Source of the DNA: a virus
Length of the DNA stretch: 64,000 nt
Reading direction: 5' to 3' (one strand)
IMG/VR virus record: IMGVR_UViG_3300042509_001467
Span: 16,668 to 80,667 of that record
The notes under the pieces are model-generated. The model did no database searches and was not told where the DNA came from. It saw only the letters and a list, made by a program, of their open reading frames with translations. Shown in pieces: positions 1-64,000 of the stretch; positions within the stretch are counted from its first letter, which is position 1; each line of letters starts with the position of its first letter. Both the position numbers and the translations under genes were made by a program.

Positions 1-276
1 TGCTGGCTTTTGGGTCTGGAGCGTCGCAAGGTGGAATTCTTGGCATATTGCATGGCAACTTTCGCGCAAAGATTCATCCCAGTTAGTCCCAGCGATCATC
101 TGTGAAGGCTTATGACAATCCGGGTCTTGCACTCGCATGATGTCCTTCTCAACTAAGTCAAGTACTTTCTTTGCGGATTCTTCGGTATCCTCCACAATCC
201 GCGTTGGGTAGCTTTGACGCAAGAATCTAAGGGCTAGATTCCGGTCGCAAGTTGCAAATTGAAATTCATTTTTCAT
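1..276 (-). CDS. Hypothetical protein, 3'-truncated by window edge (copy of 38323..38613)
   Basis: Lies within the direct repeat; ATG at 276, MKNEFQFATC... Confidence 0.75.
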   Translation of the reverse strand, partial: MKNEFQFATCDRNLALRFLRQSYPTRIVEDTEESAKKVLDLVEKDIMRVQDPDCHKPSQMIAGTNWDESLRESCHAICQEFHLATLQTQKPA

Positions 277-395
277 CGTCTAAAAATTCCTCTGATCCGT
301 TGCCAGATCGTTTGTCGTCGTAGCTCACCGTAGGCGTTGCCGCCGTAAATGTCCGGGCGGTCGCTCATTCGTGGTCCGTTGTACTTCTTGGCGGC
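1..395. repeat. Direct repeat copy 1 (probably extends left of the window)
   Basis: Matches 38338-38732 base for base as far as read by eye; diverges after ...gtacttcttggcggc. Confidence 0.95.
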
Positions 396-455
396 TTCAA
401 TGGCGTCCTTTGGCTTATGGGCGGCTTTTGCTTCGGAGAGTGGAAGGTCTTTCAC
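273..455 (-). CDS. Hypothetical protein (C-terminus identical to 38610..38801)
   Basis: GGAGG RBS, 4-nt overlaps with neighbours, paralog in phage B. Confidence 0.75.
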   Translation of the reverse strand: MKDLPLSEAKAAHKPKDAIEAAKKYNGPRMSDRPDIYGGNAYGELRRQTIWQRIRGIFRR

Positions 456-673
456 TTTGCACCTCCCAATTCCCTAGCTAGTGACTGAGCCATTGCAGCC
501 CAAACGAGGTTTTGACTCTTTGCGCCAAATTCAACGTGGTCAAACATCTCGGGGGCTACCACTTCTTGGATGATCTGCCCGATCTGCTCGTCCGATGGTT
601 CGCTGATCGCTTCGTCGTCAAGGCGTCCGAGTACGGTGCTTTCGAGTTCGGTTGCGGAGTAGGTGCCGATCAT
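452..673 (-). CDS. Hypothetical protein (homolog of 38798..39031)
   Basis: MIGTYSATELE vs MIGTYTATELE; EPSD and FDHVE conserved. Confidence 0.8.
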   Translation of the reverse strand: MIGTYSATELESTVLGRLDDEAISEPSDEQIGQIIQEVVAPEMFDHVEFGAKSQNLVWAAMAQSLARELGGAK

Positions 674-960
674 CGTGCCACCACCTCCAATGTCCCTTCC
701 TCAAAGATTCCCTTCAAGATCACTTCGTACAAGAACGCCTGAGCGTTCTCGGCACTTGGCGGGTACAGGCTTTCCTGTTCGCAATCCAGCGATCCAATAG
801 AGAGTCGGTACTGAGTGACGCTGTACTCTGGATCGTACTCTGCGTTGACGGTGTACTTGCCGATCTTGAACGCTAGTTCGGTGTCGGCGGTGAACCCGAG
901 AACGGAGTCTGGGACTTCGATCACGGGGGTTACTGTTTCAATTACTTCTGTTTTGCTCAT
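670..960 (-). CDS. Hypothetical protein (homolog of 39028..39309)
   Basis: VTP..GF..F.I..Y.V.AE..AQ.FLY..I..GIF..EVVA pattern shared; AGGATA RBS. Confidence 0.8.
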   Translation of the reverse strand: MSKTEVIETVTPVIEVPDSVLGFTADTELAFKIGKYTVNAEYDPEYSVTQYRLSIGSLDCEQESLYPPSAENAQAFLYEVILKGIFEEGTLEVVAR

Positions 961-983
961 CTGTTTATCCTTATCCTACTTAC

Positions 984-1472
984 TTACTCGTCGGTGGTCG
1001 GTTGCATACTAGACTCTGGAAAGTTCAGGTACGCAAATGATTTGTGTAGCTCAATCGCTTTGGCGTCGTACACTCTAGCCGCTTCTTCGGCGGTGTCGTA
1101 TACTCCAAGATATTGCTTCTTATAATCAACCATGATTACTGATTGGAATTTTCCGCTCCCCACTTGGGACACTCCGCGAAATCCAGATTTGGATTGCACG
1201 GTTCGGTGTCGCTTCCTGCAATTCTCAGCGTTAGTGCAATTCTGCAAGTTTGCAACCCGATTGTCCAACTTGTCGCCGTTGATATGGTCAGTCTGCAATC
1301 CTTCCGGGGTCATGTTGATAACGCGGTGCATCATGATCCCGAACCCTGGCTTTACCATGCGATAGGCGTAACCCTTGCCAGTAAGCATCCAAGAGTATCG
1401 AGCCAACGGCGCGTACCACTCGTCGTCCACCGTCACGACTAAATCTGAATTGCTGAGTTTGATATGCTTCAT
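984..1472 (-). CDS. HNH endonuclease with C-terminal AP2 DNA-binding domain
   Basis: MHRVI..DHINGDKLDNRVANL..EN (HNH_3 type) followed by SGFRGVS..YLGVYDTAEEAARVYD..LNFP (AP2). Confidence 0.92.
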   Translation of the reverse strand: MKHIKLSNSDLVVTVDDEWYAPLARYSWMLTGKGYAYRMVKPGFGIMMHRVINMTPEGLQTDHINGDKLDNRVANLQNCTNAENCRKRHRTVQSKSGFRGVSQVGSGKFQSVIMVDYKKQYLGVYDTAEEAARVYDAKAIELHKSFAYLNFPESSMQPTTDE

Positions 1473-1474
1473 GG

Positions 1475-1882
1475 TTAGTCCTCCTGGAAAGGATCGTATT
1501 CCTGATCCTGGGCTTTGGCGCGTGGCGCAGCCGCCGCCTTGCTAGGTGCGCCTTCTCCATCTTTCGGTCGGTCTAGCGATTGCACCGAGTCAGCGACAAT
1601 CTCAACGACCTCGCGCTCTGATCCATCCTTCGCCGTGAACTTGCGTGTGGATAGCCGTCCATCAACCGCGACCAGGCGACCCTTACCGACGTACTGGTTC
1701 ACGAACTCGGCGGTCTTCTCCCATGCGGTTACGTTGAAGAAGTCCGCATCTGGTGAACCGTCTTGCGGCTTGAATTTCTTCGTGACGGCGACGTTGAAAC
1801 TCACCACGCTCTTGCCAGTTGCCACTACTCTCAATTCTGGGTCACGGGTTAAGCGACCTACGATTACTACTCTGTTTACCAT
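1475..1882 (-). CDS. ssb: Single-stranded DNA-binding protein
   Basis: NRVVIVGRLTRDPE, GRLVAVDGRL, acidic DPF tail. Start placed at MVNR with GAAGGA RBS. Confidence 0.95.
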   Translation of the reverse strand: MVNRVVIVGRLTRDPELRVVATGKSVVSFNVAVTKKFKPQDGSPDADFFNVTAWEKTAEFVNQYVGKGRLVAVDGRLSTRKFTAKDGSEREVVEIVADSVQSLDRPKDGEGAPSKAAAAPRAKAQDQEYDPFQED

Positions 1883-1977
1883 GCTTATTTGTATCCTTCG
1901 GTTGCCCGATGTAAGTATCTTACCACGTTTTTTCAAATTGTGGGAGTTTCTTATAAAAATTGTGGTAAATTGTTTTC

Positions 1978-2250
1978 ATGCCGAAAAATAGAATCCTAGA
2001 AGCATTTATCGTGAACCCGCTTGAGCCGCGTGATACGCCACTGAACCCTGCCATGTCGGTTCGATCCATCCTATTGTATGCCCTGGAGCGAAACTTCGTT
2101 GGCGAGCTTCATATCAAGTTTGCCACACGTTCAGCAGCCAGCTACACCAGAAAGATGCTGATCGGCGTTGAAGAGTTCAAAGGTTTAGAATTTTGGGGGA
2201 CGAATGAAACTCTTTGCGTCCGAAGACGGTATAATAATATCGGCACTTAG
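1978..2250 (+). CDS. Hypothetical protein, divergently transcribed, probably leaderless (possible regulator)
   Basis: Only + strand ORF in the replication block; TGG-TAAATT extended -10 ends 6 nt before ATG; followed by a terminator. Confidence 0.6.
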   Translation: MPKNRILEAFIVNPLEPRDTPLNPAMSVRSILLYALERNFVGELHIKFATRSAASYTRKMLIGVEEFKGLEFWGTNETLCVRRRYNNIGT

Positions 2251-2289
2251 ATTTTTCACCACCAGAAACCAACAACAGCTAGTACCTTG

Positions 2290-2320
2290 ACCCTCGATCT
2301 TCGGATCGGGGGTATTTTTT
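2290..2320 (+). terminator. Intrinsic terminator
   Basis: ACCCTCGATC-TTCG-GATCGGGGGT then ATTTTTT (cUUCGg loop). Confidence 0.85.
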
Positions 2321-2334
2321 GTGGTTCAGGAGGC

Positions 2335-2364
2335 AAAAGGAAACCCCGGTGGATAAAGCCGGGG
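2335..2364 (-). terminator. Intrinsic terminator (minus strand)
   Basis: CCCCGG-N9-CCGGGG followed by UUUCCUUUU on the minus strand. Confidence 0.75.
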
Positions 2365-2393
2365 CTGTTATTTAGGATAGACCGCGATGAACG
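2335..2393 (-). ncRNA. Candidate ~58 nt small RNA carrying the anti-RBS sequence GUCUAUCCU
   Basis: Extended -10 TGC-TATACT at 2407-2399, short non-coding body, terminator. Confidence 0.45.
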
Positions 2394-2409
2394 GTTTGAG
2401 TATAGCACA

Positions 2410-3855
2410 CTAATTTAGTTCTAGGTATGGGTCTAGCCAAAATTCATGCCCTTCTCGCATAAGTTCTGGTCGGTTCATCGTATCTTTGATCGTCTCCTTG
2501 CCGTAACCCGCGCCTTTGAGCGCGTTCACGATCACGTCACGGTGTACTCTCGCCCCTGTTGGCAAGCTATAGAAGAGGCTCTTGACTATATCCCACGGCT
2601 TTGCCCTATGATCCGCGCCGTGGAGCCATGCCAGCCGTCCAAGGCTAATCTCATGCCCGTCAATGTCAATCTTGTCTGAGAGAATCTCAAAGCTGATTGG
2701 TTTGGATTGTTTGCCGACGTTACACTTGATATGCGCGAGGCTCACGATCTTGCTGCTTGAATCGTTCTCAACCTGGACTAAGGTTAGTGCTGATCTTGCA
2801 ACGTTGAACATCTCCACCGATCCGTAGGGTATCGCGCTAGATGCGTTGGTTAGTCCTGCCTTGCGGCTTTGTGCGGTCGCCTTAGCGACGTGACCTGCTC
2901 CTACCATTGTGCAACCGTGGCGGTGCAAGACCTGAGCCATGCCATTCATGGCGGTTCGTACTGCGATGTCGGTCTGTGCGCCCCCTGCTTGGACTGCCTT
3001 GGCTACAAACTCCCAGAGCGGGTCGAAGTAGCAGAACTTGATCCTCATGTCGCCTATGAACTGGTCGCAATCTTTGATGCCCTTTGGCGTAAAGCCCTCA
3101 AACCATCCAGAGGTCACGGCGACCGTTGCCGGGTCGCCTCCATGAGCAATTAAGCTCGGCTTAATACGTGACTCGGGGCTATCTTCGTTGCTAATCCACC
3201 AGCAATTCATTGGCTCGGCTATTGGTCTGCCTGGAAAGGGGATACCTGCCGAAAGGCAAGCTATCCAGTGCGAGAGTAAGGTCGTCTTACCAGATTCTCC
3301 CTCTGCGCTGAGTAGGGTGATCGCATTCTCGGGTACGTAGTTTGCAACCAGGAAGTTCTGGGGCTTGGCTACGATCTTGTCAGCGTATACGAATGGAATT
3401 GCTTTGCGGGCGTTCGCATTAGCGGTAGCCTCTACATTCTTTGCCCCCTCTGTGACAACCCTAAGACTATCCTTAGTCTCAAAACTCGGGTTAATCAGCG
3501 AGTCAAGCACCTGGTGTCCGAACTCGTCAATACCCCTGCGAGTTGCCTTGTCTTTGACAATCCCGATGTAAGAGGGTAGGTTTTCGGTGCTGACTACGGA
3601 CTCGGCGCGTAGCAATAGGCTCGGGGTGCCACCAGTTTGCTCGTACAGCCCCTTCGCCATGAGCCTCGCCTTCATCACTACCATGTCCACAACGACGCCC
3701 TCGGCGTCTGCCTCAGCGAAGATGTCAAAGTACCATTGGTGCGCCCTCACAAAGAAGTCGGTGGAGGTTAGTTCTTTGAGCGCGGTCTTTGCCGCGCTAG
3801 GCGAGAGCATCATGCACCCAAGTACACACATCTCAGCTTCTTCGGAGTAAATCAA
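2410..3855 (-). CDS. Replicative helicase-like protein: DnaB N-terminal domain fused to an AAA_25/RepA-type RecA-fold ATPase
   Basis: EEAEMCVLGCMMLS..DFF..H N-terminus; Walker A AEGESGKTT; ISNEDS; FDPL; HVAK; GS..MFNVARS. Confidence 0.8.
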   Translation of the reverse strand: MIYSEEAEMCVLGCMMLSPSAAKTALKELTSTDFFVRAHQWYFDIFAEADAEGVVVDMVVMKARLMAKGLYEQTGGTPSLLLRAESVVSTENLPSYIGIVKDKATRRGIDEFGHQVLDSLINPSFETKDSLRVVTEGAKNVEATANANARKAIPFVYADKIVAKPQNFLVANYVPENAITLLSAEGESGKTTLLSHWIACLSAGIPFPGRPIAEPMNCWWISNEDSPESRIKPSLIAHGGDPATVAVTSGWFEGFTPKGIKDCDQFIGDMRIKFCYFDPLWEFVAKAVQAGGAQTDIAVRTAMNGMAQVLHRHGCTMVGAGHVAKATAQSRKAGLTNASSAIPYGSVEMFNVARSALTLVQVENDSSSKIVSLAHIKCNVGKQSKPISFEILSDKIDIDGHEISLGRLAWLHGADHRAKPWDIVKSLFYSLPTGARVHRDVIVNALKGAGYGKETIKDTMNRPELMREGHEFWLDPYLELN

Positions 3856-5627
3856 CGTCCCGCCTTCTTGTTTTCTAGTAGAGATATGAGTTGGCTTGCC
3901 TCGCCCTTGGTCAGCTTTGCAAGTATGCCCTCGTCCACTTCTTTGAATGATCTAATGTACTTGATCTGGGCGGGGCTTGGGGATTCTTTGCGCCATTTCT
4001 GAGCGCGTTTGACTAGCCCGACACAATCAGCCCATCTTGCCTTGATCGTCGCCTCCGCCCTGCCAATAGCCTCGTCCACATCCCTGCCAGCAATAAACTC
4101 CTGGCTATAATCTTTGCTCTCCATGCGTAAATGCCATTGCCCCGTCGCATCCTCTCGGAGCGTTGCCGATCTGCCATTGCCGCATGAGAGGTGCATCATC
4201 TGAACATCTGCGCTTAGATTGATCCACGAGAGACTTGGATTTCCGATCACTTGGTCAGCTACCCTTAGCTCGTCTAAGATTGAAACCTTTTGCAAGGCGT
4301 CGGTCAGAGTAGACATATCTAACTCGCGGTGCATCAGCACCGCTAATGCCTCCTTGCTTATGTCATCCAGAATCAAGAGTGCATCCGCGGTCTTCTTACC
4401 TCTAAGGTCTAGCTTGGGTGGCAACCCTACGATCCCGGCGACGGTCGGCGTCTCTTGCTTCACGTCCTCGCCCTCTTCGTCCACAATCTCGATCACGATA
4501 CACTCAGGTTTGCGGCTATTGCCGATCCTCTGCAAGCGTGTCTTGATATGTTCGCGTGTTTCTAGCCCATCAATGCAACCTGGCTCGGTTCTTAGACCTC
4601 GCCCTACCATCTGGGTATAGAGCGCAAAGCTCTTGGTTGGTCTTAAAATCAGGACGCACTCACAATTTGGCAGGTCTACACCCTCGGTTGCAATCTCCAC
4701 GTTGATCAGAACCTTGACGCGGTTCTCACGAAAGCCCTGCATGACCGCCCTTCGCTCGTCCTTGTGCATCTTGCCATGAACCATCTCAGCGGGTACGCCT
4801 TTAAGCTGAAAGCACTCGGTGACTGCCATAGCGTGTTTGATGTCGCAACAGAAGACGATTGTTTGCTTGCCGTTTGCAACGTCAGCCCATGTATCATAGG
4901 CGAGAATGTTCCTCATGTTGACGTTAATCGCCTCTGAGAGTTGGCTAATGTCGTAGTCGCCCATCAGGGTGCGAACCTTGCGTAAGTCAACGCTTGACTT
5001 GCGGCGATACCCTGCGATGTCGCATAGCCACCCCTCTTTGATCGCGTCGGCTAGGGTCTTGGAGTAGCTGACGACTTGGTATGGGGTTTGATCGTGTCCA
5101 AACAGGGCGCGGTTGTCCATCCTATGCGGCGTTGCCGTGACGCCTATGCTCTGGGTAGAACCGTCTAGGCATCCAGCTTTAAGATAAACCTCTTGGTATG
5201 ACCTGGCTGCGGATCGGTGCGCCTCGTCTGTCCAGACCACGCTTGGAGCGAACCGCTCAACAATGTTAGAGTCTGCCCTGCCTACGCTTTGAACGCTGGC
5301 TACGCATAGGTCAGCACCAAAGTCGCAACGCTCTCCTGCGCCATGCTGGGTGACTTTAACCTCGGGTGCTATGCTTTGTACCCTTGACTTGATTTGCTGG
5401 ATCAGTTCGTCTCTATGGACGATTGCAAGCATCTTGCCATCGTGCTTATGGCGTTGCATCTGCCACGCCATAACGTTGGTTTTGCCTAAGCCTGTGGCTA
5501 GGACTATGAGGCGTCGTTGGAAGCCTTGCTTTCTTGATTTGTCGTCGGCGTCAATCGCCTCTTGTTGATAATATCTAGGGGTCGCCGCCCTCGGTGCCAC
5601 TTCTTCGCCAAACAGTCCTGCCATCAT
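3852..5627 (-). CDS. Superfamily II DNA helicase (DEAH, ResIII/Irc3-like)
   Basis: LATGLGKT, DEAH, TATP, TEGVDLP, QMVGRGLR motifs. Confidence 0.93.
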   Translation of the reverse strand: MMAGLFGEEVAPRAATPRYYQQEAIDADDKSRKQGFQRRLIVLATGLGKTNVMAWQMQRHKHDGKMLAIVHRDELIQQIKSRVQSIAPEVKVTQHGAGERCDFGADLCVASVQSVGRADSNIVERFAPSVVWTDEAHRSAARSYQEVYLKAGCLDGSTQSIGVTATPHRMDNRALFGHDQTPYQVVSYSKTLADAIKEGWLCDIAGYRRKSSVDLRKVRTLMGDYDISQLSEAINVNMRNILAYDTWADVANGKQTIVFCCDIKHAMAVTECFQLKGVPAEMVHGKMHKDERRAVMQGFRENRVKVLINVEIATEGVDLPNCECVLILRPTKSFALYTQMVGRGLRTEPGCIDGLETREHIKTRLQRIGNSRKPECIVIEIVDEEGEDVKQETPTVAGIVGLPPKLDLRGKKTADALLILDDISKEALAVLMHRELDMSTLTDALQKVSILDELRVADQVIGNPSLSWINLSADVQMMHLSCGNGRSATLREDATGQWHLRMESKDYSQEFIAGRDVDEAIGRAEATIKARWADCVGLVKRAQKWRKESPSPAQIKYIRSFKEVDEGILAKLTKGEASQLISLLENKKAGR

Positions 5628-5967
5628 GAATTTCTATCCTTACCGTTCCTTCTTGTTCTCCTGGCACGTATTCGATTGCCGAACCTGAAACGTACTTCAC
5701 GTTATCGTCGGGCAATATCCCTGCATTGACCAGGCTATCCTCCACGATCTTGACCATGTTGCTGAGGTCGCGCCCTTTGTTGACTTTGCCCTCGACTACA
5801 ATCACGATCTTAACCGGGAGTGATGATTTTGGAACGGGGGTAAGGTGCAACTTGAACATCATCGTTGCCTTAGCCCCCCAGTTCCGGTACTCTTCTGATT
5901 TAACTCGCCGCCCGTTCTTGAGTGTGATATTCGCGTGGTTCACGCTCGGGGGCAGCGATAATCTCAC
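5575..5967 (-). CDS. rusA: RusA-family Holliday junction resolvase
   Basis: LPPSVN..RDLSNMVKIVEDSL..GILPDDN. Confidence 0.85.
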   Translation of the reverse strand: MRLSLPPSVNHANITLKNGRRVKSEEYRNWGAKATMMFKLHLTPVPKSSLPVKIVIVVEGKVNKGRDLSNMVKIVEDSLVNAGILPDDNVKYVSGSAIEYVPGEQEGTVRIEIHDGRTVWRRSGTEGGDP

Positions 5968-6611
5968 TTAGGCGCGACGCCCTCAACCAAGTAGCTCATC
6001 ACCTGGTCGCGTGTCTTGCAACCTGCTACCTTTGCCTCGTTAATCAGTGCGTTCGGGGTTGACTTATCGCCAGCTAATTGCTTGATCGCGCCCCATGTCG
6101 CCTTGTCGCCTCCTACCTCTTTGGATAGGAACCAATCGGCTACCGCTTTCGGGTCAAAGGTTGGGAGTGGTGGAGCCTCATGCTCGTCTGAGTCGTCGTC
6201 CTCTAGCCTGATCTTAAACTGCTGGATCATGGCGTACTTGACGCCCTGAGTCCGAGCCTTCTGGATGCACTTGTCATCGGTAGTCATGCACTGACCAGCC
6301 GAGAATACAGAGTGTATTTGCCCTGTCTCCACGCACTCAAAGTCAATCCTTAGCTTGACCATGCAATCGGTACGCTCTTCTGGCGTACCGCTCTTTGACT
6401 TGGTGATCTTGACGTAATCCACGTCAAGAATATGGTTGGTCGAGATGACGCCCTTATCAATCTCTTGTTGCCTGAGAATAGGCTGAACGTCGTACCAGTG
6501 CTGAAATGAGTAAGATACGCCGCCCCCTTCTGCCTTCTTCTTTGCGACTACATCAAAGTCGCGCTCAATCTCCAGCAGCTTCTTTAAAATCCCCGTGGTC
6601 ACGTCCATCAA
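5964..6611 (-). CDS. ERF-family single-strand annealing protein
   Basis: YSF..DV..; DDK.IQKA.T.G.KY...F.I..DD.D motif; homolog of 40842..41522. Confidence 0.75.
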   Translation of the reverse strand: MMDVTTGILKKLLEIERDFDVVAKKKAEGGGVSYSFQHWYDVQPILRQQEIDKGVISTNHILDVDYVKITKSKSGTPEERTDCMVKLRIDFECVETGQIHSVFSAGQCMTTDDKCIQKARTQGVKYAMIQQFKIRLEDDDSDEHEAPPLPTFDPKAVADWFLSKEVGGDKATWGAIKQLAGDKSTPNALINEAKVAGCKTRDQVMSYLVEGVAPK

Positions 6612-6790
6612 TCCTTCTCCTCCACGTAGGTAGCGTTAATGCGTTCCACGCTAATGAATGAGACGTGGTTCTTGCCAAACATGACTTGTGTACCGCGTTC
6701 GGTCGTAAAGTGCCTTAGTTTTGGGTTGTGCGTGGCGACGTAGTTGCCTAGTCGCCTTAATGTTTCTTCAAATGTGTATGTTCTATCCAT
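6608..6790 (-). CDS. Hypothetical protein
   Basis: AGGATAGA RBS, overlaps next gene. Confidence 0.65.
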   Translation of the reverse strand: MDRTYTFEETLRRLGNYVATHNPKLRHFTTERGTQVMFGKNHVSFISVERINATYVEEKD

Positions 6791-6801
6791 GTTCTATCCT
6801 C

Positions 6802-7077
6802 TTACGGCCAGGTTCCACCATCAAGTGCCGCCGTTCGCGTTCCTATTTCTAAAATGTCCGCCTCAAGGGTCGTAATATTGCCCTGGAGGGTCGCAACGTC
6901 TGCCTCTAGCGCGGCAATCGTCGTATCCTGATAGTCAATGACCAGGCTTGCATCTGCGGGGTCAACCGCAAAGATCGCATCGTCAGCCGAGCATACTATT
7001 TTACCGTCAACGAACCTCTCAATGCGATACCTAGTGGCACGATCTGAGCCAACGAAAATCCAATCTCCGACGATCAT
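6802..7077 (-). CDS. Hypothetical protein with C-terminal coiled coil
   Basis: Start at MIVG overlapping the upstream stop; heptads IAALEADVATLQGNITTLEADI. Confidence 0.6.
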   Translation of the reverse strand: MIVGDWIFVGSDRATRYRIERFVDGKIVCSADDAIFAVDPADASLVIDYQDTTIAALEADVATLQGNITTLEADILEIGTRTAALDGGTWP

Positions 7078-7478
7078 AGACGCCACCCTGCCTCTCGCCA
7101 CTTGGCGATAAGGTTCTGGAAGTGTCCGGCGTCTTTGACTTTGAGCATATCGGTCATGATCCGGTCTAAGAAGTCATGCGACTCTTCTGCCGTTACCCTC
7201 TTCCAGTCCCGCATATTCTCTAGCCCTACTTGCGGTCGAAAGATAAAGCCCGTATGGGTGCATCTCAGGGTGATTGTGAACTGGTCTGGCTTCGGCATCT
7301 TCATCTTGATTGCAACCATTTCGACCCCGGCAACCTCAAAAGACTCCATGACCGAGACGGGTATGACCTTAGCCGTGTCCTCCATCCAGTGCAGGTCGCT
7401 CACTCTTGGAACGGGCAAGTACGTCAAACCGTACTTGCCTAACCCTATCTCACTAATGCCCTTTACGATTCCGTTCAT
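7074..7478 (-). CDS. Hypothetical protein
   Basis: Tightly packed in operon. Confidence 0.65.
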   Translation of the reverse strand: MNGIVKGISEIGLGKYGLTYLPVPRVSDLHWMEDTAKVIPVSVMESFEVAGVEMVAIKMKMPKPDQFTITLRCTHTGFIFRPQVGLENMRDWKRVTAEESHDFLDRIMTDMLKVKDAGHFQNLIAKWREAGWRL

Positions 7479-7885
7479 ATTTGCCCCCCGAATGTGTAAT
7501 CCACGTTACCACACTTCTCAGCGATCATTGCTAGTGCTTGCATTAAAACCTGCTCATGCTCTGGCATATCTTTACCTTGTGCGTTATTGACGGTCTTCCA
7601 CCATTCTGAGTACCTTTGATCTATCGCCCTCAGTGCGCGTGGCTCAATCGAGCTTAACCTGCATATCTGGTGCGCTGAGATTCCTAGCCCCTGCGCGAGA
7701 CGGCAAAAGCGGTACTTGAATGGGGTAATGCTACGCCTGGCGCGTCTGCTTGCGGTGTTGTGCAGCTCCCACGGGTACTTCTCGTCGGGGTCATTGTGCG
7801 GGTGGTGGTTTAAGAATTGCTCCCACTCTCCATCATTCATGCTCATGCACAATGCCGTTATGATTTGGTTCGGCATCCCGTTCAT
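7475..7885 (-). CDS. Hypothetical protein (possible HTH)
   Basis: Operon packing; GISAHQICRLSSIEPRAL resembles a helix-turn-helix. Confidence 0.6.
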   Translation of the reverse strand: MNGMPNQIITALCMSMNDGEWEQFLNHHPHNDPDEKYPWELHNTASRRARRSITPFKYRFCRLAQGLGISAHQICRLSSIEPRALRAIDQRYSEWWKTVNNAQGKDMPEHEQVLMQALAMIAEKCGNVDYTFGGQI

Positions 7886-8373
7886 TTTATTCTAAGCACC
7901 TCCGTTTGCTCTCCGAGCTTGACGCCTGGAACGTCCTCACCAGCGGCTAGTGCCGCCTTGATTGCCGTCTTGTCCCAAGTCGGCTCCATCTCCTTCATGT
8001 ACTGGATTGGAATGACCTTTGGGTCTAGAATCTCCAGCGGTGCGGCTCCTGCCTTGCCTACTGTGAGGGTGAAGCGGTTGGTTTGCACCTTTGGTCTATC
8101 TAGTGCGATCATCGCTCCCTTGATCCGCTGCTCCATGAAGTCGGCTAGTTTTTGCACCGCTTTTGCCTTATCTGCAAAGAATTTGGATTCTGCCTTGAAC
8201 TTCTCGGCGTCGCTCTCGGCGTTTCGCATGACGTAAACGCACCCTTCGAGCTTGGTTTCCAGGTCGCCCTCCATGCCCGCCAGGGTGTCGTCGAACGTTT
8301 GCTGGTCAATGTCGCCAGCTTCCAGCATGGCGACCAGTTGTAGATGTTGCTCTGTTATTTCGTATAGGTTCAT
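7882..8373 (-). CDS. Siphovirus Gp157-family protein
   Basis: MNLYEIT..DTL...EGDLETKLEG..; DKTAIKAALAAGEDVPGVKL..LRIK. Confidence 0.88.
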   Translation of the reverse strand: MNLYEITEQHLQLVAMLEAGDIDQQTFDDTLAGMEGDLETKLEGCVYVMRNAESDAEKFKAESKFFADKAKAVQKLADFMEQRIKGAMIALDRPKVQTNRFTLTVGKAGAAPLEILDPKVIPIQYMKEMEPTWDKTAIKAALAAGEDVPGVKLGEQTEVLRIK

Positions 8374-8726
8374 AGTGCCTCCTCCTTTATTTTAAGTCCT
8401 TTTTCTATCCTCTTAGCGTTGTATGACGCTAGGCGCGTCCTTGCCTCGTCAATTCCTGCTCTTAGTGCCTCTTGCTCAGTCAAAAATAACCCGTGGCTAC
8501 GTGCGATCTTTTCTGCCTCGACTTCGCTTGTGCTTGCTCCAAACATGGTGCTTGCCCCCAGGTTGATTACAAACGCCCAGTTTGCGTTTGATCTCTTATG
8601 TATTGCGGTGCAATGCGACTTCTCCACTACGACGAAGAAGTGTCCAACTTTTGCAGCGTGGTGCTTGCGGTACTCCTTCTTGGTTGTGGTTCTGAATGTA
8701 AATCCTTCAATTGCTTGTGTTTTCAT
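8370..8726 (-). CDS. Hypothetical protein
   Basis: Operon packing. Confidence 0.6.
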   Translation of the reverse strand: MKTQAIEGFTFRTTTKKEYRKHHAAKVGHFFVVVEKSHCTAIHKRSNANWAFVINLGASTMFGASTSEVEAEKIARSHGLFLTEQEALRAGIDEARTRLASYNAKRIEKGLKIKEEAL

Positions 8727-8869
8727 AGTTCATGTTCTCCGATGTATCGTAGAGTCTCCCCGGTTTCCCGGGGTTCTCTTAGGTATTGCAGGGTTGCTGT
8801 GATCGTGCCGCAAATTACTGCGAAGAGTGCGACCAGTACGATCAGGTCTGTCATTTTTTGGTTTTTCAT
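8723..8869 (-). CDS. Small membrane protein (48 aa, not in ORF track)
   Basis: MKNQKMTDLIVLVALFAVICGTITATLQYL...; fills the gap with 4-nt overlaps at both ends. Confidence 0.6.
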   Translation of the reverse strand: MKNQKMTDLIVLVALFAVICGTITATLQYLREPRETGETLRYIGEHEL

Positions 8870-9237
8870 GGTTGGGTTTTCTCCGGTTTGTATAGTCCCA
8901 TAACATAGTTATATTCATCATCGCTGACTGGGATATCTTGCTCACTCATATTGTCTAGCCCAAGACATAGGATTGATTGAATCTCTTGCATCACCTCTGG
9001 CGGCAGCTTGCCGACATTCTCACCTTCTAACCTGATTAGAACATTGTCGCCTAACCCAGTCTCATCATGCGGCATATCCCAGTACCCATTAAGGTAGTAA
9101 TCGTTAGGCTCAAGGCAATACACCCGCACTCCTGCAGTAATTGCGTCCTGCTCTTCTTCGTCTGATGTAAAGCAGAAGTTCTCGCACTCCTTTTCTTCAT
9201 GCAGGTACTTGTAGTCGTCAACGTCGTATATTTTCAT
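8866..9237 (-). CDS. Acidic hypothetical early protein
   Basis: Operon packing. Confidence 0.65.
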   Translation of the reverse strand: MKIYDVDDYKYLHEEKECENFCFTSDEEEQDAITAGVRVYCLEPNDYYLNGYWDMPHDETGLGDNVLIRLEGENVGKLPPEVMQEIQSILCLGLDNMSEQDIPVSDDEYNYVMGLYKPEKTQP

Positions 9238-9650
9238 GCTGGTTCTCCGTTTTGAAACATCTTAAACTCTGCCCCATGGTCCAGGTAATCGAGGCTCTTA
9301 GATAAATCCTCCCTGATTTCTGCGTCGTAGTCGCGCTTAGATTTTACGTGAGATTCAAGGTATGCCCCTTCTGATTTCTCATCAAAATCATATCTAGCGC
9401 AGGTCTTGAGTGCCATTTCAAAGCTTCCGAGATGCCCGATATGAACGTCAATTACCTCATGTCCGCACTCACGGGTGTAGATGTCTTTTAGCTCAAACGC
9501 TTGGCACTTTCCGTCATCGTTTCGCGATATGTAGTACTTGCCAAACATTAGACAATCGTCTTTAATCTCAACCTGGGTCGTCTTAATACCCATAAGTGCC
9601 GTGTACCTTTTTGCGGTGTTGATCTCTTCGTTAGTAAATGTTTTGTTCAT
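9234..9650 (-). CDS. Hypothetical early protein
   Basis: AGGATAGA RBS. Confidence 0.7.
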   Translation of the reverse strand: MNKTFTNEEINTAKRYTALMGIKTTQVEIKDDCLMFGKYYISRNDDGKCQAFELKDIYTRECGHEVIDVHIGHLGSFEMALKTCARYDFDEKSEGAYLESHVKSKRDYDAEIREDLSKSLDYLDHGAEFKMFQNGEPA

Positions 9651-9663
9651 TGTTTTCTATCCT

Positions 9664-9731
9664 GCTATGAGTTCGGCATAGCTCCCTAGAATCTTTGGAC
9701 TCTAGGCAACCCTGCCGGGGTTGCTTTACTC
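9664..9731 (-). ncRNA. Unassigned structured RNA (three hairpins with potential pseudoknots)
   Basis: GCAACCC/GGGUUGC, CUAGAGUC/GAUUCUAG and GCUAUG/CAUAGC fill the intergenic gap up to the RBS. Confidence 0.6.
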
Positions 9732-9962
9732 TTACTCTACCGGGGCGCACCCTGGCTTATACATCTTTTGCCACGGTTCATGGCGCATAAACCTTTCGGC
9801 GTGGTCAATGTTCATGCCCTTAAACATCCGTTTCTCTTGGTGCATCCAGATTTTGACTAGCCCAGTGCTTCGGTCTACGAATTCCAGCCACCACCCGCCA
9901 TGTCGTTTGCCCATCCACTCAAGCTGCAATACGTGAGTATCATTCTGCTCAATGATCGTCAT
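9732..9962 (-). CDS. Hypothetical early protein
   Basis: Operon packing. Confidence 0.6.
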   Translation of the reverse strand: MTIIEQNDTHVLQLEWMGKRHGGWWLEFVDRSTGLVKIWMHQEKRMFKGMNIDHAERFMRHEPWQKMYKPGCAPVE

Positions 9963-10156
9963 AATTTATTCACCATCGCGCTAGGGTCTAGCCACGGGTT
10001 GATACCATCCGCATCCGTGACTCTAAACCTTTCGAATCCTTGATCTATCGCCCATTTCTTAGCCTCTTCGAACCGTGACCCATCGCCGACGGTGATAACA
10101 TCTTCTGCCCATTCCGGGTCACCCTTTCGGTGTCCCCATAATACGAATTCTCTCAT
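9959..10156 (-). CDS. Hypothetical early protein
   Basis: Operon packing; AGGAGG upstream. Confidence 0.65.
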   Translation of the reverse strand: MREFVLWGHRKGDPEWAEDVITVGDGSRFEEAKKWAIDQGFERFRVTDADGINPWLDPSAMVNKL

Positions 10157-10329
10157 AGTTCCATTGCCTCCTGCTCTCTCGATTGTTGCACCAGGTCTGC
10201 CGCATCGAAGAGGGGTTGAAATTGGCGCGTCATCTCTGCCGCCATTTGGTCATTGATTGCCCTCTTTGCGTCTGCCGGGTTTAACCCGGCATATACGGTC
10301 TTTTGGTTTATGATAATCTCAATTCTCAT
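10153..10329 (-). CDS. Hypothetical early protein (58 aa, not in ORF track)
   Basis: MRIEIIINQKTVYAGLNPADAK...; 4-nt overlaps on both sides. Confidence 0.55.
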   Translation of the reverse strand: MRIEIIINQKTVYAGLNPADAKRAINDQMAAEMTRQFQPLFDAADLVQQSREQEAMEL

Positions 10330-10523
10330 GCCTTCGCCTCATCAGCATTGAATAGCTTCACGATCTGGCACTCTGCACCAGGTGCGAAGCACCTTTGCCC
10401 TAAGCTGCATCCGGTAATCGGACGCCATAGCTCCATCATTGACCATTGGCTAGAGTCCCAATCCGATCTAACGCGCCACGCGTGATTCTTATACTTCACG
10501 ATTGAGCCGCTTGGAATAATCAC
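10326..10523 (-). CDS. Hypothetical early protein
   Basis: GTG start with AGGAGG RBS. Confidence 0.6.
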   Translation of the reverse strand: MIIPSGSIVKYKNHAWRVRSDWDSSQWSMMELWRPITGCSLGQRCFAPGAECQIVKLFNADEAKA

Positions 10524-10618
10524 GCTCTGAACCTCCTGGCGATTCTTCGAAGTTTGAGGGTGCTGATCTTGGTCCTGTTAACGTGACCTTTGCCTTGATA
10601 TGTTTTGATTGTATCCAT
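10520..10618 (-). CDS. 32-aa basic Arg-rich peptide directly downstream of the twister ribozyme
   Basis: MDTIKTYQGKGHVNRTKISTLKLRRIARRFRA; AGGATAG RBS; stop overlaps the next start (GTGA). Confidence 0.55.
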   Translation of the reverse strand: MDTIKTYQGKGHVNRTKISTLKLRRIARRFRA

Positions 10619-10626
10619 GTGTCTAT

Positions 10627-10676
10627 CCTCACTCTCTATTTTCACGGGCTTGTGACCGTCCATGGCTAGATTAAGG
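10627..10676 (-). ncRNA. Twister self-cleaving ribozyme, type P1
   Basis: Minus-strand RNA CCU-UAA-UCUA-GCC-AUGG-ACGG-UCACAAGC-CCGU-GAAAA-UAGA-GAGUG-AGG. P1 CCU/AGG, P2 UCUA/UAGA, P4 ACGG/CCGU; loop CAC pairs with GUG and GC pairs with GC for the two pseudoknots; invariant UAA and GAG in L1. Predicted cut U10673/A10672. Confidence 0.93.
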
Positions 10677-10702
10677 GTGCCAGGTGCTAACCTGGCATAG
10701 TG

Positions 10703-11119
10703 TTACTTGATCTTTGAGAGTGTCCAGCCATCCTCAGTCTTGCCATTGAATGTCTGCTCTAGAGTCCAGCCCAATTCTTTAAGCGCGTTGATCACTGATG
10801 ATTCACCCGCTGCCGAGGTTCGCGCGATCTTGTTATGCTCATCGCTTCCATGAGTGTAAATCCATCTTAGAAAATCTGCCATGACTGCCGAGGTCTTGCA
10901 ATACCCATACCCGCTGGCATACGCTACCTTTTCGCCTCGATGGTTACTGATTCGCGGGCATGACCCCCAGGTACTAGACTTGTTGTAGCTGATTGCGAAT
11001 CCGGCGCGTCCAGTGCCGTACTCTGAGTTGATTTGATTTACTAACACTTGCGCGTATTCTTGTGCGCGTAATTCAAGCGTCGTTAGTTTAGGTGTTTTGG
11101 TTGTTGTTGTATCGCTCAT
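10703..11119 (-). CDS. Conserved early protein (homolog of 47666..48052)
   Basis: S.TWG..P, ASG.GY.K.SA, L.W, EH.KI..AG, AL.E.G..LE shared with the phage B gene. Confidence 0.8.
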   Translation of the reverse strand: MSDTTTTKTPKLTTLELRAQEYAQVLVNQINSEYGTGRAGFAISYNKSSTWGSCPRISNHRGEKVAYASGYGYCKTSAVMADFLRWIYTHGSDEHNKIARTSAAGESSVINALKELGWTLEQTFNGKTEDGWTLSKIK

Positions 11120-11155
11120 TTGGTTTATCCTTAGTCTTGATTGCTGGTCATTGCG

Positions 11156-11410
11156 TTAGTTTTGTACGCTCATGTGGTCACTGTAGCTGCTCAGATACTC
11201 CTGCAGGTACTCAGGGTCATTATCACGCTTTGCGGCCGCTATCTCTGAGCGAATCTCTTCCATGTCCCCGGCATCGTCTATAATCACTGAGCGTTTACCC
11301 TGGCTGATTTGGTAGTAATGGCATCCGAACCGGTTTACTAGCTTAACTGTATATTTGGTCTTAGGTCGCGCCACTGTAAAGAGTGAACCGTTCAGGTATT
11401 CCGGTGTCAT
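11156..11410 (-). CDS. Hypothetical early protein
   Basis: Start at MTPEY overlapping the upstream stop. Confidence 0.55.
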   Translation of the reverse strand: MTPEYLNGSLFTVARPKTKYTVKLVNRFGCHYYQISQGKRSVIIDDAGDMEEIRSEIAAAKRDNDPEYLQEYLSSYSDHMSVQN

Positions 11411-11853
11411 ACAACACCCCACATCTCTTGCCCGTCCACGTACAATGTCATATTGCCATGATCTGAGACCACCAGGTAAGTACCCGATGGATCGTCTGGC
11501 AATTCGTCGCACTTGATCAAATCGCCATCGTAAATGTCATGTTCTAGACTCTCTTGGCTGATCCAATACCCGAAGTCTGAACCATCTCCCTCATGCGCTC
11601 CAAAGTACGCGTATGGTGGTGCAATAGCGTTCATCTCATCGAAGAGAATGTCATTCAGGTACTCGTCCAGTAGGTCATCGTCCCCAACCTCCTCATCAGT
11701 TAGGCGATTCAATGCATCCTGAATCTCTTCGGGTAGCGTGAAGGATGAATTGTACTCTTTGAGTACGTCCACGAAGTCAGGAATGAGATCGGCTGCGATG
11801 TGCGTACCATGTGAGATGGTGCCGAGTGGTGCGAATTGTTTTGATCGTGTCAT
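11407..11853 (-). CDS. Acidic conserved phage early protein
   Basis: GTISHGT..DLIP.F; APPY.YFGAHEGDGSDFGYW; VSDHGN; GGAGGA RBS. Confidence 0.75.
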   Translation of the reverse strand: MTRSKQFAPLGTISHGTHIAADLIPDFVDVLKEYNSSFTLPEEIQDALNRLTDEEVGDDDLLDEYLNDILFDEMNAIAPPYAYFGAHEGDGSDFGYWISQESLEHDIYDGDLIKCDELPDDPSGTYLVVSDHGNMTLYVDGQEMWGVV

Positions 11854-12062
11854 TAAAATAGTCCTCCAAATTGGCAATGCTGCCGCATCTCTTTTTCGCT
11901 CATGGGCTCGCAAGTCATGCGCTCGATTGTTTCTAGGCATGATTGGTCCGACTTTTGGGACCAGAAACGCTTTAGATCGTCTAGGTCCTCTTGGTAAAAC
12001 CTGCTGCCGGGAGTGAGATGCTTCGAAGCTAGTTTAAAAGCTTTTTGCTGTAATCGTGTCAT
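11853..12062 (-). CDS. First gene of early operon, hypothetical
   Basis: GGATA RBS; preceded by a 5' hairpin and promoter. Confidence 0.6.
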   Translation of the reverse strand: MTRLQQKAFKLASKHLTPGSRFYQEDLDDLKRFWSQKSDQSCLETIERMTCEPMSEKEMRQHCQFGGLF

Positions 12063-12099
12063 TTTGGTTATCCATGCAGCTCGCCGAGCTACGTTTAAG

Positions 12100-12108
12100 A
12101 TATTAGCA
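12100..12108 (-). promoter_or_regulatory. Early promoter, extended -10 (TGC-TAATAT)
   Basis: Located ~40 nt upstream of the first leftward gene; leader begins with hairpin GUAGCUC/GAGCUGC. Confidence 0.6.
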
Positions 12109-12653
12109 CAGTATTTTCTAAACTGTATACTTCCGGTATCCTATTTTGTGCAAGTCAGGTATTTATACTGTATTCACTGAATACATTTATATTCAGATTT
12201 TTTTGTTTTTTGGAATATGAGCTTATTGCAAACAATTTGCAATAGTGTGATCCGACAATAAGCCAAGACGCCATTTGGTACGCGCTTCCAACCTTGTACC
12301 TATCCCTAGAAGTTCCGGCGCAGCTTTGTACCTTTTCTTGCGTGTATATAGTGTGTGGTACGTTTGTCTACACGTTTTACGTTAAAATTAATTCGTTCGA
12401 TTTCCTAATTGTTGCGTGTGCAAGTATTTAGGTAGGGGGTACGGGGGACGAGCGGTTGAATTGTAGGGTATGTACCCCAACACATATGCCGACCTATTTT
12501 CAATTACCCCTTGCTCGTACCTACTCTCGATCTCAAGTTCAATTCAGCCTACGTAGCGACAGCGAATGTAGGCGTGTATTTTTCTTTTGAACCTAAATCA
12601 AGTGCCATAACGTTATTCCAAGACTTTATTTAAAAACCTGGTAATTTTAACAG

Positions 12654-12682
12654 TAGACAAGGTTTTTTTTACCGGGTATATT
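12654..12682 (+). promoter_or_regulatory. sigma70-type promoter for the rightward (lysis/structural) operon
   Basis: TAGACA-17 bp-TATATT. Confidence 0.65.
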
Positions 12683-12942
12683 CCTTCCTATACAGACTGA
12701 GCGATAGCTTAGTCTGCCCGCGACTAGCGGGAGCCGCACCAAGCTCCGGATTACAAGCTTTCACCCACGCCCTGCTAATTCGCAGGGCGCAAGAAGCAAG
12801 CATAGTAGTTTAGCGTAAGTACAATAGGATGCTTAAAGTGGATGCTCAAAGTGAAGCTACGCCTGGATGTTTACCTTAGTTGTATACGGGTATTTACGAG
12901 TAATTAGAGTCTTTTAGGGGTTGTGACTCGTTCTTAGAGTTA

Positions 12943-13542
12943 ATGGGAGAATTAACACCAAGACAGAGGGAGTGGCTTGAAGAGGTGGATATGCCTAAGC
13001 CTGAGTCTATTAACACAGGGCGTAGCCCTGCTAGTAGGCAACTCTTGATTACAAGGCTCGGTCACCCTAGTGAGTTCTATACTACTAAGTGCGGGGTTGT
13101 GCAGCCAGGCTTACTGGCTGACCGGATTGTGACTCGGAGTGTTGGACCCTTTCGGGTGACTGGGCTTGATGTTGCGGTTGCTTGTCTTGCTTACGCTATG
13201 AAGCGGGTCAAGCAATATGAGTCAGAGTTGTACGGGATTCTTGGAAGTGCCGGGATGCTCTGCGTTCGCATGGTGCGCGGGGGTAACTCGCCTAGCATAC
13301 ATAGCTGGGGATGCGCTATTGACATCTTGATTGGCGGGAAGTTAGACGACTATGGAGACGGCAAGACCCTCAAAGGCTTGTTTGTCCTCCATCAGTACAT
13401 GAAGCAGGAGGGTTGGTACTGGGGCGCGGAGTTTCGTAAAGAGGATTCGATGCACTGGGAACTAGCCAATGACAGGTTGCAGACCTTACTCTCTTTGAGA
13501 GGTAAGGAGTTGCGTGACTACATCGCGGGAAGTAAAACATGA
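12943..13542 (+). CDS. Endolysin, M15-family metallopeptidase
   Basis: R..S.HSWG.AID and WG..F...D.MH.E motifs. Confidence 0.88.
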   Translation: MGELTPRQREWLEEVDMPKPESINTGRSPASRQLLITRLGHPSEFYTTKCGVVQPGLLADRIVTRSVGPFRVTGLDVAVACLAYAMKRVKQYESELYGILGSAGMLCVRMVRGGNSPSIHSWGCAIDILIGGKLDDYGDGKTLKGLFVLHQYMKQEGWYWGAEFRKEDSMHWELANDRLQTLLSLRGKELRDYIAGSKT

Positions 13543-13925
13543 AATTCAAAATCTATCTAAGCGTGAAGTTTCGTGCCTTTGGGATCACCTTTGGCACCGT
13601 GAAGAAGGAATGGGAGCGGGATTTACCCCGTGAGATCAAAGACGGCTTTGTTTTTAAGCCCATTAACGAGAAGGATGTCAAGGTCGAGATTGATTTAGAC
13701 CCGCTAGTGGAGGTCGGCAACGAGTTTAACACCCTGATTACTGCCACGGTCAAGTACCGAGTACCTATTTTCGGGTACTGGAACGAAATTCAGCAAGAAA
13801 CAGAGGTCAAATTTCCATCAACGGGTACGCATACCGCGATTAAAGAGCGCGGTATTAATCTGACCTACGAATGGACGCGAGTTGCTCCAACAATCTTGCG
13901 TGATACCGACAAGATTAAGCCTTGA
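13539..13925 (+). CDS. Hypothetical protein (internal two-fold repeat)
   Basis: PINEKDVKVEI vs AIKERGINLTY; FRAFG vs VPIFG. Confidence 0.6.
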   Translation: MKFKIYLSVKFRAFGITFGTVKKEWERDLPREIKDGFVFKPINEKDVKVEIDLDPLVEVGNEFNTLITATVKYRVPIFGYWNEIQQETEVKFPSTGTHTAIKERGINLTYEWTRVAPTILRDTDKIKP

Positions 13926-14407
13926 AGAAGCCTAGAGACGAGCATAACGACGAGTTAGGGGCTGATTTGCCAGCCGAGACGCCAGCCGTTCGCGGTGATG
14001 TGCTGATCGGCAAGGCGATTCCAGCCCTTGCTATGGGTACTTTGGTCGGCAAGTTTGTTGTCAAGGTCGCCACGGGCGAATTGACGATGGATGCGGCGAA
14101 GTATGACGTTGGCTTGCCCTCTACTTGGTTCCCAGACCTAGAGGTTCTGGCAATGATTGAAGAAGTCAAGTCCAAGTACGAGATCGGGCAGATCATGTCT
14201 GGACCAGTCGTGCTTGGCGAGATGTGGGAGATATACGCGGTGGCTAAGTTATCGGGCGATATGCGCCTTGCTTTGACTACCCTGAATATGATCTTGACGT
14301 GGGGATCAAAACTAGCCCCGCCAAAGAAGGCAGACATCGAGGGGCAACAAGCAATCTCTCGCTTTACCGTGAGTAGAGACGCAGACCCAAGAGCAAAAAA
14401 GAAATGA
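13922..14407 (+). CDS. Putative terminase small subunit
   Basis: Position immediately before TerL and size only. Confidence 0.45.
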   Translation: MKKPRDEHNDELGADLPAETPAVRGDVLIGKAIPALAMGTLVGKFVVKVATGELTMDAAKYDVGLPSTWFPDLEVLAMIEEVKSKYEIGQIMSGPVVLGEMWEIYAVAKLSGDMRLALTTLNMILTWGSKLAPPKKADIEGQQAISRFTVSRDADPRAKKK

Positions 14408-14414
14408 GAGTGTA

Positions 14415-15947
14415 ATGGATTGGCGAGAATTTAGATGTTGTAGCCCGGCGCAACGCCTCTTTCTTGACGCCTGTTTTGGCGTTGGGGTAAAGGCGCGTAC
14501 CGACGGGCGTACAAAACTCTATGTTCTCGGCGGTGGTGCTGGATTCGGTGGTAAGTCCTACTCAATCCGCACCGGAATCTTTGAGGCGGCTGTACGGCTT
14601 GCTGAGGCGGGAGTAAACAACCCATTGCAACTTGTATGCTGCCTCATGGAGACTGACCTTGAAGAGCGGCATATCAACAAGATTCTGCATAGCCAGGACA
14701 CGTACCCGCATGACGGCGAAGATATTGCTCGGCGTGGTCAGGACATCGGCTTGCTTAACGTTGGAACGCTAAAGCGTGAGGGTAAGAGCCAAGCCTGGAC
14801 ATTTACGTTTGAAGACCCGAAGCTAGGCAAGGTGTACTTTCGCCATGCCAAGAACCTAGACCGTAGAAAGGGTGCGGAGTACGATATGATCTGGGTGGAC
14901 GAGCTTACGCAGTTTGCCCGTGAGGATTTTGACTCCTTCAACTATATCCTTCGATCCTCAAAGAATCCCCCCTTCCTATCCTTCGTAGGCGTTACCAACC
15001 CTGACGGGCTTGGCAACTGGTGGGTGCGTAAGCTATGGGTTCCCGAGTTCCAAGACTTCTCAGACGAGAAGCTGACTAAGGAGCAGTTTGTCTTTGTACC
15101 CTTTAGGGCGACGGACAACCCGACCTTTAACGCTGACGTAGAGGCAACCCTGACCTCGGCATCGGACGTGATGGTCAAGAGCCGTTGGTACGGCGAGTGG
15201 GACATCATCAGCGGTATGCGCTTCCGGTTCCAAGAATCGGTGCATACCTTTACATGGCGCGACTTTGTAAAGTTCTACATGGGTAAGGAGTTTACGGATG
15301 CGCTGACTGATAGCATGGTCAATGACTATGCCCGGGAGCTATTGCTAGATGAGGAGCTTCTGGCGCATTACGCATCGTTTGACCCTGGTCTTGCTCATGC
15401 CTCCTTCCATATCCACGCCGTTGACAAGCATGGCAACGTTTGGACATGGCGTGAGCTTTACATGAACGACATGATTATCTTGGAGCAAGCTGACGCAATC
15501 CTCAAAGAACTTGCAGGGCTAAAGATCAGGAAGATGTTTGCTGACCCTGCGCTATGGGGCAGGGATCAGGGGACGGGGCTTGCCCGTGTATCTCAGTTTA
15601 GGAAGAAGGGGATCAACTTCTTTCCAGCGTACAACGACCGCATTAGCGGTTGGTCGCTGATAGACGAGAAGCTAGACCATAAGGGGCAACCAGGTACAGA
15701 AGGGTTTGTTAAGCCAAAGGCGATGATCCATTCTGGATGTAAGATGCTCTGCCACGGGTTACGGAACGCGCCAGCGAATAAGCATAACCCAGACGATATT
15801 GACCCTCAGTTTAAGGATGACCACGCACTAGATGACTACCGCTACTTTATTTTCTCACACTTCGGGAAACCAACCAACGCAAACAGGAAGAAATATGACA
15901 ACCAAAACAACAGAATCGAAGAAGGTTCAGCCCTTGCATCTCTCTAA
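14415..15947 (+). CDS. terL: Terminase large subunit
   Basis: GGGAGFGGKS Walker A, IWVDELTQF Walker B, TNP coupling motif, FDPG and DDHALDDYRY nuclease motifs. Confidence 0.92.
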   Translation: MDWREFRCCSPAQRLFLDACFGVGVKARTDGRTKLYVLGGGAGFGGKSYSIRTGIFEAAVRLAEAGVNNPLQLVCCLMETDLEERHINKILHSQDTYPHDGEDIARRGQDIGLLNVGTLKREGKSQAWTFTFEDPKLGKVYFRHAKNLDRRKGAEYDMIWVDELTQFAREDFDSFNYILRSSKNPPFLSFVGVTNPDGLGNWWVRKLWVPEFQDFSDEKLTKEQFVFVPFRATDNPTFNADVEATLTSASDVMVKSRWYGEWDIISGMRFRFQESVHTFTWRDFVKFYMGKEFTDALTDSMVNDYARELLLDEELLAHYASFDPGLAHASFHIHAVDKHGNVWTWRELYMNDMIILEQADAILKELAGLKIRKMFADPALWGRDQGTGLARVSQFRKKGINFFPAYNDRISGWSLIDEKLDHKGQPGTEGFVKPKAMIHSGCKMLCHGLRNAPANKHNPDDIDPQFKDDHALDDYRYFIFSHFGKPTNANRKKYDNQNNRIEEGSALASL

Positions 15948-16530
15948 GCAGAGAATACCTTTGCAGGTCTACGTCTCAATGCTTTCGATCCTTGATCAAG
16001 TATTGCGCGACACGGGGCGTATCCCGAGTGCAAAGCCCATCTTGTACGCGGGTGACGAGTGGCGCATCTCCTTTGTTCCAAACACAATCCATATCAACGG
16101 CATCATCACGGTCGAACGCTACCAGGGGCAACACGTCTCAGAGCAACTGCACCGCCGCATCGTTGAACTGGGTGAAGAGCGCGACAACCTTATCAGGAAG
16201 ATCAAGCCGCTATCGGTTTCGACCTTGCCACCAGAAGATAGTGACGCTTGGAAGGAGATGTCGGAGAACCGCAAGCTCAACATGAAGTACGAGCATGAGC
16301 GGCAGAAGAGGGCAAAAGATGTACCAACAACCCGCTTAGAGAATGTCAACAAGGAATATGATAGGCTTGCGGCTATGCAAGCCGAACTGACTATCGGGGT
16401 CAGTAGGTTTGACATTACGCTTGAAGACTTCCAGAAAGAGATTTGCACAAAGGATTCTGGACCGGGCAACTACCAAGTAGAGATGAACGTCAATCCCTAT
16501 GTAGGACTATCTGACAATGCCGATCTTTGA
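15895..16530 (+). CDS. Hypothetical protein
   Basis: AGGAAG RBS before MTTKT; fills the gap. Confidence 0.6.
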   Translation: MTTKTTESKKVQPLHLSKQRIPLQVYVSMLSILDQVLRDTGRIPSAKPILYAGDEWRISFVPNTIHINGIITVERYQGQHVSEQLHRRIVELGEERDNLIRKIKPLSVSTLPPEDSDAWKEMSENRKLNMKYEHERQKRAKDVPTTRLENVNKEYDRLAAMQAELTIGVSRFDITLEDFQKEICTKDSGPGNYQVEMNVNPYVGLSDNADL

Positions 16531-16840
16531 ATTTCAATCCCCGTCTGGCAGAATCTATGAGGAACTGTTTCCAGCAGGAAAGGCTCCTAAAGAGATGATC
16601 GTTGACGACAATGGTATGTCGGTCATCGCTAGACGGATTGTATCAAAAGTGAATTTCAATGATTGGAGTTTATCACGTCAGAGAGAAGAGTCTGAGGACA
16701 TGGCTTACCAAAAAGCGAGTTATCAGAATGACACTCATGCTTCGCTCGGCTATAATCCAGAGACGGGCAAAAACCATACGATGAAGAGCTATGCCGATGC
16801 AGGGCATGGCAAACCAGTGGGGTTATCCAAAGATTTATGA
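16517..16840 (+). CDS. FmdB-like protein lacking zinc-ribbon cysteines
   Basis: MPIFEF..SG..YEEL...RRIVS resembles the FmdB N-terminus; pre-portal position is typical. Confidence 0.5.
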   Translation: MPIFEFQSPSGRIYEELFPAGKAPKEMIVDDNGMSVIARRIVSKVNFNDWSLSRQREESEDMAYQKASYQNDTHASLGYNPETGKNHTMKSYADAGHGKPVGLSKDL

Positions 16841-18618
16841 ACAGCTACCCAATAAGCAAGAAGTCCATTATCAATATGGCTGAATCGGCGGTAAGCCTCA
16901 CCTACTACGACCGCGCATGGGTACTCAAAATGTTCATGTGTGGGCAGTACGACTTTGGCAAGTCGCTTGCCGATCAAAGTGTACGCAAGTGGTCATCGGG
17001 CAGCACAGGCGATATTTTGCCAACCTACCCCGATGCAATCACAACCGACCAACCAGTAGGCGTCCAGAACTACGGGCTTGTCAACTCGCGCTATAACGTC
17101 CAGCGCATTGTATTTGCGGATGCAAGGTTCTCGTTTGACTTTGAGGATTCAAGAGAATCCGAGGTCAACAACGCATGGCTCAAAAAGATGTGGAGCCTTG
17201 GATCATGGTCTACCCCATTCATGGATGTGTGCTTTAGCTTTGAGCAGAACGGGATCGGGTTTGCCAAGTGCGGCGTATTGCCAGACGGAAGGATTCACTG
17301 GAAGTTTGTAGACCTGCACAACTGTATCTGGGATCATGAGACTCGGAACCCTAACGAGTACCGATGGTACATTACCCGCGACTTTCTCTCTATCGCAGAC
17401 GCGGCGGCAAAGTACGGTCACCTATTCTATGACCCCGTTCTAAGCGAGGTCGAAAATGGCAAGAACATTGTCTCCGAGATTGAGAGGTTAGCGACTAACG
17501 TTAGCTTTGAGAACGGGCAAGCCCGTGGAACCTGGAAGCAGTTAGTGGAGTGGGAGTACAACTCCTATGATAAGCACTGCGTCATTCTAGGCGATCTGCG
17601 TACCGGGCGCATGGCAAACTGGGACGAGAATACTGGTAAGTACCAATGGGCTAATACTGGCGGTAGCGACCTTGACGATCTTGCAGGACCACAACCGTTT
17701 GACTGTATCCCTATCGCAAAGATGTGGGACATCATTGTACCAGGTCGCGCTAGACCCGTAGGCAAGGCAGAGTTCACAATCTCGCAAGCCTCTAGGATGA
17801 ACCAGCTAGAGAGCGCAATGGGCGGCATCATTGATAACGCGCCACCGCTTAACGGTATCGCCATGAACCTGATTACGCCTGAGATGAAGAAGAAGCTCGA
17901 AGATGCAATCAGTATGGGTAACACCGATCCAAAGGAGATTATGAAGCTCATTGCCTTTGAGACGGACGATATTAAGAACGGCATTGTGCGCTTACCAGGA
18001 GCCGAATTCCCAGTATCTATGCTCCAGCTTAGAGGCGAGATGGCGAGAGAGATGACTGCCAGCACCGGGGTTAACGATAACGATAGGGGCAACACCTTAG
18101 ATGGTGACCGTGTTACCGCCCGTGAGGTTAGTACGATCAACTCTAAGACCGACGTTCAGCCAGGTCATATCCGTAAGCAGTACGCCGAGTTCTTGCAAGA
18201 GATCGCTAAGATTTCTCGTAAGGTAGGCGCGAAGTATTCGCGCTGGCAAGGCGCGATCTACTACGAGGCAGAAGGCTCTTTGCTCCAACTTGACCTAACA
18301 CGTTACCCGATCCATGTCTTCTTAAAGAAGGAGGCAGAGGTAACCGTATCGCCTGAATCCGTAGAGGGCTTGACCACCGAAGCGCGGCAACAGAAGCGTT
18401 TGCAACGGTTCGTCAACCTTGATTCGGTAGCGATGCAGATGGGCGTCGTTGACGCCGTAAAGGTATTTAAGGACGTATACCGCGCCTTTGGCGTGAATGA
18501 GTTTGACGCATTAAGACCCGACCAGCAAGCGGCGATGCCACCAGGTATGCCACCAGAAGGCGGGCAAGACCCAACAGCAGCACTTAACGAGGCACGAGGA
18601 ACACAACCACAATCATGA
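16837..18618 (+). CDS. Portal protein
   Basis: 593 aa after TerL; GIGFAKCG, TGVND..RG..TARE motifs of P22/T7-like portals; Q/M/P-rich tail. Confidence 0.85.
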   Translation: MNSYPISKKSIINMAESAVSLTYYDRAWVLKMFMCGQYDFGKSLADQSVRKWSSGSTGDILPTYPDAITTDQPVGVQNYGLVNSRYNVQRIVFADARFSFDFEDSRESEVNNAWLKKMWSLGSWSTPFMDVCFSFEQNGIGFAKCGVLPDGRIHWKFVDLHNCIWDHETRNPNEYRWYITRDFLSIADAAAKYGHLFYDPVLSEVENGKNIVSEIERLATNVSFENGQARGTWKQLVEWEYNSYDKHCVILGDLRTGRMANWDENTGKYQWANTGGSDLDDLAGPQPFDCIPIAKMWDIIVPGRARPVGKAEFTISQASRMNQLESAMGGIIDNAPPLNGIAMNLITPEMKKKLEDAISMGNTDPKEIMKLIAFETDDIKNGIVRLPGAEFPVSMLQLRGEMAREMTASTGVNDNDRGNTLDGDRVTAREVSTINSKTDVQPGHIRKQYAEFLQEIAKISRKVGAKYSRWQGAIYYEAEGSLLQLDLTRYPIHVFLKKEAEVTVSPESVEGLTTEARQQKRLQRFVNLDSVAMQMGVVDAVKVFKDVYRAFGVNEFDALRPDQQAAMPPGMPPEGGQDPTAALNEARGTQPQS

Positions 18619-19442
18619 GTACCCCAATAGAAGCACCCGCCGCAGTAGCGGCACCAGTAGTAGAAACCCCGGTATCTAACCCGTGGGCTGACATCGTAGA
18701 GGGCATGAAGCCCGAAGCTACAGAGGCAACCCCGGTAGCCGAAGCCCCAGTCGAGGCTCCGCCAGTCGTAACCCCGCCACCTGTTCAGATTGATCCGAAC
18801 GAGTTTGCAAGTTTGCGAGAAGAGATGGACGCGCTAAGGAACCAAGTCGCGCCGCCACCTGCTCCCGCATTGCCACACTATGCGGGTTACTTTGACGATC
18901 ATAGCGGCTTTACGTCAAGCGTAGACGTTGCCAATATCAGGGAGCTTTACTCTGAGTCTGCTCCTGAGATGGTGCAAATGGCTGAGGATTATGCGAGGCT
19001 TGTAGACGTAGTAAACAATGCGATCTTGCCGATGCTTAACCAGACGCGGCAACAAGCCGCGACCTTCCAGCCTATTGCTCAGTCTCAGATGGTGGAGCAA
19101 GTCAAGTCTACGTTTGAGCAAGCCGCACAATCTATCAAGTCTAAATTAGGAGTTGAACTGAGTGGCGACGAGTTGGGACGAGGAATGATAGAGAATTTGC
19201 CTAAATTGATCGAAGCAAACGGTAATACGTATACACCTGCTGATCTAGAACGGTGGTGGTATTCGTATAATATTGATAAAGTGTTAGCGGCTAAGGGCAA
19301 CCCTGCGCCGTCTGACAATCAAGCACCTGCGTTTCCAGTAGCACCTCCGGTCAACGGAGTCTCTGCGGTTACCCCAGGGGCGGCGACGACGACGGAGAGC
19401 CGTATCTTTGCGGCGTTCCAGAATGGTAACCAAGGAAAATAA
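18615..19442 (+). CDS. Scaffolding protein
   Basis: Pro/Ala/Glu-rich, between portal and capsid. Confidence 0.65.
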   Translation: MSTPIEAPAAVAAPVVETPVSNPWADIVEGMKPEATEATPVAEAPVEAPPVVTPPPVQIDPNEFASLREEMDALRNQVAPPPAPALPHYAGYFDDHSGFTSSVDVANIRELYSESAPEMVQMAEDYARLVDVVNNAILPMLNQTRQQAATFQPIAQSQMVEQVKSTFEQAAQSIKSKLGVELSGDELGRGMIENLPKLIEANGNTYTPADLERWWYSYNIDKVLAAKGNPAPSDNQAPAFPVAPPVNGVSAVTPGAATTTESRIFAAFQNGNQGK

Positions 19443-19444
19443 CA

Positions 19445-20599
19445 ATGAGCGTAACAGGCGTACAACAAGCATTTTCGCAAGGCATCAAAGAAGGCTTCCT
19501 TCGGCGACCTTTCAACGACACTCCGGGCTTTGTCCAGCTACTCGCTGGTCTTGACGGTCTATATGCCCGTTCCGAACAGGGGCGAATGGCACAAGGCGGC
19601 GTCATGTCCGTACCTGCAACCCGAATCAAGGTCGGTAGCGACGTAGGTGGCGACAACATCATCTGGGGCATCGGTGGTGCCGACGTGACTGCACTTGGCG
19701 TATCTGCCTTGACTGGCAACGTCAACGATCTTATCTCTCCACTTGAAGAAGCGGCAGAAGACTTTCTTGCAAAGCAGGGCTTTACTTACGTTCAGTCCCC
19801 TCCTATCGCTCTCAAAGATGCGATCATCGAGAAGGTTTCCAAGAACCCAACCGATTTGATGGAGTTTGTTCGCAACAAGTCCGAGCAAGTTGCTCGTTCG
19901 TTCGTCAACAAGATTAATGCCGACATCTTCCCGCAAGCTACACTTGTCTCCGCATCTGCGGCTGGCAATACGCAAGCGGCAAGCGAAACCCAGTTTGAGT
20001 CGTTCTACCGCGCGCTCTCTACTGGTCAGCAGCACCAAGGCACAGGCACTAGCCTCAGCTACGTTGTTAACGGCATTGAGGTTGGCACTGACAACACTCG
20101 GCTCCGCGCAATCCAATGGGGTGCAGAGAACTCTGGTACAGCGTTCACAATCCGCGCCTTCCGCGAAAACGTTCTTATGCCACTCCGAAAGAGAGGTCAT
20201 AACCCAGACATCGCGCTCGTCAATGCGGTCGGCTTTGCCGCTCTCCAAAACTCGCTTGAAGGTACCAACCTCCAATACGGGCTTACAGAGACGCTTGACT
20301 TCGGTATCCAGGTCATCACCATTGATGGCGTCCGGTTCATCTATGAGCCGCGAATGGACACCTACACCAACGCATCTGCCGCTAACATCAACCAAATGTA
20401 TGTTGGTTGCTCCGACTCCCTAGAGTTCCGCATGAAGGCTCTTGGCGATCATGGCAACGACATCTCTTCTGGTTCGTTCCAACTCAAGGAGCATCCTCAG
20501 TCCGTGTCTATGAAGATCATTCAAGCCGCGATGTCTGGTGCTTACATTAACAAGTACCCATTCAAGTGGGCGCAAGTTAACAACGTTACCTTCGCATAA
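19445..20599 (+). CDS. Major capsid protein
   Basis: 384 aa, strong codon bias, follows scaffold, downstream hairpin. Confidence 0.75.
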   Translation: MSVTGVQQAFSQGIKEGFLRRPFNDTPGFVQLLAGLDGLYARSEQGRMAQGGVMSVPATRIKVGSDVGGDNIIWGIGGADVTALGVSALTGNVNDLISPLEEAAEDFLAKQGFTYVQSPPIALKDAIIEKVSKNPTDLMEFVRNKSEQVARSFVNKINADIFPQATLVSASAAGNTQAASETQFESFYRALSTGQQHQGTGTSLSYVVNGIEVGTDNTRLRAIQWGAENSGTAFTIRAFRENVLMPLRKRGHNPDIALVNAVGFAALQNSLEGTNLQYGLTETLDFGIQVITIDGVRFIYEPRMDTYTNASAANINQMYVGCSDSLEFRMKALGDHGNDISSGSFQLKEHPQSVSMKIIQAAMSGAYINKYPFKWAQVNNVTFA

Positions 20600-20628
20600 G
20601 GTCTTTTAACCAAACACCTCCACAGCCA

Positions 20629-20654
20629 GCCCCCTTAACCGGGGGCAAAATTTT
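20629..20654 (+). terminator. Stem-loop after the capsid gene
   Basis: GCCCCC-TTAACC-GGGGGC-AAAATTTT. Confidence 0.5.
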
Positions 20655-21269
20655 ATGACATTCCTTGAACTCATGACCGACGTGGTTGCATATCTCAAAT
20701 GGGATGGTGCAGGAATTGTCACACCAGACGTTACTAACTCTGGGTTCAAAACAGAAGTAAACAAACTCGTCTCTGAGTTTGTCACCGATACCTGGTGCTA
20801 CTACGTTACGAATAAGTCTGCCACTCTCGCAGCAAGTTCTGACGTTGCGACACTCGGCTCCAAGATTTTCTATCCAACTCGCGTCATTATTCACAGCAAG
20901 GTCATTCCGCTTGTTGGCGTCAATGAGAAGATCGAGTCCCAAATTACCGCGCCTAGCAATGGTGAGCCAAGCTACTACTGGATTCTCTCCGGTGAGCGTA
21001 TTCAGTTTGATAAGCCCGTGTCTACGGCGGTCGCTGCTGGAACGCACAGGATTGACGGGTTTGCTGGTCACCCTGCTCTTTCTAACGATTCTGATGTGGT
21101 TCATGTTGACGAGCGTTGGCGACGTGCCTTGGCGTTCTACTGCGCCTTTCATATTGCGGCTCCGATTGCTTCTGACCCGATCACGGTAGGCAGGTTGAAT
21201 TCTTACATTCAGGAGGCAGAGCGCATGATGGATAAGATGCGCGGCGTTTATCGTGCGAGGTATAGCTAA
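20655..21269 (+). CDS. Head-tail adaptor / tail tubular protein A
   Basis: MTFLEL, GEPSYY, LS.DSD....ERW..AL..Y pattern; position. Confidence 0.7.
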   Translation: MTFLELMTDVVAYLKWDGAGIVTPDVTNSGFKTEVNKLVSEFVTDTWCYYVTNKSATLAASSDVATLGSKIFYPTRVIIHSKVIPLVGVNEKIESQITAPSNGEPSYYWILSGERIQFDKPVSTAVAAGTHRIDGFAGHPALSNDSDVVHVDERWRRALAFYCAFHIAAPIASDPITVGRLNSYIQEAERMMDKMRGVYRARYS

Positions 21270-23908
21270 TGCGGCTAAACCTGAACTCACGGTTGCAGGA
21301 GCCAGTACGGTACGAAGTGCCAGCAAGACCGAGCGCGTCTACCCTTGACTCAACCGCTCTTAACGATAACACCCTAGCCTACATTCTGAATGGGTCAATC
21401 GAGAAGGGCGTCTTCTCGGCGTCTCGGAGGTACAGGACGTGGGGCAACGCACCGACCACCACCGCATCAGGAGCATGGACGGCATCTTGCCTTGCAAGCA
21501 TCTCGGGTACATCGGGTTGCGAGAAGCTAATCTTGATGACCCGCGACAACGCGGGTACGGGCTTTCAGTTTTATTCTGCCAACGTATCTGCAAGTGCAAG
21601 CGCGGCGGCTAACGTCTTTGGTACTGCCTACGGTGGGTTCACAGAGGCGACGGGCGAGTGGGTAGGACATCAGCACCTAGACCGCGCCTTCTTTGTTGGT
21701 GGCACGAACGGTAACGTTCGCATGATCTCTTCTATTTGCGGTACGCCTAGCGTATCTGCAATGGTCAAGAAAGCAGCCTTTCCAAGCAATCAGGTCGTCG
21801 CAAGCTACCGAACTGCCGTCTCCGATTACTTAACAACGCTTGGCAGAAATGGAGCGCAAACATTCCCGCACCCTTCTGATGGCGGCTTAACTTTAATCAA
21901 CGCTCCTGATACTTCGTTTGTCATCAGTAGCGTTACGTACAGTATTAGTGGCAAGGTTGTTAACTATGCCGACAATCTTGCAATTACAGCGGCGGGTACT
22001 ACTGCCGACGGCGCAATCAGTAGTAGCGGATACCTTACTTATTGGAACATTAGTGGCACAGGCGGCGCACCTTCAAACGTTCTTGACTATACATTCCAGA
22101 CCGCGCAAGACTATGATGATTGCGATTACTTCTATGTGAAGTACACCGTGAAAGATTTAAGCGGCGGCGGTTTACCAGTTTTTGAAACATCGTACACCAC
22201 GGCTCAGGCTCAGGTTAGCGTACAAAAAGATGGGTCTGGGACGTGGACGGATTTAACTTGCCAAGTCACGGTGGCAACCGTGTCTACTACCCGCGATACC
22301 GTCCATGTATGGTGCGACCTTACAGGGGTTGCGGCAGATATTCGTGGGGCAATCAAGAAGATTCGTTTCCCGATGCTTTCGCAATCTGGAACGACGTTGC
22401 CAGACGCCTACGACATTAACTTCCACAAGGGCGGCAAGGCATACAAGATGCAAAACCAGGTTACAGATACCCTGTCTGTAACAACGCCTCCGCAAGAAGA
22501 TTTAGAGTATTACGTTCGCTACGTATCAAGTGATGGGCTTACGGTTAGCAAGGCAATTAGGGTAACTGTCCCGCCGTCGGCGCATGAAGGGGTTCGCCCT
22601 AGTGCGGCATTGCCAAAGATCGGCGGCGTCGTCACAATTACCACCTCAGAGGCGACCGCGCCTTGGGGCGGTAGTTCGCTTATCAAGGTCTACCGAAAGG
22701 TAACGGTTCGCGAAACCGAAGAAACCAGATATTACTTGCTTGACGGGGTGGAGTCTAACGCTGGGGGCGGGGTCTACACTGATTACTACTCTGACAAGGA
22801 TTTGCTTAATAGCACCTTGACGTACACGGCTGCCTTTGACGAGGCGGGCGAGTTAGAAGATGGCGTAGACCTCATTACCAACATGGTAGCAGGTTGCACC
22901 TGGAAGGGGGCAAACGTCCTGTTTGACCGCTCGGGGCTTGCTTATTTCTCTAAGGTTGGCACGTACAACGAATTTCTATTCCCAGGCGACGGTACAGAGA
23001 TTGACGATCAGGACGTATCACGTCCGCGCTTTATCCAGATCACGCCTAACGGCTTGCCAATTATCGCGGGTATCGGGCAGGACGCGCTCTATATGTTTGC
23101 GGTAGACCGCATCTATGCGATGGCTGGCGACTACCCTTCGTCGGCTCCACCCGCAAGTATCTTGCCAAACCTAGGCGGCGTACTCAGTAGCCGCGCTTGC
23201 GCTCCATACTTCGGGGGCGTGGTCTACGGTGCTTCTGATGGGCTATGGTCTATTGAAGTGCCTTATGGCTTCAATGGATCGGCAGAGCAGGTTAGGGCAA
23301 ACGAGCTGACCAAGAACCATCGAGATTGCTGGGAGTGGGTCAAGTCTGGCGGTACGTCCAATATGTGCGTAGCCATTGACCGTAACAGCCGCGACATCTG
23401 GGTGTTTAACAATAGTAGGGCATTGACGTACACGCCTGAGACGGGATGGGCTAGGATTGAGTGGGCGGTATCTGACTCGGTTCTCTTCTGCCGACATCAC
23501 CATTTGTATGGCACTATTTTGGTGCATAGTTCTCGGAAGGCTTCGGTCATTGGGGCGTTTACGACTGATGCTGCTACCGATCCAAACGGGACGACGGGTG
23601 GCACTGCCTTTACTGCGACTTTTGAGACGAAGAAGTTTGACGCGCCGTTACGTATTTTGAGGGTGCAAACGTACCTACAAAGTGCGTCTTCAACAACAGG
23701 AGCATCTTTGACTGCAATCTCCGAGCGGGGTGGTACTCAAAGTGTTAGCTTTAATGGCGCATCTCCGGTGTATAATGCACCTTGGAGTACAACGAGTTTC
23801 CCGTCGGGTGGACGCTGGATTAAGTTTCAACTAAGCCTAACGCCGGGTACGACGGTCGAGGCTTGCGTTTTATCGCTGGCGACTCACGATCAATACAGAG
23901 GAAAATAA
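21269..23908 (+). CDS. Tail tubular protein B / nozzle
   Basis: 879 aa beta-rich; YFS.VG, G.LS.R, C-terminal FETKKFD; position. Confidence 0.7.
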   Translation: MRLNLNSRLQEPVRYEVPARPSASTLDSTALNDNTLAYILNGSIEKGVFSASRRYRTWGNAPTTTASGAWTASCLASISGTSGCEKLILMTRDNAGTGFQFYSANVSASASAAANVFGTAYGGFTEATGEWVGHQHLDRAFFVGGTNGNVRMISSICGTPSVSAMVKKAAFPSNQVVASYRTAVSDYLTTLGRNGAQTFPHPSDGGLTLINAPDTSFVISSVTYSISGKVVNYADNLAITAAGTTADGAISSSGYLTYWNISGTGGAPSNVLDYTFQTAQDYDDCDYFYVKYTVKDLSGGGLPVFETSYTTAQAQVSVQKDGSGTWTDLTCQVTVATVSTTRDTVHVWCDLTGVAADIRGAIKKIRFPMLSQSGTTLPDAYDINFHKGGKAYKMQNQVTDTLSVTTPPQEDLEYYVRYVSSDGLTVSKAIRVTVPPSAHEGVRPSAALPKIGGVVTITTSEATAPWGGSSLIKVYRKVTVRETEETRYYLLDGVESNAGGGVYTDYYSDKDLLNSTLTYTAAFDEAGELEDGVDLITNMVAGCTWKGANVLFDRSGLAYFSKVGTYNEFLFPGDGTEIDDQDVSRPRFIQITPNGLPIIAGIGQDALYMFAVDRIYAMAGDYPSSAPPASILPNLGGVLSSRACAPYFGGVVYGASDGLWSIEVPYGFNGSAEQVRANELTKNHRDCWEWVKSGGTSNMCVAIDRNSRDIWVFNNSRALTYTPETGWARIEWAVSDSVLFCRHHHLYGTILVHSSRKASVIGAFTTDAATDPNGTTGGTAFTATFETKKFDAPLRILRVQTYLQSASSTTGASLTAISERGGTQSVSFNGASPVYNAPWSTTSFPSGGRWIKFQLSLTPGTTVEACVLSLATHDQYRGK

Positions 23909-24684
23909 TGAATAACGAAACAAACCTAAACGCTCAGGTGAGCGATGTACTACTAGATCGTCGTAGCTTCGGCGGTACAGTGCGACCTTTGCCAATCGTA
24001 GCTGCTGCATTTGCAAGCAACGACTATTGGCTCATCACAGGAACGACTGGAAACGCAGGACTTGCTACAGCCCCAGCATTGCTTACTGGTCGCGTTGGGC
24101 AGAGCATTACATTCTCCGCAACAGATGCGACATCGCTTTCGGCTACATCGGTGCCGGGCGGTTGTGCGTTTTCAAACGTTGGCGACGAGTTGACTTGCGA
24201 GTACGAGATTGCATTTGACACAAATTTCCACGACGATCTTGGATTCTTCTACGGCGTAGGTAGCACTCTTGCTCCTGTTCTCGCAGACTCCATCGCTATC
24301 GCGGATACCGTAGGTGTTCAAAAGTTAGTTGCTGGCACAGGGCTTGATTTTATCACTCGAACCGCATCTGGTACAGTTACTCGTACTGCAATTCCAGGCG
24401 TCACTTTTGCCGCTGGAACCCGGTACCTGATTCGGTTTACAGTGCGAAAGACTGCGATTACAACCACTTCTGCGGATTACCGAGTTGAAGTGATTGAAAA
24501 CGCTCTTGCTAACGGTGGAACTGTTGGCGGCACTGGCAAGACCTATCGGCTTGAAGGTTCCACAACAACCCTTCCAGCAACGACCACTCTCTTGGTGAAT
24601 ACTCAGGCATACCTCGGCAGTGCGGTGGACTCTATCAAGTTCACAGTATTCGGCGACGCTTGCCGATTCATCACTAAGGTCTAA
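23908..24684 (+). CDS. Virion structural protein
   Basis: Thr/Gly/Ala-rich beta protein in the tail module. Confidence 0.55.
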   Translation: MNNETNLNAQVSDVLLDRRSFGGTVRPLPIVAAAFASNDYWLITGTTGNAGLATAPALLTGRVGQSITFSATDATSLSATSVPGGCAFSNVGDELTCEYEIAFDTNFHDDLGFFYGVGSTLAPVLADSIAIADTVGVQKLVAGTGLDFITRTASGTVTRTAIPGVTFAAGTRYLIRFTVRKTAITTTSADYRVEVIENALANGGTVGGTGKTYRLEGSTTTLPATTTLLVNTQAYLGSAVDSIKFTVFGDACRFITKV

Positions 24685-24690
24685 AATAAC

Positions 24691-25368
24691 ATGGCGATTG
24701 ATCCAGTAACAGGTGCGGCTTTAATTCAAGGCGGGTTTGGGCTTCTTGGCTCTCTCTTCGGGGGGAAGAAGAAGGCTCCGCGTAACCCGTTCCTCGATTC
24801 TCAACGGGCGGCACTTGACGCCGCCCAGGGCATCGTTCGGAATACGAACCTTACTGACCTAGACCAGAAACTTCTGGAGAACTACCGGAATGAGATCAAT
24901 CGCCAATCCGAACGCGCTATCTCGGCTCAAAACGCCTCTGACTTTGCTCGTAACGATCAGCCACTTGTGGACTCCGAAAGGGGTGTAGCTCGTGGCGTGA
25001 TCGCTCGTAGCGGGGCAGAGGCGTTAGCCAATCTCTCTACCCAGCTTGACGCTTCGCGTCCTGACCGTGGTATTGGAATGTGGGAGCGCATCGCCTCTAT
25101 GAGCGGCGCAGGGTACGGCAACCAGGCTAACCAGAATCAGATGGATATGCAAGCGCAATCTTCTTACGATCAGGGGCTTGCTGGTATCGCTGACCTTGTG
25201 ACCAGGAGCATGAAGCCAAAGGTTTCTGGTGGATCAACCGCTAATCGATCACCTGAGACTTCTGCCTATATGTCTGGATCGGCTAGGAGCCTGAACCCTT
25301 ACGTAGACTTAGGCAATTACATTCAGAGTCAGATCGGCGCACCCGCCTATACTCGAAGAGACGTATAG
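24691..25368 (+). CDS. Ejection / internal virion protein
   Basis: MAIDPVTGAALIQGGFGLLGSLFGG N-terminus typical of DNA-pilot proteins. Confidence 0.65.
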   Translation: MAIDPVTGAALIQGGFGLLGSLFGGKKKAPRNPFLDSQRAALDAAQGIVRNTNLTDLDQKLLENYRNEINRQSERAISAQNASDFARNDQPLVDSERGVARGVIARSGAEALANLSTQLDASRPDRGIGMWERIASMSGAGYGNQANQNQMDMQAQSSYDQGLAGIADLVTRSMKPKVSGGSTANRSPETSAYMSGSARSLNPYVDLGNYIQSQIGAPAYTRRDV

Positions 25369-25370
25369 TT

Positions 25371-25565
25371 ATGTTTAATCAGAAGTTAAAGCCAGTTTCT
25401 ATGGACGAGTTCTATAGCCAGGTTGCCGCAATGGTAGACCCGGCTTCTTTGCCAGGTTCTATGCCTATGCCCGAGCAGGGCATGGAGGTAGAGGATGAGG
25501 ACGAGAAGATGATGGCTAAGATCGCAGGAATGGGTATGCCGGACATGATGCCAGGTGGGTATTGA
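25371..25565 (+). CDS. Small Met/Glu-rich protein
   Basis: Fills the gap in the operon. Confidence 0.5.
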   Translation: MFNQKLKPVSMDEFYSQVAAMVDPASLPGSMPMPEQGMEVEDEDEKMMAKIAGMGMPDMMPGGY

Positions 25566-27118
25566 TGCGATTGCCAAACCAAGTAAACCTTGACGGGGTA
25601 TCGCAAACCCTTGGTCTTGATCCTACGTCAATCCTAAGATTGCCTAAGACTGAGGCTAAGAAGGGTGTTGACCAGGTTATCAAGTCGAGCTTCGACTTCA
25701 TGCGTATTCCTGACCTTACGCCAGGTGAGCTGCTTGATGCAAGCGACACAGAGGGGACGTTAAAGAGAACGGCTACCGATGGAGTGCAATCAGGGCAAAC
25801 ATTAGCGGATACTGCGGCGACCACCATTGAGAATTTGAACGCCATGCGAATGGCTCCACCTACGGTTGATCCAGAGCAAACTCAGGACGCATACGGCATG
25901 ATTAACACGCCTATGCCGACCATGCAAGACACGACGATTGACCAATGGAATCCAGCGTACCGCAACTTCGCTATCGGCTCCGCGATTGGCAACTTGTTCA
26001 GCGGTCGCGGCTTAGACGGTGCTATCCAGCAGTTCGGGGCGTTCGCTGATACCCAGCAGAATCAGGCTCAACTTGCGTACCAGAAGCAAGTAGCTGAGGC
26101 TACTCAGCGGCGGCAGACAGGGCTTGATAAGCTAAAGATTATTCAGGACATCTACGGTACTGATCGGCAGGTCTTTAACGACCAGAGCGATAGCATTGAT
26201 CGGCAGATCAAGATTGTCCAAGACGCTGAGAACCGAAGGCTTGACAACGAGGCTAAGATGGATCGGGTGATGTATCAAGCCGAGGCGAGTATGGATCGAG
26301 TTCTAGCAAAGGGCGAACTTGACGCGGCGCAAGGTAAGGACACCGCTGAGAGTAAGCTAAGAACTGAGCTATTCAAAATTGTAACAACAGGCAACCGCGA
26401 ACACTATATCAACGCGGCAAAGTTGCTCAACGAAATTACCCCAGGGCTGAACTTGCCTACTGACAAGAATCGGGAATGGACTCAGAAAGAGCTTGACCTT
26501 ATGAGCAAGATCATTTACCGAGATAGGATTCTTGGACCAACGATTGCTGGCATTGAGGCTGGCACAAAGCTAAAAGAAGAGCAAGCAAAGCAAACTGCGA
26601 CTCGAACCAAGGTCTTGGAGCAAGAGTTCAAGTGGTTTGGTCAAACTAAGGCGGCGCAGATCGCAAAAATTTACGCCGACATTGAGAACATGAGTACCGA
26701 CAATGTTCTCAACCGTGAGGTCTTTGAGCAGAAGAAGAACGACATTTCTAAGTTGATGAACGGCACAATGTCGGCTCAAAGAGATGCGGTTAGCACTGCT
26801 CAGAAAGAGGTTCAAGGTCTTCGTGATCGCTTGACTAAGTTCCAAGCCGATCTAGCCAAGGTTGCCAAACCAACCCAGGCAGAACTTGACACGTTGCAAG
26901 GCATCAAGAATTCGTTGAAGATGGCTAAGGATAACCACACCAAGCAGTTTGCAATTTTGGAATCCATTATCAAAAAGAATGTTGAAGTCATAGCAAAAAT
27001 TGACGAAAAGTACAAAGGTTTTAGCATTGAAACTCCTGCCGAGAATAGCGGGGCAGTCAGCCCTCTATTCCCTGATTTGTCTGGGGGTATTGGACCCAAC
27101 GCGAGGAATAGACCCTAA
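25562..27118 (+). CDS. Ejection / internal virion protein (coiled coil)
   Basis: Helical, Q/K-rich; position. Confidence 0.6.
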   Translation: MMRLPNQVNLDGVSQTLGLDPTSILRLPKTEAKKGVDQVIKSSFDFMRIPDLTPGELLDASDTEGTLKRTATDGVQSGQTLADTAATTIENLNAMRMAPPTVDPEQTQDAYGMINTPMPTMQDTTIDQWNPAYRNFAIGSAIGNLFSGRGLDGAIQQFGAFADTQQNQAQLAYQKQVAEATQRRQTGLDKLKIIQDIYGTDRQVFNDQSDSIDRQIKIVQDAENRRLDNEAKMDRVMYQAEASMDRVLAKGELDAAQGKDTAESKLRTELFKIVTTGNREHYINAAKLLNEITPGLNLPTDKNREWTQKELDLMSKIIYRDRILGPTIAGIEAGTKLKEEQAKQTATRTKVLEQEFKWFGQTKAAQIAKIYADIENMSTDNVLNREVFEQKKNDISKLMNGTMSAQRDAVSTAQKEVQGLRDRLTKFQADLAKVAKPTQAELDTLQGIKNSLKMAKDNHTKQFAILESIIKKNVEVIAKIDEKYKGFSIETPAENSGAVSPLFPDLSGGIGPNARNRP

Positions 27119-30100
27119 TGGCAACCCCGTTTGAGCGAACGTTTAAGATCGGTAAGGCGAAGAACTATGTTGACGCGCCAGGTGCGTCTGCACCTGCTCC
27201 AAAGGTTGAACCAAAGGGTAAGCCTGTTCCAATTAGGCGCGATAGTCAAGCCAACAAGAACCCGCTTACTAGAGAGATTAAGCGCGGGGGCGGCAAGGTG
27301 CGCGACCTTGCAACTAAGCCAGGTCAAGAAACCTTTCGTGAAGAAGTGCTTCGCCAACCAAAGTACCCTAAGCAACTACCAGAGAACTTCTCCACCTATC
27401 AGGTGCTAGTCCAAGAGTTTGACGACCTTGACAAGAAGGTTCTCGGGTTCTCAACCGCTGGCGACATTAACGCCGTACCTAAAGAGATTCAGGCTAACCC
27501 TAAGTTCCAAGAGTATTGGGCGAAGCGTGGCGAGATGAAGAAGGGGCGTCAGCAACAACTTGACAACAAGAGGGCGATGATGGAGACTGCCGCCACTATG
27601 GAGCAAAACCGTCAAGCTGGCATGGAGCGTGAGAACCTTACGCCAGAAGAATCTAAGGCGGTCAAAGAGTCTATTGCGCTACCTGGCAAGGTTCAAGACG
27701 TCGCCTACGGATTCTCACGCGACCCTGAGATGGCTGGTAAATCCGACACATCTCTCGCGGCTGATTCAATCATGTATGCCCTGCCCGACTTCTGGGGCGG
27801 CAATATGAGCGGTCTTGCTTTACGTGCCGCTAACGCTGGCAAGGCGTATGACGAGATTGACCCAGGTCAAAGGGCGGCGCAAACCGCATTTAACTTTGGC
27901 GCGTCTCTCGTAGGCGCGGTTGCAATGGGTGGCGCAAACATCGGCGTCAAAGCTGGTCTTAACGCGGCTCGGGCTGGCATGACCGCTAAGGGGCTTTCTG
28001 GTGCGACTAGGGCTATCATGGAGGCTAGGACACTAGCCAAGGGCGCAGACGTATCTGCGAGGGTTGCTAGGCTATCTAACGTTCTAGGCATTGATGCAGT
28101 CAAGGCGGCAAAGCTCTACACCACGGGCGCGGCGGCTGGAAGGTTTACGCTGATGGACTTGCCGGGTTACGGCAAGATGCTTGCCGACAATAACGGCGAT
28201 GCTGGCAAGGCTACCAAGATGTTCTGGGATTCGACCTTTGGCGAGTTCGCCAAGTTTGATACCCTGTTTGATCCTAATGTTCCAATAGACCAGAAAGTCG
28301 CTACGGTGACTGGAATGATTGGGGCGGGGCTTATTGCCGTCGGCACGTCGTTCGGAGCCGCTAAGGGCTACGACCATATCAAGCAGCGGTTTGTAAAACC
28401 AGAGGCGAAGGGGCTTGGATCGGCGTTTGATCCAACGATTGCAGAACCGCTATCGCTACCTGAGCCTGACCCGGTTACGGGCGACCCTATTAAGATTGAG
28501 CCTGTACCTGCTACGGAGGCGGTTGATACCTTACTTGGCAAGGGTAATTTGTCACGCATCGAGGCACTTAGCCCGGACGACATCGAGGTTGATCCGAAGA
28601 TGCAACACCGTCCGATGGGGACTAACAAGGTCGGTGATGGTACTCCGTTCAACATTACGCAAGCCGACAAGATCACCGTCTTTAGAACTAAGGATGGGCG
28701 CAACATCGTAGGCGACGGGCATCACAGGCTAGAGATTGCCAAGAACGCTACCGAGTTTATCAAGCAAGAGCCAGACGGTACAAGCACACCTGCTGATCGC
28801 ACCGTCATGGCAGAGGTCTTGAATGAGGCTGATGGCTGGACGTTTGAGCAAGTCCGCAACATGGCGGCGGTTCGCAACATGGTTGGCGGCACAATCAGCC
28901 CGTTTGAGGCGGCACTTGCGGTCAACCGCATGGGGCTTGACCTTGACGCCCTTGCAAAGCAAGGCTTAAAGCCGCATCACTCTATGGCGAAAGAGGTTAA
29001 GGGGCTACTTAACCTTGACCCTATGCTACTTGAAGAGATGGGAGACTCTGTTCTCGGGATCAATGCAGACCCTAGAGCATCAAGGTTCGCATCGGCTATT
29101 GGGACGGTGGACGGGCTTAACCCTGCCCTGCAACGCGAGGCACTAAAGAACGCCCTTAGCGACCGATCTAACGCTCAGACAGACGCAGACGCAATCCAGA
29201 TCGCCAACGACGTAAAGAACGGAGCAATGACTAAAGCGGTCAAGGCAACTCAGCGCAACATTTTTGACGACGAGCCTGAGCCAGACATTATCGAAGTGCC
29301 TTACGACATCATGAACGCCATTCGCAAGCGGGTTCGTGATACGGTGCGCGGTCAGTACAACAACATCGTTGCAAAGCTAAAGGGTGACACTCGCGGCGGT
29401 GAGGTGATTGACGTGGATAGCCGTCAGGCTGACAAGGCTAATCTTGGTGGATCGGCAGAAAAGGCGGTCGGTCGCGCTACCCAGGCGATGACCTCTGGAA
29501 TGTGGAACGGCGGCAGGAACCCGATTGAGGCGATGGTAGGCGAGGTCGCAAAGCTCGTAGATAGCGGCGACATGACGATTGAGGCGGCAACCCAGCAGGT
29601 TCTTGATAGGGTGCTGACTGAGATTACTGGTTCTGACAAGGACGTGATGAACCGCCAGATGAAGGCTCCTGATGTTTCACGTGAAACATCAGCCATTGAT
29701 GACCTACCAGACTCCAATATCACCGAGGCTCAGGGTGGCTTAGGGCTATTTGCGTTAGGCGGCAATGCTAGTCCGCCACCTGTTACTAGGGTCGGAGACT
29801 CTTTGATCGTAGACCAAACTGCGAAGCCCGAGGTTGGCAGATCGTTTAACCTCCAAGGCTTGACACAACTCCAAGACCAGCTTGGACCAAACGGGGAGAT
29901 TGTGCGCCAAGGCGCACTAAGCAGGGTCTTTGGCGAAATTGGATCACGAATGTCTAGGGCGTTGTTTGATGCAAGCAAGCGCAATATGGATTACCGCGCC
30001 CCGTACATCAAGATGCTCAACAGCGTGGATGAGGCGTTATCGCTTGAAACCAAGTCTCGCGGCAGCTCAATCTTCAAGCGCGGGAAGACCTTTGACGACG

Positions 30101-32226
30101 TTCAGCGTGAGTTCGTAGACATAGCCGAACTACCATTTGATGACCCTAAGCGTATCGCAATCAAGGAGAGCGATACCAATATGGGCGAGGCATTGCGTCG
30201 GCATGACGATCTAACCCAAGGCGTGAAGCGCATGATCGTTCAGGGCAAGATTCTTGACGGTTCAATCAGGGTTGTAGATGAAGAAGGTAACCCAGTCCCG
30301 CCGCAAGACGCGGCGGCGTCTGATGCAATGGTTGACGCGGCGACCGAAGAGTACGGCATCACGGATCGTGGTTACTTCCACCACTCATGGCTTGGCAATA
30401 CCTCTGTTCACGTTCGTAACGCTGACGGTACGACCACTATCATTGGCGACGGGCTAAAAACTTTTACTGAGGCAGAGTTCCTAGCTACCAAGTATGCCAA
30501 CGAAAACCCAGGATCGCGTATTGAGATTAGGGGCAGGGATCGGTACTCAACCAGTAGCGGGTTCAAGCCAGAGGTAACCCGTGGCAAATTCTTTGGCAAA
30601 GTTGCTGAGGTTAAAAAGAAGCTGATTCAAGACCTGCGCGATTCGGGAATGTACGATAGCATTGACGATAGCGGCAACGTCGTGATTGATTTTAACGATA
30701 TGGCAAAAGATGTGGTCGGCTCGGTCGTCACAATCGGCAAGCCGCGCCGCAAGTTCAATAAGGCAACAATGACCCGCGACACCGCGATTAACCCGCTAGG
30801 TAAGCAGGGCTACTCCAAGGATTACCGGGCGGTCATGGATTCGTATATCGCCAACTCTGCCAGGTCGCGTAACCTGACTGAGTTATCTGCGGCTATGAAG
30901 CCGCTTATTGACTCTATCAAGTTAAGCCCTGATTGGAATGATAAAGCGAAACGCGCCGTGGAGATTTTTGAAGAGAAGGTCATTGGCGACATTTGGGGTA
31001 CTCCAACCCGTGTAGATGATGCGGTTGCGGATTTGCTTACAAGCACCGGGCTTGACAAGTTTACGGCTAATCCTACAACGTGGGCGTCTAGCGCATCGGC
31101 GGCACTTACCTCATTCCAGTACCTAGCTAGGTTGCGGTTTAGCCCTAAGCAATGGGCGTTAAACGCCCAGCAAACCCTGCAACTCATTCCTGACATCGGC
31201 GGCAAGGCATACAAGGCGGCAGTAAGCGAGGTGCTTGATAGCTACCGTGGCAAGAATAGCACCGTCAAAGACCTCAAAGATCGGGGTGTTTTATCTGCTG
31301 CTGTTCACGCCGAGGACGTGAACCCATTCCGCAAGGGGTGGAAGTCTACCGACATCAACGCGAATATCTCGGAGTACAACCGCGCTGTTGGCTATGTCGT
31401 AGGGCGCAACAAGGCGATTGAGGCTGGGATCACTGATCCTGACAAGATTCACGACTCGGGCTTGCAATGGGCTACCCGCGCAGAGGGCGATGCAAGTGTT
31501 TACAATAAGCCTGTCGCGTTTCGAGGTCCGATCAACAAGACGGCAACCCAATTCAAGTCCTTTACTGTTCACCAACTTAGAGACATCTTCCAGATGCAAG
31601 AGGGCGAATCCAAGAAGGCGTTCCGCAAACGTGCCCTTGGCAAACTCGGAATCATCGGGCTTACTGGTGGCGCAAAGGCATTGTCGCCTAGCGCATCTAA
31701 GTTCGTTACTGCTTACGCGATGTTCAAACTCAGCGAGAAACTAACTGAGGCAGGGATTAACGAAGAGTATCAAGACGAGCTATTCGCTACGTTCAACAAC
31801 GGCTTGCCAGCCGCGTTCGGCGTTGACATCTCTGGAAGCATGGGGATTCTTGATACCTTTGGGGACAACGTAGTTGAGGTCTTTGGAAGCACTGCCGCAG
31901 GTCCAACACTAGGCGCGGTATCTGGGATGATTGAGCGAAGCTCAATGGGCAAACCTGCCATTGACGGGGTTACACCTTACGCAAAGATGGGAAGGGCTGC
32001 AACGGGCATGGATGAGTTCGACTCGCCTTGGGAGCGCGTCATGCAGACTCTTAATATTCCCTTGATGAAGAAGTCTATCGGCTACAACTACAAGGATGCG
32101 AAGAAGGGTGGCGAGTTCGTTAACGCTGTTCTGAAACCATTCAAGCTATCTATTGATCCCGATGTAGAGAATCGCAAGAAGAAGCGAGAAGTTCGTGCAA
32201 AACGTGAGAAGAGAGAGACGCGATAG
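27118..32226 (+). CDS. Giant internal virion/ejection protein with an internal ParB/Srx-like domain
   Basis: 1702 aa; L...DI.VDP..Q.R...I.V....G..IVGDGHHRL..A (about 28550-28920); C-terminal QFKSF and hydrophobic Gly-rich segments typical of large ejection proteins. Confidence 0.7.
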   Translation: MATPFERTFKIGKAKNYVDAPGASAPAPKVEPKGKPVPIRRDSQANKNPLTREIKRGGGKVRDLATKPGQETFREEVLRQPKYPKQLPENFSTYQVLVQEFDDLDKKVLGFSTAGDINAVPKEIQANPKFQEYWAKRGEMKKGRQQQLDNKRAMMETAATMEQNRQAGMERENLTPEESKAVKESIALPGKVQDVAYGFSRDPEMAGKSDTSLAADSIMYALPDFWGGNMSGLALRAANAGKAYDEIDPGQRAAQTAFNFGASLVGAVAMGGANIGVKAGLNAARAGMTAKGLSGATRAIMEARTLAKGADVSARVARLSNVLGIDAVKAAKLYTTGAAAGRFTLMDLPGYGKMLADNNGDAGKATKMFWDSTFGEFAKFDTLFDPNVPIDQKVATVTGMIGAGLIAVGTSFGAAKGYDHIKQRFVKPEAKGLGSAFDPTIAEPLSLPEPDPVTGDPIKIEPVPATEAVDTLLGKGNLSRIEALSPDDIEVDPKMQHRPMGTNKVGDGTPFNITQADKITVFRTKDGRNIVGDGHHRLEIAKNATEFIKQEPDGTSTPADRTVMAEVLNEADGWTFEQVRNMAAVRNMVGGTISPFEAALAVNRMGLDLDALAKQGLKPHHSMAKEVKGLLNLDPMLLEEMGDSVLGINADPRASRFASAIGTVDGLNPALQREALKNALSDRSNAQTDADAIQIANDVKNGAMTKAVKATQRNIFDDEPEPDIIEVPYDIMNAIRKRVRDTVRGQYNNIVAKLKGDTRGGEVIDVDSRQADKANLGGSAEKAVGRATQAMTSGMWNGGRNPIEAMVGEVAKLVDSGDMTIEAATQQVLDRVLTEITGSDKDVMNRQMKAPDVSRETSAIDDLPDSNITEAQGGLGLFALGGNASPPPVTRVGDSLIVDQTAKPEVGRSFNLQGLTQLQDQLGPNGEIVRQGALSRVFGEIGSRMSRALFDASKRNMDYRAPYIKMLNSVDEALSLETKSRGSSIFKRGKTFDDVQREFVDIAELPFDDPKRIAIKESDTNMGEALRRHDDLTQGVKRMIVQGKILDGSIRVVDEEGNPVPPQDAAASDAMVDAATEEYGITDRGYFHHSWLGNTSVHVRNADGTTTIIGDGLKTFTEAEFLATKYANENPGSRIEIRGRDRYSTSSGFKPEVTRGKFFGKVAEVKKKLIQDLRDSGMYDSIDDSGNVVIDFNDMAKDVVGSVVTIGKPRRKFNKATMTRDTAINPLGKQGYSKDYRAVMDSYIANSARSRNLTELSAAMKPLIDSIKLSPDWNDKAKRAVEIFEEKVIGDIWGTPTRVDDAVADLLTSTGLDKFTANPTTWASSASAALTSFQYLARLRFSPKQWALNAQQTLQLIPDIGGKAYKAAVSEVLDSYRGKNSTVKDLKDRGVLSAAVHAEDVNPFRKGWKSTDINANISEYNRAVGYVVGRNKAIEAGITDPDKIHDSGLQWATRAEGDASVYNKPVAFRGPINKTATQFKSFTVHQLRDIFQMQEGESKKAFRKRALGKLGIIGLTGGAKALSPSASKFVTAYAMFKLSEKLTEAGINEEYQDELFATFNNGLPAAFGVDISGSMGILDTFGDNVVEVFGSTAAGPTLGAVSGMIERSSMGKPAIDGVTPYAKMGRAATGMDEFDSPWERVMQTLNIPLMKKSIGYNYKDAKKGGEFVNAVLKPFKLSIDPDVENRKKKREVRAKREKRETR
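29673..29688. promoter_or_regulatory. parS: parS consensus site TGTTTCACGTGAAACA
   Basis: Exact 16-bp bacterial parS consensus inside a perfect 24-bp palindrome (29669-29692). Confidence 0.8.
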
Positions 32227-32255
32227 CCGTAGTATAATCGTCTTAGGAAACAACT

Positions 32256-32600
32256 ATGCCAACATTTACGTTTGCCGATTTAAGAGAATTGACCGCGCTT
32301 GGCGTAGTCTGCCTTATCTTCATACTCATTGGGTTTGCTACTTACAAGATCATTCTGCCTAAGTTCTTCTCATACCTAGAGACGATGCAGAAGTCAAACA
32401 CGGATGCGATTAAAGAGGTTCACGCAAAGGTAGACGTGACTCTTAGAGAGGTTACTTTGGAGATGCGAACCGCAATGCACGAGGCGGTTAAGACTAGCCA
32501 GCAGATCGCAAAGGATAGTCAAGAGTTTACATTGAAGGTTTTAGATCAAGTCGGTCGGGATCAAAAAGAACAGAAGAAGGAGAAACAAAATGTCAGTTGA
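32256..32600 (+). CDS. Membrane protein (holin-like)
   Basis: One N-terminal TM helix plus coiled coil; TATAAT at 32233-32238. Confidence 0.5.
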   Translation: MPTFTFADLRELTALGVVCLIFILIGFATYKIILPKFFSYLETMQKSNTDAIKEVHAKVDVTLREVTLEMRTAMHEAVKTSQQIAKDSQEFTLKVLDQVGRDQKEQKKEKQNVS

Positions 32601-33228
32601 AGATTTAACACTAATTGAAAGGGCTAAGGGTATTAACCTAGAAAAGCTCGTGCTTGGAAGCCCTGCGTCATACACGTTTAGCTTCACGCTGTATTTTAAT
32701 AACAACGAGGCGTCCCTGTCTGACACTATCTCAGGCAGTGGCGGCACGTACTCAACCCTTGTAGCTATCTGTTCCAGTGCAGGCATTGATGTATCTAAGG
32801 TTGACGCCATTGCAATCTCTTCTTCTGGCACTGTGTACTACAGTGAGGGGCGAGATTCAATCACGGGGGTTGTGACCCCGCTTACCGTAAATGACCAGTC
32901 AATTACGGCTGAATCAATCAAGTTTCCGTCATGCGAGATTAGCGGCGCAAGTAGATACTCTCCAACTATTGCCACGGCTACTGCCGACGGCGCAATGGCT
33001 ACGGGCGCGTGTAGACTTATGTCGGTTACGGGCAACGCCTCTGCCGCTTTCTCTTTCATTCTCTACGATAACACGGCGGCATCTGGAACTAACATTCTTG
33101 GAACGGTCAACTGCATTGCTGGCGAAAATAAGATTGATATTCCAGCAGGGGGCATTGCTATTGCCAACGGGGTCTTCCTTGACATCACTGGAACCGGAAC
33201 GGTTCGGATAACAACGGTGGCATTGTAA
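32590..33228 (+). CDS. Putative structural protein
   Basis: C-terminal LYDNTAASGT..GI....GVFLDITGT motif common in phage virion proteins. Confidence 0.55.
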   Translation: MSVEDLTLIERAKGINLEKLVLGSPASYTFSFTLYFNNNEASLSDTISGSGGTYSTLVAICSSAGIDVSKVDAIAISSSGTVYYSEGRDSITGVVTPLTVNDQSITAESIKFPSCEISGASRYSPTIATATADGAMATGACRLMSVTGNASAAFSFILYDNTAASGTNILGTVNCIAGENKIDIPAGGIAIANGVFLDITGTGTVRITTVAL

Positions 33229-33229
33229 C

Positions 33230-34648
33230 ATGGCTCACGAATTACTCAAGTCTACTCCTGGTCAGGTAAATGGTACAAGTGGTCAACGATTGTTCTCGAC
33301 CACGGGCAACCTTACGCTTAACGCTGGTAACGGTGCGTTAACGACGGCGGTAGTGCCTGATGGGTCAGGCGAGACTCTTGTTAGGCTTACTGGCACAACT
33401 GCCAACTCCACGGTCGGGATTGACTGTTCAATCGCGGCGCGTCAATACAAGCCTCCATTTGCGTTCCAGATTTATCTAGATGATGCTCGGGTTCTAGCTG
33501 GCGACACGGTAGCCGCGTCTTCTGACTACAACCAGTGTGATTGTCAGATCAGCTTTGATGACGCAGATGGTACGTATGATGCAAACTCGCACCGTCATAT
33601 CACAATGCTTACTCGCGGGTGGAACACGATCATCGTTGGCAGGAACTATGCGAACGTTGGGGTTCGCGCTGGAACTCTAGGGTCGCGTGAGGCTGGTACA
33701 AACGTATTGCACGAGGGCAACGGTACTGGCGGTGACGCTATGCCGTTTGTGGCTGGCACTGGGGCTGGCGTTGGCGTGACGGGGGCGGCTTACTCTGCAT
33801 CTCTTTATGACGGCGCAACCGCGCCTCGCAATATCAGAATGAGTTTTTCAACCGCTGGCAATAACAACGTTCAGCGCATCTTCTTCAAAGAGATGGTTGA
33901 CAACTTTGTATGCCAATCTTTGACCTGCAACATTTTTGACGACGGGTACGAATCCACGTACACGATTGCCTTCCCGTACATGAGGGCACTTGGGATCGTT
34001 GGCGTAGTTCCAGTTATCATCAACAAGGTCGGGACGGCTGGGTACATGACCCTAGCGCAACTCCAAGAACTATATGCCGCTGGGTGGGACATCATCCCTC
34101 ACGGTAACGTTCACCCTACGGCGGTTGAGCAAGCTGCGTACACGCAAGCTGAGGCTGACGCGGAGATTGCCCTTTGCCGCGACCAGCTTATTGCGTGGGG
34201 ATTCACTAGGGGTAACGCGCCCTATATCTATGTATCGCCGCAAGGCGGCTTTCAGCGCATGGACAATCCAGAGTTCCGAAACGCGCTCACCAATACTGGC
34301 ATGATCGCATCGTTCGGCACTTCAAACCGCAACACAGGATCATTCCTACTCTCGCCGCACTTTATTCCTCGCATGAACTTTAACACCGTTTCAAGTGTGA
34401 CGGGTTGGGCTATTGCTGACTTACTTAGTCATTATGAGAAGGCTTGTCGCAACGGGATGACTTGCCCGATCATGCTTCACGACATTGTAACGTCTGGGGC
34501 TACTACTGGGGTCAAGCTCCTTGACACCGAGTTTAAGCAACTCATTGATTTACAGTTTAGGCTACAAGAGGCTGGCATCACTAAGGTTGTACCAGTCACT
34601 AAGGCAGTCCCGCTACTCTTAGCAACAAGTCAAAGCATGGCGGCGTAA
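33230..34648 (+). CDS. Tail-associated protein with a polysaccharide deacetylase (NodB/CE4) domain
   Basis: FDDG, GWDI..HG.VH, P.G and LHD motifs in the C-terminal half. Confidence 0.82.
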   Translation: MAHELLKSTPGQVNGTSGQRLFSTTGNLTLNAGNGALTTAVVPDGSGETLVRLTGTTANSTVGIDCSIAARQYKPPFAFQIYLDDARVLAGDTVAASSDYNQCDCQISFDDADGTYDANSHRHITMLTRGWNTIIVGRNYANVGVRAGTLGSREAGTNVLHEGNGTGGDAMPFVAGTGAGVGVTGAAYSASLYDGATAPRNIRMSFSTAGNNNVQRIFFKEMVDNFVCQSLTCNIFDDGYESTYTIAFPYMRALGIVGVVPVIINKVGTAGYMTLAQLQELYAAGWDIIPHGNVHPTAVEQAAYTQAEADAEIALCRDQLIAWGFTRGNAPYIYVSPQGGFQRMDNPEFRNALTNTGMIASFGTSNRNTGSFLLSPHFIPRMNFNTVSSVTGWAIADLLSHYEKACRNGMTCPIMLHDIVTSGATTGVKLLDTEFKQLIDLQFRLQEAGITKVVPVTKAVPLLLATSQSMAA

Positions 34649-34652
34649 CACC

Positions 34653-35441
34653 ATGAAAGCCTTAGCCTTTGGATGTATCCACCACCCGGTAGCCGATCCA
34701 AAGGCTTTGCGGTTTCTACATGACCAGATTGAGGCGTTTCGACCTGACGTGCTGGTAAACCTAGGAGATTGGTACGACGGTGAGGGATGGTCGCGCTGGG
34801 ACAATGAGAATCCTTGGACGATCATTGACGAATACCGGGCGGCGCGTGACCATGCAAGGGTACTCAACTCATTCTCCTTCATCCAAAAGAAGGTCTGGCT
34901 TTATGGCAACCACGAGGCAAACATCTCGGAGCCTGGTAGGTTAAAGAAGTCTCAACGCTCCATCGTGGACTGGCAAGATTGGAGTCCCCCAGGCGGGGGG
35001 CTTAGGGATGAGGTCAAAGATTGGCACGTCATCAAGAAGTACGGTTCGAGTGTTCGTTGGAATCTCGGACCTATTTCTTTTGTGCATGGCGTCAAGGCAA
35101 ACGTTTATTCTGCCAGGGATGAGGCTCGGATGCACTGTGTACCCAACGGGTTAACCGTCTCTGCTCACTCGCATAGACCCGTTATGGTGACCCGTGACTC
35201 TTTGGCGGGTAACCAACCCGCCGACCTCTGGTTTGCCAACGTAGGCACTGGGATAGACGTTTCTAAGGCGCGGTACATTCAGCGTTCAAACTATCAGGGG
35301 TGGGGCATGGCGGTCTGCTTGATCGAGGTTCACTCTACGGACAAGTCGCTGCTGAAAGAAGGGCGGCGCGGGTACATGACCAAGATATGGGATGCAAAGA
35401 CGGAGATACTAGGTATCCAGCGCGATAGGCTAAGAGCATGA
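34653..35441 (+). CDS. Calcineurin-like metallophosphoesterase
   Basis: G-C-I-H, GDWYD, GNHE, HG, HSHR. Confidence 0.85.
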   Translation: MKALAFGCIHHPVADPKALRFLHDQIEAFRPDVLVNLGDWYDGEGWSRWDNENPWTIIDEYRAARDHARVLNSFSFIQKKVWLYGNHEANISEPGRLKKSQRSIVDWQDWSPPGGGLRDEVKDWHVIKKYGSSVRWNLGPISFVHGVKANVYSARDEARMHCVPNGLTVSAHSHRPVMVTRDSLAGNQPADLWFANVGTGIDVSKARYIQRSNYQGWGMAVCLIEVHSTDKSLLKEGRRGYMTKIWDAKTEILGIQRDRLRA

Positions 35442-36163
35442 AGACAATCACCGTCCGCAAGGCAAACGAGATCATCGCTCGGTACGACGGCTTTCTAGGC
35501 TTAGAGATACCCGAGCTAATTGTGCCGACGCCTGATCCTGTAGGCTGGTCCGACAAGGAGATTCTAGTGCCGTGTGGCTTTACGGGTTCGCTCTTCTTCC
35601 AGTCTGAGGGCGTCAATGCTTCCATCGGATCATCCAAGCGAAAGAAGCATAAGAAGGACGAGGAAAAGAATGCATATCTCGACGGGCTGAACCTTGAAGC
35701 GGTCATGGAGCGCGGCATGGTCTTTGCTCAGAACGTCGCTCATTCATTCTTTGACATCACCGTTTGCGGGCGCGAGGAAATAGGTACGGGAATCAAGTTA
35801 GAGAATTGCCAGTCTTTGGTTCTGTGCGGGTCGCTGACGAACATCGGCATACAAGACCCATACAAGACAGGGCAGGGGTACGGGATCATCGTACAGGACT
35901 GCTTGGCGTGCATCATCCATGACGTAGAAATCCGTGGCGCGAGGTACGGCGTCTCCTTTACTGGCTCCGGTGAGGCAAATACGGCGGTGAATATCTTTGG
36001 TGAGGTGTTGGTTGCGCTCGTGGACTTCCATAGTGGCAAGCACCTACGCCCATTCGTTGCTGGTGTGGCTACGATCAAGGACGGCAACGAGACGTTCGGC
36101 GGTGGTTCGGTGGAAGGTCAGTTCTACGGCTACGAGGAATTGCGGCGGGTTGAGAAGGTTTGA
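35438..36163 (+). CDS. Hypothetical protein, beta-helix-like
   Basis: GIKLENC, GYGIIV..C, RYGVSF, DFHSG repeats resemble a pectin-lyase fold. Confidence 0.5.
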   Translation: MKTITVRKANEIIARYDGFLGLEIPELIVPTPDPVGWSDKEILVPCGFTGSLFFQSEGVNASIGSSKRKKHKKDEEKNAYLDGLNLEAVMERGMVFAQNVAHSFFDITVCGREEIGTGIKLENCQSLVLCGSLTNIGIQDPYKTGQGYGIIVQDCLACIIHDVEIRGARYGVSFTGSGEANTAVNIFGEVLVALVDFHSGKHLRPFVAGVATIKDGNETFGGGSVEGQFYGYEELRRVEKV

Positions 36164-36164
36164 G

Positions 36165-36247
36165 TTGTTCGGGATTTCCGAATAAGTGAATTCTCTTTAC
36201 ATATCGCGGATGACGTGCATAGGAAATGGCGGTTTCTTATACACGTC
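36165..36247. terminator. Two stem-loops at the convergence of late and early transcription
   Basis: TTGTTCGG-N5-CCGAATAA and GACGTGcATAGGAAA...TTTCTTATaCACGTC. Confidence 0.5.
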
Positions 36248-36273
36248 GGCGGCTCAATCGCCTCAGTATATAG

Positions 36274-36510
36274 TTACCCAAAGTTGTCAGGGTGCCCCGC
36301 TACGCCAAAGTAACTATCATAGTCAGCATCTGTCATGTCCATCTCGTTAATAGCCTCGTTGAGTTCTGCAAGTTCATCTTTGTTTAGCTTAAAATCTGTG
36401 AAATTGTGTAACCAAGATGCGTAACTAGGATTCGCTATGCATATCTCCCCTACTTCATAACCTTTGTATTTGCCAAATGGCATAATCCTATCTTTTTTGA
36501 CTGCGTTCAT
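36274..36510 (-). CDS. DUF3820/ExoX-C-like small protein
   Basis: MPFGKYKG..V.EI..P.Y..W motif. Confidence 0.75.
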   Translation of the reverse strand: MNAVKKDRIMPFGKYKGYEVGEICIANPSYASWLHNFTDFKLNKDELAELNEAINEMDMTDADYDSYFGVAGHPDNFG

Positions 36511-36586
36511 TGTTCGACCTCTTTTCTGGGTTGTTCGACCTCTTTTGGAGGTTTGTTTCTCGTCGGTCGTGGGGCAAAAGCCCATG

Positions 36587-37315
36587 TCAAATGTCCACCT
36601 GTGGGGGTGGGTTGGTTAAATCTGCTATGGCTTGGAGGATGGGGAATGCTTGGGTTGGCGAAACCGCGTTCCCTAAAGCCTCTAATCGTCGTCGTCGATA
36701 CTTGTCCAGCCCTCGGGGAATCCCATCATGCGTTCGTACATCCACGGCTCCAAGGTTTCTCCAAAGGTGTCTCTGAAATTCCGACAGCATTGGTGCTTCA
36801 TCATTGATTGGCAAAGCAAATTGCTCGTCCTGGTCGGAGTGTGCAACCACCCAGATACGCTTCCGTTTATGGGTAGCTCCGGTGCTTGCGCTTGATAATA
36901 CAATCGTTGTTGCGCGGTAGCCAATTCCTTCCAGGTCGGACAGAACCCGATCAAGTCCTCGATGTATGAGCTGATGCACGTTCTCAATAAGTACCCAATT
37001 TGGTCTGCATTCGGTAGCAATTCGGATGATTTCTCGGTAAAGCCCTGACCGCTCTCCATCAACACCTTTTCCTGTCCTGTTTGCTGTTGAAATGTCTTGA
37101 CAAGGTGACCCGCCTGAAAGCAGGGTGACTCGTCCCAAAAAAGGCTCTCCATTGAAAGTTGTAACATCGTCGTAAATGGGTACGCCTGGAAAGTTCTTTG
37201 CGAGAACCTTCTGGCAGTATTCGTCGCGCTCGACTAGAGCAATGGTAGAGTATCCAGCCCAATGGGCTGCAAGATCGATTCCGCCTATTCCTGAGAATAA
37301 TGAAAGGTGCGTCAA
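36587..37315 (-). CDS. C5-cytosine DNA methyltransferase, main chain
   Basis: LFSGIGG (I), GSPCQ (IV), ENV (VI), R.RIW (VIII), LGNAV (X); no motif IX. Confidence 0.92.
   Translation of the reverse strand: MTHLSLFSGIGGIDLAAHWAGYSTIALVERDEYCQKVLAKNFPGVPIYDDVTTFNGEPFLGRVTLLSGGSPCQDISTANRTGKGVDGERSGLYREIIRIATECRPNWVLIENVHQLIHRGLDRVLSDLEGIGYRATTIVLSSASTGATHKRKRIWVVAHSDQDEQFALPINDEAPMLSEFQRHLWRNLGAVDVRTHDGIPRGLDKYRRRRLEALGNAVSPTQAFPILQAIADLTNPPPQVDI
36682..37167 (-). CDS. Overlapping alternative-frame methyltransferase chain carrying motif IX (true start may be internal)
   Basis: Ends W.TP...LEPWMYERMMGFPEGWT, a motif IX-like sequence missing from the main frame. Confidence 0.7.
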   Translation of the reverse strand: MLQLSMESLFWDESPCFQAGHLVKTFQQQTGQEKVLMESGQGFTEKSSELLPNADQIGYLLRTCISSYIEDLIGFCPTWKELATAQQRLYYQAQAPELPINGSVSGWLHTPTRTSNLLCQSMMKHQCCRNFRDTFGETLEPWMYERMMGFPEGWTSIDDDD

Positions 37316-37530
37316 ACGTCTACCTCCAAGCGGGTAAACCTGGTTGGGAATACTGTTGGGAATATCGCCGCTGAGTTCGTAGAATACACCGTTTTGGTGC
37401 AGATTTCTACCTGATTTTGTGGCGTGTTGAGGCTAAATCCTTTCGGACTTAAAATCCGTTGTTTTTCACGTCGCTTCCGAAGTGGAAGCGCATTAAATCC
37501 TCGTAAATCTGCGGTGCTGAATTGCATGAG

Positions 37531-37758
37531 TTAGGCTGATTCCTCCTTTGACTTGTCCTTCGATGCGTCGTAGTAGGCTACAAAGCAATCACTCTTTCGG
37601 TACTCGCGCTTGTACAGCACCATGCCGTCATCGTAAATGACAACCCCGGTCATCGGATTCTTTTTGGGGTCGTCCAGATGATCCATGTACCACTTCCCGA
37701 TGCGAGTAAGCGCAATGTACTGGGGGTAGCCATCCCGAACGTCAACGGTGATCTTCAC
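37531..37758 (-). CDS. Hypothetical protein
   Basis: Operon packing. Confidence 0.6.
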   Translation of the reverse strand: MKITVDVRDGYPQYIALTRIGKWYMDHLDDPKKNPMTGVVIYDDGMVLYKREYRKSDCFVAYYDASKDKSKEESA

Positions 37759-38219
37759 GCCTCTTCCCTCCCGGCTTCTGCCAACAAGTCAGCGATTGAC
37801 TGGGCGGCGCGTTTGGCTCGTTCGGGGGTGCGAAAGTCTAGCTCGACTCTTTGCCCGTCGTTCTGAATCAATAGCGATGAAGGTGCATCGTCAAATATCC
37901 TGAACGCTTCCCACGTTCTAATAAACGCAACGCTCCACTCGCACTTTGGGCAATACTCCCACTCCAACTCAGGGAAGAGTTCGGCGAATGTGAAGGTGGC
38001 TACGGTTCCAAAATTATTCTCAAATGGATCAGAGACATAAACATTTACACTGCCAGGAAAGATATGCAGATGCGAGTCTTCATCTAGGCTAATGCCGGGG
38101 TCTACGCCATGGCTCAAAGATTCCCTCCCAACCCCAGCCGCATCCAGCGCACGTTGCACTTTCAGCAGGAGGGTTGCTCGCTCTTGTGTTTCTAAATTAT
38201 TCATCTTCGTTATCTCCAA
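37755..38219 (-). CDS. Hypothetical protein
   Basis: Operon packing. Confidence 0.6.
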   Translation of the reverse strand: MEITKMNNLETQERATLLLKVQRALDAAGVGRESLSHGVDPGISLDEDSHLHIFPGSVNVYVSDPFENNFGTVATFTFAELFPELEWEYCPKCEWSVAFIRTWEAFRIFDDAPSSLLIQNDGQRVELDFRTPERAKRAAQSIADLLAEAGREEA

Positions 38220-38326
38220 ACCCCGTCAAGCCAAGGGTGGTCGGCGTAAATGGTCAGGAACGCGGCGACTAGTCCAATGTAAAGGAGTGCCAGCGCGAAT
38301 TTGCCGGGGCGTGTTAGGTAGGTCAT
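38210..38326 (-). CDS. Small membrane protein
   Basis: MTYLTRPGKFALALLYIGLVAAFLTIY...; GAGGT RBS. Confidence 0.55.
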   Translation of the reverse strand: MTYLTRPGKFALALLYIGLVAAFLTIYADHPWLDGVWR

Positions 38327-38613
38327 TCGGATACCTCTGCTGGCTTTTGGGTCTGGAGCGTCGCAAGGTGGAATTCTTGGCATATTGCATGGCAACTTTC
38401 GCGCAAAGATTCATCCCAGTTAGTCCCAGCGATCATCTGTGAAGGCTTATGACAATCCGGGTCTTGCACTCGCATGATGTCCTTCTCAACTAAGTCAAGT
38501 ACTTTCTTTGCGGATTCTTCGGTATCCTCCACAATCCGCGTTGGGTAGCTTTGACGCAAGAATCTAAGGGCTAGATTCCGGTCGCAAGTTGCAAATTGAA
38601 ATTCATTTTTCAT
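38323..38613 (-). CDS. Hypothetical protein
   Basis: Operon packing; within the repeat. Confidence 0.7.
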   Translation of the reverse strand: MKNEFQFATCDRNLALRFLRQSYPTRIVEDTEESAKKVLDLVEKDIMRVQDPDCHKPSQMIAGTNWDESLRESCHAICQEFHLATLQTQKPAEVSE

Positions 38614-38732
38614 CGTCTAAAAATTCCTCTGATCCGTTGCCAGATCGTTTGTCGTCGTAGCTCACCGTAGGCGTTGCCGCCGTAAATGTCCGGGCGGTCG
38701 CTCATTCGTGGTCCGTTGTACTTCTTGGCGGC
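38338..38732. repeat. Direct repeat copy 2
   Basis: Matches 1-395 at offset 38,337. Confidence 0.95.
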
Positions 38733-38801
38733 GGTGATGGCGTCCTCTAGCCCGGATTCTCTTTGGGCTTTTGCGCTTGCTTGCGATAATGTCTCCTTCA
38801 T
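38610..38801 (-). CDS. Hypothetical protein spanning the repeat boundary
   Basis: Shares its C-terminal 40 aa with 273..455. Confidence 0.75.
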   Translation of the reverse strand: MKETLSQASAKAQRESGLEDAITAAKKYNGPRMSDRPDIYGGNAYGELRRQTIWQRIRGIFRR

Positions 38802-39031
38802 GCTCTTAACCTCTCTGCTTGCTCTAATTCTTTCTGGTGCGCCTTTGCAAGTGCTTCAAGGACAATGTTTTGAGTGTTAATGTCCCATTCAACGTGGTCA
38901 AAAAGGCTTGGAGCGACGATTTGCTGAATCACAAACCCAATCACTGCATCGCTTGGCTCTCGGATTGAACACTCGTCTAACTTGCCCCAGATGGTTGCCT
39001 CTAGCTCTGTTGCGGTGTATGTGCCAATCAT
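38798..39031 (-). CDS. Hypothetical protein (homolog of 452..673)
   Basis: Paralogy. Confidence 0.8.
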   Translation of the reverse strand: MIGTYTATELEATIWGKLDECSIREPSDAVIGFVIQQIVAPSLFDHVEWDINTQNIVLEALAKAHQKELEQAERLRA

Positions 39032-39309
39032 TTCGCCACCACCTCAAAGTCTCCGGTGATAAAAATACCGTCTATGATCGTCTTGTACAGAAATGTTTGC
39101 GCGTCGTCGGCGTTTGGCTTATGCCCGAACGTCTGCTCGTTGTAGATGCCGCGAATAATGATACTGTATTGCGTTTCTTCGCCGTACTCATCTAGCACTT
39201 CGGCTCTCACTTGGTAGCTCTTGATTTGGAAGATCATTTTGTATCCTTCTGGGAATCCGGTCAATTCATCCACGTCAATCTCAGGCGTCACTTGTTGAAT
39301 GTCTTGCAT
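39028..39309 (-). CDS. Hypothetical protein (homolog of 670..960)
   Basis: Paralogy. Confidence 0.8.
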   Translation of the reverse strand: MQDIQQVTPEIDVDELTGFPEGYKMIFQIKSYQVRAEVLDEYGEETQYSIIIRGIYNEQTFGHKPNADDAQTFLYKTIIDGIFITGDFEVVAK

Positions 39310-39569
39310 TACTTTAAGTCTCCCATATCAATGTAGGCTTGGATCATGGCGTCTACCGCGCCTTCGTATTCGATCACGTCTTCAATAGTGTCAGACCAAA
39401 CTTGACCCGTTGCAGCCGATTCGTCTTGGTAAAACTTGCCGTCAGATGTTCGCTGGACATAGCCACCCATAGCGCAAGCTCCAGCTAATGCCGTCGGAAA
39501 GCTATCCGTCTCGTGGAAGTTGATCGTATTCCCGTTGCTGCCTGGGATGATGATTTTGTATTGTTTCAT
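39309..39569 (-). CDS. Hypothetical protein
   Basis: GAGGA RBS before MKQYK. Confidence 0.65.
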   Translation of the reverse strand: MKQYKIIIPGSNGNTINFHETDSFPTALAGACAMGGYVQRTSDGKFYQDESAATGQVWSDTIEDVIEYEGAVDAMIQAYIDMGDLK

Positions 39570-39604
39570 TTGTTTCCTCGTCGCCGTGTTGCGGCTCACG
39601 TTTT

Positions 39605-39730
39605 ATTATAGCAACGTGTTTCCGAAAAATGTAGGCAAAACGCGAGAATTTTTGTAAAAAAACTTTTTTCAGGTTCAAAATCAAAAAAGTAGCCGATTTT
39701 TGTACGGAAACTTTGGAAACTGGTTATAAT
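39605..39730. promoter_or_regulatory. Divergent promoters
   Basis: Leftward TGC-TATAAT (39613-39605); rightward TATAAT (39725-39730) 5 nt before the start codon (leaderless). Confidence 0.7.
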
Positions 39731-39735
39731 AGGTT

Positions 39736-40002
39736 GTGATGACAGACAAAACACTCCCGCCTCTCCCGGCAATGCACTTCAGCGGAGTTGATTCTATCGT
39801 GCAGATTGAGATATGGAAGCGCGAAGGATACACCGCCGATTACATTGCTGGAGCGTTTGGGTACACCAGACAAGGGCTAAATAAGAAGATTAAACGAACA
39901 AAAGCCGCCCTAGAACAGAGCGGCGGCACTACCACCACCGACGAGGAAGAAGGCGGCAAGCACCGACATTCTACCTCACCGACAGACGAGGAAACACAAT
40001 GA
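39736..40002 (+). CDS. Small HTH regulator
   Basis: GYTADYIAGAFGYTRQGLNKKI HTH pattern. Confidence 0.65.
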   Translation: MMTDKTLPPLPAMHFSGVDSIVQIEIWKREGYTADYIAGAFGYTRQGLNKKIKRTKAALEQSGGTTTTDEEEGGKHRHSTSPTDEETQ

Positions 40003-40256
40003 ACGTACCAAAGAAATATAAAGCGGCAATCGTCGCGCCTGGTTTCAGGAATGATGAAATCTATGAGGCGGCAAGCCAAAACTACATGAGGAAGATCAAT
40101 GCGATTGAGGAGAAGTATGCACTTCAAATACCTAGGGGGTCGCACATTGACGCGCACGTAAAGCACGACGACTGGTGCAGGGCTTTAAATGGCGGCGTAG
40201 GTTGCAACTGCAATCCTGACGTCTCTATCACAGTCAATGGAGTCACGTACAAATGA
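39999..40256 (+). CDS. Hypothetical protein (H..WC..C.C metal-binding motif)
   Basis: HDDWC..GCNCNP. Confidence 0.6.
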   Translation: MNVPKKYKAAIVAPGFRNDEIYEAASQNYMRKINAIEEKYALQIPRGSHIDAHVKHDDWCRALNGGVGCNCNPDVSITVNGVTYK

Positions 40257-40849
40257 ATAATCTATATCCCAGTCGCATTTTAGCGATTGACGTCGAAACA
40301 ACCGGGCTAAACTCCCAATACGACTACATTACTCAGATCGGCGCGGTAGTGATGGAGGACGGCAATATCGCTGGAGAGCCGTTCTATACCCGCGTACAAC
40401 CGAACCTAGGCAAAGCCAAGATCAGCCTTGAAGCCTTAGCGGTGCAATCTGGCGACATAACCACTCCAGAGGGATTCAAAGCCGCAACCGACCTCATGCA
40501 AGCGTGGGTTGACGCTCCAAGTGCAAAAGACGTTGCCGCGTTATTCGCTACATGGCTCGGCACTACTCCACCGCCGACGGTTGCCTTCAATGCGGGGTTC
40601 GACATGGGCTTTCTGTCTCAATGGATGTTCCAGCAGAAAGCCTCGTTTGGCAAAACCAATCTAAGCCCGATCACGATTTGCCCGATGGTGATGGCGAAAG
40701 CGGTCTACCCTGGCGGCAAGCAATACAACTTGGATGCAGTTCTTATTCTATGCGGTTTACCGCCACGTCCAAAAGCGCACGATGCGCTCCAAGACGCGAT
40801 TCTAGCTGGACAAGCCTACTTTGTATTGCGGGAGAAACTTAATGGCTGA
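40253..40849 (+). CDS. DEDDh 3'-5' exonuclease (DnaQ-like)
   Basis: IDVETTG, FNAGFD, HDALQDA. Confidence 0.92.
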   Translation: MNNLYPSRILAIDVETTGLNSQYDYITQIGAVVMEDGNIAGEPFYTRVQPNLGKAKISLEALAVQSGDITTPEGFKAATDLMQAWVDAPSAKDVAALFATWLGTTPPPTVAFNAGFDMGFLSQWMFQQKASFGKTNLSPITICPMVMAKAVYPGGKQYNLDAVLILCGLPPRPKAHDALQDAILAGQAYFVLREKLNG

Positions 40850-41522
40850 TCCAAAAGCAGTAACCGAGAAGATTGTTGCGGTGGTTGAGCCGTCCAGTCT
40901 AGCCTACAAGCTCGGCAAAATCTCTCAGCACATCGGCACGATTGAGAAGAATGGCGAGAACAAGCACTTTAAGTTTATGTACCAAGCGTGGGACGACGTT
41001 CTGCCTCAGTTACGGGAAGCGTGTACCACCTTTAACGTTTGGATCGTGCCTACGATGCTTGAAACAAAGATGCACACGGGGAACGCTGGGAAGATGTTCT
41101 ACGAAGCCCGCGTAGCCCTTAGAGCCGTGGACATGGTAACGGGTGAATCTGAAACCGTGGAATGGGTAGGGTTAGCCGATGCAAGCGACGATAAAGCCCC
41201 TCAGAAGTGCGGAACTCAGGCATACAAGTACGCGGCATTAAAGCTGTTTATGATCCCTGCAAGGGATGACACGGATAGCGACGGACACGCGCCAAAAGCT
41301 GCACAACCAGCGGCGGCAAAGCCTACCGCGCTTGATACGTTTATCACCAAAGCTGGAGAGCCAGGAGAGGGCGATTTAGAGACGCTTAACAAGCTCTGCA
41401 TGGGTGACGACGGGGTGCTAGATAAAGCCGTCAGGAAGACGTTTCTAGTGAACGCAATGGCTAAAGGCGTGAAGACATGGGCGGCACTACTTGAAGGAAT
41501 CAGAGAAGACAAATTCAGTTAG
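40842..41522 (+). CDS. ERF-family single-strand annealing protein
   Basis: K.GEN.HFKF.Y..DDV; DDKA.QK..T.AYKY...LF.IP..DD.D. Confidence 0.85.
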   Translation: MADPKAVTEKIVAVVEPSSLAYKLGKISQHIGTIEKNGENKHFKFMYQAWDDVLPQLREACTTFNVWIVPTMLETKMHTGNAGKMFYEARVALRAVDMVTGESETVEWVGLADASDDKAPQKCGTQAYKYAALKLFMIPARDDTDSDGHAPKAAQPAAAKPTALDTFITKAGEPGEGDLETLNKLCMGDDGVLDKAVRKTFLVNAMAKGVKTWAALLEGIREDKFS

Positions 41523-41748
41523 ACATGACGGCGCGGATAACGAGTTTATCTACTTTAGCGTGAACTCCGAATCCCTGCCAAACACGACGTATTCGATTCT
41601 GATTGGACGGCATGACGGAACGGTGTTATGCGATTGCCCCGACGCAAGGTTTAGAACTCTCGTTGGCTACGTTCATAAGGAATCCACGACCTGTAAACAC
41701 GTCCGCAGATTGAAGCTGTGGATTGAGGAAAACATAAACAATGAATAG
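41491..41748 (+). CDS. SWIM zinc-finger protein
   Basis: CDCPD...CKH. Confidence 0.75.
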   Translation: MKESEKTNSVRHDGADNEFIYFSVNSESLPNTTYSILIGRHDGTVLCDCPDARFRTLVGYVHKESTTCKHVRRLKLWIEENINNE

Positions 41749-41941
41749 ATTCGTAACGTTACAAACCCCGTATGGTGGGAAGGTTGTAGTAAACGCCTTC
41801 AACATCCTTTACTTTCATAATTCACGCAATGACCGGGTAGAAATCTTTTTCTCGGGAATCGCTGAACCGCTGGAAGTTGAAGGTGATTATGATTCAGTCC
41901 GAGATGAAATCTGGAGCGAAATGGAGGAAGCAAATGGTTAA
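41741..41941 (+). CDS. Hypothetical protein
   Basis: GAGGA RBS; operon packing. Confidence 0.65.
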   Translation: MNRFVTLQTPYGGKVVVNAFNILYFHNSRNDRVEIFFSGIAEPLEVEGDYDSVRDEIWSEMEEANG

Positions 41942-42323
41942 TAGAGTAGTGATAGTTGGACGCCTAACCCGCGATCCTGAAATGAAAACCACCAGCACGG
42001 GTAAAGCCGTTGTTGAAATCTCCGTAGCGGTGACAAAGAAGTTTAAGCCGCAAGACGGTTCACCGGACGCTGACTTTTTCCGGGTTCAGGCGTGGGAGAA
42101 AACCGCCGAGTACATCAGCAACTACCTTACTAAAGGTCGGCTGGTAGCCGTGGATGGACGCCTAACCACCCGTAAATGGACAAAGGACGGGATTGAGCGT
42201 GAGGTTGTGGAGATTGTCGCTGATTCGGTGCAATCTCTGGATAGCCCAAAGGATGACGCGCCAAAGACGAAAGGTACTTCAAAGGTTGCCGCCGACATCG
42301 AAGACATCTTCGCAGACGAATAA
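41934..42323 (+). CDS. ssb: Single-stranded DNA-binding protein
   Basis: Close paralog of 1475..1882; GGAGG RBS. Confidence 0.95.
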   Translation: MVNRVVIVGRLTRDPEMKTTSTGKAVVEISVAVTKKFKPQDGSPDADFFRVQAWEKTAEYISNYLTKGRLVAVDGRLTTRKWTKDGIEREVVEIVADSVQSLDSPKDDAPKTKGTSKVAADIEDIFADE

Positions 42324-42335
42324 GGAAAAACAACT

Positions 42336-42686
42336 ATGTCAAAAAACTTTTACCAAACCCCCGCCGGGATGAAGGCGATTGAAAAATTTATCACTATTGA
42401 GGCAGATATTCCAGACGCTGACGGCTATTGGATTCGGCATCATAAAGAAAGAGGCTCATGGGCTATCTGCGAGGTGGAGATGCTCAACGAAAGCAGGGCG
42501 CACATTACGACTGGCGCACCTAGCAAATACTCCTATGTACTCAAGCCCATTGACGCGAACAGTGATAAGGTTACTTATACTGGACCGTTTAAGCAGCTTA
42601 AAGAGGCTTCGATTTACCGCAAGGCGTTTCAACCAAGCGATGATGTTGTGCGGAGTTTGGCGCGAAATCTGGAGGCGGCATCGTGA
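42336..42686 (+). CDS. Hypothetical protein
   Basis: AAGGA RBS. Confidence 0.65.
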   Translation: MSKNFYQTPAGMKAIEKFITIEADIPDADGYWIRHHKERGSWAICEVEMLNESRAHITTGAPSKYSYVLKPIDANSDKVTYTGPFKQLKEASIYRKAFQPSDDVVRSLARNLEAAS

Positions 42687-43069
42687 CCACAATTACCGTA
42701 CCGCCACCAAGCCGAGTCCTAAGCCCTAACGGTGATAAGCACCATTGGACTAAGGTTAGCAAAGCAAAAAAGGAGCATCGTTCACTCGTTGCTATTTTAG
42801 CTAAACAACAACAAGCCGCTCCCATATCGGGGGCGGTTGAGATACAAGTAGATTGGTACATGGCGAACAAATCCTTTTATTGCCCGATGGACAATCAAAA
42901 CGCCATCTCCGCATTGAAAGCCGCTATTGACGGCATTGTGGACGCGGGGATCATTGAGGACGATAATCGTAAGATTGTCAAGGCAATCTACCCTGTTACG
43001 CTATACCGAACGCGCAAAGAGCATCAGGGCAGAAGTGAAGTAGTGTTCACGATTCGGAGGGCGGCATGA
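42683..43069 (+). CDS. rusA: RusA-family Holliday junction resolvase
   Basis: LSPN..HW; MDNQN...LKAAIDGIVDAGIIEDDN. Confidence 0.85.
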   Translation: MTTITVPPPSRVLSPNGDKHHWTKVSKAKKEHRSLVAILAKQQQAAPISGAVEIQVDWYMANKSFYCPMDNQNAISALKAAIDGIVDAGIIEDDNRKIVKAIYPVTLYRTRKEHQGRSEVVFTIRRAA

Positions 43070-43431
43070 GCAATCCTTTTTTTGCCGAGTTTTTCGGAGT
43101 AGGTAATTTAGCTGAGGCGCAAAAGTTTACGCGAAGTGAGCAAACACCTTATGATGACCGGATGCCCGAGACTGACCACTTTGAGAACCATCCCGTAGGT
43201 ATTCGGATGTTCGATGCCACGGCGCGTCCTGTTGGTAGACCAAGAGGCAGAGGAGGGGTTCACCGTGTACCTTTGACGACGTTAGAGCAAAGCATCTGGG
43301 ATCAGGTGCAGGAGGGAATTGCTCCAAGGTTTATTGCCGAGAATCACGGCTTAACTTGGAGCCAAGGACAAAAGGAAATTGTCCGGATTAAGGGCAAGAT
43401 GCTCATGCGAGAAAGGAGAGCAAGAAAATGA
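43066..43431 (+). CDS. DNA-binding protein (AT-hook-like plus LuxR-type HTH)
   Basis: RPVGRPRG; LT.LE..I....EG.....IA...GLT. Confidence 0.55.
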   Translation: MSNPFFAEFFGVGNLAEAQKFTRSEQTPYDDRMPETDHFENHPVGIRMFDATARPVGRPRGRGGVHRVPLTTLEQSIWDQVQEGIAPRFIAENHGLTWSQGQKEIVRIKGKMLMRERRARK

Positions 43432-44018
43432 AAGATATTTATATTTCCCGTGAGGAATTGTACGTACCATGTCCAAGCCCGGAGTATGACCGCGTGTTTG
43501 AGAAGCTAATGAATAAATGGTGGAAGCCTTTATTGAGTTATGCCTACGATCTGGCGAAACGGTTTGAAGTGGCGCGTGAGCTTCACACAGACGCAATGGC
43601 TAAGATGTGGCGCAACCGTCATAAGTTAGCGCGGCTTTATAACTTCTATAAGTGGGCTAAACAGTTGATGCAACGCCTTTACATTGACGAGATGCGTAGA
43701 TTTTGGGCGCATCAAAGGCATATTTTTGACGGGTTTAAGTCGTCGGATGATGACTCGGAAACCTTCCCTGGCGAACTAACCATTTACACAGACAATGGCA
43801 GGTTCAGTAAATCCATACAAGACGCAATCTTTGTAACTCAGCTTACAAGTTTACTTACTGACGAAGAAAGGGCGATTGTGAAACTCACTTACTCTGACCA
43901 ACTTAGCGCGGATGACGCGGCAAAGGAATTGAATATCACCACTCCAGCACTTAAAAGCAAACTCTACCGGAGCCTAAGAAAAATGAAGCAAATCAGCGGG
44001 GCGGCTGGATATGTTTGA
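43428..44018 (+). CDS. ECF-type RNA polymerase sigma factor
   Basis: Region 2 (L..YAY.L....A.EL..D...K.W....F.KW......YIDE.R) and region 4 (L.DEERAIV.L......S..D.A..L.I....KS.LYR). Confidence 0.85.
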   Translation: MKDIYISREELYVPCPSPEYDRVFEKLMNKWWKPLLSYAYDLAKRFEVARELHTDAMAKMWRNRHKLARLYNFYKWAKQLMQRLYIDEMRRFWAHQRHIFDGFKSSDDDSETFPGELTIYTDNGRFSKSIQDAIFVTQLTSLLTDEERAIVKLTYSDQLSADDAAKELNITTPALKSKLYRSLRKMKQISGAAGYV

Positions 44019-45321
44019 CGAATACATTCCCGTACACTCGAAAGAAGCGGAGATGTGCGTTCTTGGCTCAATGATGCTATCTGAGAAGGCAATCTCTGAG
44101 GTGGCGCAACTGATCACTGCTGAGGACTTTTACCAACCAAGTCATAAGCTAGTGTTTCAGGCGATCCAGCAGCTTGCCGCTAAGGGTTCAGCCGCCGACC
44201 TGGTAACCGTCCGAAACTCTCTGCAAGAATCGGGCAGCCTCGAAATGTGCGGTGGCGTCCCGTACTTGGTCGAGGTCGCCAACTCCACACCGAGCGCACT
44301 TAACGCGAGAGAGTACGCGGAGATTGTCAAGGAAAAATCTTTGATGCGAAGCCTTGAATCGGCGGGACAAGAGATAATCAGGCTATCGCGTGATCCAGAG
44401 CTATCTATCAGCCAGCGGGTAGACAAGTCGCTTGACCATATCGTAGCCGTGGCGAACAACAAGCCGAGCGCGGTAAGCAGGTCATCAATCCACGACGTTA
44501 GCACGAGGGTACTTGCGGACGTTGACGAGATGTTTGACACGGGCATACCTAAGCAAGGCATAAGCAGCACGTTCAGGGGCATTGACTACTACACGGGCGG
44601 AATATACCCGGGCGAATACTGGATTATCGGAGCCAAGCCCGGAATGGGTAAAACCGCCATGCTCATCTCTATGGCAATCGCCCTGGCTAAGTCTGGCGTT
44701 CGCGTGATGATCTTTAGTCTTGAAATGACAGACGAGCAACTTACCATCAGAGCCATTAGCCAAAGATCGGGAGTACCCGTAAACGTCATCAGGAAGCCCA
44801 TTAAGACCGATGCGGAGTACAACCGGGTGAGAGACGCGGCAGAAGAGTTGAGAACGCTTCCTATCGAAATTATTGATGCAAGCGGAATGACCATCGAAGG
44901 CGTCACGGCGCTAGTGAAAGGTTTGCACCAGAACGAACTTCCGGGCGTGGCGATGATTGATTATCTCCAGCTACTTAAAAGCACGAAGCAATTCAGGGGG
45001 GAAACTGAACTTATGTCGCACGTTAGCTCATCAGTGAGAGAACTTGCTAAGGCTACGCAAGTACCCTTTATCGGTCTGGCACAACTTAGGCGCGATGATG
45101 CAAAGGCTCCAGAGAAACGACCAGGGCTTTACGACCTGAAAAACACCAGCCAATTTGAGCAGGATGGACACGTTATCGGGTTTCTCCACCGGGACAAGGA
45201 GTACCAAAACGCAACCGTGCCTATGGAGTTTATTATTGCCAAGAATCGAAACGGTGAGGTCGGAACCGTCACTCTCGGGTTTATTAAGCAAACAACTCAG
45301 GTGGTGAATCCTGCCGTGTGA
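44011..45321 (+). CDS. dnaB: Replicative DNA helicase DnaB
   Basis: GAKPGMGKT, FSLEM, IDYLQL, AQL.R, DL..T..FEQD, KNRNG. Confidence 0.95.
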   Translation: MFDEYIPVHSKEAEMCVLGSMMLSEKAISEVAQLITAEDFYQPSHKLVFQAIQQLAAKGSAADLVTVRNSLQESGSLEMCGGVPYLVEVANSTPSALNAREYAEIVKEKSLMRSLESAGQEIIRLSRDPELSISQRVDKSLDHIVAVANNKPSAVSRSSIHDVSTRVLADVDEMFDTGIPKQGISSTFRGIDYYTGGIYPGEYWIIGAKPGMGKTAMLISMAIALAKSGVRVMIFSLEMTDEQLTIRAISQRSGVPVNVIRKPIKTDAEYNRVRDAAEELRTLPIEIIDASGMTIEGVTALVKGLHQNELPGVAMIDYLQLLKSTKQFRGETELMSHVSSSVRELAKATQVPFIGLAQLRRDDAKAPEKRPGLYDLKNTSQFEQDGHVIGFLHRDKEYQNATVPMEFIIAKNRNGEVGTVTLGFIKQTTQVVNPAV

Positions 45322-45376
45322 TAACGAATAACGAACCCACTGAAACTATTTTCACCCGGATATTGTATATTTAGAT

Positions 45377-45691
45377 ATGGAAAGAATTTTACCTAAACAA
45401 GTTTACATAAACTTTGAAGCGACTCGGAAAATGGCTGGGAAGGGCAGGGACTCTGGATACCTTACTGGCATAGCAATTTATTTCGGAATGAGGTTTGTTG
45501 CAACGGTCCCAGAAATCGCTTCAAAGCTAAAGGTAACCCCTAGGACAGTTTATGGGTTTCTCAACAGGAATGATGGTGGAGCCATCACGGTAAACCGTAG
45601 AGCTGCACAAGACGGCGGGACGTTGCCGTCCGAGTACGTTCTGAATACAGACTTTATTAGATTGGACATGGAAGAAGATGGACAAGGTTAA
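45377..45691 (+). CDS. HTH DNA-binding protein, probably leaderless
   Basis: TVPEIASKLKVTPRTVYGFL; TATATT 5 nt before ATG. Confidence 0.7.
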   Translation: MERILPKQVYINFEATRKMAGKGRDSGYLTGIAIYFGMRFVATVPEIASKLKVTPRTVYGFLNRNDGGAITVNRRAAQDGGTLPSEYVLNTDFIRLDMEEDGQG

Positions 45692-46547
45692 ATCCGAAAT
45701 GGTGGCACTGATTCCGTTTTGGGTGCTTCAGGTTTGCGAAAACAACCAGTATCTTGCGGTTTACTCAGCCTTAAAGTCATTCACCAGCGCAGATCAGCAG
45801 GCGTTCCCGTCTCGGGCTAGGATTGCGAAACGCGCCAGGGTGAGCGTCGTTACTGTGGCTAGGGCGTTGAAGTTTTTTCAGGAGGTTGGAGCCGTCGTGG
45901 TCGAACACCAGTACCACAACAATATGCAGACCGTTTCGCTTTACACGATGCTCATAGACCGACCCAAGAAGTACGAAAATCTGCGCTTCAAAGACCAGCA
46001 AGACGGTGTATCTCCAGAGACACAGCGGTGTATCTCCAGTGATCTACCCGGTATATCTCCCCAGATACACAGAACTAAATCCATAGAACTAGAACCAATT
46101 AAAGAAAAAGAAAAAATACTAAAAGAAAAAGAACCCACGCCAAAAGCAGAGGTCGTTGAAGAGTTTGTTGCCAAGGTAAGAGCCATCTACCCCAAGCGGA
46201 GCGGGAACATGGGATGGAAGTATTTCACTCAAAGAGCCGCGACTCATTTCAAGACTGCCAAGAGTAAAGATGATTTTCTCTTAGCGGTTGCGAACTACAA
46301 GAAAGAGTGCGCCGAGCTTGGAAGGGGTCCAGATTTTATAAAGCAGCCAGCCTCATTCATAGCCGCACACTACGACTACATCACCTCACCCCAGGAGCAA
46401 GAATCCGTCTTTGATGGGGTTAAGTTTGAATCAGGGTGGGGCGATACTCCAAGTAAGCAAGTCAAAATTGCGCCCTGGTCGGAAATGAAGTCTCAGCCAT
46501 CAAGAAAGGTACTCACGATGGATGATGTAGACACGGCGCGGGAATAG
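45678..46547 (+). CDS. Replication initiator (lambda-O/DnaD-like, N-terminal winged HTH)
   Basis: VY.AL.SF....AFPS...IA.....S..TV.RAL..F...G; internal iterons; C-terminal YPKR...FIKQP.SF. Confidence 0.8.
   Translation: MDKVKSEMVALIPFWVLQVCENNQYLAVYSALKSFTSADQQAFPSRARIAKRARVSVVTVARALKFFQEVGAVVVEHQYHNNMQTVSLYTMLIDRPKKYENLRFKDQQDGVSPETQRCISSDLPGISPQIHRTKSIELEPIKEKEKILKEKEPTPKAEVVEEFVAKVRAIYPKRSGNMGWKYFTQRAATHFKTAKSKDDFLLAVANYKKECAELGRGPDFIKQPASFIAAHYDYITSPQEQESVFDGVKFESGWGDTPSKQVKIAPWSEMKSQPSRKVLTMDDVDTARE
46004..46135. repeat. Putative replication origin: three iterons plus A-rich tract
   Basis: CGGTGTATCTCCAG at 46004 and 46026, CGGTATATCTCC at 46049, then an A-rich run ~46100-46135. Confidence 0.75.
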
Positions 46548-46644
46548 AATTGCCCCGTTTTGCCGTCTACGCGCTGTTTCTAGGCGTTCTGATGCCCTTC
46601 CCGTCTCTGAACACGGGTGGCAAAGTAGAGGCGGCTTAAACGCG

Positions 46645-46685
46645 AAAAACAAAACCCCGCCCTAATTGGGCGAGGTGTTTCGTTG
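46645..46685. terminator. Bidirectional terminator at convergence
   Basis: CGCCC-TAATT-GGGCG with A-tract on the left and T-rich sequence on the right. Confidence 0.6.
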
Positions 46686-46805
46686 TTTGGCTAAGAAGCG
46701 GGATATTCTAGCAGCTTCCTCGGGGGTGCAAACCCACCAGTATTGTTTCGATCCTGGTGGGTGTTTGCGAGGGCGTCCTCGTGGTTTCTTTGGCGGTTCG
46801 GTCAT
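46662..46805 (-). CDS. 47-aa AT-hook peptide (not in ORF track)
   Basis: MTEPPKKPRGRPRKHPPG...; start overlaps the upstream stop. Confidence 0.6.
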   Translation of the reverse strand: MTEPPKKPRGRPRKHPPGSKQYWWVCTPEEAARISRFLAKQRNTSPN

Positions 46806-47038
46806 GGATTCCATTCCAAGATTCCAGGGTTTTCACCTGTGTCTACGTCACCAGGCACTACTCCTGCAATTAAGCTCAATGGAATTTCTACTGGGGTTCG
46901 ATTTGCGCCGCAGTTTCTGACGATTGCGACTAAATCATCTTGCCCATCACTGTGAGGGATTGAGAACGAATGAGCTTTGTACCATGTCGTTTCGTCTTTC
47001 CATGTGATGCCTACTAGAATGTTTTGTGGTTGGTTCAT
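46802..47038 (-). CDS. Hypothetical early protein
   Basis: GGAGG RBS before MNQPQ. Confidence 0.6.
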   Translation of the reverse strand: MNQPQNILVGITWKDETTWYKAHSFSIPHSDGQDDLVAIVRNCGANRTPVEIPLSLIAGVVPGDVDTGENPGILEWNP

Positions 47039-47241
47039 TGATTTCCTCCGTAAACGTAAGCCGCCTTGCACTCCATGAATTGAGTTTGGGTTACCGATGA
47101 TCCACACTCTTCACGAATGGCGTTCACGTCGGCAGATCGTCCAGCACCAGGGATGCTGAAATAGTGGCAGAGAATGAAGATGAATGCAGAGGCTAGAAAG
47201 ATGCCTAGCGTGGCGAGTAGAGTTAGTTCGATTTTATTCAT
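47035..47241 (-). CDS. Small membrane protein
   Basis: N-terminal TM helix; AGGTAA RBS. Confidence 0.65.
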   Translation of the reverse strand: MNKIELTLLATLGIFLASAFIFILCHYFSIPGAGRSADVNAIREECGSSVTQTQFMECKAAYVYGGNQ

Positions 47242-47253
47242 TTGGTTTTACCT

Positions 47254-47288
47254 AACCTCTTTTCGAGGTCGAGGGAGCGAACCCCCTC
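47254..47288 (-). ncRNA. Tandem-hairpin RNA element before RBS
   Basis: GAGGGGG-UUCG-CUCCCUC directly followed by GACCUC-GAAAA-GAGGUU. Confidence 0.5.
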
Positions 47289-47298
47289 CGCACGGTTT

Positions 47299-47598
47299 TC
47301 ACGCCTCGGATTGTTCAGCTTGACCCCAGTCTTTACACAAGTCGTTCCAAATGTCGTAGGTGTCGTTGTCACCAGGGCAAACTTCAAAGGGCTTGCCCAT
47401 GTCGTAGTTAAAGCAAGTGATTTGAACTTGCTTACCTGATTCTAGGCTTCGGTCAATGCTAATCTTAATGATTGCGTGATGGGCGCTAAATCTGCTTGTA
47501 TACTTGCCGCATTCCGAGTGGACGGCTTTAATCACGTTACCTAGTTGCAGATCAGAAGCGGAGCAGGAAAATGTTGAGTGGGAGATAGATGTTTTCAT
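47299..47598 (-). CDS. Hypothetical early protein downstream of the hammerhead
   Basis: AGGTAA RBS. Confidence 0.65.
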   Translation of the reverse strand: MKTSISHSTFSCSASDLQLGNVIKAVHSECGKYTSRFSAHHAIIKISIDRSLESGKQVQITCFNYDMGKPFEVCPGDNDTYDIWNDLCKDWGQAEQSEA

Positions 47599-47610
47599 TT
47601 GGTTTTACCT

Positions 47611-47665
47611 TTGCCTGGCTCTTCAGTTAGGGGCGGCAATCCCTAAGACCCCGAAGGGTTTCGCC
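47611..47665 (-). ncRNA. Hammerhead self-cleaving ribozyme, type II with pseudoknot
   Basis: Minus-strand RNA GGC-GAAA-CCC-UUCG-GGG-UC/-UUAGGG-AUUGCCGC-CCCUAA-CUGAAGA-GCC-A-GGCAA. Full CUGANGA and GAAA core, GUC cleavage triplet, loop-I UUGCC pairs with 3' GGCAA. Predicted cut C47647/U47646. Confidence 0.95.
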
Positions 47666-48052
47666 TTAGATTCTGGTTAAGTTGTAGCCAATCTCATTCT
47701 TGCCGTAGTATGTGCGCTCCAGCAGGTATCCACACTCTTTCAGGGCGTCGCATAGGGAATTGATACCAACGCCAGCGCATGAGCTAATCTTGCCATGCTC
47801 AGCCGTGCCACGCTCAAAAAGCCATTTGAGAGAGTAAGCAAGGCAAGCGGAGTGCTTATCATAGCCGCAACCACTAGCAGAAGCCAGCTTGATACCGCCG
47901 ATGGTGTAGACCGTGGGGATGTTGCCCCATGTGCGGGATGATGTAAAGACTACGCCAAGTTGAATTGTGCCGCCTGACTTTTGGATTAGGTTTTGGGAGA
48001 GGAAAAAATCTTGGATTCGGGATTCGGTTGTGTTGAGTTTTTGAGTTTTCAT
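47666..48052 (-). CDS. Conserved early protein (homolog of 10703..11119)
   Basis: SRTWG.IP, ASGCGYDKHSA, LKW, EHGKI..AGVG. Confidence 0.8.
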   Translation of the reverse strand: MKTQKLNTTESRIQDFFLSQNLIQKSGGTIQLGVVFTSSRTWGNIPTVYTIGGIKLASASGCGYDKHSACLAYSLKWLFERGTAEHGKISSCAGVGINSLCDALKECGYLLERTYYGKNEIGYNLTRI

Positions 48053-48447
48053 TTGATTTACCTTCGTCCCGATCTCTCGGGTACATAATCATTATTACAT
48101 AGAAAATCGGAATTGGTAGGGTTGAGGCGCATTTCCATCAAATATGTCATGCGTAGGTTCAAAATTGAGGCGTGATTATGGGCAAATCATCAAATCTGTC
48201 ATGTCCAGGCTGAAAACGTCGAAAAACGATAAAAAACGTAGTATTTGGGAGATAATCAAAGAAAAACGACGATCCGCGTAGGCACAAACTCGCCTCAAAA
48301 AACGTTCAGGGGGAAAGGGGGAACGGCCAAAATCGTCAGAAATATCATGCGATTTGAACCTACGCCCATCCAAAGAAGCAACAAAATCATCAAAAAGATC
48401 ATGTTTCGCGCATCGCTTGGGTATGCTCCGGGCGTCTGGAAAAATAT

Positions 48448-49008
48448 ATGCTAGCGATAGATGCAGGTCATGGGATGATGAATACGGGCATAGGGTACGA
48501 CCCTGGCGCGACGGCTCGTCACGGCGGCAAAACCTACAAGGAGGCAGATATTGCCCTGGAGTACGCACTCACCATGAAGCAGGTGTGCATTGATCTTGGG
48601 ATACCGTACAAGCTGACGCGCAGCCTAAAGGTTCAACCTGCCCCATTGAAGCACCGAGTATCCCGTATGAAAGGTGCAAGGGCATTGATTAGCTTCCATT
48701 GCAACGCTGGCGGTGGTACAGGCACGGAGACGATCTACGGGGATGATTCGGATACTCGTTGGGCGTTAGCCGTTCAGGATGCCGCCCTAAAGGGCTTGGA
48801 GCTACGCAATCGCGGGCTTAAAGACGATTCGACCACCAGGCACGGCAAGTTAGCGATACTCCAAGGCTCGTTTCCGTCGGCATTACTGGAGCTTGGTTTC
48901 ATCGACAATCGGGATGACGTACATCGGATGACCGAACGGGCAAGGCGTTTGAAGGTTTGCTACGGCATCGCCACGGCGTATATCCGAATATATGGAAACA
49001 AAAACTAG
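48448..49008 (+). CDS. Endolysin, N-acetylmuramoyl-L-alanine amidase (Amidase_3)
   Basis: IDAGHG, E..IAL, ISFHCNA, G.ET, LLELGFIDN. Confidence 0.93.
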   Translation: MLAIDAGHGMMNTGIGYDPGATARHGGKTYKEADIALEYALTMKQVCIDLGIPYKLTRSLKVQPAPLKHRVSRMKGARALISFHCNAGGGTGTETIYGDDSDTRWALAVQDAALKGLELRNRGLKDDSTTRHGKLAILQGSFPSALLELGFIDNRDDVHRMTERARRLKVCYGIATAYIRIYGNKN

Positions 49009-49177
49009 GGGTTTGGCTAATGAAATTCATTATAGGGAAGCACAAAACATTATTAGGCGGTGGGGCATGAATTACGGCTTATTGGCTTTGGCGGTGTGTT
49101 TGGGGACGTTTGTGGCTGACATTCTGAAGATCATGCTTGCGGCGTTTATCGAAGTGCGGAGCGGTCAAGAGTTGTGA
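48992..49177 (+). CDS. Small membrane protein
   Basis: Hydrophobic C-terminal half; true start uncertain. Confidence 0.4.
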   Translation: METKTRGLANEIHYREAQNIIRRWGMNYGLLALAVCLGTFVADILKIMLAAFIEVRSGQEL

Positions 49178-49198
49178 ACGAAAAAGAGGTGATGAGCG

Positions 49199-49462
49199 TT
49201 GAGTTTTGATATGTCTGGACTTAATAAGCAGGTGCCTCTTTGGGGCTTTATTCTCTCTGTTCTCGTTGCGTTCGGTGGAGCGGCTACGGTTTGGGGGCAA
49301 TCGAAACAAGAGCTGGTTGCGCTCAGGAATGACCTTCAAGCGGCAAAGGTTCAGATGGAAGAAGAGAGGCGGGAAAGCAACGAGAGGTACAAGGCGATCA
49401 GTGACCGTTTGGCGTACATCTCCGAGACGGTTTACGAGATTAAAGGGAAAGTGAATAAATGA
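49199..49462 (+). CDS. Membrane-anchored coiled-coil lysis-module protein
   Basis: TM helix then coiled coil. Confidence 0.55.
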   Translation: MSFDMSGLNKQVPLWGFILSVLVAFGGAATVWGQSKQELVALRNDLQAAKVQMEEERRESNERYKAISDRLAYISETVYEIKGKVNK

Positions 49463-49656
49463 AAGACAAACTAATTCTTGCAGGTGCTTTAAGCGGGCTT
49501 CTTGGAGCCGCTAGAGCCGATTACGAAGCGTTCAAGTCATGGAAGAGCGCAAAAGATGCATTGACCTATGACTGGAGCATTGCGTTCTGGCGTTGGTTCC
49601 AGGGCGGGATCATTGGAGCGGTGACCGTGGCGGGACTTTTTGAGGTGGCGGCGTGA
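49459..49656 (+). CDS. Putative holin-like protein
   Basis: Two hydrophobic segments, in the lysis cluster. Confidence 0.5.
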   Translation: MKDKLILAGALSGLLGAARADYEAFKSWKSAKDALTYDWSIAFWRWFQGGIIGAVTVAGLFEVAA

Positions 49657-49838
49657 GTAACCGTATTCGCTTTGGCGTTCGTGTCCCATTCTTCCGTAAT
49701 GCGGGGGTGTTGGTGTTCCGCAAGGTATCTCCAGCGAATACCCAACGGTTTAGCGAGTTGGTGGACTTGATTCGCCTTTTGCTTGAGCAGCAGGGGCAAT
49801 CCAGCGACGCGATTGTGTTTGAAGTTACCCCGTCATGA
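49653..49838 (+). CDS. Hypothetical protein
   Basis: 4-nt overlaps on both sides. Confidence 0.5.
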   Translation: MSNRIRFGVRVPFFRNAGVLVFRKVSPANTQRFSELVDLIRLLLEQQGQSSDAIVFEVTPS

Positions 49839-50233
49839 GTGAACACCTTCCGGCGTCCGTAGATATAGCCTCGTTGGTGCAATCACTAGCGGGGTGCGAC
49901 TATAACCATTTCGACATTGCGGAGATTATTGGGTTGCCAGTGGATCAGATGCGGCGGGACTATGCAAACCAGCTAAAGGCGCGTGAGGTGTTGATTGATG
50001 ATGCCTACTATTGCGCTCAGAGTCTTGTGAAGCGTTTGCGGCGGCACTTAGAGGCGGGGACGCATGAGCAGATGCCACGGCACGTATTCAACGAGAGTGC
50101 AAAGCTGGTGGTTGAAACGCTTAAGAGTAAGGGCGGTTGGACGGTTAACCCTGTGACGGCTACCCTGAACTACGATATGAGTAACCCTGAGGTCGTGAAG
50201 GCTTTGAAAATTCTTGGGGTCGAGCTTGGCTAA
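49835..50233 (+). CDS. Putative terminase small subunit
   Basis: N-terminal HTH (DIAEIIGL...RRDY..L), LKSKGGW, precedes TerL. Confidence 0.6.
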   Translation: MSEHLPASVDIASLVQSLAGCDYNHFDIAEIIGLPVDQMRRDYANQLKAREVLIDDAYYCAQSLVKRLRRHLEAGTHEQMPRHVFNESAKLVVETLKSKGGWTVNPVTATLNYDMSNPEVVKALKILGVELG

Positions 50234-51908
50234 ATCGTTGACCTTCCCCAACGGGAAGAAGTCAATCATTCTCACGGATGCCGAGAAGGAAGCGGCGGCG
50301 CGTACATTGCGATTAGCCGAACGCGGCGTATGCCTTTGGGGCAATCAGTTCAAGGACAATGCGCGGGATGCCTGTAAGTTTATTTTCGGCTACATTCACA
50401 CGCAAGAGGAAACCACGGGTGCAGAGATGCGGATACCTCGTAAGCGTTATCTGATGAACATTGCCCGGAATTGGTACAAGTGCCGCAGATCGGGCAGGAC
50501 GTTCTACATCCATAAGTCACGGCGTCTCATTGTGTCGTGGTTTGTGCGATCCTTAGAGCTATTTGCGGCGGGTTTCTCGTCTGCTGGCTTTGGTATTGCC
50601 GCGAAACACTTCCAAGGCATGAACGGTGCTTGTGCGTTCGTGTGGCGCGTGTATTTCCTGTATGAGAGTTTGCGCGTCAATTACCCTGAATGGAACCTAG
50701 AGAAATCTAGTCCTAGGGGTGCGGTGCTGAGTAAAGAGCTTGATACGCTGATTTTGCCCAACGGGGCCATCTTCCACGCGCTTAATAGCGACAAGGAAGG
50801 CGTTCGTGGTGGTGGTATGTCTTACATTGCCTATGAGGAATTGTCGGGGTACTCCAATCCCGATGCGGTCATTGGGCAGGGTCGAATCATTGTGCAAGGT
50901 CCAGCGGGTGAGGTCGGCGGTATGGTTTGCGCTATTTCTAACGCAAGTGCCAATCCAGAGTATAAGGCTCAGATCAAGGGCGACCACCAGATTAGACCCG
51001 TGGTAGTGCCAGACAAGACGTACAATGCGGACTCCGGGGGTTTGGTGCAAGTGATCCACTACAAAGCAGACCCGGCAAAGGATGACGCTTGGGTAACGCT
51101 AACAAAGGCTGGAGTACCGCCCCGTGAGTGGGAAGCGGAAATGGAACTCAGCGACGAGATACATTCAGGCGATCCTGTTCACGCTCAATTTGAGTACGCG
51201 ATCCATGCTCCTACATCTGGCAGACATGAGCTTTGGAAGATTGACCCTAACGGTGAACTCATTGGATCGTGGGACTGCTCAACCAGCACGGTTAACTTCT
51301 CGTTCGTGCTGAAGCAGATCACAAAGAATCGGCACGGCGAAGATCAGGTGCAGACGCTACTTGGCTATGACAGCGGAGGCGCATCGAACATCTATGCCTT
51401 TTGCGAGGGCTTGATGGCTCATTTACGGCGCAACTATCCAAGGCTTGAAGGTTGGCGCATTGAACACTTCGGAGACCCTGCAATGACCGCACGTAGTGGA
51501 AGCGATCCCAATGGACGTACCATGCAGGAGATTATTCGCTCACTTGGCTACAACATCAAGGTCGCTCCAACCCAGAACGTGCAGGATCGTCTCAATGGGA
51601 CGGACAGGCTCCAATCCCAGACGTTATCCGATGGCTCCCCGCGTTGGGTAGTCAATGAATACGGATGCCCAACGCTTGTTGAGGCACTTAAAGGCGCGTA
51701 CTGTTGGCGTGAGGTTAAGAATGTACATACGGGTGGGCAAACGGTGTACAAAGAGCCAGCAAAGAATGGATTTAGTCACGCTGCGGATGCTAACCAATAC
51801 GGCGACTTGGTAGCAGATCGAAGGATCAACGCACCAAAACAATCTAGGGAAACATCAGGAGGAATGAAGTTTAATGAGAAAGCGGCATTTGGTAAGCCTA
51901 AAAGGTAA
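50214..51908 (+). CDS. terL: Terminase large subunit
   Basis: KSRRL.VSW (Walker A variant), IAYEE, GDPA, K..FSHAADA.QY. Confidence 0.85.
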   Translation: MGSSLAKSLTFPNGKKSIILTDAEKEAAARTLRLAERGVCLWGNQFKDNARDACKFIFGYIHTQEETTGAEMRIPRKRYLMNIARNWYKCRRSGRTFYIHKSRRLIVSWFVRSLELFAAGFSSAGFGIAAKHFQGMNGACAFVWRVYFLYESLRVNYPEWNLEKSSPRGAVLSKELDTLILPNGAIFHALNSDKEGVRGGGMSYIAYEELSGYSNPDAVIGQGRIIVQGPAGEVGGMVCAISNASANPEYKAQIKGDHQIRPVVVPDKTYNADSGGLVQVIHYKADPAKDDAWVTLTKAGVPPREWEAEMELSDEIHSGDPVHAQFEYAIHAPTSGRHELWKIDPNGELIGSWDCSTSTVNFSFVLKQITKNRHGEDQVQTLLGYDSGGASNIYAFCEGLMAHLRRNYPRLEGWRIEHFGDPAMTARSGSDPNGRTMQEIIRSLGYNIKVAPTQNVQDRLNGTDRLQSQTLSDGSPRWVVNEYGCPTLVEALKGAYCWREVKNVHTGGQTVYKEPAKNGFSHAADANQYGDLVADRRINAPKQSRETSGGMKFNEKAAFGKPKR

Positions 51909-52548
51909 GCGCGTAGCCTATCCACCGATGCAGGGCGTCACGATGGCGCGTGGCACTATGGCGGTTGCGCTTTATGAGGGCGAGGATACGCACGGGAGCA
52001 TCATTCTCACGGACAAGAGCCAGGACAAGGCTATTAGCTGGTTTGGTCGCGTGGTTGCTGAGAATCATTCAGGATTCAATCTCGGTGACGAAGTGATTAC
52101 GCTTCCGATGCAAGGCAAGATTTTAGAGCGTTGGAATTATCGTGGGTGTAAATACCCGATAGTGCAGATGTTAGGTATTGAGGTGGACGACTTAGCGGGT
52201 GAAGCTGAGGTGCGAAAGCCAGGTATGGAGACTCAAATCGTTATGAAAGTTGAAGAAAAAGGAATTACTCTACCCAAAGGGAAGATTTTAGGCTTTGTGA
52301 AGTATCACAACAAGACGGCTGGAGGGCTAATTTTGCCAGACCGCGCTAAGAAGTTCGATTCTACGTGCGTTGTGCTTGCCGTAGGCGAAGGTAGCGAGGT
52401 TAAGCCCGGTGACAGGGTGATGTTCTCTGAGAAGGGCGTCATTGAGGCGCATGGCGATAGCTTCAAGCAGTTCTACCCGGAACTAAGCGAAGAGGAAGGA
52501 CGGTTGATCGTAGTGAATGAGTCGGCACTCTGGGCAGTGATTGAATGA
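51874..52548 (+). CDS. Tandem two-domain GroES/Cpn10-like co-chaperonin (start uncertain)
   Basis: Domain 1: T.GSIILTD.....GRVVA.....LGDEVI. Domain 2: KTAGGLILPD......VVLAVGEG..VKPGDRVMFS...IVVNE..L.AVIE. Confidence 0.75.
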   Translation: MRKRHLVSLKGKRVAYPPMQGVTMARGTMAVALYEGEDTHGSIILTDKSQDKAISWFGRVVAENHSGFNLGDEVITLPMQGKILERWNYRGCKYPIVQMLGIEVDDLAGEAEVRKPGMETQIVMKVEEKGITLPKGKILGFVKYHNKTAGGLILPDRAKKFDSTCVVLAVGEGSEVKPGDRVMFSEKGVIEAHGDSFKQFYPELSEEEGRLIVVNESALWAVIE

Positions 52549-54365
52549 AAGATTTTGTAATTGACGTAAACGATAAAAAGGCGGGTACTAAGTTCAACAA
52601 GAACGATGAAGTATCAAGGCTTAATCTTGCCCAGCAGATCATTGATTACGCTGATAATGACGAGAGTACGAAGGGAGATTTGCGCCCCGTATGGGATGAA
52701 ACTACTTCGCACTACTACACGGTTAGCCCTGAAAGGCTTATTACGGGACACATGGCTTCGCCTAGCAAGATGCCCGTACCTGTTTTGTCTAGCCGAGTAG
52801 ACGCGATTGTCAATTACATCACGGGTGCGATTACAAACGCATACCCGTACTTTGTGGGTAACGCTTCGGGTGATGACTACAAGAAGGTGAATCAAGCTGA
52901 GGCGATGGTTCAATGGGCTTTGGATCGTGACGGCTTCCCTGCTAAAGCTAGGCTTTCGGCATGGCAAGCGGTAATGTTCAACCGTAGCTATTTTTATGTG
53001 ACGTTTGGGGCTACGCCTAAGAGTATGCCAGACGCTTTAGAAGGAAGCGCACCCGTTTCTGGTGATCCAGAGTTTGCAGAGTGTGGCGTCCGCGTTAAGG
53101 TAATTCACGCCAAGGACTTTATCGCGTACCCGAATAACTGTGAGAGTCTTTCGGAGTGTGTTTTTGTCGGGTTTAAGGCTGACCGTACACTTAGGCAGAT
53201 TCGCGCCTTAATGGATCAGGGGTACTTTATTGAGCAGGAGCTGGAGGAGTCTACAAACGCGGGTGAAGACTTCCAGAAGGAAATTGACGCAGGAGGACCA
53301 TCAATATCATACGAAGACACCGTAGACGAGCCAGTGAAGACCATCATTGGGCTAGCCAAACTGGATTTGGACAAGAAGGGCAGTTCGTCGTGGTGGGAAG
53401 TCGAAGTTTTAGAGTCAAGCCGTCAAACCCTGAGAGTAGTACCTTACACGTACCACAGACCATGCTTCTTCGCCCCGACGATTTTACAGCCTTACGGCGA
53501 GATATTGACATCAGACTCGGTAGCAAGGAGAATTCTTCCAGCGCACAAGATGATTCAGGAAGCGGTGAATCTGCAACTGGACGGGATGATGGTGACGACC
53601 TTCCCGATGCAATTCTATAACAAGGACAAGGGCTTGCCGCTTGAAGTTAATAGCTATTCTCCGGGTCAACTTGTAGGATGCGAAGGTTTGCCAGAGTTTG
53701 TATCGTTCGTAAGCCAATTTAATCCAAGCATGACAGCGGCGATTATTGACATGGGCAATACGCTTGCTACCCAAGCTGGTTCTATTCCAGACACGGGTAC
53801 AGGGACGCAATACAACGCTAATTCTACAGCGGCGGCAGTGAACGCAACGGAAAGCTCGAAAGATGTTTCGGTCAATGCCTACCTTTCCATGTACGCGGGA
53901 AGTGAACTCGGTGAAATGGCTGAGTACGTGCGCCATCTTTGCTATGAAAATTACGATTTGCTTTATGGCGTCTATGGCGCGGCTTTGCCATGCAAAAGTC
54001 AGGACGACTTAGACGTAAAAACCCATTTCACGGTCAATGGTCGCAACGCTGGAAGTTCTCCACAGAGTCAACTTGCGGGTATTGACGCGATCATGGAGCG
54101 ATTAAAGCAGGTGGATATGTCGAATCCAGTAGAGCGCGCCTTATTGAAGGCATTTGTACGCGCCACAAACGTTAGCAACGAACAAGAGGTAATGAATGAA
54201 CTCGAACAACTTGAACAGCAGATCACCGAGCAACTCGCCGCCCAGGAGCAAATGCAGTCAGGAATGGGCGACATGGCACAAGGGATGCCGCCTGGAATTG
54301 ATCCAGGTGCTTACGCGGAGGAGGGAGCGATGCCTGGAGGACTTGACGAGTTCGCAGGGTATTGA
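52545..54365 (+). CDS. Portal protein
   Basis: 606 aa after TerL; P22-like layout, Q/M/G-rich tail. Confidence 0.8.
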   Translation: MKDFVIDVNDKKAGTKFNKNDEVSRLNLAQQIIDYADNDESTKGDLRPVWDETTSHYYTVSPERLITGHMASPSKMPVPVLSSRVDAIVNYITGAITNAYPYFVGNASGDDYKKVNQAEAMVQWALDRDGFPAKARLSAWQAVMFNRSYFYVTFGATPKSMPDALEGSAPVSGDPEFAECGVRVKVIHAKDFIAYPNNCESLSECVFVGFKADRTLRQIRALMDQGYFIEQELEESTNAGEDFQKEIDAGGPSISYEDTVDEPVKTIIGLAKLDLDKKGSSSWWEVEVLESSRQTLRVVPYTYHRPCFFAPTILQPYGEILTSDSVARRILPAHKMIQEAVNLQLDGMMVTTFPMQFYNKDKGLPLEVNSYSPGQLVGCEGLPEFVSFVSQFNPSMTAAIIDMGNTLATQAGSIPDTGTGTQYNANSTAAAVNATESSKDVSVNAYLSMYAGSELGEMAEYVRHLCYENYDLLYGVYGAALPCKSQDDLDVKTHFTVNGRNAGSSPQSQLAGIDAIMERLKQVDMSNPVERALLKAFVRATNVSNEQEVMNELEQLEQQITEQLAAQEQMQSGMGDMAQGMPPGIDPGAYAEEGAMPGGLDEFAGY

Positions 54366-54465
54366 CGTGCCTAAACTTCAAGGCAAGGCAGAGGAATTAC
54401 GCATTTTGATTACGACACTCCAGACATTAAAAGAAGGGCGTATGCCTTTTGAGGAAAACCTATGA
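54196..54465 (+). CDS. Small post-portal protein overlapping the portal tail (start uncertain)
   Basis: W..W...L...L......EDL.......LQG....L pattern; stop overlaps the scaffold start. Confidence 0.45.
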   Translation: MNSNNLNSRSPSNSPPRSKCSQEWATWHKGCRLELIQVLTRRRERCLEDLTSSQGIDVPKLQGKAEELRILITTLQTLKEGRMPFEENL

Positions 54466-55256
54466 CAGACGATCAAGAACTAATCATTGATGACATTGAC
54501 GAACTAGAGGTTGATTTAGGCGAAGAAGAATCAACCCCCGAACAAGAAGACGCAGGGGCATCACAAGTGCCGCAAACGCCCGTACAACCGCAACAACAGT
54601 ACGTTTCTGAGGCTGATCGGCTAAGGCAACTAGAAGCTGAGGCAAACCGCATGGGTTACAGCCTGAGAGAAGCGGCTGAAGAGGAAGAAGAGGAAGATGA
54701 GGACGAGTTTTCTTTTGACGATCCTGATATTCGGGAAGTTAAGAAGCACGTCAAGAAGCAGAGCGCAGATTTAAGCGAATTGCGCGATGAAATCAGGGCA
54801 GAGCGCGTGTTCACAAACAACATCGAAAGCCTTGTGAGAGACGCGCAGGAATCACTTGCTCAACTTGGATCAGAGCTTACGGCAGATGGGCGCGACAAGT
54901 TAGTTAAGCTGCTCAACCAATCCGATCCCATTGCGCTCCAGAGCTTGATGCAGGACAACACGCGCAAACTTGCGGTGATTGCAACGGTGATGACTAACCC
55001 AGAGTTTGCCAAGACCGCAAAAGGCACTACAAAGGCGTACAGCCCTATTGGCAGGGTGGATGCTCCTGGTATCTCGCGCACACGAAGCGATGCGGCTCCA
55101 ACAATTCGGATCAGCGACATTGACAAGGATCAGATGGAGTTTATTAAGGCATCGGCAGAGCGTGACGCTAGGGCAAAAGGTACGACGGTGGACGCTGAGA
55201 TTAAGGCGGCAGTGAAGGATTACGCGAAACGTGGTCTTTTGACAATGAAGAGGTAA
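54462..55256 (+). CDS. Scaffolding protein
   Basis: Highly acidic, coiled coil, position. Confidence 0.65.
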   Translation: MTDDQELIIDDIDELEVDLGEEESTPEQEDAGASQVPQTPVQPQQQYVSEADRLRQLEAEANRMGYSLREAAEEEEEEDEDEFSFDDPDIREVKKHVKKQSADLSELRDEIRAERVFTNNIESLVRDAQESLAQLGSELTADGRDKLVKLLNQSDPIALQSLMQDNTRKLAVIATVMTNPEFAKTAKGTTKAYSPIGRVDAPGISRTRSDAAPTIRISDIDKDQMEFIKASAERDARAKGTTVDAEIKAAVKDYAKRGLLTMKR

Positions 55257-55262
55257 GAAACC

Positions 55263-55760
55263 ATGAGAAAAGAAGAAAAGACAGAAGCAGTAGCCGAGTT
55301 AGAGGCGACGTTGGGCATTGTTGACACTCCAAAGGCTAAACCAACGGGTACAGAGCTTGTTGCAGAGGCGTTCTACGAGAGTTTGAGCGACACCAGACCA
55401 AGCAACACGACCATCATGGAGTGGGTAAACGAGATTAACCAGAAGCAGGACAAGATCAAGTTCTGCTATGCCGCAAACACTACTATGGGCGTTGGTGCGG
55501 GTGCTGAGGACGGGGTTCAGATGATGCTTAACAAGGGCTACGTCAAGGTATCTCGGCAAGTGCTTGATGATTTTGGCGCACCTAAGTGGGATAATCCTTC
55601 GATTCACGTTTTAGCGTTACGGAGAGAGCTTGCAGACGCGGAAAGGAAGGAGCTTAACGAACAGGCAAGACGTTCGCTTAAACACTTCGGTCAAGGCGGC
55701 GTAGAGGGCAAATACGAGCCAGGAGCAGGCGAGACGTTCGTTGTAGGAGCGCAAAACTAA
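55263..55760 (+). CDS. Hypothetical head-module protein
   Basis: Position, AGGT RBS. Confidence 0.6.
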   Translation: MRKEEKTEAVAELEATLGIVDTPKAKPTGTELVAEAFYESLSDTRPSNTTIMEWVNEINQKQDKIKFCYAANTTMGVGAGAEDGVQMMLNKGYVKVSRQVLDDFGAPKWDNPSIHVLALRRELADAERKELNEQARRSLKHFGQGGVEGKYEPGAGETFVVGAQN

Positions 55761-55766
55761 CGAATT

Positions 55767-55790
55767 GGGGGCAAATAAGCCCCCTTTTTT
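55767..55790 (+). terminator. Intrinsic terminator
   Basis: GGGGGC-AAATAA-GCCCCC-TTTTTT. Confidence 0.8.
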
Positions 55791-55863
55791 GCGTTTGAGA
55801 CAAAAATTTTGTGCCGTTTGTTACTTAACATAGAGGCTCTTTGCCTCATTAAGGAAAACAAAT

Positions 55864-56421
55864 ATGAGTCTTTGGGGCAAAACAGCAAAATACCGTTCAA
55901 TAAACGGTGCAACTATCATTCCTCTCGTCTTGCAGGAGGCGTCAACTCAGACCTTTAAGGCTGGGGATTTCGTCTATCTTGCATCAAACGCAGTTACCGC
56001 AATCGTCGCGCCAGATACGCTTGTAAATTACAACTCTACTAAAGCAAATACAGGCACTAACAAAATCGTCGGCATGGCACTTGATGATGCTACTGGAACC
56101 ACTGGTAGAGATATTCGGGTCGTTCTTGCAACTGATGATGTTGAGTTTGAGTTTAACGTTGCACACGCAACAATCACAAGCGCATCTACAGCCGCAACGC
56201 AAGTTGGTCAGACAATGGAGCTTCTTAACTTGACGCTTCCAATCGGCACTGTAGACGGTGAAGGTTACGCTCTTCCTGTTGCTACTACCAGCACCGCCGT
56301 CGCTATTGATGACACTACCGATGGCGAAGTCGTCATCACTTCTGTTCCAAAGGCGGGCGTTTTGCTTGGCAAGGTTTGGGGCAAGATTGCTTCTGGAGCG
56401 AGGGCTCCGCTCAACGCTTAA
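55864..56421 (+). CDS. Capsid decoration/cement-like protein
   Basis: EAS.QTFKAGDFV.L, IVGMA..DA motifs; precedes capsid. Confidence 0.65.
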   Translation: MSLWGKTAKYRSINGATIIPLVLQEASTQTFKAGDFVYLASNAVTAIVAPDTLVNYNSTKANTGTNKIVGMALDDATGTTGRDIRVVLATDDVEFEFNVAHATITSASTAATQVGQTMELLNLTLPIGTVDGEGYALPVATTSTAVAIDDTTDGEVVITSVPKAGVLLGKVWGKIASGARAPLNA

Positions 56422-56435
56422 CGGAGAACTAAACA

Positions 56436-57386
56436 ATGCCAATTACGCTAACTAACGCACCATTACTTATTGATCGAATCAATAAGGTCATTCTTGAACA
56501 AGAAGCGAGTATCAACAAACTCGCCCCGACCATTTTCTCAGGCGAGTACAACAAGGAAAGTTCGCAAGACTTTATCCGTGGCGTATCGTCCATGCCTACT
56601 CCATCGCTGATTGGCGTATCCGGTACTTCCGGTATCGTCAACGCAGTGAGTCCTCACACTCTTACGATCACTTCCGACAAGTACGGTTCTTCGTACCGAA
56701 TCGGTGAATCGTTTGAGTATTGGGATAGCCGAAAGGAAGACGTTGCCGCAATGATGGCAAAGGGTTTCCTTCGCTCGTGGGTTGACCTTGAAGAAACCAT
56801 TGCTGCTAACGTGCTTAACCTTGGATTTACCACGGTTGCAAACGGCGGTACAAAGGTACTTGAAGCGGCTACTACTCTTGCCTTGTTCAGCGCATCGCAC
56901 ACTCAGCGAGACGGTTCTACAGTGAGCAACACAGGTACAGCGGCTCTTAGCCTTGACGCTCTTCAAACAGCGGTTATTGCGGCTCAGTACGCAAAGGACT
57001 TTGACGGACGACCTTGGATCAGCATGGGCGGCGTGACTCTTCACGTTGGCACTGCTCTTTCCATGCTTGCAACTCGGATCGTTGGTTCTACAATGGACCC
57101 GAACACTGCAAACAACAGCACCAACCCAATCAAGAAGAATGGCGTAAGCCCTTACAACGGATTTGTCACTGGTGTCGTGGTTAACCCTCGCATCACTGGT
57201 AGCAACTGGTTCTTGCTTCCAACCGACAAGGGCGACCGTGCGATTATGAAGGTTAAGGACTTTGACACTGGCATCGTCTACGACCGAACTAAGGCTGGCG
57301 ACAACGGAGATCACATCTTTGACCGCCGCGCACACATGGACGTTTTTGTTTCTCAATGGCAAAACACGTTCGGTAGCGACGCATAA
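56436..57386 (+). CDS. Major capsid protein (Mu gpT-like)
   Basis: E..AANVLN.GF..LFSASH, L.V..AL...A.RI..S, NP.I...WFL. Confidence 0.82.
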   Translation: MPITLTNAPLLIDRINKVILEQEASINKLAPTIFSGEYNKESSQDFIRGVSSMPTPSLIGVSGTSGIVNAVSPHTLTITSDKYGSSYRIGESFEYWDSRKEDVAAMMAKGFLRSWVDLEETIAANVLNLGFTTVANGGTKVLEAATTLALFSASHTQRDGSTVSNTGTAALSLDALQTAVIAAQYAKDFDGRPWISMGGVTLHVGTALSMLATRIVGSTMDPNTANNSTNPIKKNGVSPYNGFVTGVVVNPRITGSNWFLLPTDKGDRAIMKVKDFDTGIVYDRTKAGDNGDHIFDRRAHMDVFVSQWQNTFGSDA

Positions 57387-57398
57387 GGAGAAAGAGAT

Positions 57399-57917
57399 AT
57401 GCCTGAAAAGACTTCTCTTTCTCTTAACGGAATCGGTCTCACGTCCCCTAACCGGGACGTGGTGGCTGGTACGGTCAAAAACGCCGGGGTAGACATTGCT
57501 CCAAACGGCACGGAATTGTTTACGCGAACGGTTACCCTTGCTTCTGGGTCAGGTGCTTTAACCCCTGTGTCAATCCTTGCCGATGGTGAAGTTGGCACAG
57601 GGCGCAAGGCTTATGTTACCGACATCTACGGGTTAATTGGTAGCGGAGCCTGGGCGGCTAGCGGTGGAACTTTGACGGGGGTAGTAGTGCGGGATACAAA
57701 TTCTTCGCCTGTTAGCTTCTTTACAATTTTGACTGCTGCGCTACTCAGTGCGGGTAGGTTGTTCCGGCAATCTTCTAACGTTACTGTTGAAAACGCATGG
57801 ATTGGTATGACTGGCACTACATCAGGTAAAGGGCTAGAAATGGTTGCTTACGGATCGTCTCCGACTGGAATTACAGGCGGGACTATCACTTTGACGGTTA
57901 CAGGGTACATTGCGTAA
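57399..57917 (+). CDS. Virion structural protein
   Basis: G/T/S-rich, follows capsid. Confidence 0.55.
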   Translation: MPEKTSLSLNGIGLTSPNRDVVAGTVKNAGVDIAPNGTELFTRTVTLASGSGALTPVSILADGEVGTGRKAYVTDIYGLIGSGAWAASGGTLTGVVVRDTNSSPVSFFTILTAALLSAGRLFRQSSNVTVENAWIGMTGTTSGKGLEMVAYGSSPTGITGGTITLTVTGYIA

Positions 57918-58630
57918 TGCTATTCTCGGAAGTTCAGACGGAGGTTCAAGCTGGTCATTCCGGCATTGACCAAACAACGGCAAGGTTCTTTATCCAAGAG
58001 AGCCTTAACGACTTGTGTTCTGAACTTCCACTAGCATTATCGTCCTGTTCATTGATCGTCACGTCTGGCACAGGGGAGTACAGCATAGCCGCTGGCTCCC
58101 CGTTCTTTCTTCTCGGTAGTGCAACGGCTACATCTGCGCTTCAAATTGATAGGCTCAACTCTGTATTCTATGTTCAGTCTTCTACAAGCGCGTATGAACT
58201 CAAGCCAACCACTACAGAAATTTTAGATTCAAATTATCCGGGTTGGAGGTACGAATCTACCTCACTTCCAACGCATTACTACATTGACCGCACATCCGCT
58301 GGTGTACCTGTTATTGGGTTTTATCCTGTCCCTGGTACAACATCTAGCCCCGCCAATGGCACGGGCTTTCCACGGGTTGATATGCGGTTTAGAACGCGCA
58401 TAACGGCAACCTACGGTGGTAGCGATGCGGTTCCAGATTCTTTCCCGTATCCTATGGCGATTGTCTATGGTGCGCTTTACCGTATTGTTGGCAGAGAGAC
58501 GGATTCAGGCTTGGAAAACAAGTGGCTCCGTATGTACCGTGCTGAGATTGGGAAGATTCAGTCCTCAGTGCTTAAAGAGAGCCAAGATTTGCCCCGCGTA
58601 CAATCCTCAGTGCGGGGGTTTAGCCTTTGA
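57917..58630 (+). CDS. Head-tail adaptor / tail tubular protein A
   Basis: P.HYY, GFYPVP, P...AIVYGAL. Confidence 0.7.
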   Translation: MLFSEVQTEVQAGHSGIDQTTARFFIQESLNDLCSELPLALSSCSLIVTSGTGEYSIAAGSPFFLLGSATATSALQIDRLNSVFYVQSSTSAYELKPTTTEILDSNYPGWRYESTSLPTHYYIDRTSAGVPVIGFYPVPGTTSSPANGTGFPRVDMRFRTRITATYGGSDAVPDSFPYPMAIVYGALYRIVGRETDSGLENKWLRMYRAEIGKIQSSVLKESQDLPRVQSSVRGFSL

Positions 58631-61158
58631 GTACGCCCGTCGTATTGTTTAAGGCTGGTGAAGTGCCATGCCAGGGTCAGTATTCAAGTATTGATCCTAT
58701 TGCGCTTCAGAACGGGCAATGGGCTAAGATCACCAACATTCGCACGGACGATGCGACCATGCGGGTTCGACCTCCTGCGACCTTGCAACTAGACAATACA
58801 AACATTGCGTATGCCGCTGGAGACGAGGTTGTTGGGTCACACTTTAGTTTTAACACCAATCAACAAATCATTGCGGTTTGGGACGCATCAGCAAGCCGTG
58901 TAAAGATTTGGCGTGATAACGCGGGTACGTACTCCGAAATGACCGATAGCGCGTCACGGTTTACGACTAATGCCCCTGTTAGTTTTGTTGAAGTGCAAGA
59001 AGGTTATACGGCTGGTATGCCTAACGGTCCTGTGCTTGCGCTTGTTGCTCAAAACGGGTACGAAGCTCCACGGATTATTAGGCGCGTGAGTATTTCGTAC
59101 ACAAGCCCGTTCTCGGTGGTGGATACGCTAACCCCTCCTACTGCTGATCTATGTACGGCAGAGCCTTACGGGGATACAACTTGGAAGATTGGGGATATGG
59201 TTGCTGGAAATCTCTCAGTAAGCGATGCTGACGTTACGGCGTCCATTGGAACACTTACGGGTATTGGGACATACGTTTCGTTTAACTACACAACCGCAAC
59301 GGACGTAAACGACTACGGGCGAATCACTTTTGCTGGTAGTGCCGCGAGTACCAATAGCCAACTCCAGATTATCTACAACTCAACCCTAAGAGACATTTGG
59401 GAACGGGTATCGGTGGCTATTACTGTTGGAGGTACAAAATACTACCTTCACTTAGCAGGGACAACTGAGCCGATTTATGATGATGTTGGCAACGGGTATT
59501 CGTGCGTTGCTTTTGATTGCCGTTACATTCGCACGGGAGCAGGAATCACAACCCAAAGCGCGTTAAGTGCGCTTACTAACATGGGGACGACGCTTGACTT
59601 TGAATGGACAGGCGCGTTACCTGCATCGGGCGCGGTGGTGCTGAACATCTTTGGCGTTTTGCCTACTGGCTCTATTCCGTTCGGAGTTCAGTTTGCGAGT
59701 TCATATTTTATCCAAGAGACGCGGCAAGAATCCCCTAGCGTGGTTCACAAGTCGCTGTTTCCTCCTACGCTTGCGGCGACGGGTGGATGCCCTGTTCCAG
59801 ACGTTCGCTTTGGATCAGTGGAAGGATTCACGTATTCGTATTCACTAAAAGTAGGCGGCGGCGGCGCGTCTACGTTTACCCGGTATTTTTGCTTGCCTTG
59901 GGTAGATGAATCAGGCGATGGCACGTTCAGGCTTGCCCGTGCTGTTGGTAGTCTTGCAAACGCGGGTTCGGGTTCGACTACTGACTTTCCGCTATGTCAG
60001 CGTGGCACGATTGCGGGGACGTACTCTTTTGATGACCTTGATACATACGAAGACATTAGCCCTAGTTCATTGCAGATTCCTATTCCAACGGGATACGCGC
60101 AGCTGTTTTCAAATGACCGCCTCTTTATCTCGGGCAACAAGTCAAGTTCCGATCCTGGCAAGCTGTATTTCTCGCAAAAGAGCTACCCATTTAGGTTCAG
60201 CGAACTGGTAGACATTCAGGATGGAGTGGCAGATAGCCTCAGTTCGGGTGCAACTAAGCTCAACAGTCCCGTTCAAGCACTCGCATCCATGAGCGCAAGC
60301 GTTCTTGGTGCCGATCCCGTGATGATCCTTACGTCTGACGCGCTATTTTCCACGGACGGCGTAACGGCGACATCACTTTCAAGCCCTCGCAAGGTAGCTC
60401 CACACGGCACACTTAGCCCTCGTTCGGTAACGGTGTACGAAGGCAATATGTACTGGCTTGACAATGAGCGGCAATTTAGGTCACTCGGAGGTTTGGTTGG
60501 TGGGCTAGGCGTTCGGCGTGTTGAGGACGTGTTCACGGGTATTAGCGGATCAGACCTTGCAAACGTTGAAGGCTTTACGTTTAGAGATAGGCTTTATTTG
60601 GCGTACAAGCCCTCTGGAGGCTCGGCAAACACTAGGGCGATGGTATATGACCAGCGCACCGGGATTTGGGTTCAGGACACTTTAGGTGGCTCACTTGATT
60701 TTAAGAGATTCCAACGAATCAGATCAAGCGGTGCAGACCTTATGACGTTTGTTACAACTGATGGGAATGTTTATGAATACGAAGGAACGCAAACGGGCAA
60801 CGAGGCGGGTAGTGCTATTAGCGTTAACCTGTGGTCACGCGCTCTATCTAACCCTACCTTACAGGCAATCAGATTTTCACATCCAACAATTTACAGCGAC
60901 CAGATTCCAAGTGCCGTCTGGGACTTCTCTTTGTTCAGCCATAGACTATCCACAACCGCAGCAGGAAAAATTGATATGGACTATGGATCAGAGAAGTCTT
61001 GGACGGTGGGACGAGGAACGGCTGAAAATCAACGTGTCGGAATGTCTGACTCAGCAGTGCAACTCAGAATTGAAGGCACTGCACCGGGCGGGGCAAAGAT
61101 TTACTTTATCTCGATTGACAGAGAGGAACAAGGGGATCGGAAGGTGAAACGTGGCTGA
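58627..61158 (+). CDS. Tail tubular protein B / nozzle
   Basis: 843 aa; NDRLF, LYFS, GTLSPRSV..MYWL, YD.RTG.W. Confidence 0.75.
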   Translation: MSTPVVLFKAGEVPCQGQYSSIDPIALQNGQWAKITNIRTDDATMRVRPPATLQLDNTNIAYAAGDEVVGSHFSFNTNQQIIAVWDASASRVKIWRDNAGTYSEMTDSASRFTTNAPVSFVEVQEGYTAGMPNGPVLALVAQNGYEAPRIIRRVSISYTSPFSVVDTLTPPTADLCTAEPYGDTTWKIGDMVAGNLSVSDADVTASIGTLTGIGTYVSFNYTTATDVNDYGRITFAGSAASTNSQLQIIYNSTLRDIWERVSVAITVGGTKYYLHLAGTTEPIYDDVGNGYSCVAFDCRYIRTGAGITTQSALSALTNMGTTLDFEWTGALPASGAVVLNIFGVLPTGSIPFGVQFASSYFIQETRQESPSVVHKSLFPPTLAATGGCPVPDVRFGSVEGFTYSYSLKVGGGGASTFTRYFCLPWVDESGDGTFRLARAVGSLANAGSGSTTDFPLCQRGTIAGTYSFDDLDTYEDISPSSLQIPIPTGYAQLFSNDRLFISGNKSSSDPGKLYFSQKSYPFRFSELVDIQDGVADSLSSGATKLNSPVQALASMSASVLGADPVMILTSDALFSTDGVTATSLSSPRKVAPHGTLSPRSVTVYEGNMYWLDNERQFRSLGGLVGGLGVRRVEDVFTGISGSDLANVEGFTFRDRLYLAYKPSGGSANTRAMVYDQRTGIWVQDTLGGSLDFKRFQRIRSSGADLMTFVTTDGNVYEYEGTQTGNEAGSAISVNLWSRALSNPTLQAIRFSHPTIYSDQIPSAVWDFSLFSHRLSTTAAGKIDMDYGSEKSWTVGRGTAENQRVGMSDSAVQLRIEGTAPGGAKIYFISIDREEQGDRKVKRG

Positions 61159-61639
61159 TGGAACTGGTTCTGATCGTATTGTTAATAGCGTCGCGAGTAT
61201 TGCTACGCGCCTTCGGGATGTAGAAACAATAAAGAAGGTTAAGCCTAATACGACGCCTCCTGGCAATACGTCGGGGACGATCACAATGCTTGACGCTCCG
61301 GTCACCGTTGTAAGTTTAGCAAACTCTGACGAGTTCACTTGGCAAACGGCAAACGCTTGGGACACCATTTCATCAAACCCAAAAGCAGTATGGCTTTCGG
61401 TTTATTGCACAAGGTCAAATGCTACAACCGCTGGGAGTGTAACCGTAGAAATAAGGCGCGATAACCTTTTAATTACTCCGACCTACACGGTCTTGTATTG
61501 CGAACTTCTTCCGGTTATTTCTCGTGTGCTAGTTCCATTATCGCAATCTGGCACTTTTGAATACCAGATGACATTTCCAGGGGCGACGGCTACAAGACGT
61601 TGGGATTTAGTTATTGCCGTTGAAGGCTTCCTAGTGTAA
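61151..61639 (+). CDS. Tail-associated protein
   Basis: Position. Confidence 0.55.
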   Translation: MADGTGSDRIVNSVASIATRLRDVETIKKVKPNTTPPGNTSGTITMLDAPVTVVSLANSDEFTWQTANAWDTISSNPKAVWLSVYCTRSNATTAGSVTVEIRRDNLLITPTYTVLYCELLPVISRVLVPLSQSGTFEYQMTFPGATATRRWDLVIAVEGFLV

Positions 61640-61703
61640 CGGGACGTTTTTAGCTTGCGGCTTGTTGGAATAGGTACAGATTTACAAAAGGGAGCATTAA
61701 CAC

Positions 61704-62357
61704 ATGGCAACAATTCAGGAAATTATCAACGGAGGCTACATGGCTCCCAGAAGCTACGAGGATAGCCTAGGACGCAAGTTTAAGTTTGAGTCGTCCAAGC
61801 GTGGCGCACTACTTGAACCGGGATATTTCAACGACGTTCTGTTTAGCCAAAGCGAGCTTGCACCAGCACAGCGCGATATTCTGCGGCAACTGCTGATGAT
61901 GAACCAAGCTGGCAACATCTACGGACGTGTAGACGACTTCCGCAACCGTGCAATGGCATCGGCTGAAAAGCAAGGTTCTCGCAACGCTCGAAACATTGGC
62001 TCGGGCTATGGATCAGGTATGGGTGATGCTTTGCGGCTTGACGCTTCCAACCGCGGCACAAGCATGGCAAACAATTTCATGCGGGATCAGCTTTCTGGCG
62101 AAGGTCGTATGCGCACTGCATCGGGCTTGCTAGGTCAGATCAACAGCTATAACCCGATGGGTTACAATATGTTCATGCAGAACGTGGGGACTAAGCCGCC
62201 TGAGCAGCGTGGGCAATCGGGCTTAAACTCGCTTCTGGGTATTGCTAGTTCTGTTGCTCCGTACATGATGGGCGGTGGTGGAAGCGGTGGAGGTAGTTCT
62301 AGCCGCATTAGCAACCCAAGCGCATTTATGAACGACTTTAGGGGATTGAGTTTCTAG
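61704..62357 (+). CDS. Ejection / internal virion protein
   Basis: G/S/M/N-rich; position. Confidence 0.6.
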   Translation: MATIQEIINGGYMAPRSYEDSLGRKFKFESSKRGALLEPGYFNDVLFSQSELAPAQRDILRQLLMMNQAGNIYGRVDDFRNRAMASAEKQGSRNARNIGSGYGSGMGDALRLDASNRGTSMANNFMRDQLSGEGRMRTASGLLGQINSYNPMGYNMFMQNVGTKPPEQRGQSGLNSLLGIASSVAPYMMGGGGSGGGSSSRISNPSAFMNDFRGLSF

Positions 62358-62358
62358 G

Positions 62359-64000
62359 ATGTTTGCTCCTGGCAAAGACCCAGTAAAGAAGAACGCGCCT
62401 AAGTATGAAGCTTGGGCTGACATTTTAGCGGCACTTCTCCCGCAAGCTCCCGGCGGTGCGGCTTTTACTCCAATCATAAACCAGATATTCCCAAAGCAAG
62501 GTGCGTCAATCACTAAAGCGGCAACGACGCCGACGGATACGCTAAACCAATCTGTTAATCCATCTGCGGGTATTAAGCGTTACAAAGATCGTCCTGAGTT
62601 TGTTTCTATGAACCCAGTAGTTGACGCTACAACGACCACAGAGACGGTTCAGCCGTCATTCCAACCAAGTATTGCGGGATTCTTAGGTGAAGCCGTAGGA
62701 CGCGCCGCAACAAACGAGAAATCACAGTTTGCGCGTCAAGATCAGGCTATCACGGTTGGTCGTGACATGGAGGCTAAGAAGCTTGAAGCCGAACGTAAGC
62801 GACGTGCTAGGCAAGAAGAGTTTGGCAAGAAGGCTGAGGACATTCGTAAGAAACCCAAGGTCACTAAGAACGAGGCGTTAATCAGTGGATTGATTGCGCT
62901 ACTTGGCGCGGCTGGTGGTGCTACCAATTCACAGGAAGCACTTCAGAACTACCTTGGCGGTATGTCTAACAAGCGCACGGACGAGCAGAACGCAGAACTC
63001 ACGGCACTAGAGCGTCAGATGCAATCCGAACTTGGCATGATGGACGATCAGGCTAGTCAGGAGCAACTTCAGGGCAAATACAAGCTCCAAGACATTGAGA
63101 AGTTCATGGGTCGCGCTGAATATTACGACAAGGGCTTTAAGGGTGTTGATAAGGTTCGCGCTGATAAGAAGGAAGAGGCAAAGGTTAAGGCTGAAAAACT
63201 TGCTGAAGGTCGCTTAGGCAACATTGGCGAAGCGATTATGAAGGCTAAAAACCCTGCCGAAGCTGAGTCATGGATTGGCAAATACAACGACGAGGCAATT
63301 AAGCAAGGTAAGCCACCGATTGACGACGCACAGCGGTTTGTCATCATGGAGTCTGTCAATCAGCAGACATTGGCTAACGCGAACGAGATTGCTTACTTCA
63401 AAGCCGCTTACGACCCTATTGATAAGACAATTAAGAGGTACGCAGGTGCAAAAATGCCAGAAGCAGTTGCGGCTGACCTGCAAGCAAGAATCAATGCTCT
63501 CAATACTTGGGGCGCACCTCGTGGCTTAATGCTTCCTGCTATTGATCCAAACGCTACTCCCGAATGGGAAATGAAGACAGAGAAGGCGTTGCGAGAAGCT
63601 AATATGTGGGACGTTGACCTTGAGAACAAGAAGCAAGAGGGCATCAACAAGAAACTTACAGCGGAAAAAACTCGCCGTGACATTGAAGTTGTAAACCAAA
63701 AGATCAGGCAAGGTAAAGCCACACCTGGAGACTTAATCTACAAGAGTTTTCTTCAAGGTGAACCTGTATCTCCAGAGGAAGTTAAAACCTACCTTAAAGA
63801 TAAGGCTAAGGTGCTTGACAATAGCTTTGAAACGGCTGGCTCTCATGACAAAAAATGGGCTGGTTTAGCGGTTGTCAACATCCGCACTCAGCTTGACGAA
63901 ATGGCGGCGTTTCTTGGTCCAGACCATCCAGCAGTAATACAGGCGTTTCGGCGTTCTGCGGCTCAGGGCTACCTTGATCCAAAGTACAAGGACATGGATC
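62359..64000 (+). CDS. Large ejection / internal virion protein, truncated by window edge
   Basis: ATG at 62359 (MFAPGKDPVKK...); frame appears open to the edge; coiled-coil rich. Confidence 0.6.
   Translation, partial: MFAPGKDPVKKNAPKYEAWADILAALLPQAPGGAAFTPIINQIFPKQGASITKAATTPTDTLNQSVNPSAGIKRYKDRPEFVSMNPVVDATTTTETVQPSFQPSIAGFLGEAVGRAATNEKSQFARQDQAITVGRDMEAKKLEAERKRRARQEEFGKKAEDIRKKPKVTKNEALISGLIALLGAAGGATNSQEALQNYLGGMSNKRTDEQNAELTALERQMQSELGMMDDQASQEQLQGKYKLQDIEKFMGRAEYYDKGFKGVDKVRADKKEEAKVKAEKLAEGRLGNIGEAIMKAKNPAEAESWIGKYNDEAIKQGKPPIDDAQRFVIMESVNQQTLANANEIAYFKAAYDPIDKTIKRYAGAKMPEAVAADLQARINALNTWGAPRGLMLPAIDPNATPEWEMKTEKALREANMWDVDLENKKQEGINKKLTAEKTRRDIEVVNQKIRQGKATPGDLIYKSFLQGEPVSPEEVKTYLKDKAKVLDNSFETAGSHDKKWAGLAVVNIRTQLDEMAAFLGPDHPAVIQAFRRSAAQGYLDPKYKDMD

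Follow-up and report, generated by a model that had tools for sequence, protein, structure and literature searches.

A compact type II hammerhead ribozyme candidate in the spacer of a small phage operon

In the phage contig considered here, a short stretch of the minus strand, lying between the stop codon of one gene and the ribosome-binding site of the next, had been described from its letters as a pseudoknotted type II hammerhead. The locus raises the question of whether this stretch is a genuine self-cleaving ribozyme or a fortuitous resemblance and, if it is genuine, what its cleavage would bring to the phage. The window, that is, the whole stretch of DNA which was analysed, comprises 64,000 nucleotides of a contig of 80,667 bp. 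Our best explanation, which we consider likely, is that a type II hammerhead, its loop I and 3′ tail joined in a pseudoknot, occupies the spacer of a small leftward phage operon and splits the operon RNA.

Genomic setting and architecture of the element

The contig is DNA of an uncultured phage and stems from lake-water metagenomes, and the 24 public runs in which matching contigs were found are all lake-water metagenome DNA, with no RNA dataset among them. A BLAST comparison of positions 46600-48600 with 50,697 phage records gave no match, and the terminase had only weak matches, to Burkholderia and Pasteurella phages. As to the local gene order, a short set of leftward genes, flanked by a rightward replication module (DnaB-like helicase and replication initiator) and by a rightward module with endolysin and packaging genes, has the element behind its first gene. 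This leftward set forms a small operon, which probably spans from about 48.2 kb down to a terminator-like hairpin at 46.66 kb, behind the last leftward ORF; promoter-like hexamers were seen near 48200, in a scan that was overall at chance level. Both ORFs next to the ribozyme candidate (47666..48052 and 47299..47598) are encoded on its own strand. In the other spacers of the operon, plain hairpins stand ahead of the same ribosome-binding site, AGGUAAA..CAAAUG in the RNA, and AGGTAAA..CAAATG also precedes the 128-aa ORF (around 48064-48050) and a 68-aa ORF (47253-47239).

Two further observations were made on this DNA. The 128-aa gene has a conserved 5′ stem-loop, CCCGA-GAGA-UCGGG (48068-48081, minus strand), immediately ahead of its ribosome-binding site; the pairing of this hairpin is kept in the related contig L001 and in metagenome run X22 by a double change from C-G to G-C, the loop being GCAA there instead of GAGA. 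In addition, the contig holds two genes resembling that of the terminase large subunit (14415-15947 and 50214-51908, both on the plus strand) as well as two replicative-helicase regions, because of which the 80.7-kb contig may consist of two tandem phage genomes or be a chimeric assembly formed via shared mosaic segments. L001 matches both halves of the contig, for example at 86% in window positions 9648-10186.

On the minus strand, the RNA reads UAA, GGC GAAA CCC-UUCG-GGG UC, then the predicted cut, and then UUAGGG-AUUGCCGC-CCCUAA CUGAAGA GCC A GGCAA AGGUAAAACCAA AUG; the positions of the individual parts are collected in Table 1. The topology is that of type II, with stems I and III capped, stem II open and the stems arranged in the order II-III-I-II, stems II, III and I having 3, 4 and 6 bp, respectively. 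Both pairs which flank the core are Watson-Crick, namely G47619-C47663 (G10.1-C11.1) and U47646-A47627 (N1.1-N2.1), and U16.1 corresponds to position 47648. The A at N7 of CUGAAGA is a permitted minority variant that was present in 5 of 106 viral relatives. From GGC to GCC the element measures 49 nt, and it is thus among the most compact members of a family which ranges from 48 to 65 nt.

The preliminary description had placed the start of the ribozyme at the base after the TAA of ORF 47666..48052 and had noted that GGCAA runs straight into AGGUAA. Both statements hold. The TAA occupies 47668-47666 and the GGC of the ribozyme begins at 47665; at the other end, GGCAA (47615-47611) is directly followed on its 3′ side by AGGUAA (47610-47605), and the ATG of ORF 47299..47598 comes at 47598-47596. 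The conserved unpaired 5′ A of the family corresponds to position 47666, so that the element overlaps the TAA by one base; because 79 of the 106 relatives have an A immediately before GGC, the last A of a TAA or TGA stop doubles as this conserved 5′ A. The cut that had been predicted after C47647 is likewise where hammerhead numbering would put it.

Table 1. Positions in the window of the ribozyme candidate, its parts and the neighbouring features
Feature	Position	Strand	Basis or remark
Type II hammerhead ribozyme candidate, entire	47611..47666	-	Runs from the conserved 5′ A, shared with the stop codon as its last base, to the end of the pseudoknot strand
Stem II, 5′ strand GGC (11.3-11.1)	47663..47665	-	Sequence; pairs with GCC 47619-47617; GGC/GCC invariant in 106 viral relatives
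Core box GAAA (G12 A13 A14 A15.1)	47659..47662	-	Sequence; Rfam and R1 consensus alignment
Stem III hairpin, 4 bp (A15.1-U16.1 and CCC/GGG), UUCG tetraloop	47648..47659	-	Sequence; MFE fold of the isolated RNA
C17, predicted cleavage site	47647	-	Hammerhead numbering, GUC triplet; predicted cut between 47647 and 47646
Stem I hairpin UUAGGG/CCCUAA, 6 bp, 8-nt loop AUUGCCGC	47627..47646	-	Sequence; fold
Pseudoknot strand UUGCC in loop I	47635..47639	-	Perfect 5-bp complement of 47615-47611
Core box CUGAAGA (C3 U4 G5 A6 N7 G8 A9)	47620..47626	-	Sequence; Rfam and R1 alignment
Stem II, 3′ strand GCC	47617..47619	-	Sequence; G10.1 is 47619
Pseudoknot strand GGCAA in 3′ tail	47611..47615	-	Sequence; separated from stem II by a single linker A (47616)
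AGGUAA ribosome-binding site, spacer and ATG of downstream ORF	47596..47610	-	Sequence
17-nt direct repeat AGGTAAAACCAAATGAA (ribosome-binding site and start), copies 1/2	47594..47610 / 47237..47253	-	Sequence
Downstream gene, 99-aa ORFan	47299..47598	-	Cassette missing from the nearest relative, L001
Upstream gene, encoding a 128-aa member of a widespread, uncharacterised family of phage proteins	47666..48052	-	Homologues at more than 100 loci
Terminator-like hairpin, 9 pairs then T-run, probable operon end	46654..46676	-	Consensus scan; site counts at chance level, suggestive only
Twister-P1-like element (RF03160)	10626..10677	-	52 bits, gathering score 67.2, E 1e-8 (whole window)

Comparison with type II hammerheads

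A search with Rfam Hammerhead_II, which had been proposed as a check, supported the identification only in part. In a 281-nt scan this family (RF02276) was the best one and positions 47609-47666 were aligned over the full model, whereas the score of 26.7 bits (E 0.0016) stayed under the gathering score of 37. When the whole 64-kb window was scanned with Rfam, no match reached a gathering score, and at E≤1 only a twister was reported and the hammerhead was missing. The low score is explained by the compactness of the element, since 37 of 41 longer array members exceeded the Rfam threshold in a calibration scan; other compact members with complete cores (L036 and L050, 48-49 nt) were also missed by Rfam at E≤0.01.

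Relatives were sought by scanning viral contigs for the core pattern GGCGAAAC..GTC..CTGANGAGCC. More than 120 viral contigs matched it, many of them with 2 to 6 copies, and both stems had at least 4 bp in 142 of the 165 matches that were parsed. A covariance model, R1, was made from 106 non-redundant viral type II hammerheads, with the window and its near-twin L001 left out. Against the window R1 produced a single match, at 47666..47616, with 44.7 bits (E 2.3e-10). Within the R1 alignment 97% of the cells were paired, a figure biased by the stem filter used, and covariation was strong. We also applied a relaxed descriptor which demanded at least 2, 3 and 4 pairs in stems II, III and I, respectively. 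It found one site in the 80,667-bp contig, the hammerhead itself, and 4 sites in 102 dinucleotide shuffles, or about 0.04 per shuffled genome. The core boxes alone (GAAA..TC..CTGANGA) had 3 matches compared with 4.7 expected, which is chance frequency, and therefore only the full descriptor is meaningful.

Folding of the isolated 50-nt element gave the hammerhead secondary structure as its MFE fold (−14.1 kcal/mol). When 7-10 nt of flanking sequence were included at both ends, the nested MFE (−16.1 kcal/mol) belonged to another structure, one with GGCGA paired to loop I, in a calculation where the pseudoknot cannot be counted; the energy of a 64-nt stretch was unremarkable relative to shuffles (z-score 0.76), with a nested fold that excludes the pseudoknot. 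Across the family, complementarity of at least 5 bp between loop I and the tail was present in 22 of 134 members, whereas swapping the tails among members gave 3.25 on average and 9 at most, and the pseudoknot geometry found here, with a loop offset of 1 nt and a linker of 1 nt, is common to L016, L028, L031, L086 and L114. The type II topology and the pseudoknot that were claimed in the preliminary description were thus borne out by the sequence, by R1, by the descriptor and by this shared geometry.

In L001, the only close relative, the ribozyme is identical, and for this reason there is no covariation in the orthologous lineage. A metagenome variant showed 20 changes in a 613-nt contig, none of them in the ribozyme, and in four lake metagenome DNA runs the ribozyme had no variant letters; in both cases the entire surrounding 232 nt were equally unchanged, and therefore the invariance does not single out the ribozyme and nothing follows from it for selection.

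The position relative to the neighbouring genes is also that of the family. Among 127 distinct viral relatives, 83 have the stop codon of an upstream ORF (at least 50 codons) −1 to 6 nt before the ribozyme, and direct abutment (0 nt) is the commonest spacing, in 29 of the 127 as well as here. The next start codon lies mostly 21-29 nt past stem II in the relatives and 18 nt past it in this operon.

By all structural criteria that can be applied to a sequence, 47666..47611 (−) is a genuine-looking type II hammerhead, for which cleavage is predicted. The sub-threshold Rfam score and the chance frequency of the core boxes would suit a fortuitous match to the motif, or a plain hairpin spacer devoid of catalysis. 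We find this scarcely credible, since three stems and the pseudoknot all accompany the core, the R1 E value and the rarity of descriptor sites in shuffled genomes argue against it, and the site occupies exactly the place and the strand that are usual for the family. We are highly confident in the prediction that the element cleaves.

Natural type II hammerheads have been described in which loop I forms a pseudoknot with the tail behind stem II, an interaction that mutation and compensation showed to be required for fast cleavage (Perreault et al., 2011; PMC3088659). According to the same study, stem II can be as short as 2 bp and hammerheads flank prophage genes; it accepted candidates with no mispairs beside the core and with Watson-Crick core-adjacent pairs, and it proposed that long phage transcripts are processed by hammerheads to gene-length mRNAs. 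Three type II hammerheads near phage-like genes of Desulfovibrio vulgaris cleave in vivo (PMC8782182). The element studied here resembles the RF02276 hammerheads (PMC3088659) in its core, its permuted topology, its short stem II, its loop I/tail pseudoknot of at least 4 bp and its phage setting between genes of the same strand. It differs from them in being very compact (49 nt, with a 4-bp stem III closed by UUCG) and under the Rfam threshold, in occurring as a single copy without an array, and in having a pseudoknot strand that abuts the ribosome-binding site. With the clustered hammerheads of prophages and phages (PMC3088659; D. vulgaris, PMC8782182) it shares the layout of stop codon, ribozyme and ribosome-binding site and the proposed role in the processing of polycistronic phage RNA, whereas here a lone hammerhead is found in 80.7 kb and the other spacers of the operon are plain hairpins. 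No second hammerhead was detected by the descriptor in the contig or by R1 in the window, and the only other ribozyme-like match is a twister 37 kb off in another operon; we therefore regard the element as a single intergenic hammerhead and not as part of an array. The arrangement has been known in phages since 2011, and the locus is a clean but ordinary example of the class in its usual place. It adds one compact, sub-threshold member to a well-known ribozyme class and shows that the Rfam cut-off misses such short members.

A separate feature was observed in a subset of the type II hammerheads of viral contigs (L005, L014, L015, L034, L066 and L080), which have no loop I pseudoknot and instead have UCGUCAG or UCAUCAG as 3′ tail. 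Read as its reverse complement, this tail matches the catalytic CUGAYGA box that lies shortly before it, and the two could form a hairpin that sequesters the core, either as an off-state or as a post-cleavage structure.

The upstream gene family and its 3′ junction

The protein encoded upstream of the ribozyme belongs to a family of about 125-190 aa with the motifs W..SRTWG.NP (TWGN.P), ASGCGYDK.S and a C-terminal G.G...G, in which S-G-x-G-Y-x-K is invariant (loci L122-L245); homologue P0002 is 62% identical to it. The AlphaFold model of the 128-aa protein had a pLDDT of 92. Neither Pfam nor PHROG has an entry for the protein, no usable match was found in the ESM Atlas, and a comparison of the model with the PDB gave no clear match (Foldseek against the PDB; best Z of 4.5 with VIA-align).

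A paralogue with 39% identity to the 128-aa protein, ORF 10703..11119 (−), is present in the same window, and the twister-P1-like element begins 25 nt past its stop codon. The 64-kb window has only these two ribozyme matches, one after each paralogue. Beyond the window, L143/L236 and L169 carry type II hammerheads −1 and +1 nt, respectively, after the stop codon of the homologue; their stems are entirely different from those described above and fully paired, and they may be independent insertions. Pistol ribozymes over the Rfam threshold were found 6-7 nt after the homologue's stop codon in L134 (2864-2933, 63.3 bits) and L129 (1406-1481, 57 bits), and several further homologues have strong hairpins in the slot after the stop. 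Throughout 534 kb of homologue loci, the hammerheads (all loci searched) and the pistols (14 loci searched) were all located at this one junction. In L136 (2914-2980) and L161 (1241-1310), the slot after the homologue holds interleaved strands, CGCG..GGGCGG..CGCG..CCGCCC, resembling an H-type pseudoknot; this motif matched no Rfam family at E≤0.5.

The presence of a hammerhead, a twister, a pistol or a hairpin in homologous slots fits an RNA-end-forming element, and the upstream gene tends to attract one. About 65 of some 95 distinct homologues end less than 30 nt before the next gene, which leaves no room for a ribozyme, and cleavage is therefore not essential to the upstream gene. An HMM of the 128-aa family found no member among 8,784 ORFs in 120 hammerhead-seeded loci, and hammerheads in general therefore do not depend on this upstream gene.

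In the published pattern, hammerhead and twister share unexplained gene associations and the ribozyme class seems not to matter; by the same logic, pistol, hatchet and twister-sister were discovered (PMC6765202; PMC4604425). The present case is like those shared associations of bacterial and phage ribozymes (Roth 2014, Weinberg 2015, via PMC6765202 and PMC4604425) in that homologues of one phage gene precede, in the same slot, a hammerhead, a twister or a pistol; it differs in that the gene is pinned to one uncharacterised family absent from Pfam and PHROG. We offer as a tentative and rather doubtful proposal that the 3′ junction of the TWGxxP/ASGCGYDK genes is a conserved slot for formers of RNA ends (hammerhead, twister, pistol, pseudoknot or hairpin) and that the protein might depend or act on those ends. 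If this were true, the 128-aa family would provide an experimental handle on why self-cleaving ribozymes accompany particular phage genes. The wider value of the locus is that of a data point on the role of self-cleaving ribozymes in phage operons and on the reason for their gene associations. At one and the same position, a single unannotated gene family carries three unrelated classes of ribozyme, or else hairpins, which points to RNA-end formation at this junction as the selected function, and since the family can now be named the idea can be tested, which makes it a more useful lead than the hammerhead itself.

Proposed processing of the operon RNA and other possible roles

During transcription, stem III with its UUCG loop and stem I would fold, and the tail GGCAA would pair with loop I and so dock stem I beside the 3-bp stem II. 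The 2′-OH of C47647 would then attack its own 3′ phosphate, and the resulting cut in the polycistronic RNA would lie 19 nt past the stop of the 128-aa gene and 48 nt short of the next ATG. Of the two products, the upstream message would carry the stem III hairpin at its 3′ end (...CCC-UUCG-GGG-UC), with only two unpaired bases and a 2′,3′-cyclic phosphate, and the downstream message would begin with a 5′-OH on the first paired base of stem I, its ribosome-binding site lying just past the pseudoknot. The preliminary description had likewise predicted an upstream product ending in stem III and a downstream product starting with a 5′-OH stem I, which is geometrically correct and true of any type II hammerhead.

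Hairpins and cyclic phosphates at 3′ ends, as well as paired 5′-OH ends, make RNAs poor substrates for 3′ exonucleases, for polyadenylation and for 5′-monophosphate-dependent RNases in the decay of bacterial RNA. From this we infer that the ends of the products would stabilise both RNAs, as would apply to every type II hammerhead. As has been proposed for hammerheads flanking prophage genes, the likely purpose would be to make the two operon halves independent of each other in stability and thereby in expression. That cleavage serves differential mRNA stability of the operon parts is, in our assessment, somewhat favoured.

The gene that follows the ribozyme differs between the window and L001. 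Between 51031 and 47594, a stretch which takes in the ribozyme as well as the ribosome-binding site and ATGAA, the two are 91% identical, and past 47594 a BLAST of L001 against the window continues with the gene which starts at 47241 in the window. Because L001 skips from 47594 to this gene, the window carries an extra cassette encoding the 99-aa ORFan, for which a search of 5.8 billion proteins returned the ORF itself as sole match. The two copies of AGGTAAAACCAAATGAA bracket this cassette, and the coexistence of both forms in nature is shown by lake metagenome run X24, in which a loose end occurs at 47594. It therefore seems that the repeated ribosome-binding-site linker is a point of exchange for gene cassettes.

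Apart from RNA processing, the element might control translation. In such a scheme UUGCC of loop I would pair either with GGCAA, forming the pseudoknot and leaving the ribosome-binding site free, or with GGUAA, masking the site at the expense of the pseudoknot, so that folding or cleavage would be coupled to ribosome access. The layout invites this idea, as AGGCAA and AGGUAA are adjacent near-repeats and UUGCC (47635-47639) is complementary, with one G-U pair, to the GGUAA of the ribosome-binding site (47605-47610 region), six bases downstream of GGCAA. In predicted nested folds UUGCC does pair with GGUAA, and the two G's of the ribosome-binding site have an unpaired probability of only 0.02-0.03; these predicted values are the same before and after cleavage, however, which speaks against a switch, and the masking fold would compete with the 6-bp stem I. 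Ribozymes which promote translation of a downstream ORF have been reported for RNA viruses (PMC13725137), but in the operon studied here AGGUAAA is the standard ribosome-binding site, used also without a ribozyme, and the relatives show no general likeness between tail and ribosome-binding site. We therefore consider translational control improbable.

It might also be supposed that the hammerhead is a passenger of a mobile intergenic module, where it would persist by moving along with the conserved ribosome-binding-site linker at which cassettes are exchanged, and has little or no selected effect in the phage. The cassette data lend themselves to this reading: L001 agrees in every letter of the ribozyme, ribosome-binding site and ATGAA and yet continues with a different gene, the 99-aa cassette is bounded by the 17-nt repeats of the ribosome-binding-site region, and lake metagenomes contain both forms; moreover, most homologues of the upstream gene are without a ribozyme. 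Against it stand the core, which is intact at every position, and the slot itself, where three structurally unrelated ribozyme classes follow homologous genes, and we regard the passenger role as quite improbable. The presence of three unrelated classes in one slot argues for selection on cleavage itself, a conclusion that reviewers of the field have also reached (PMC6765202).
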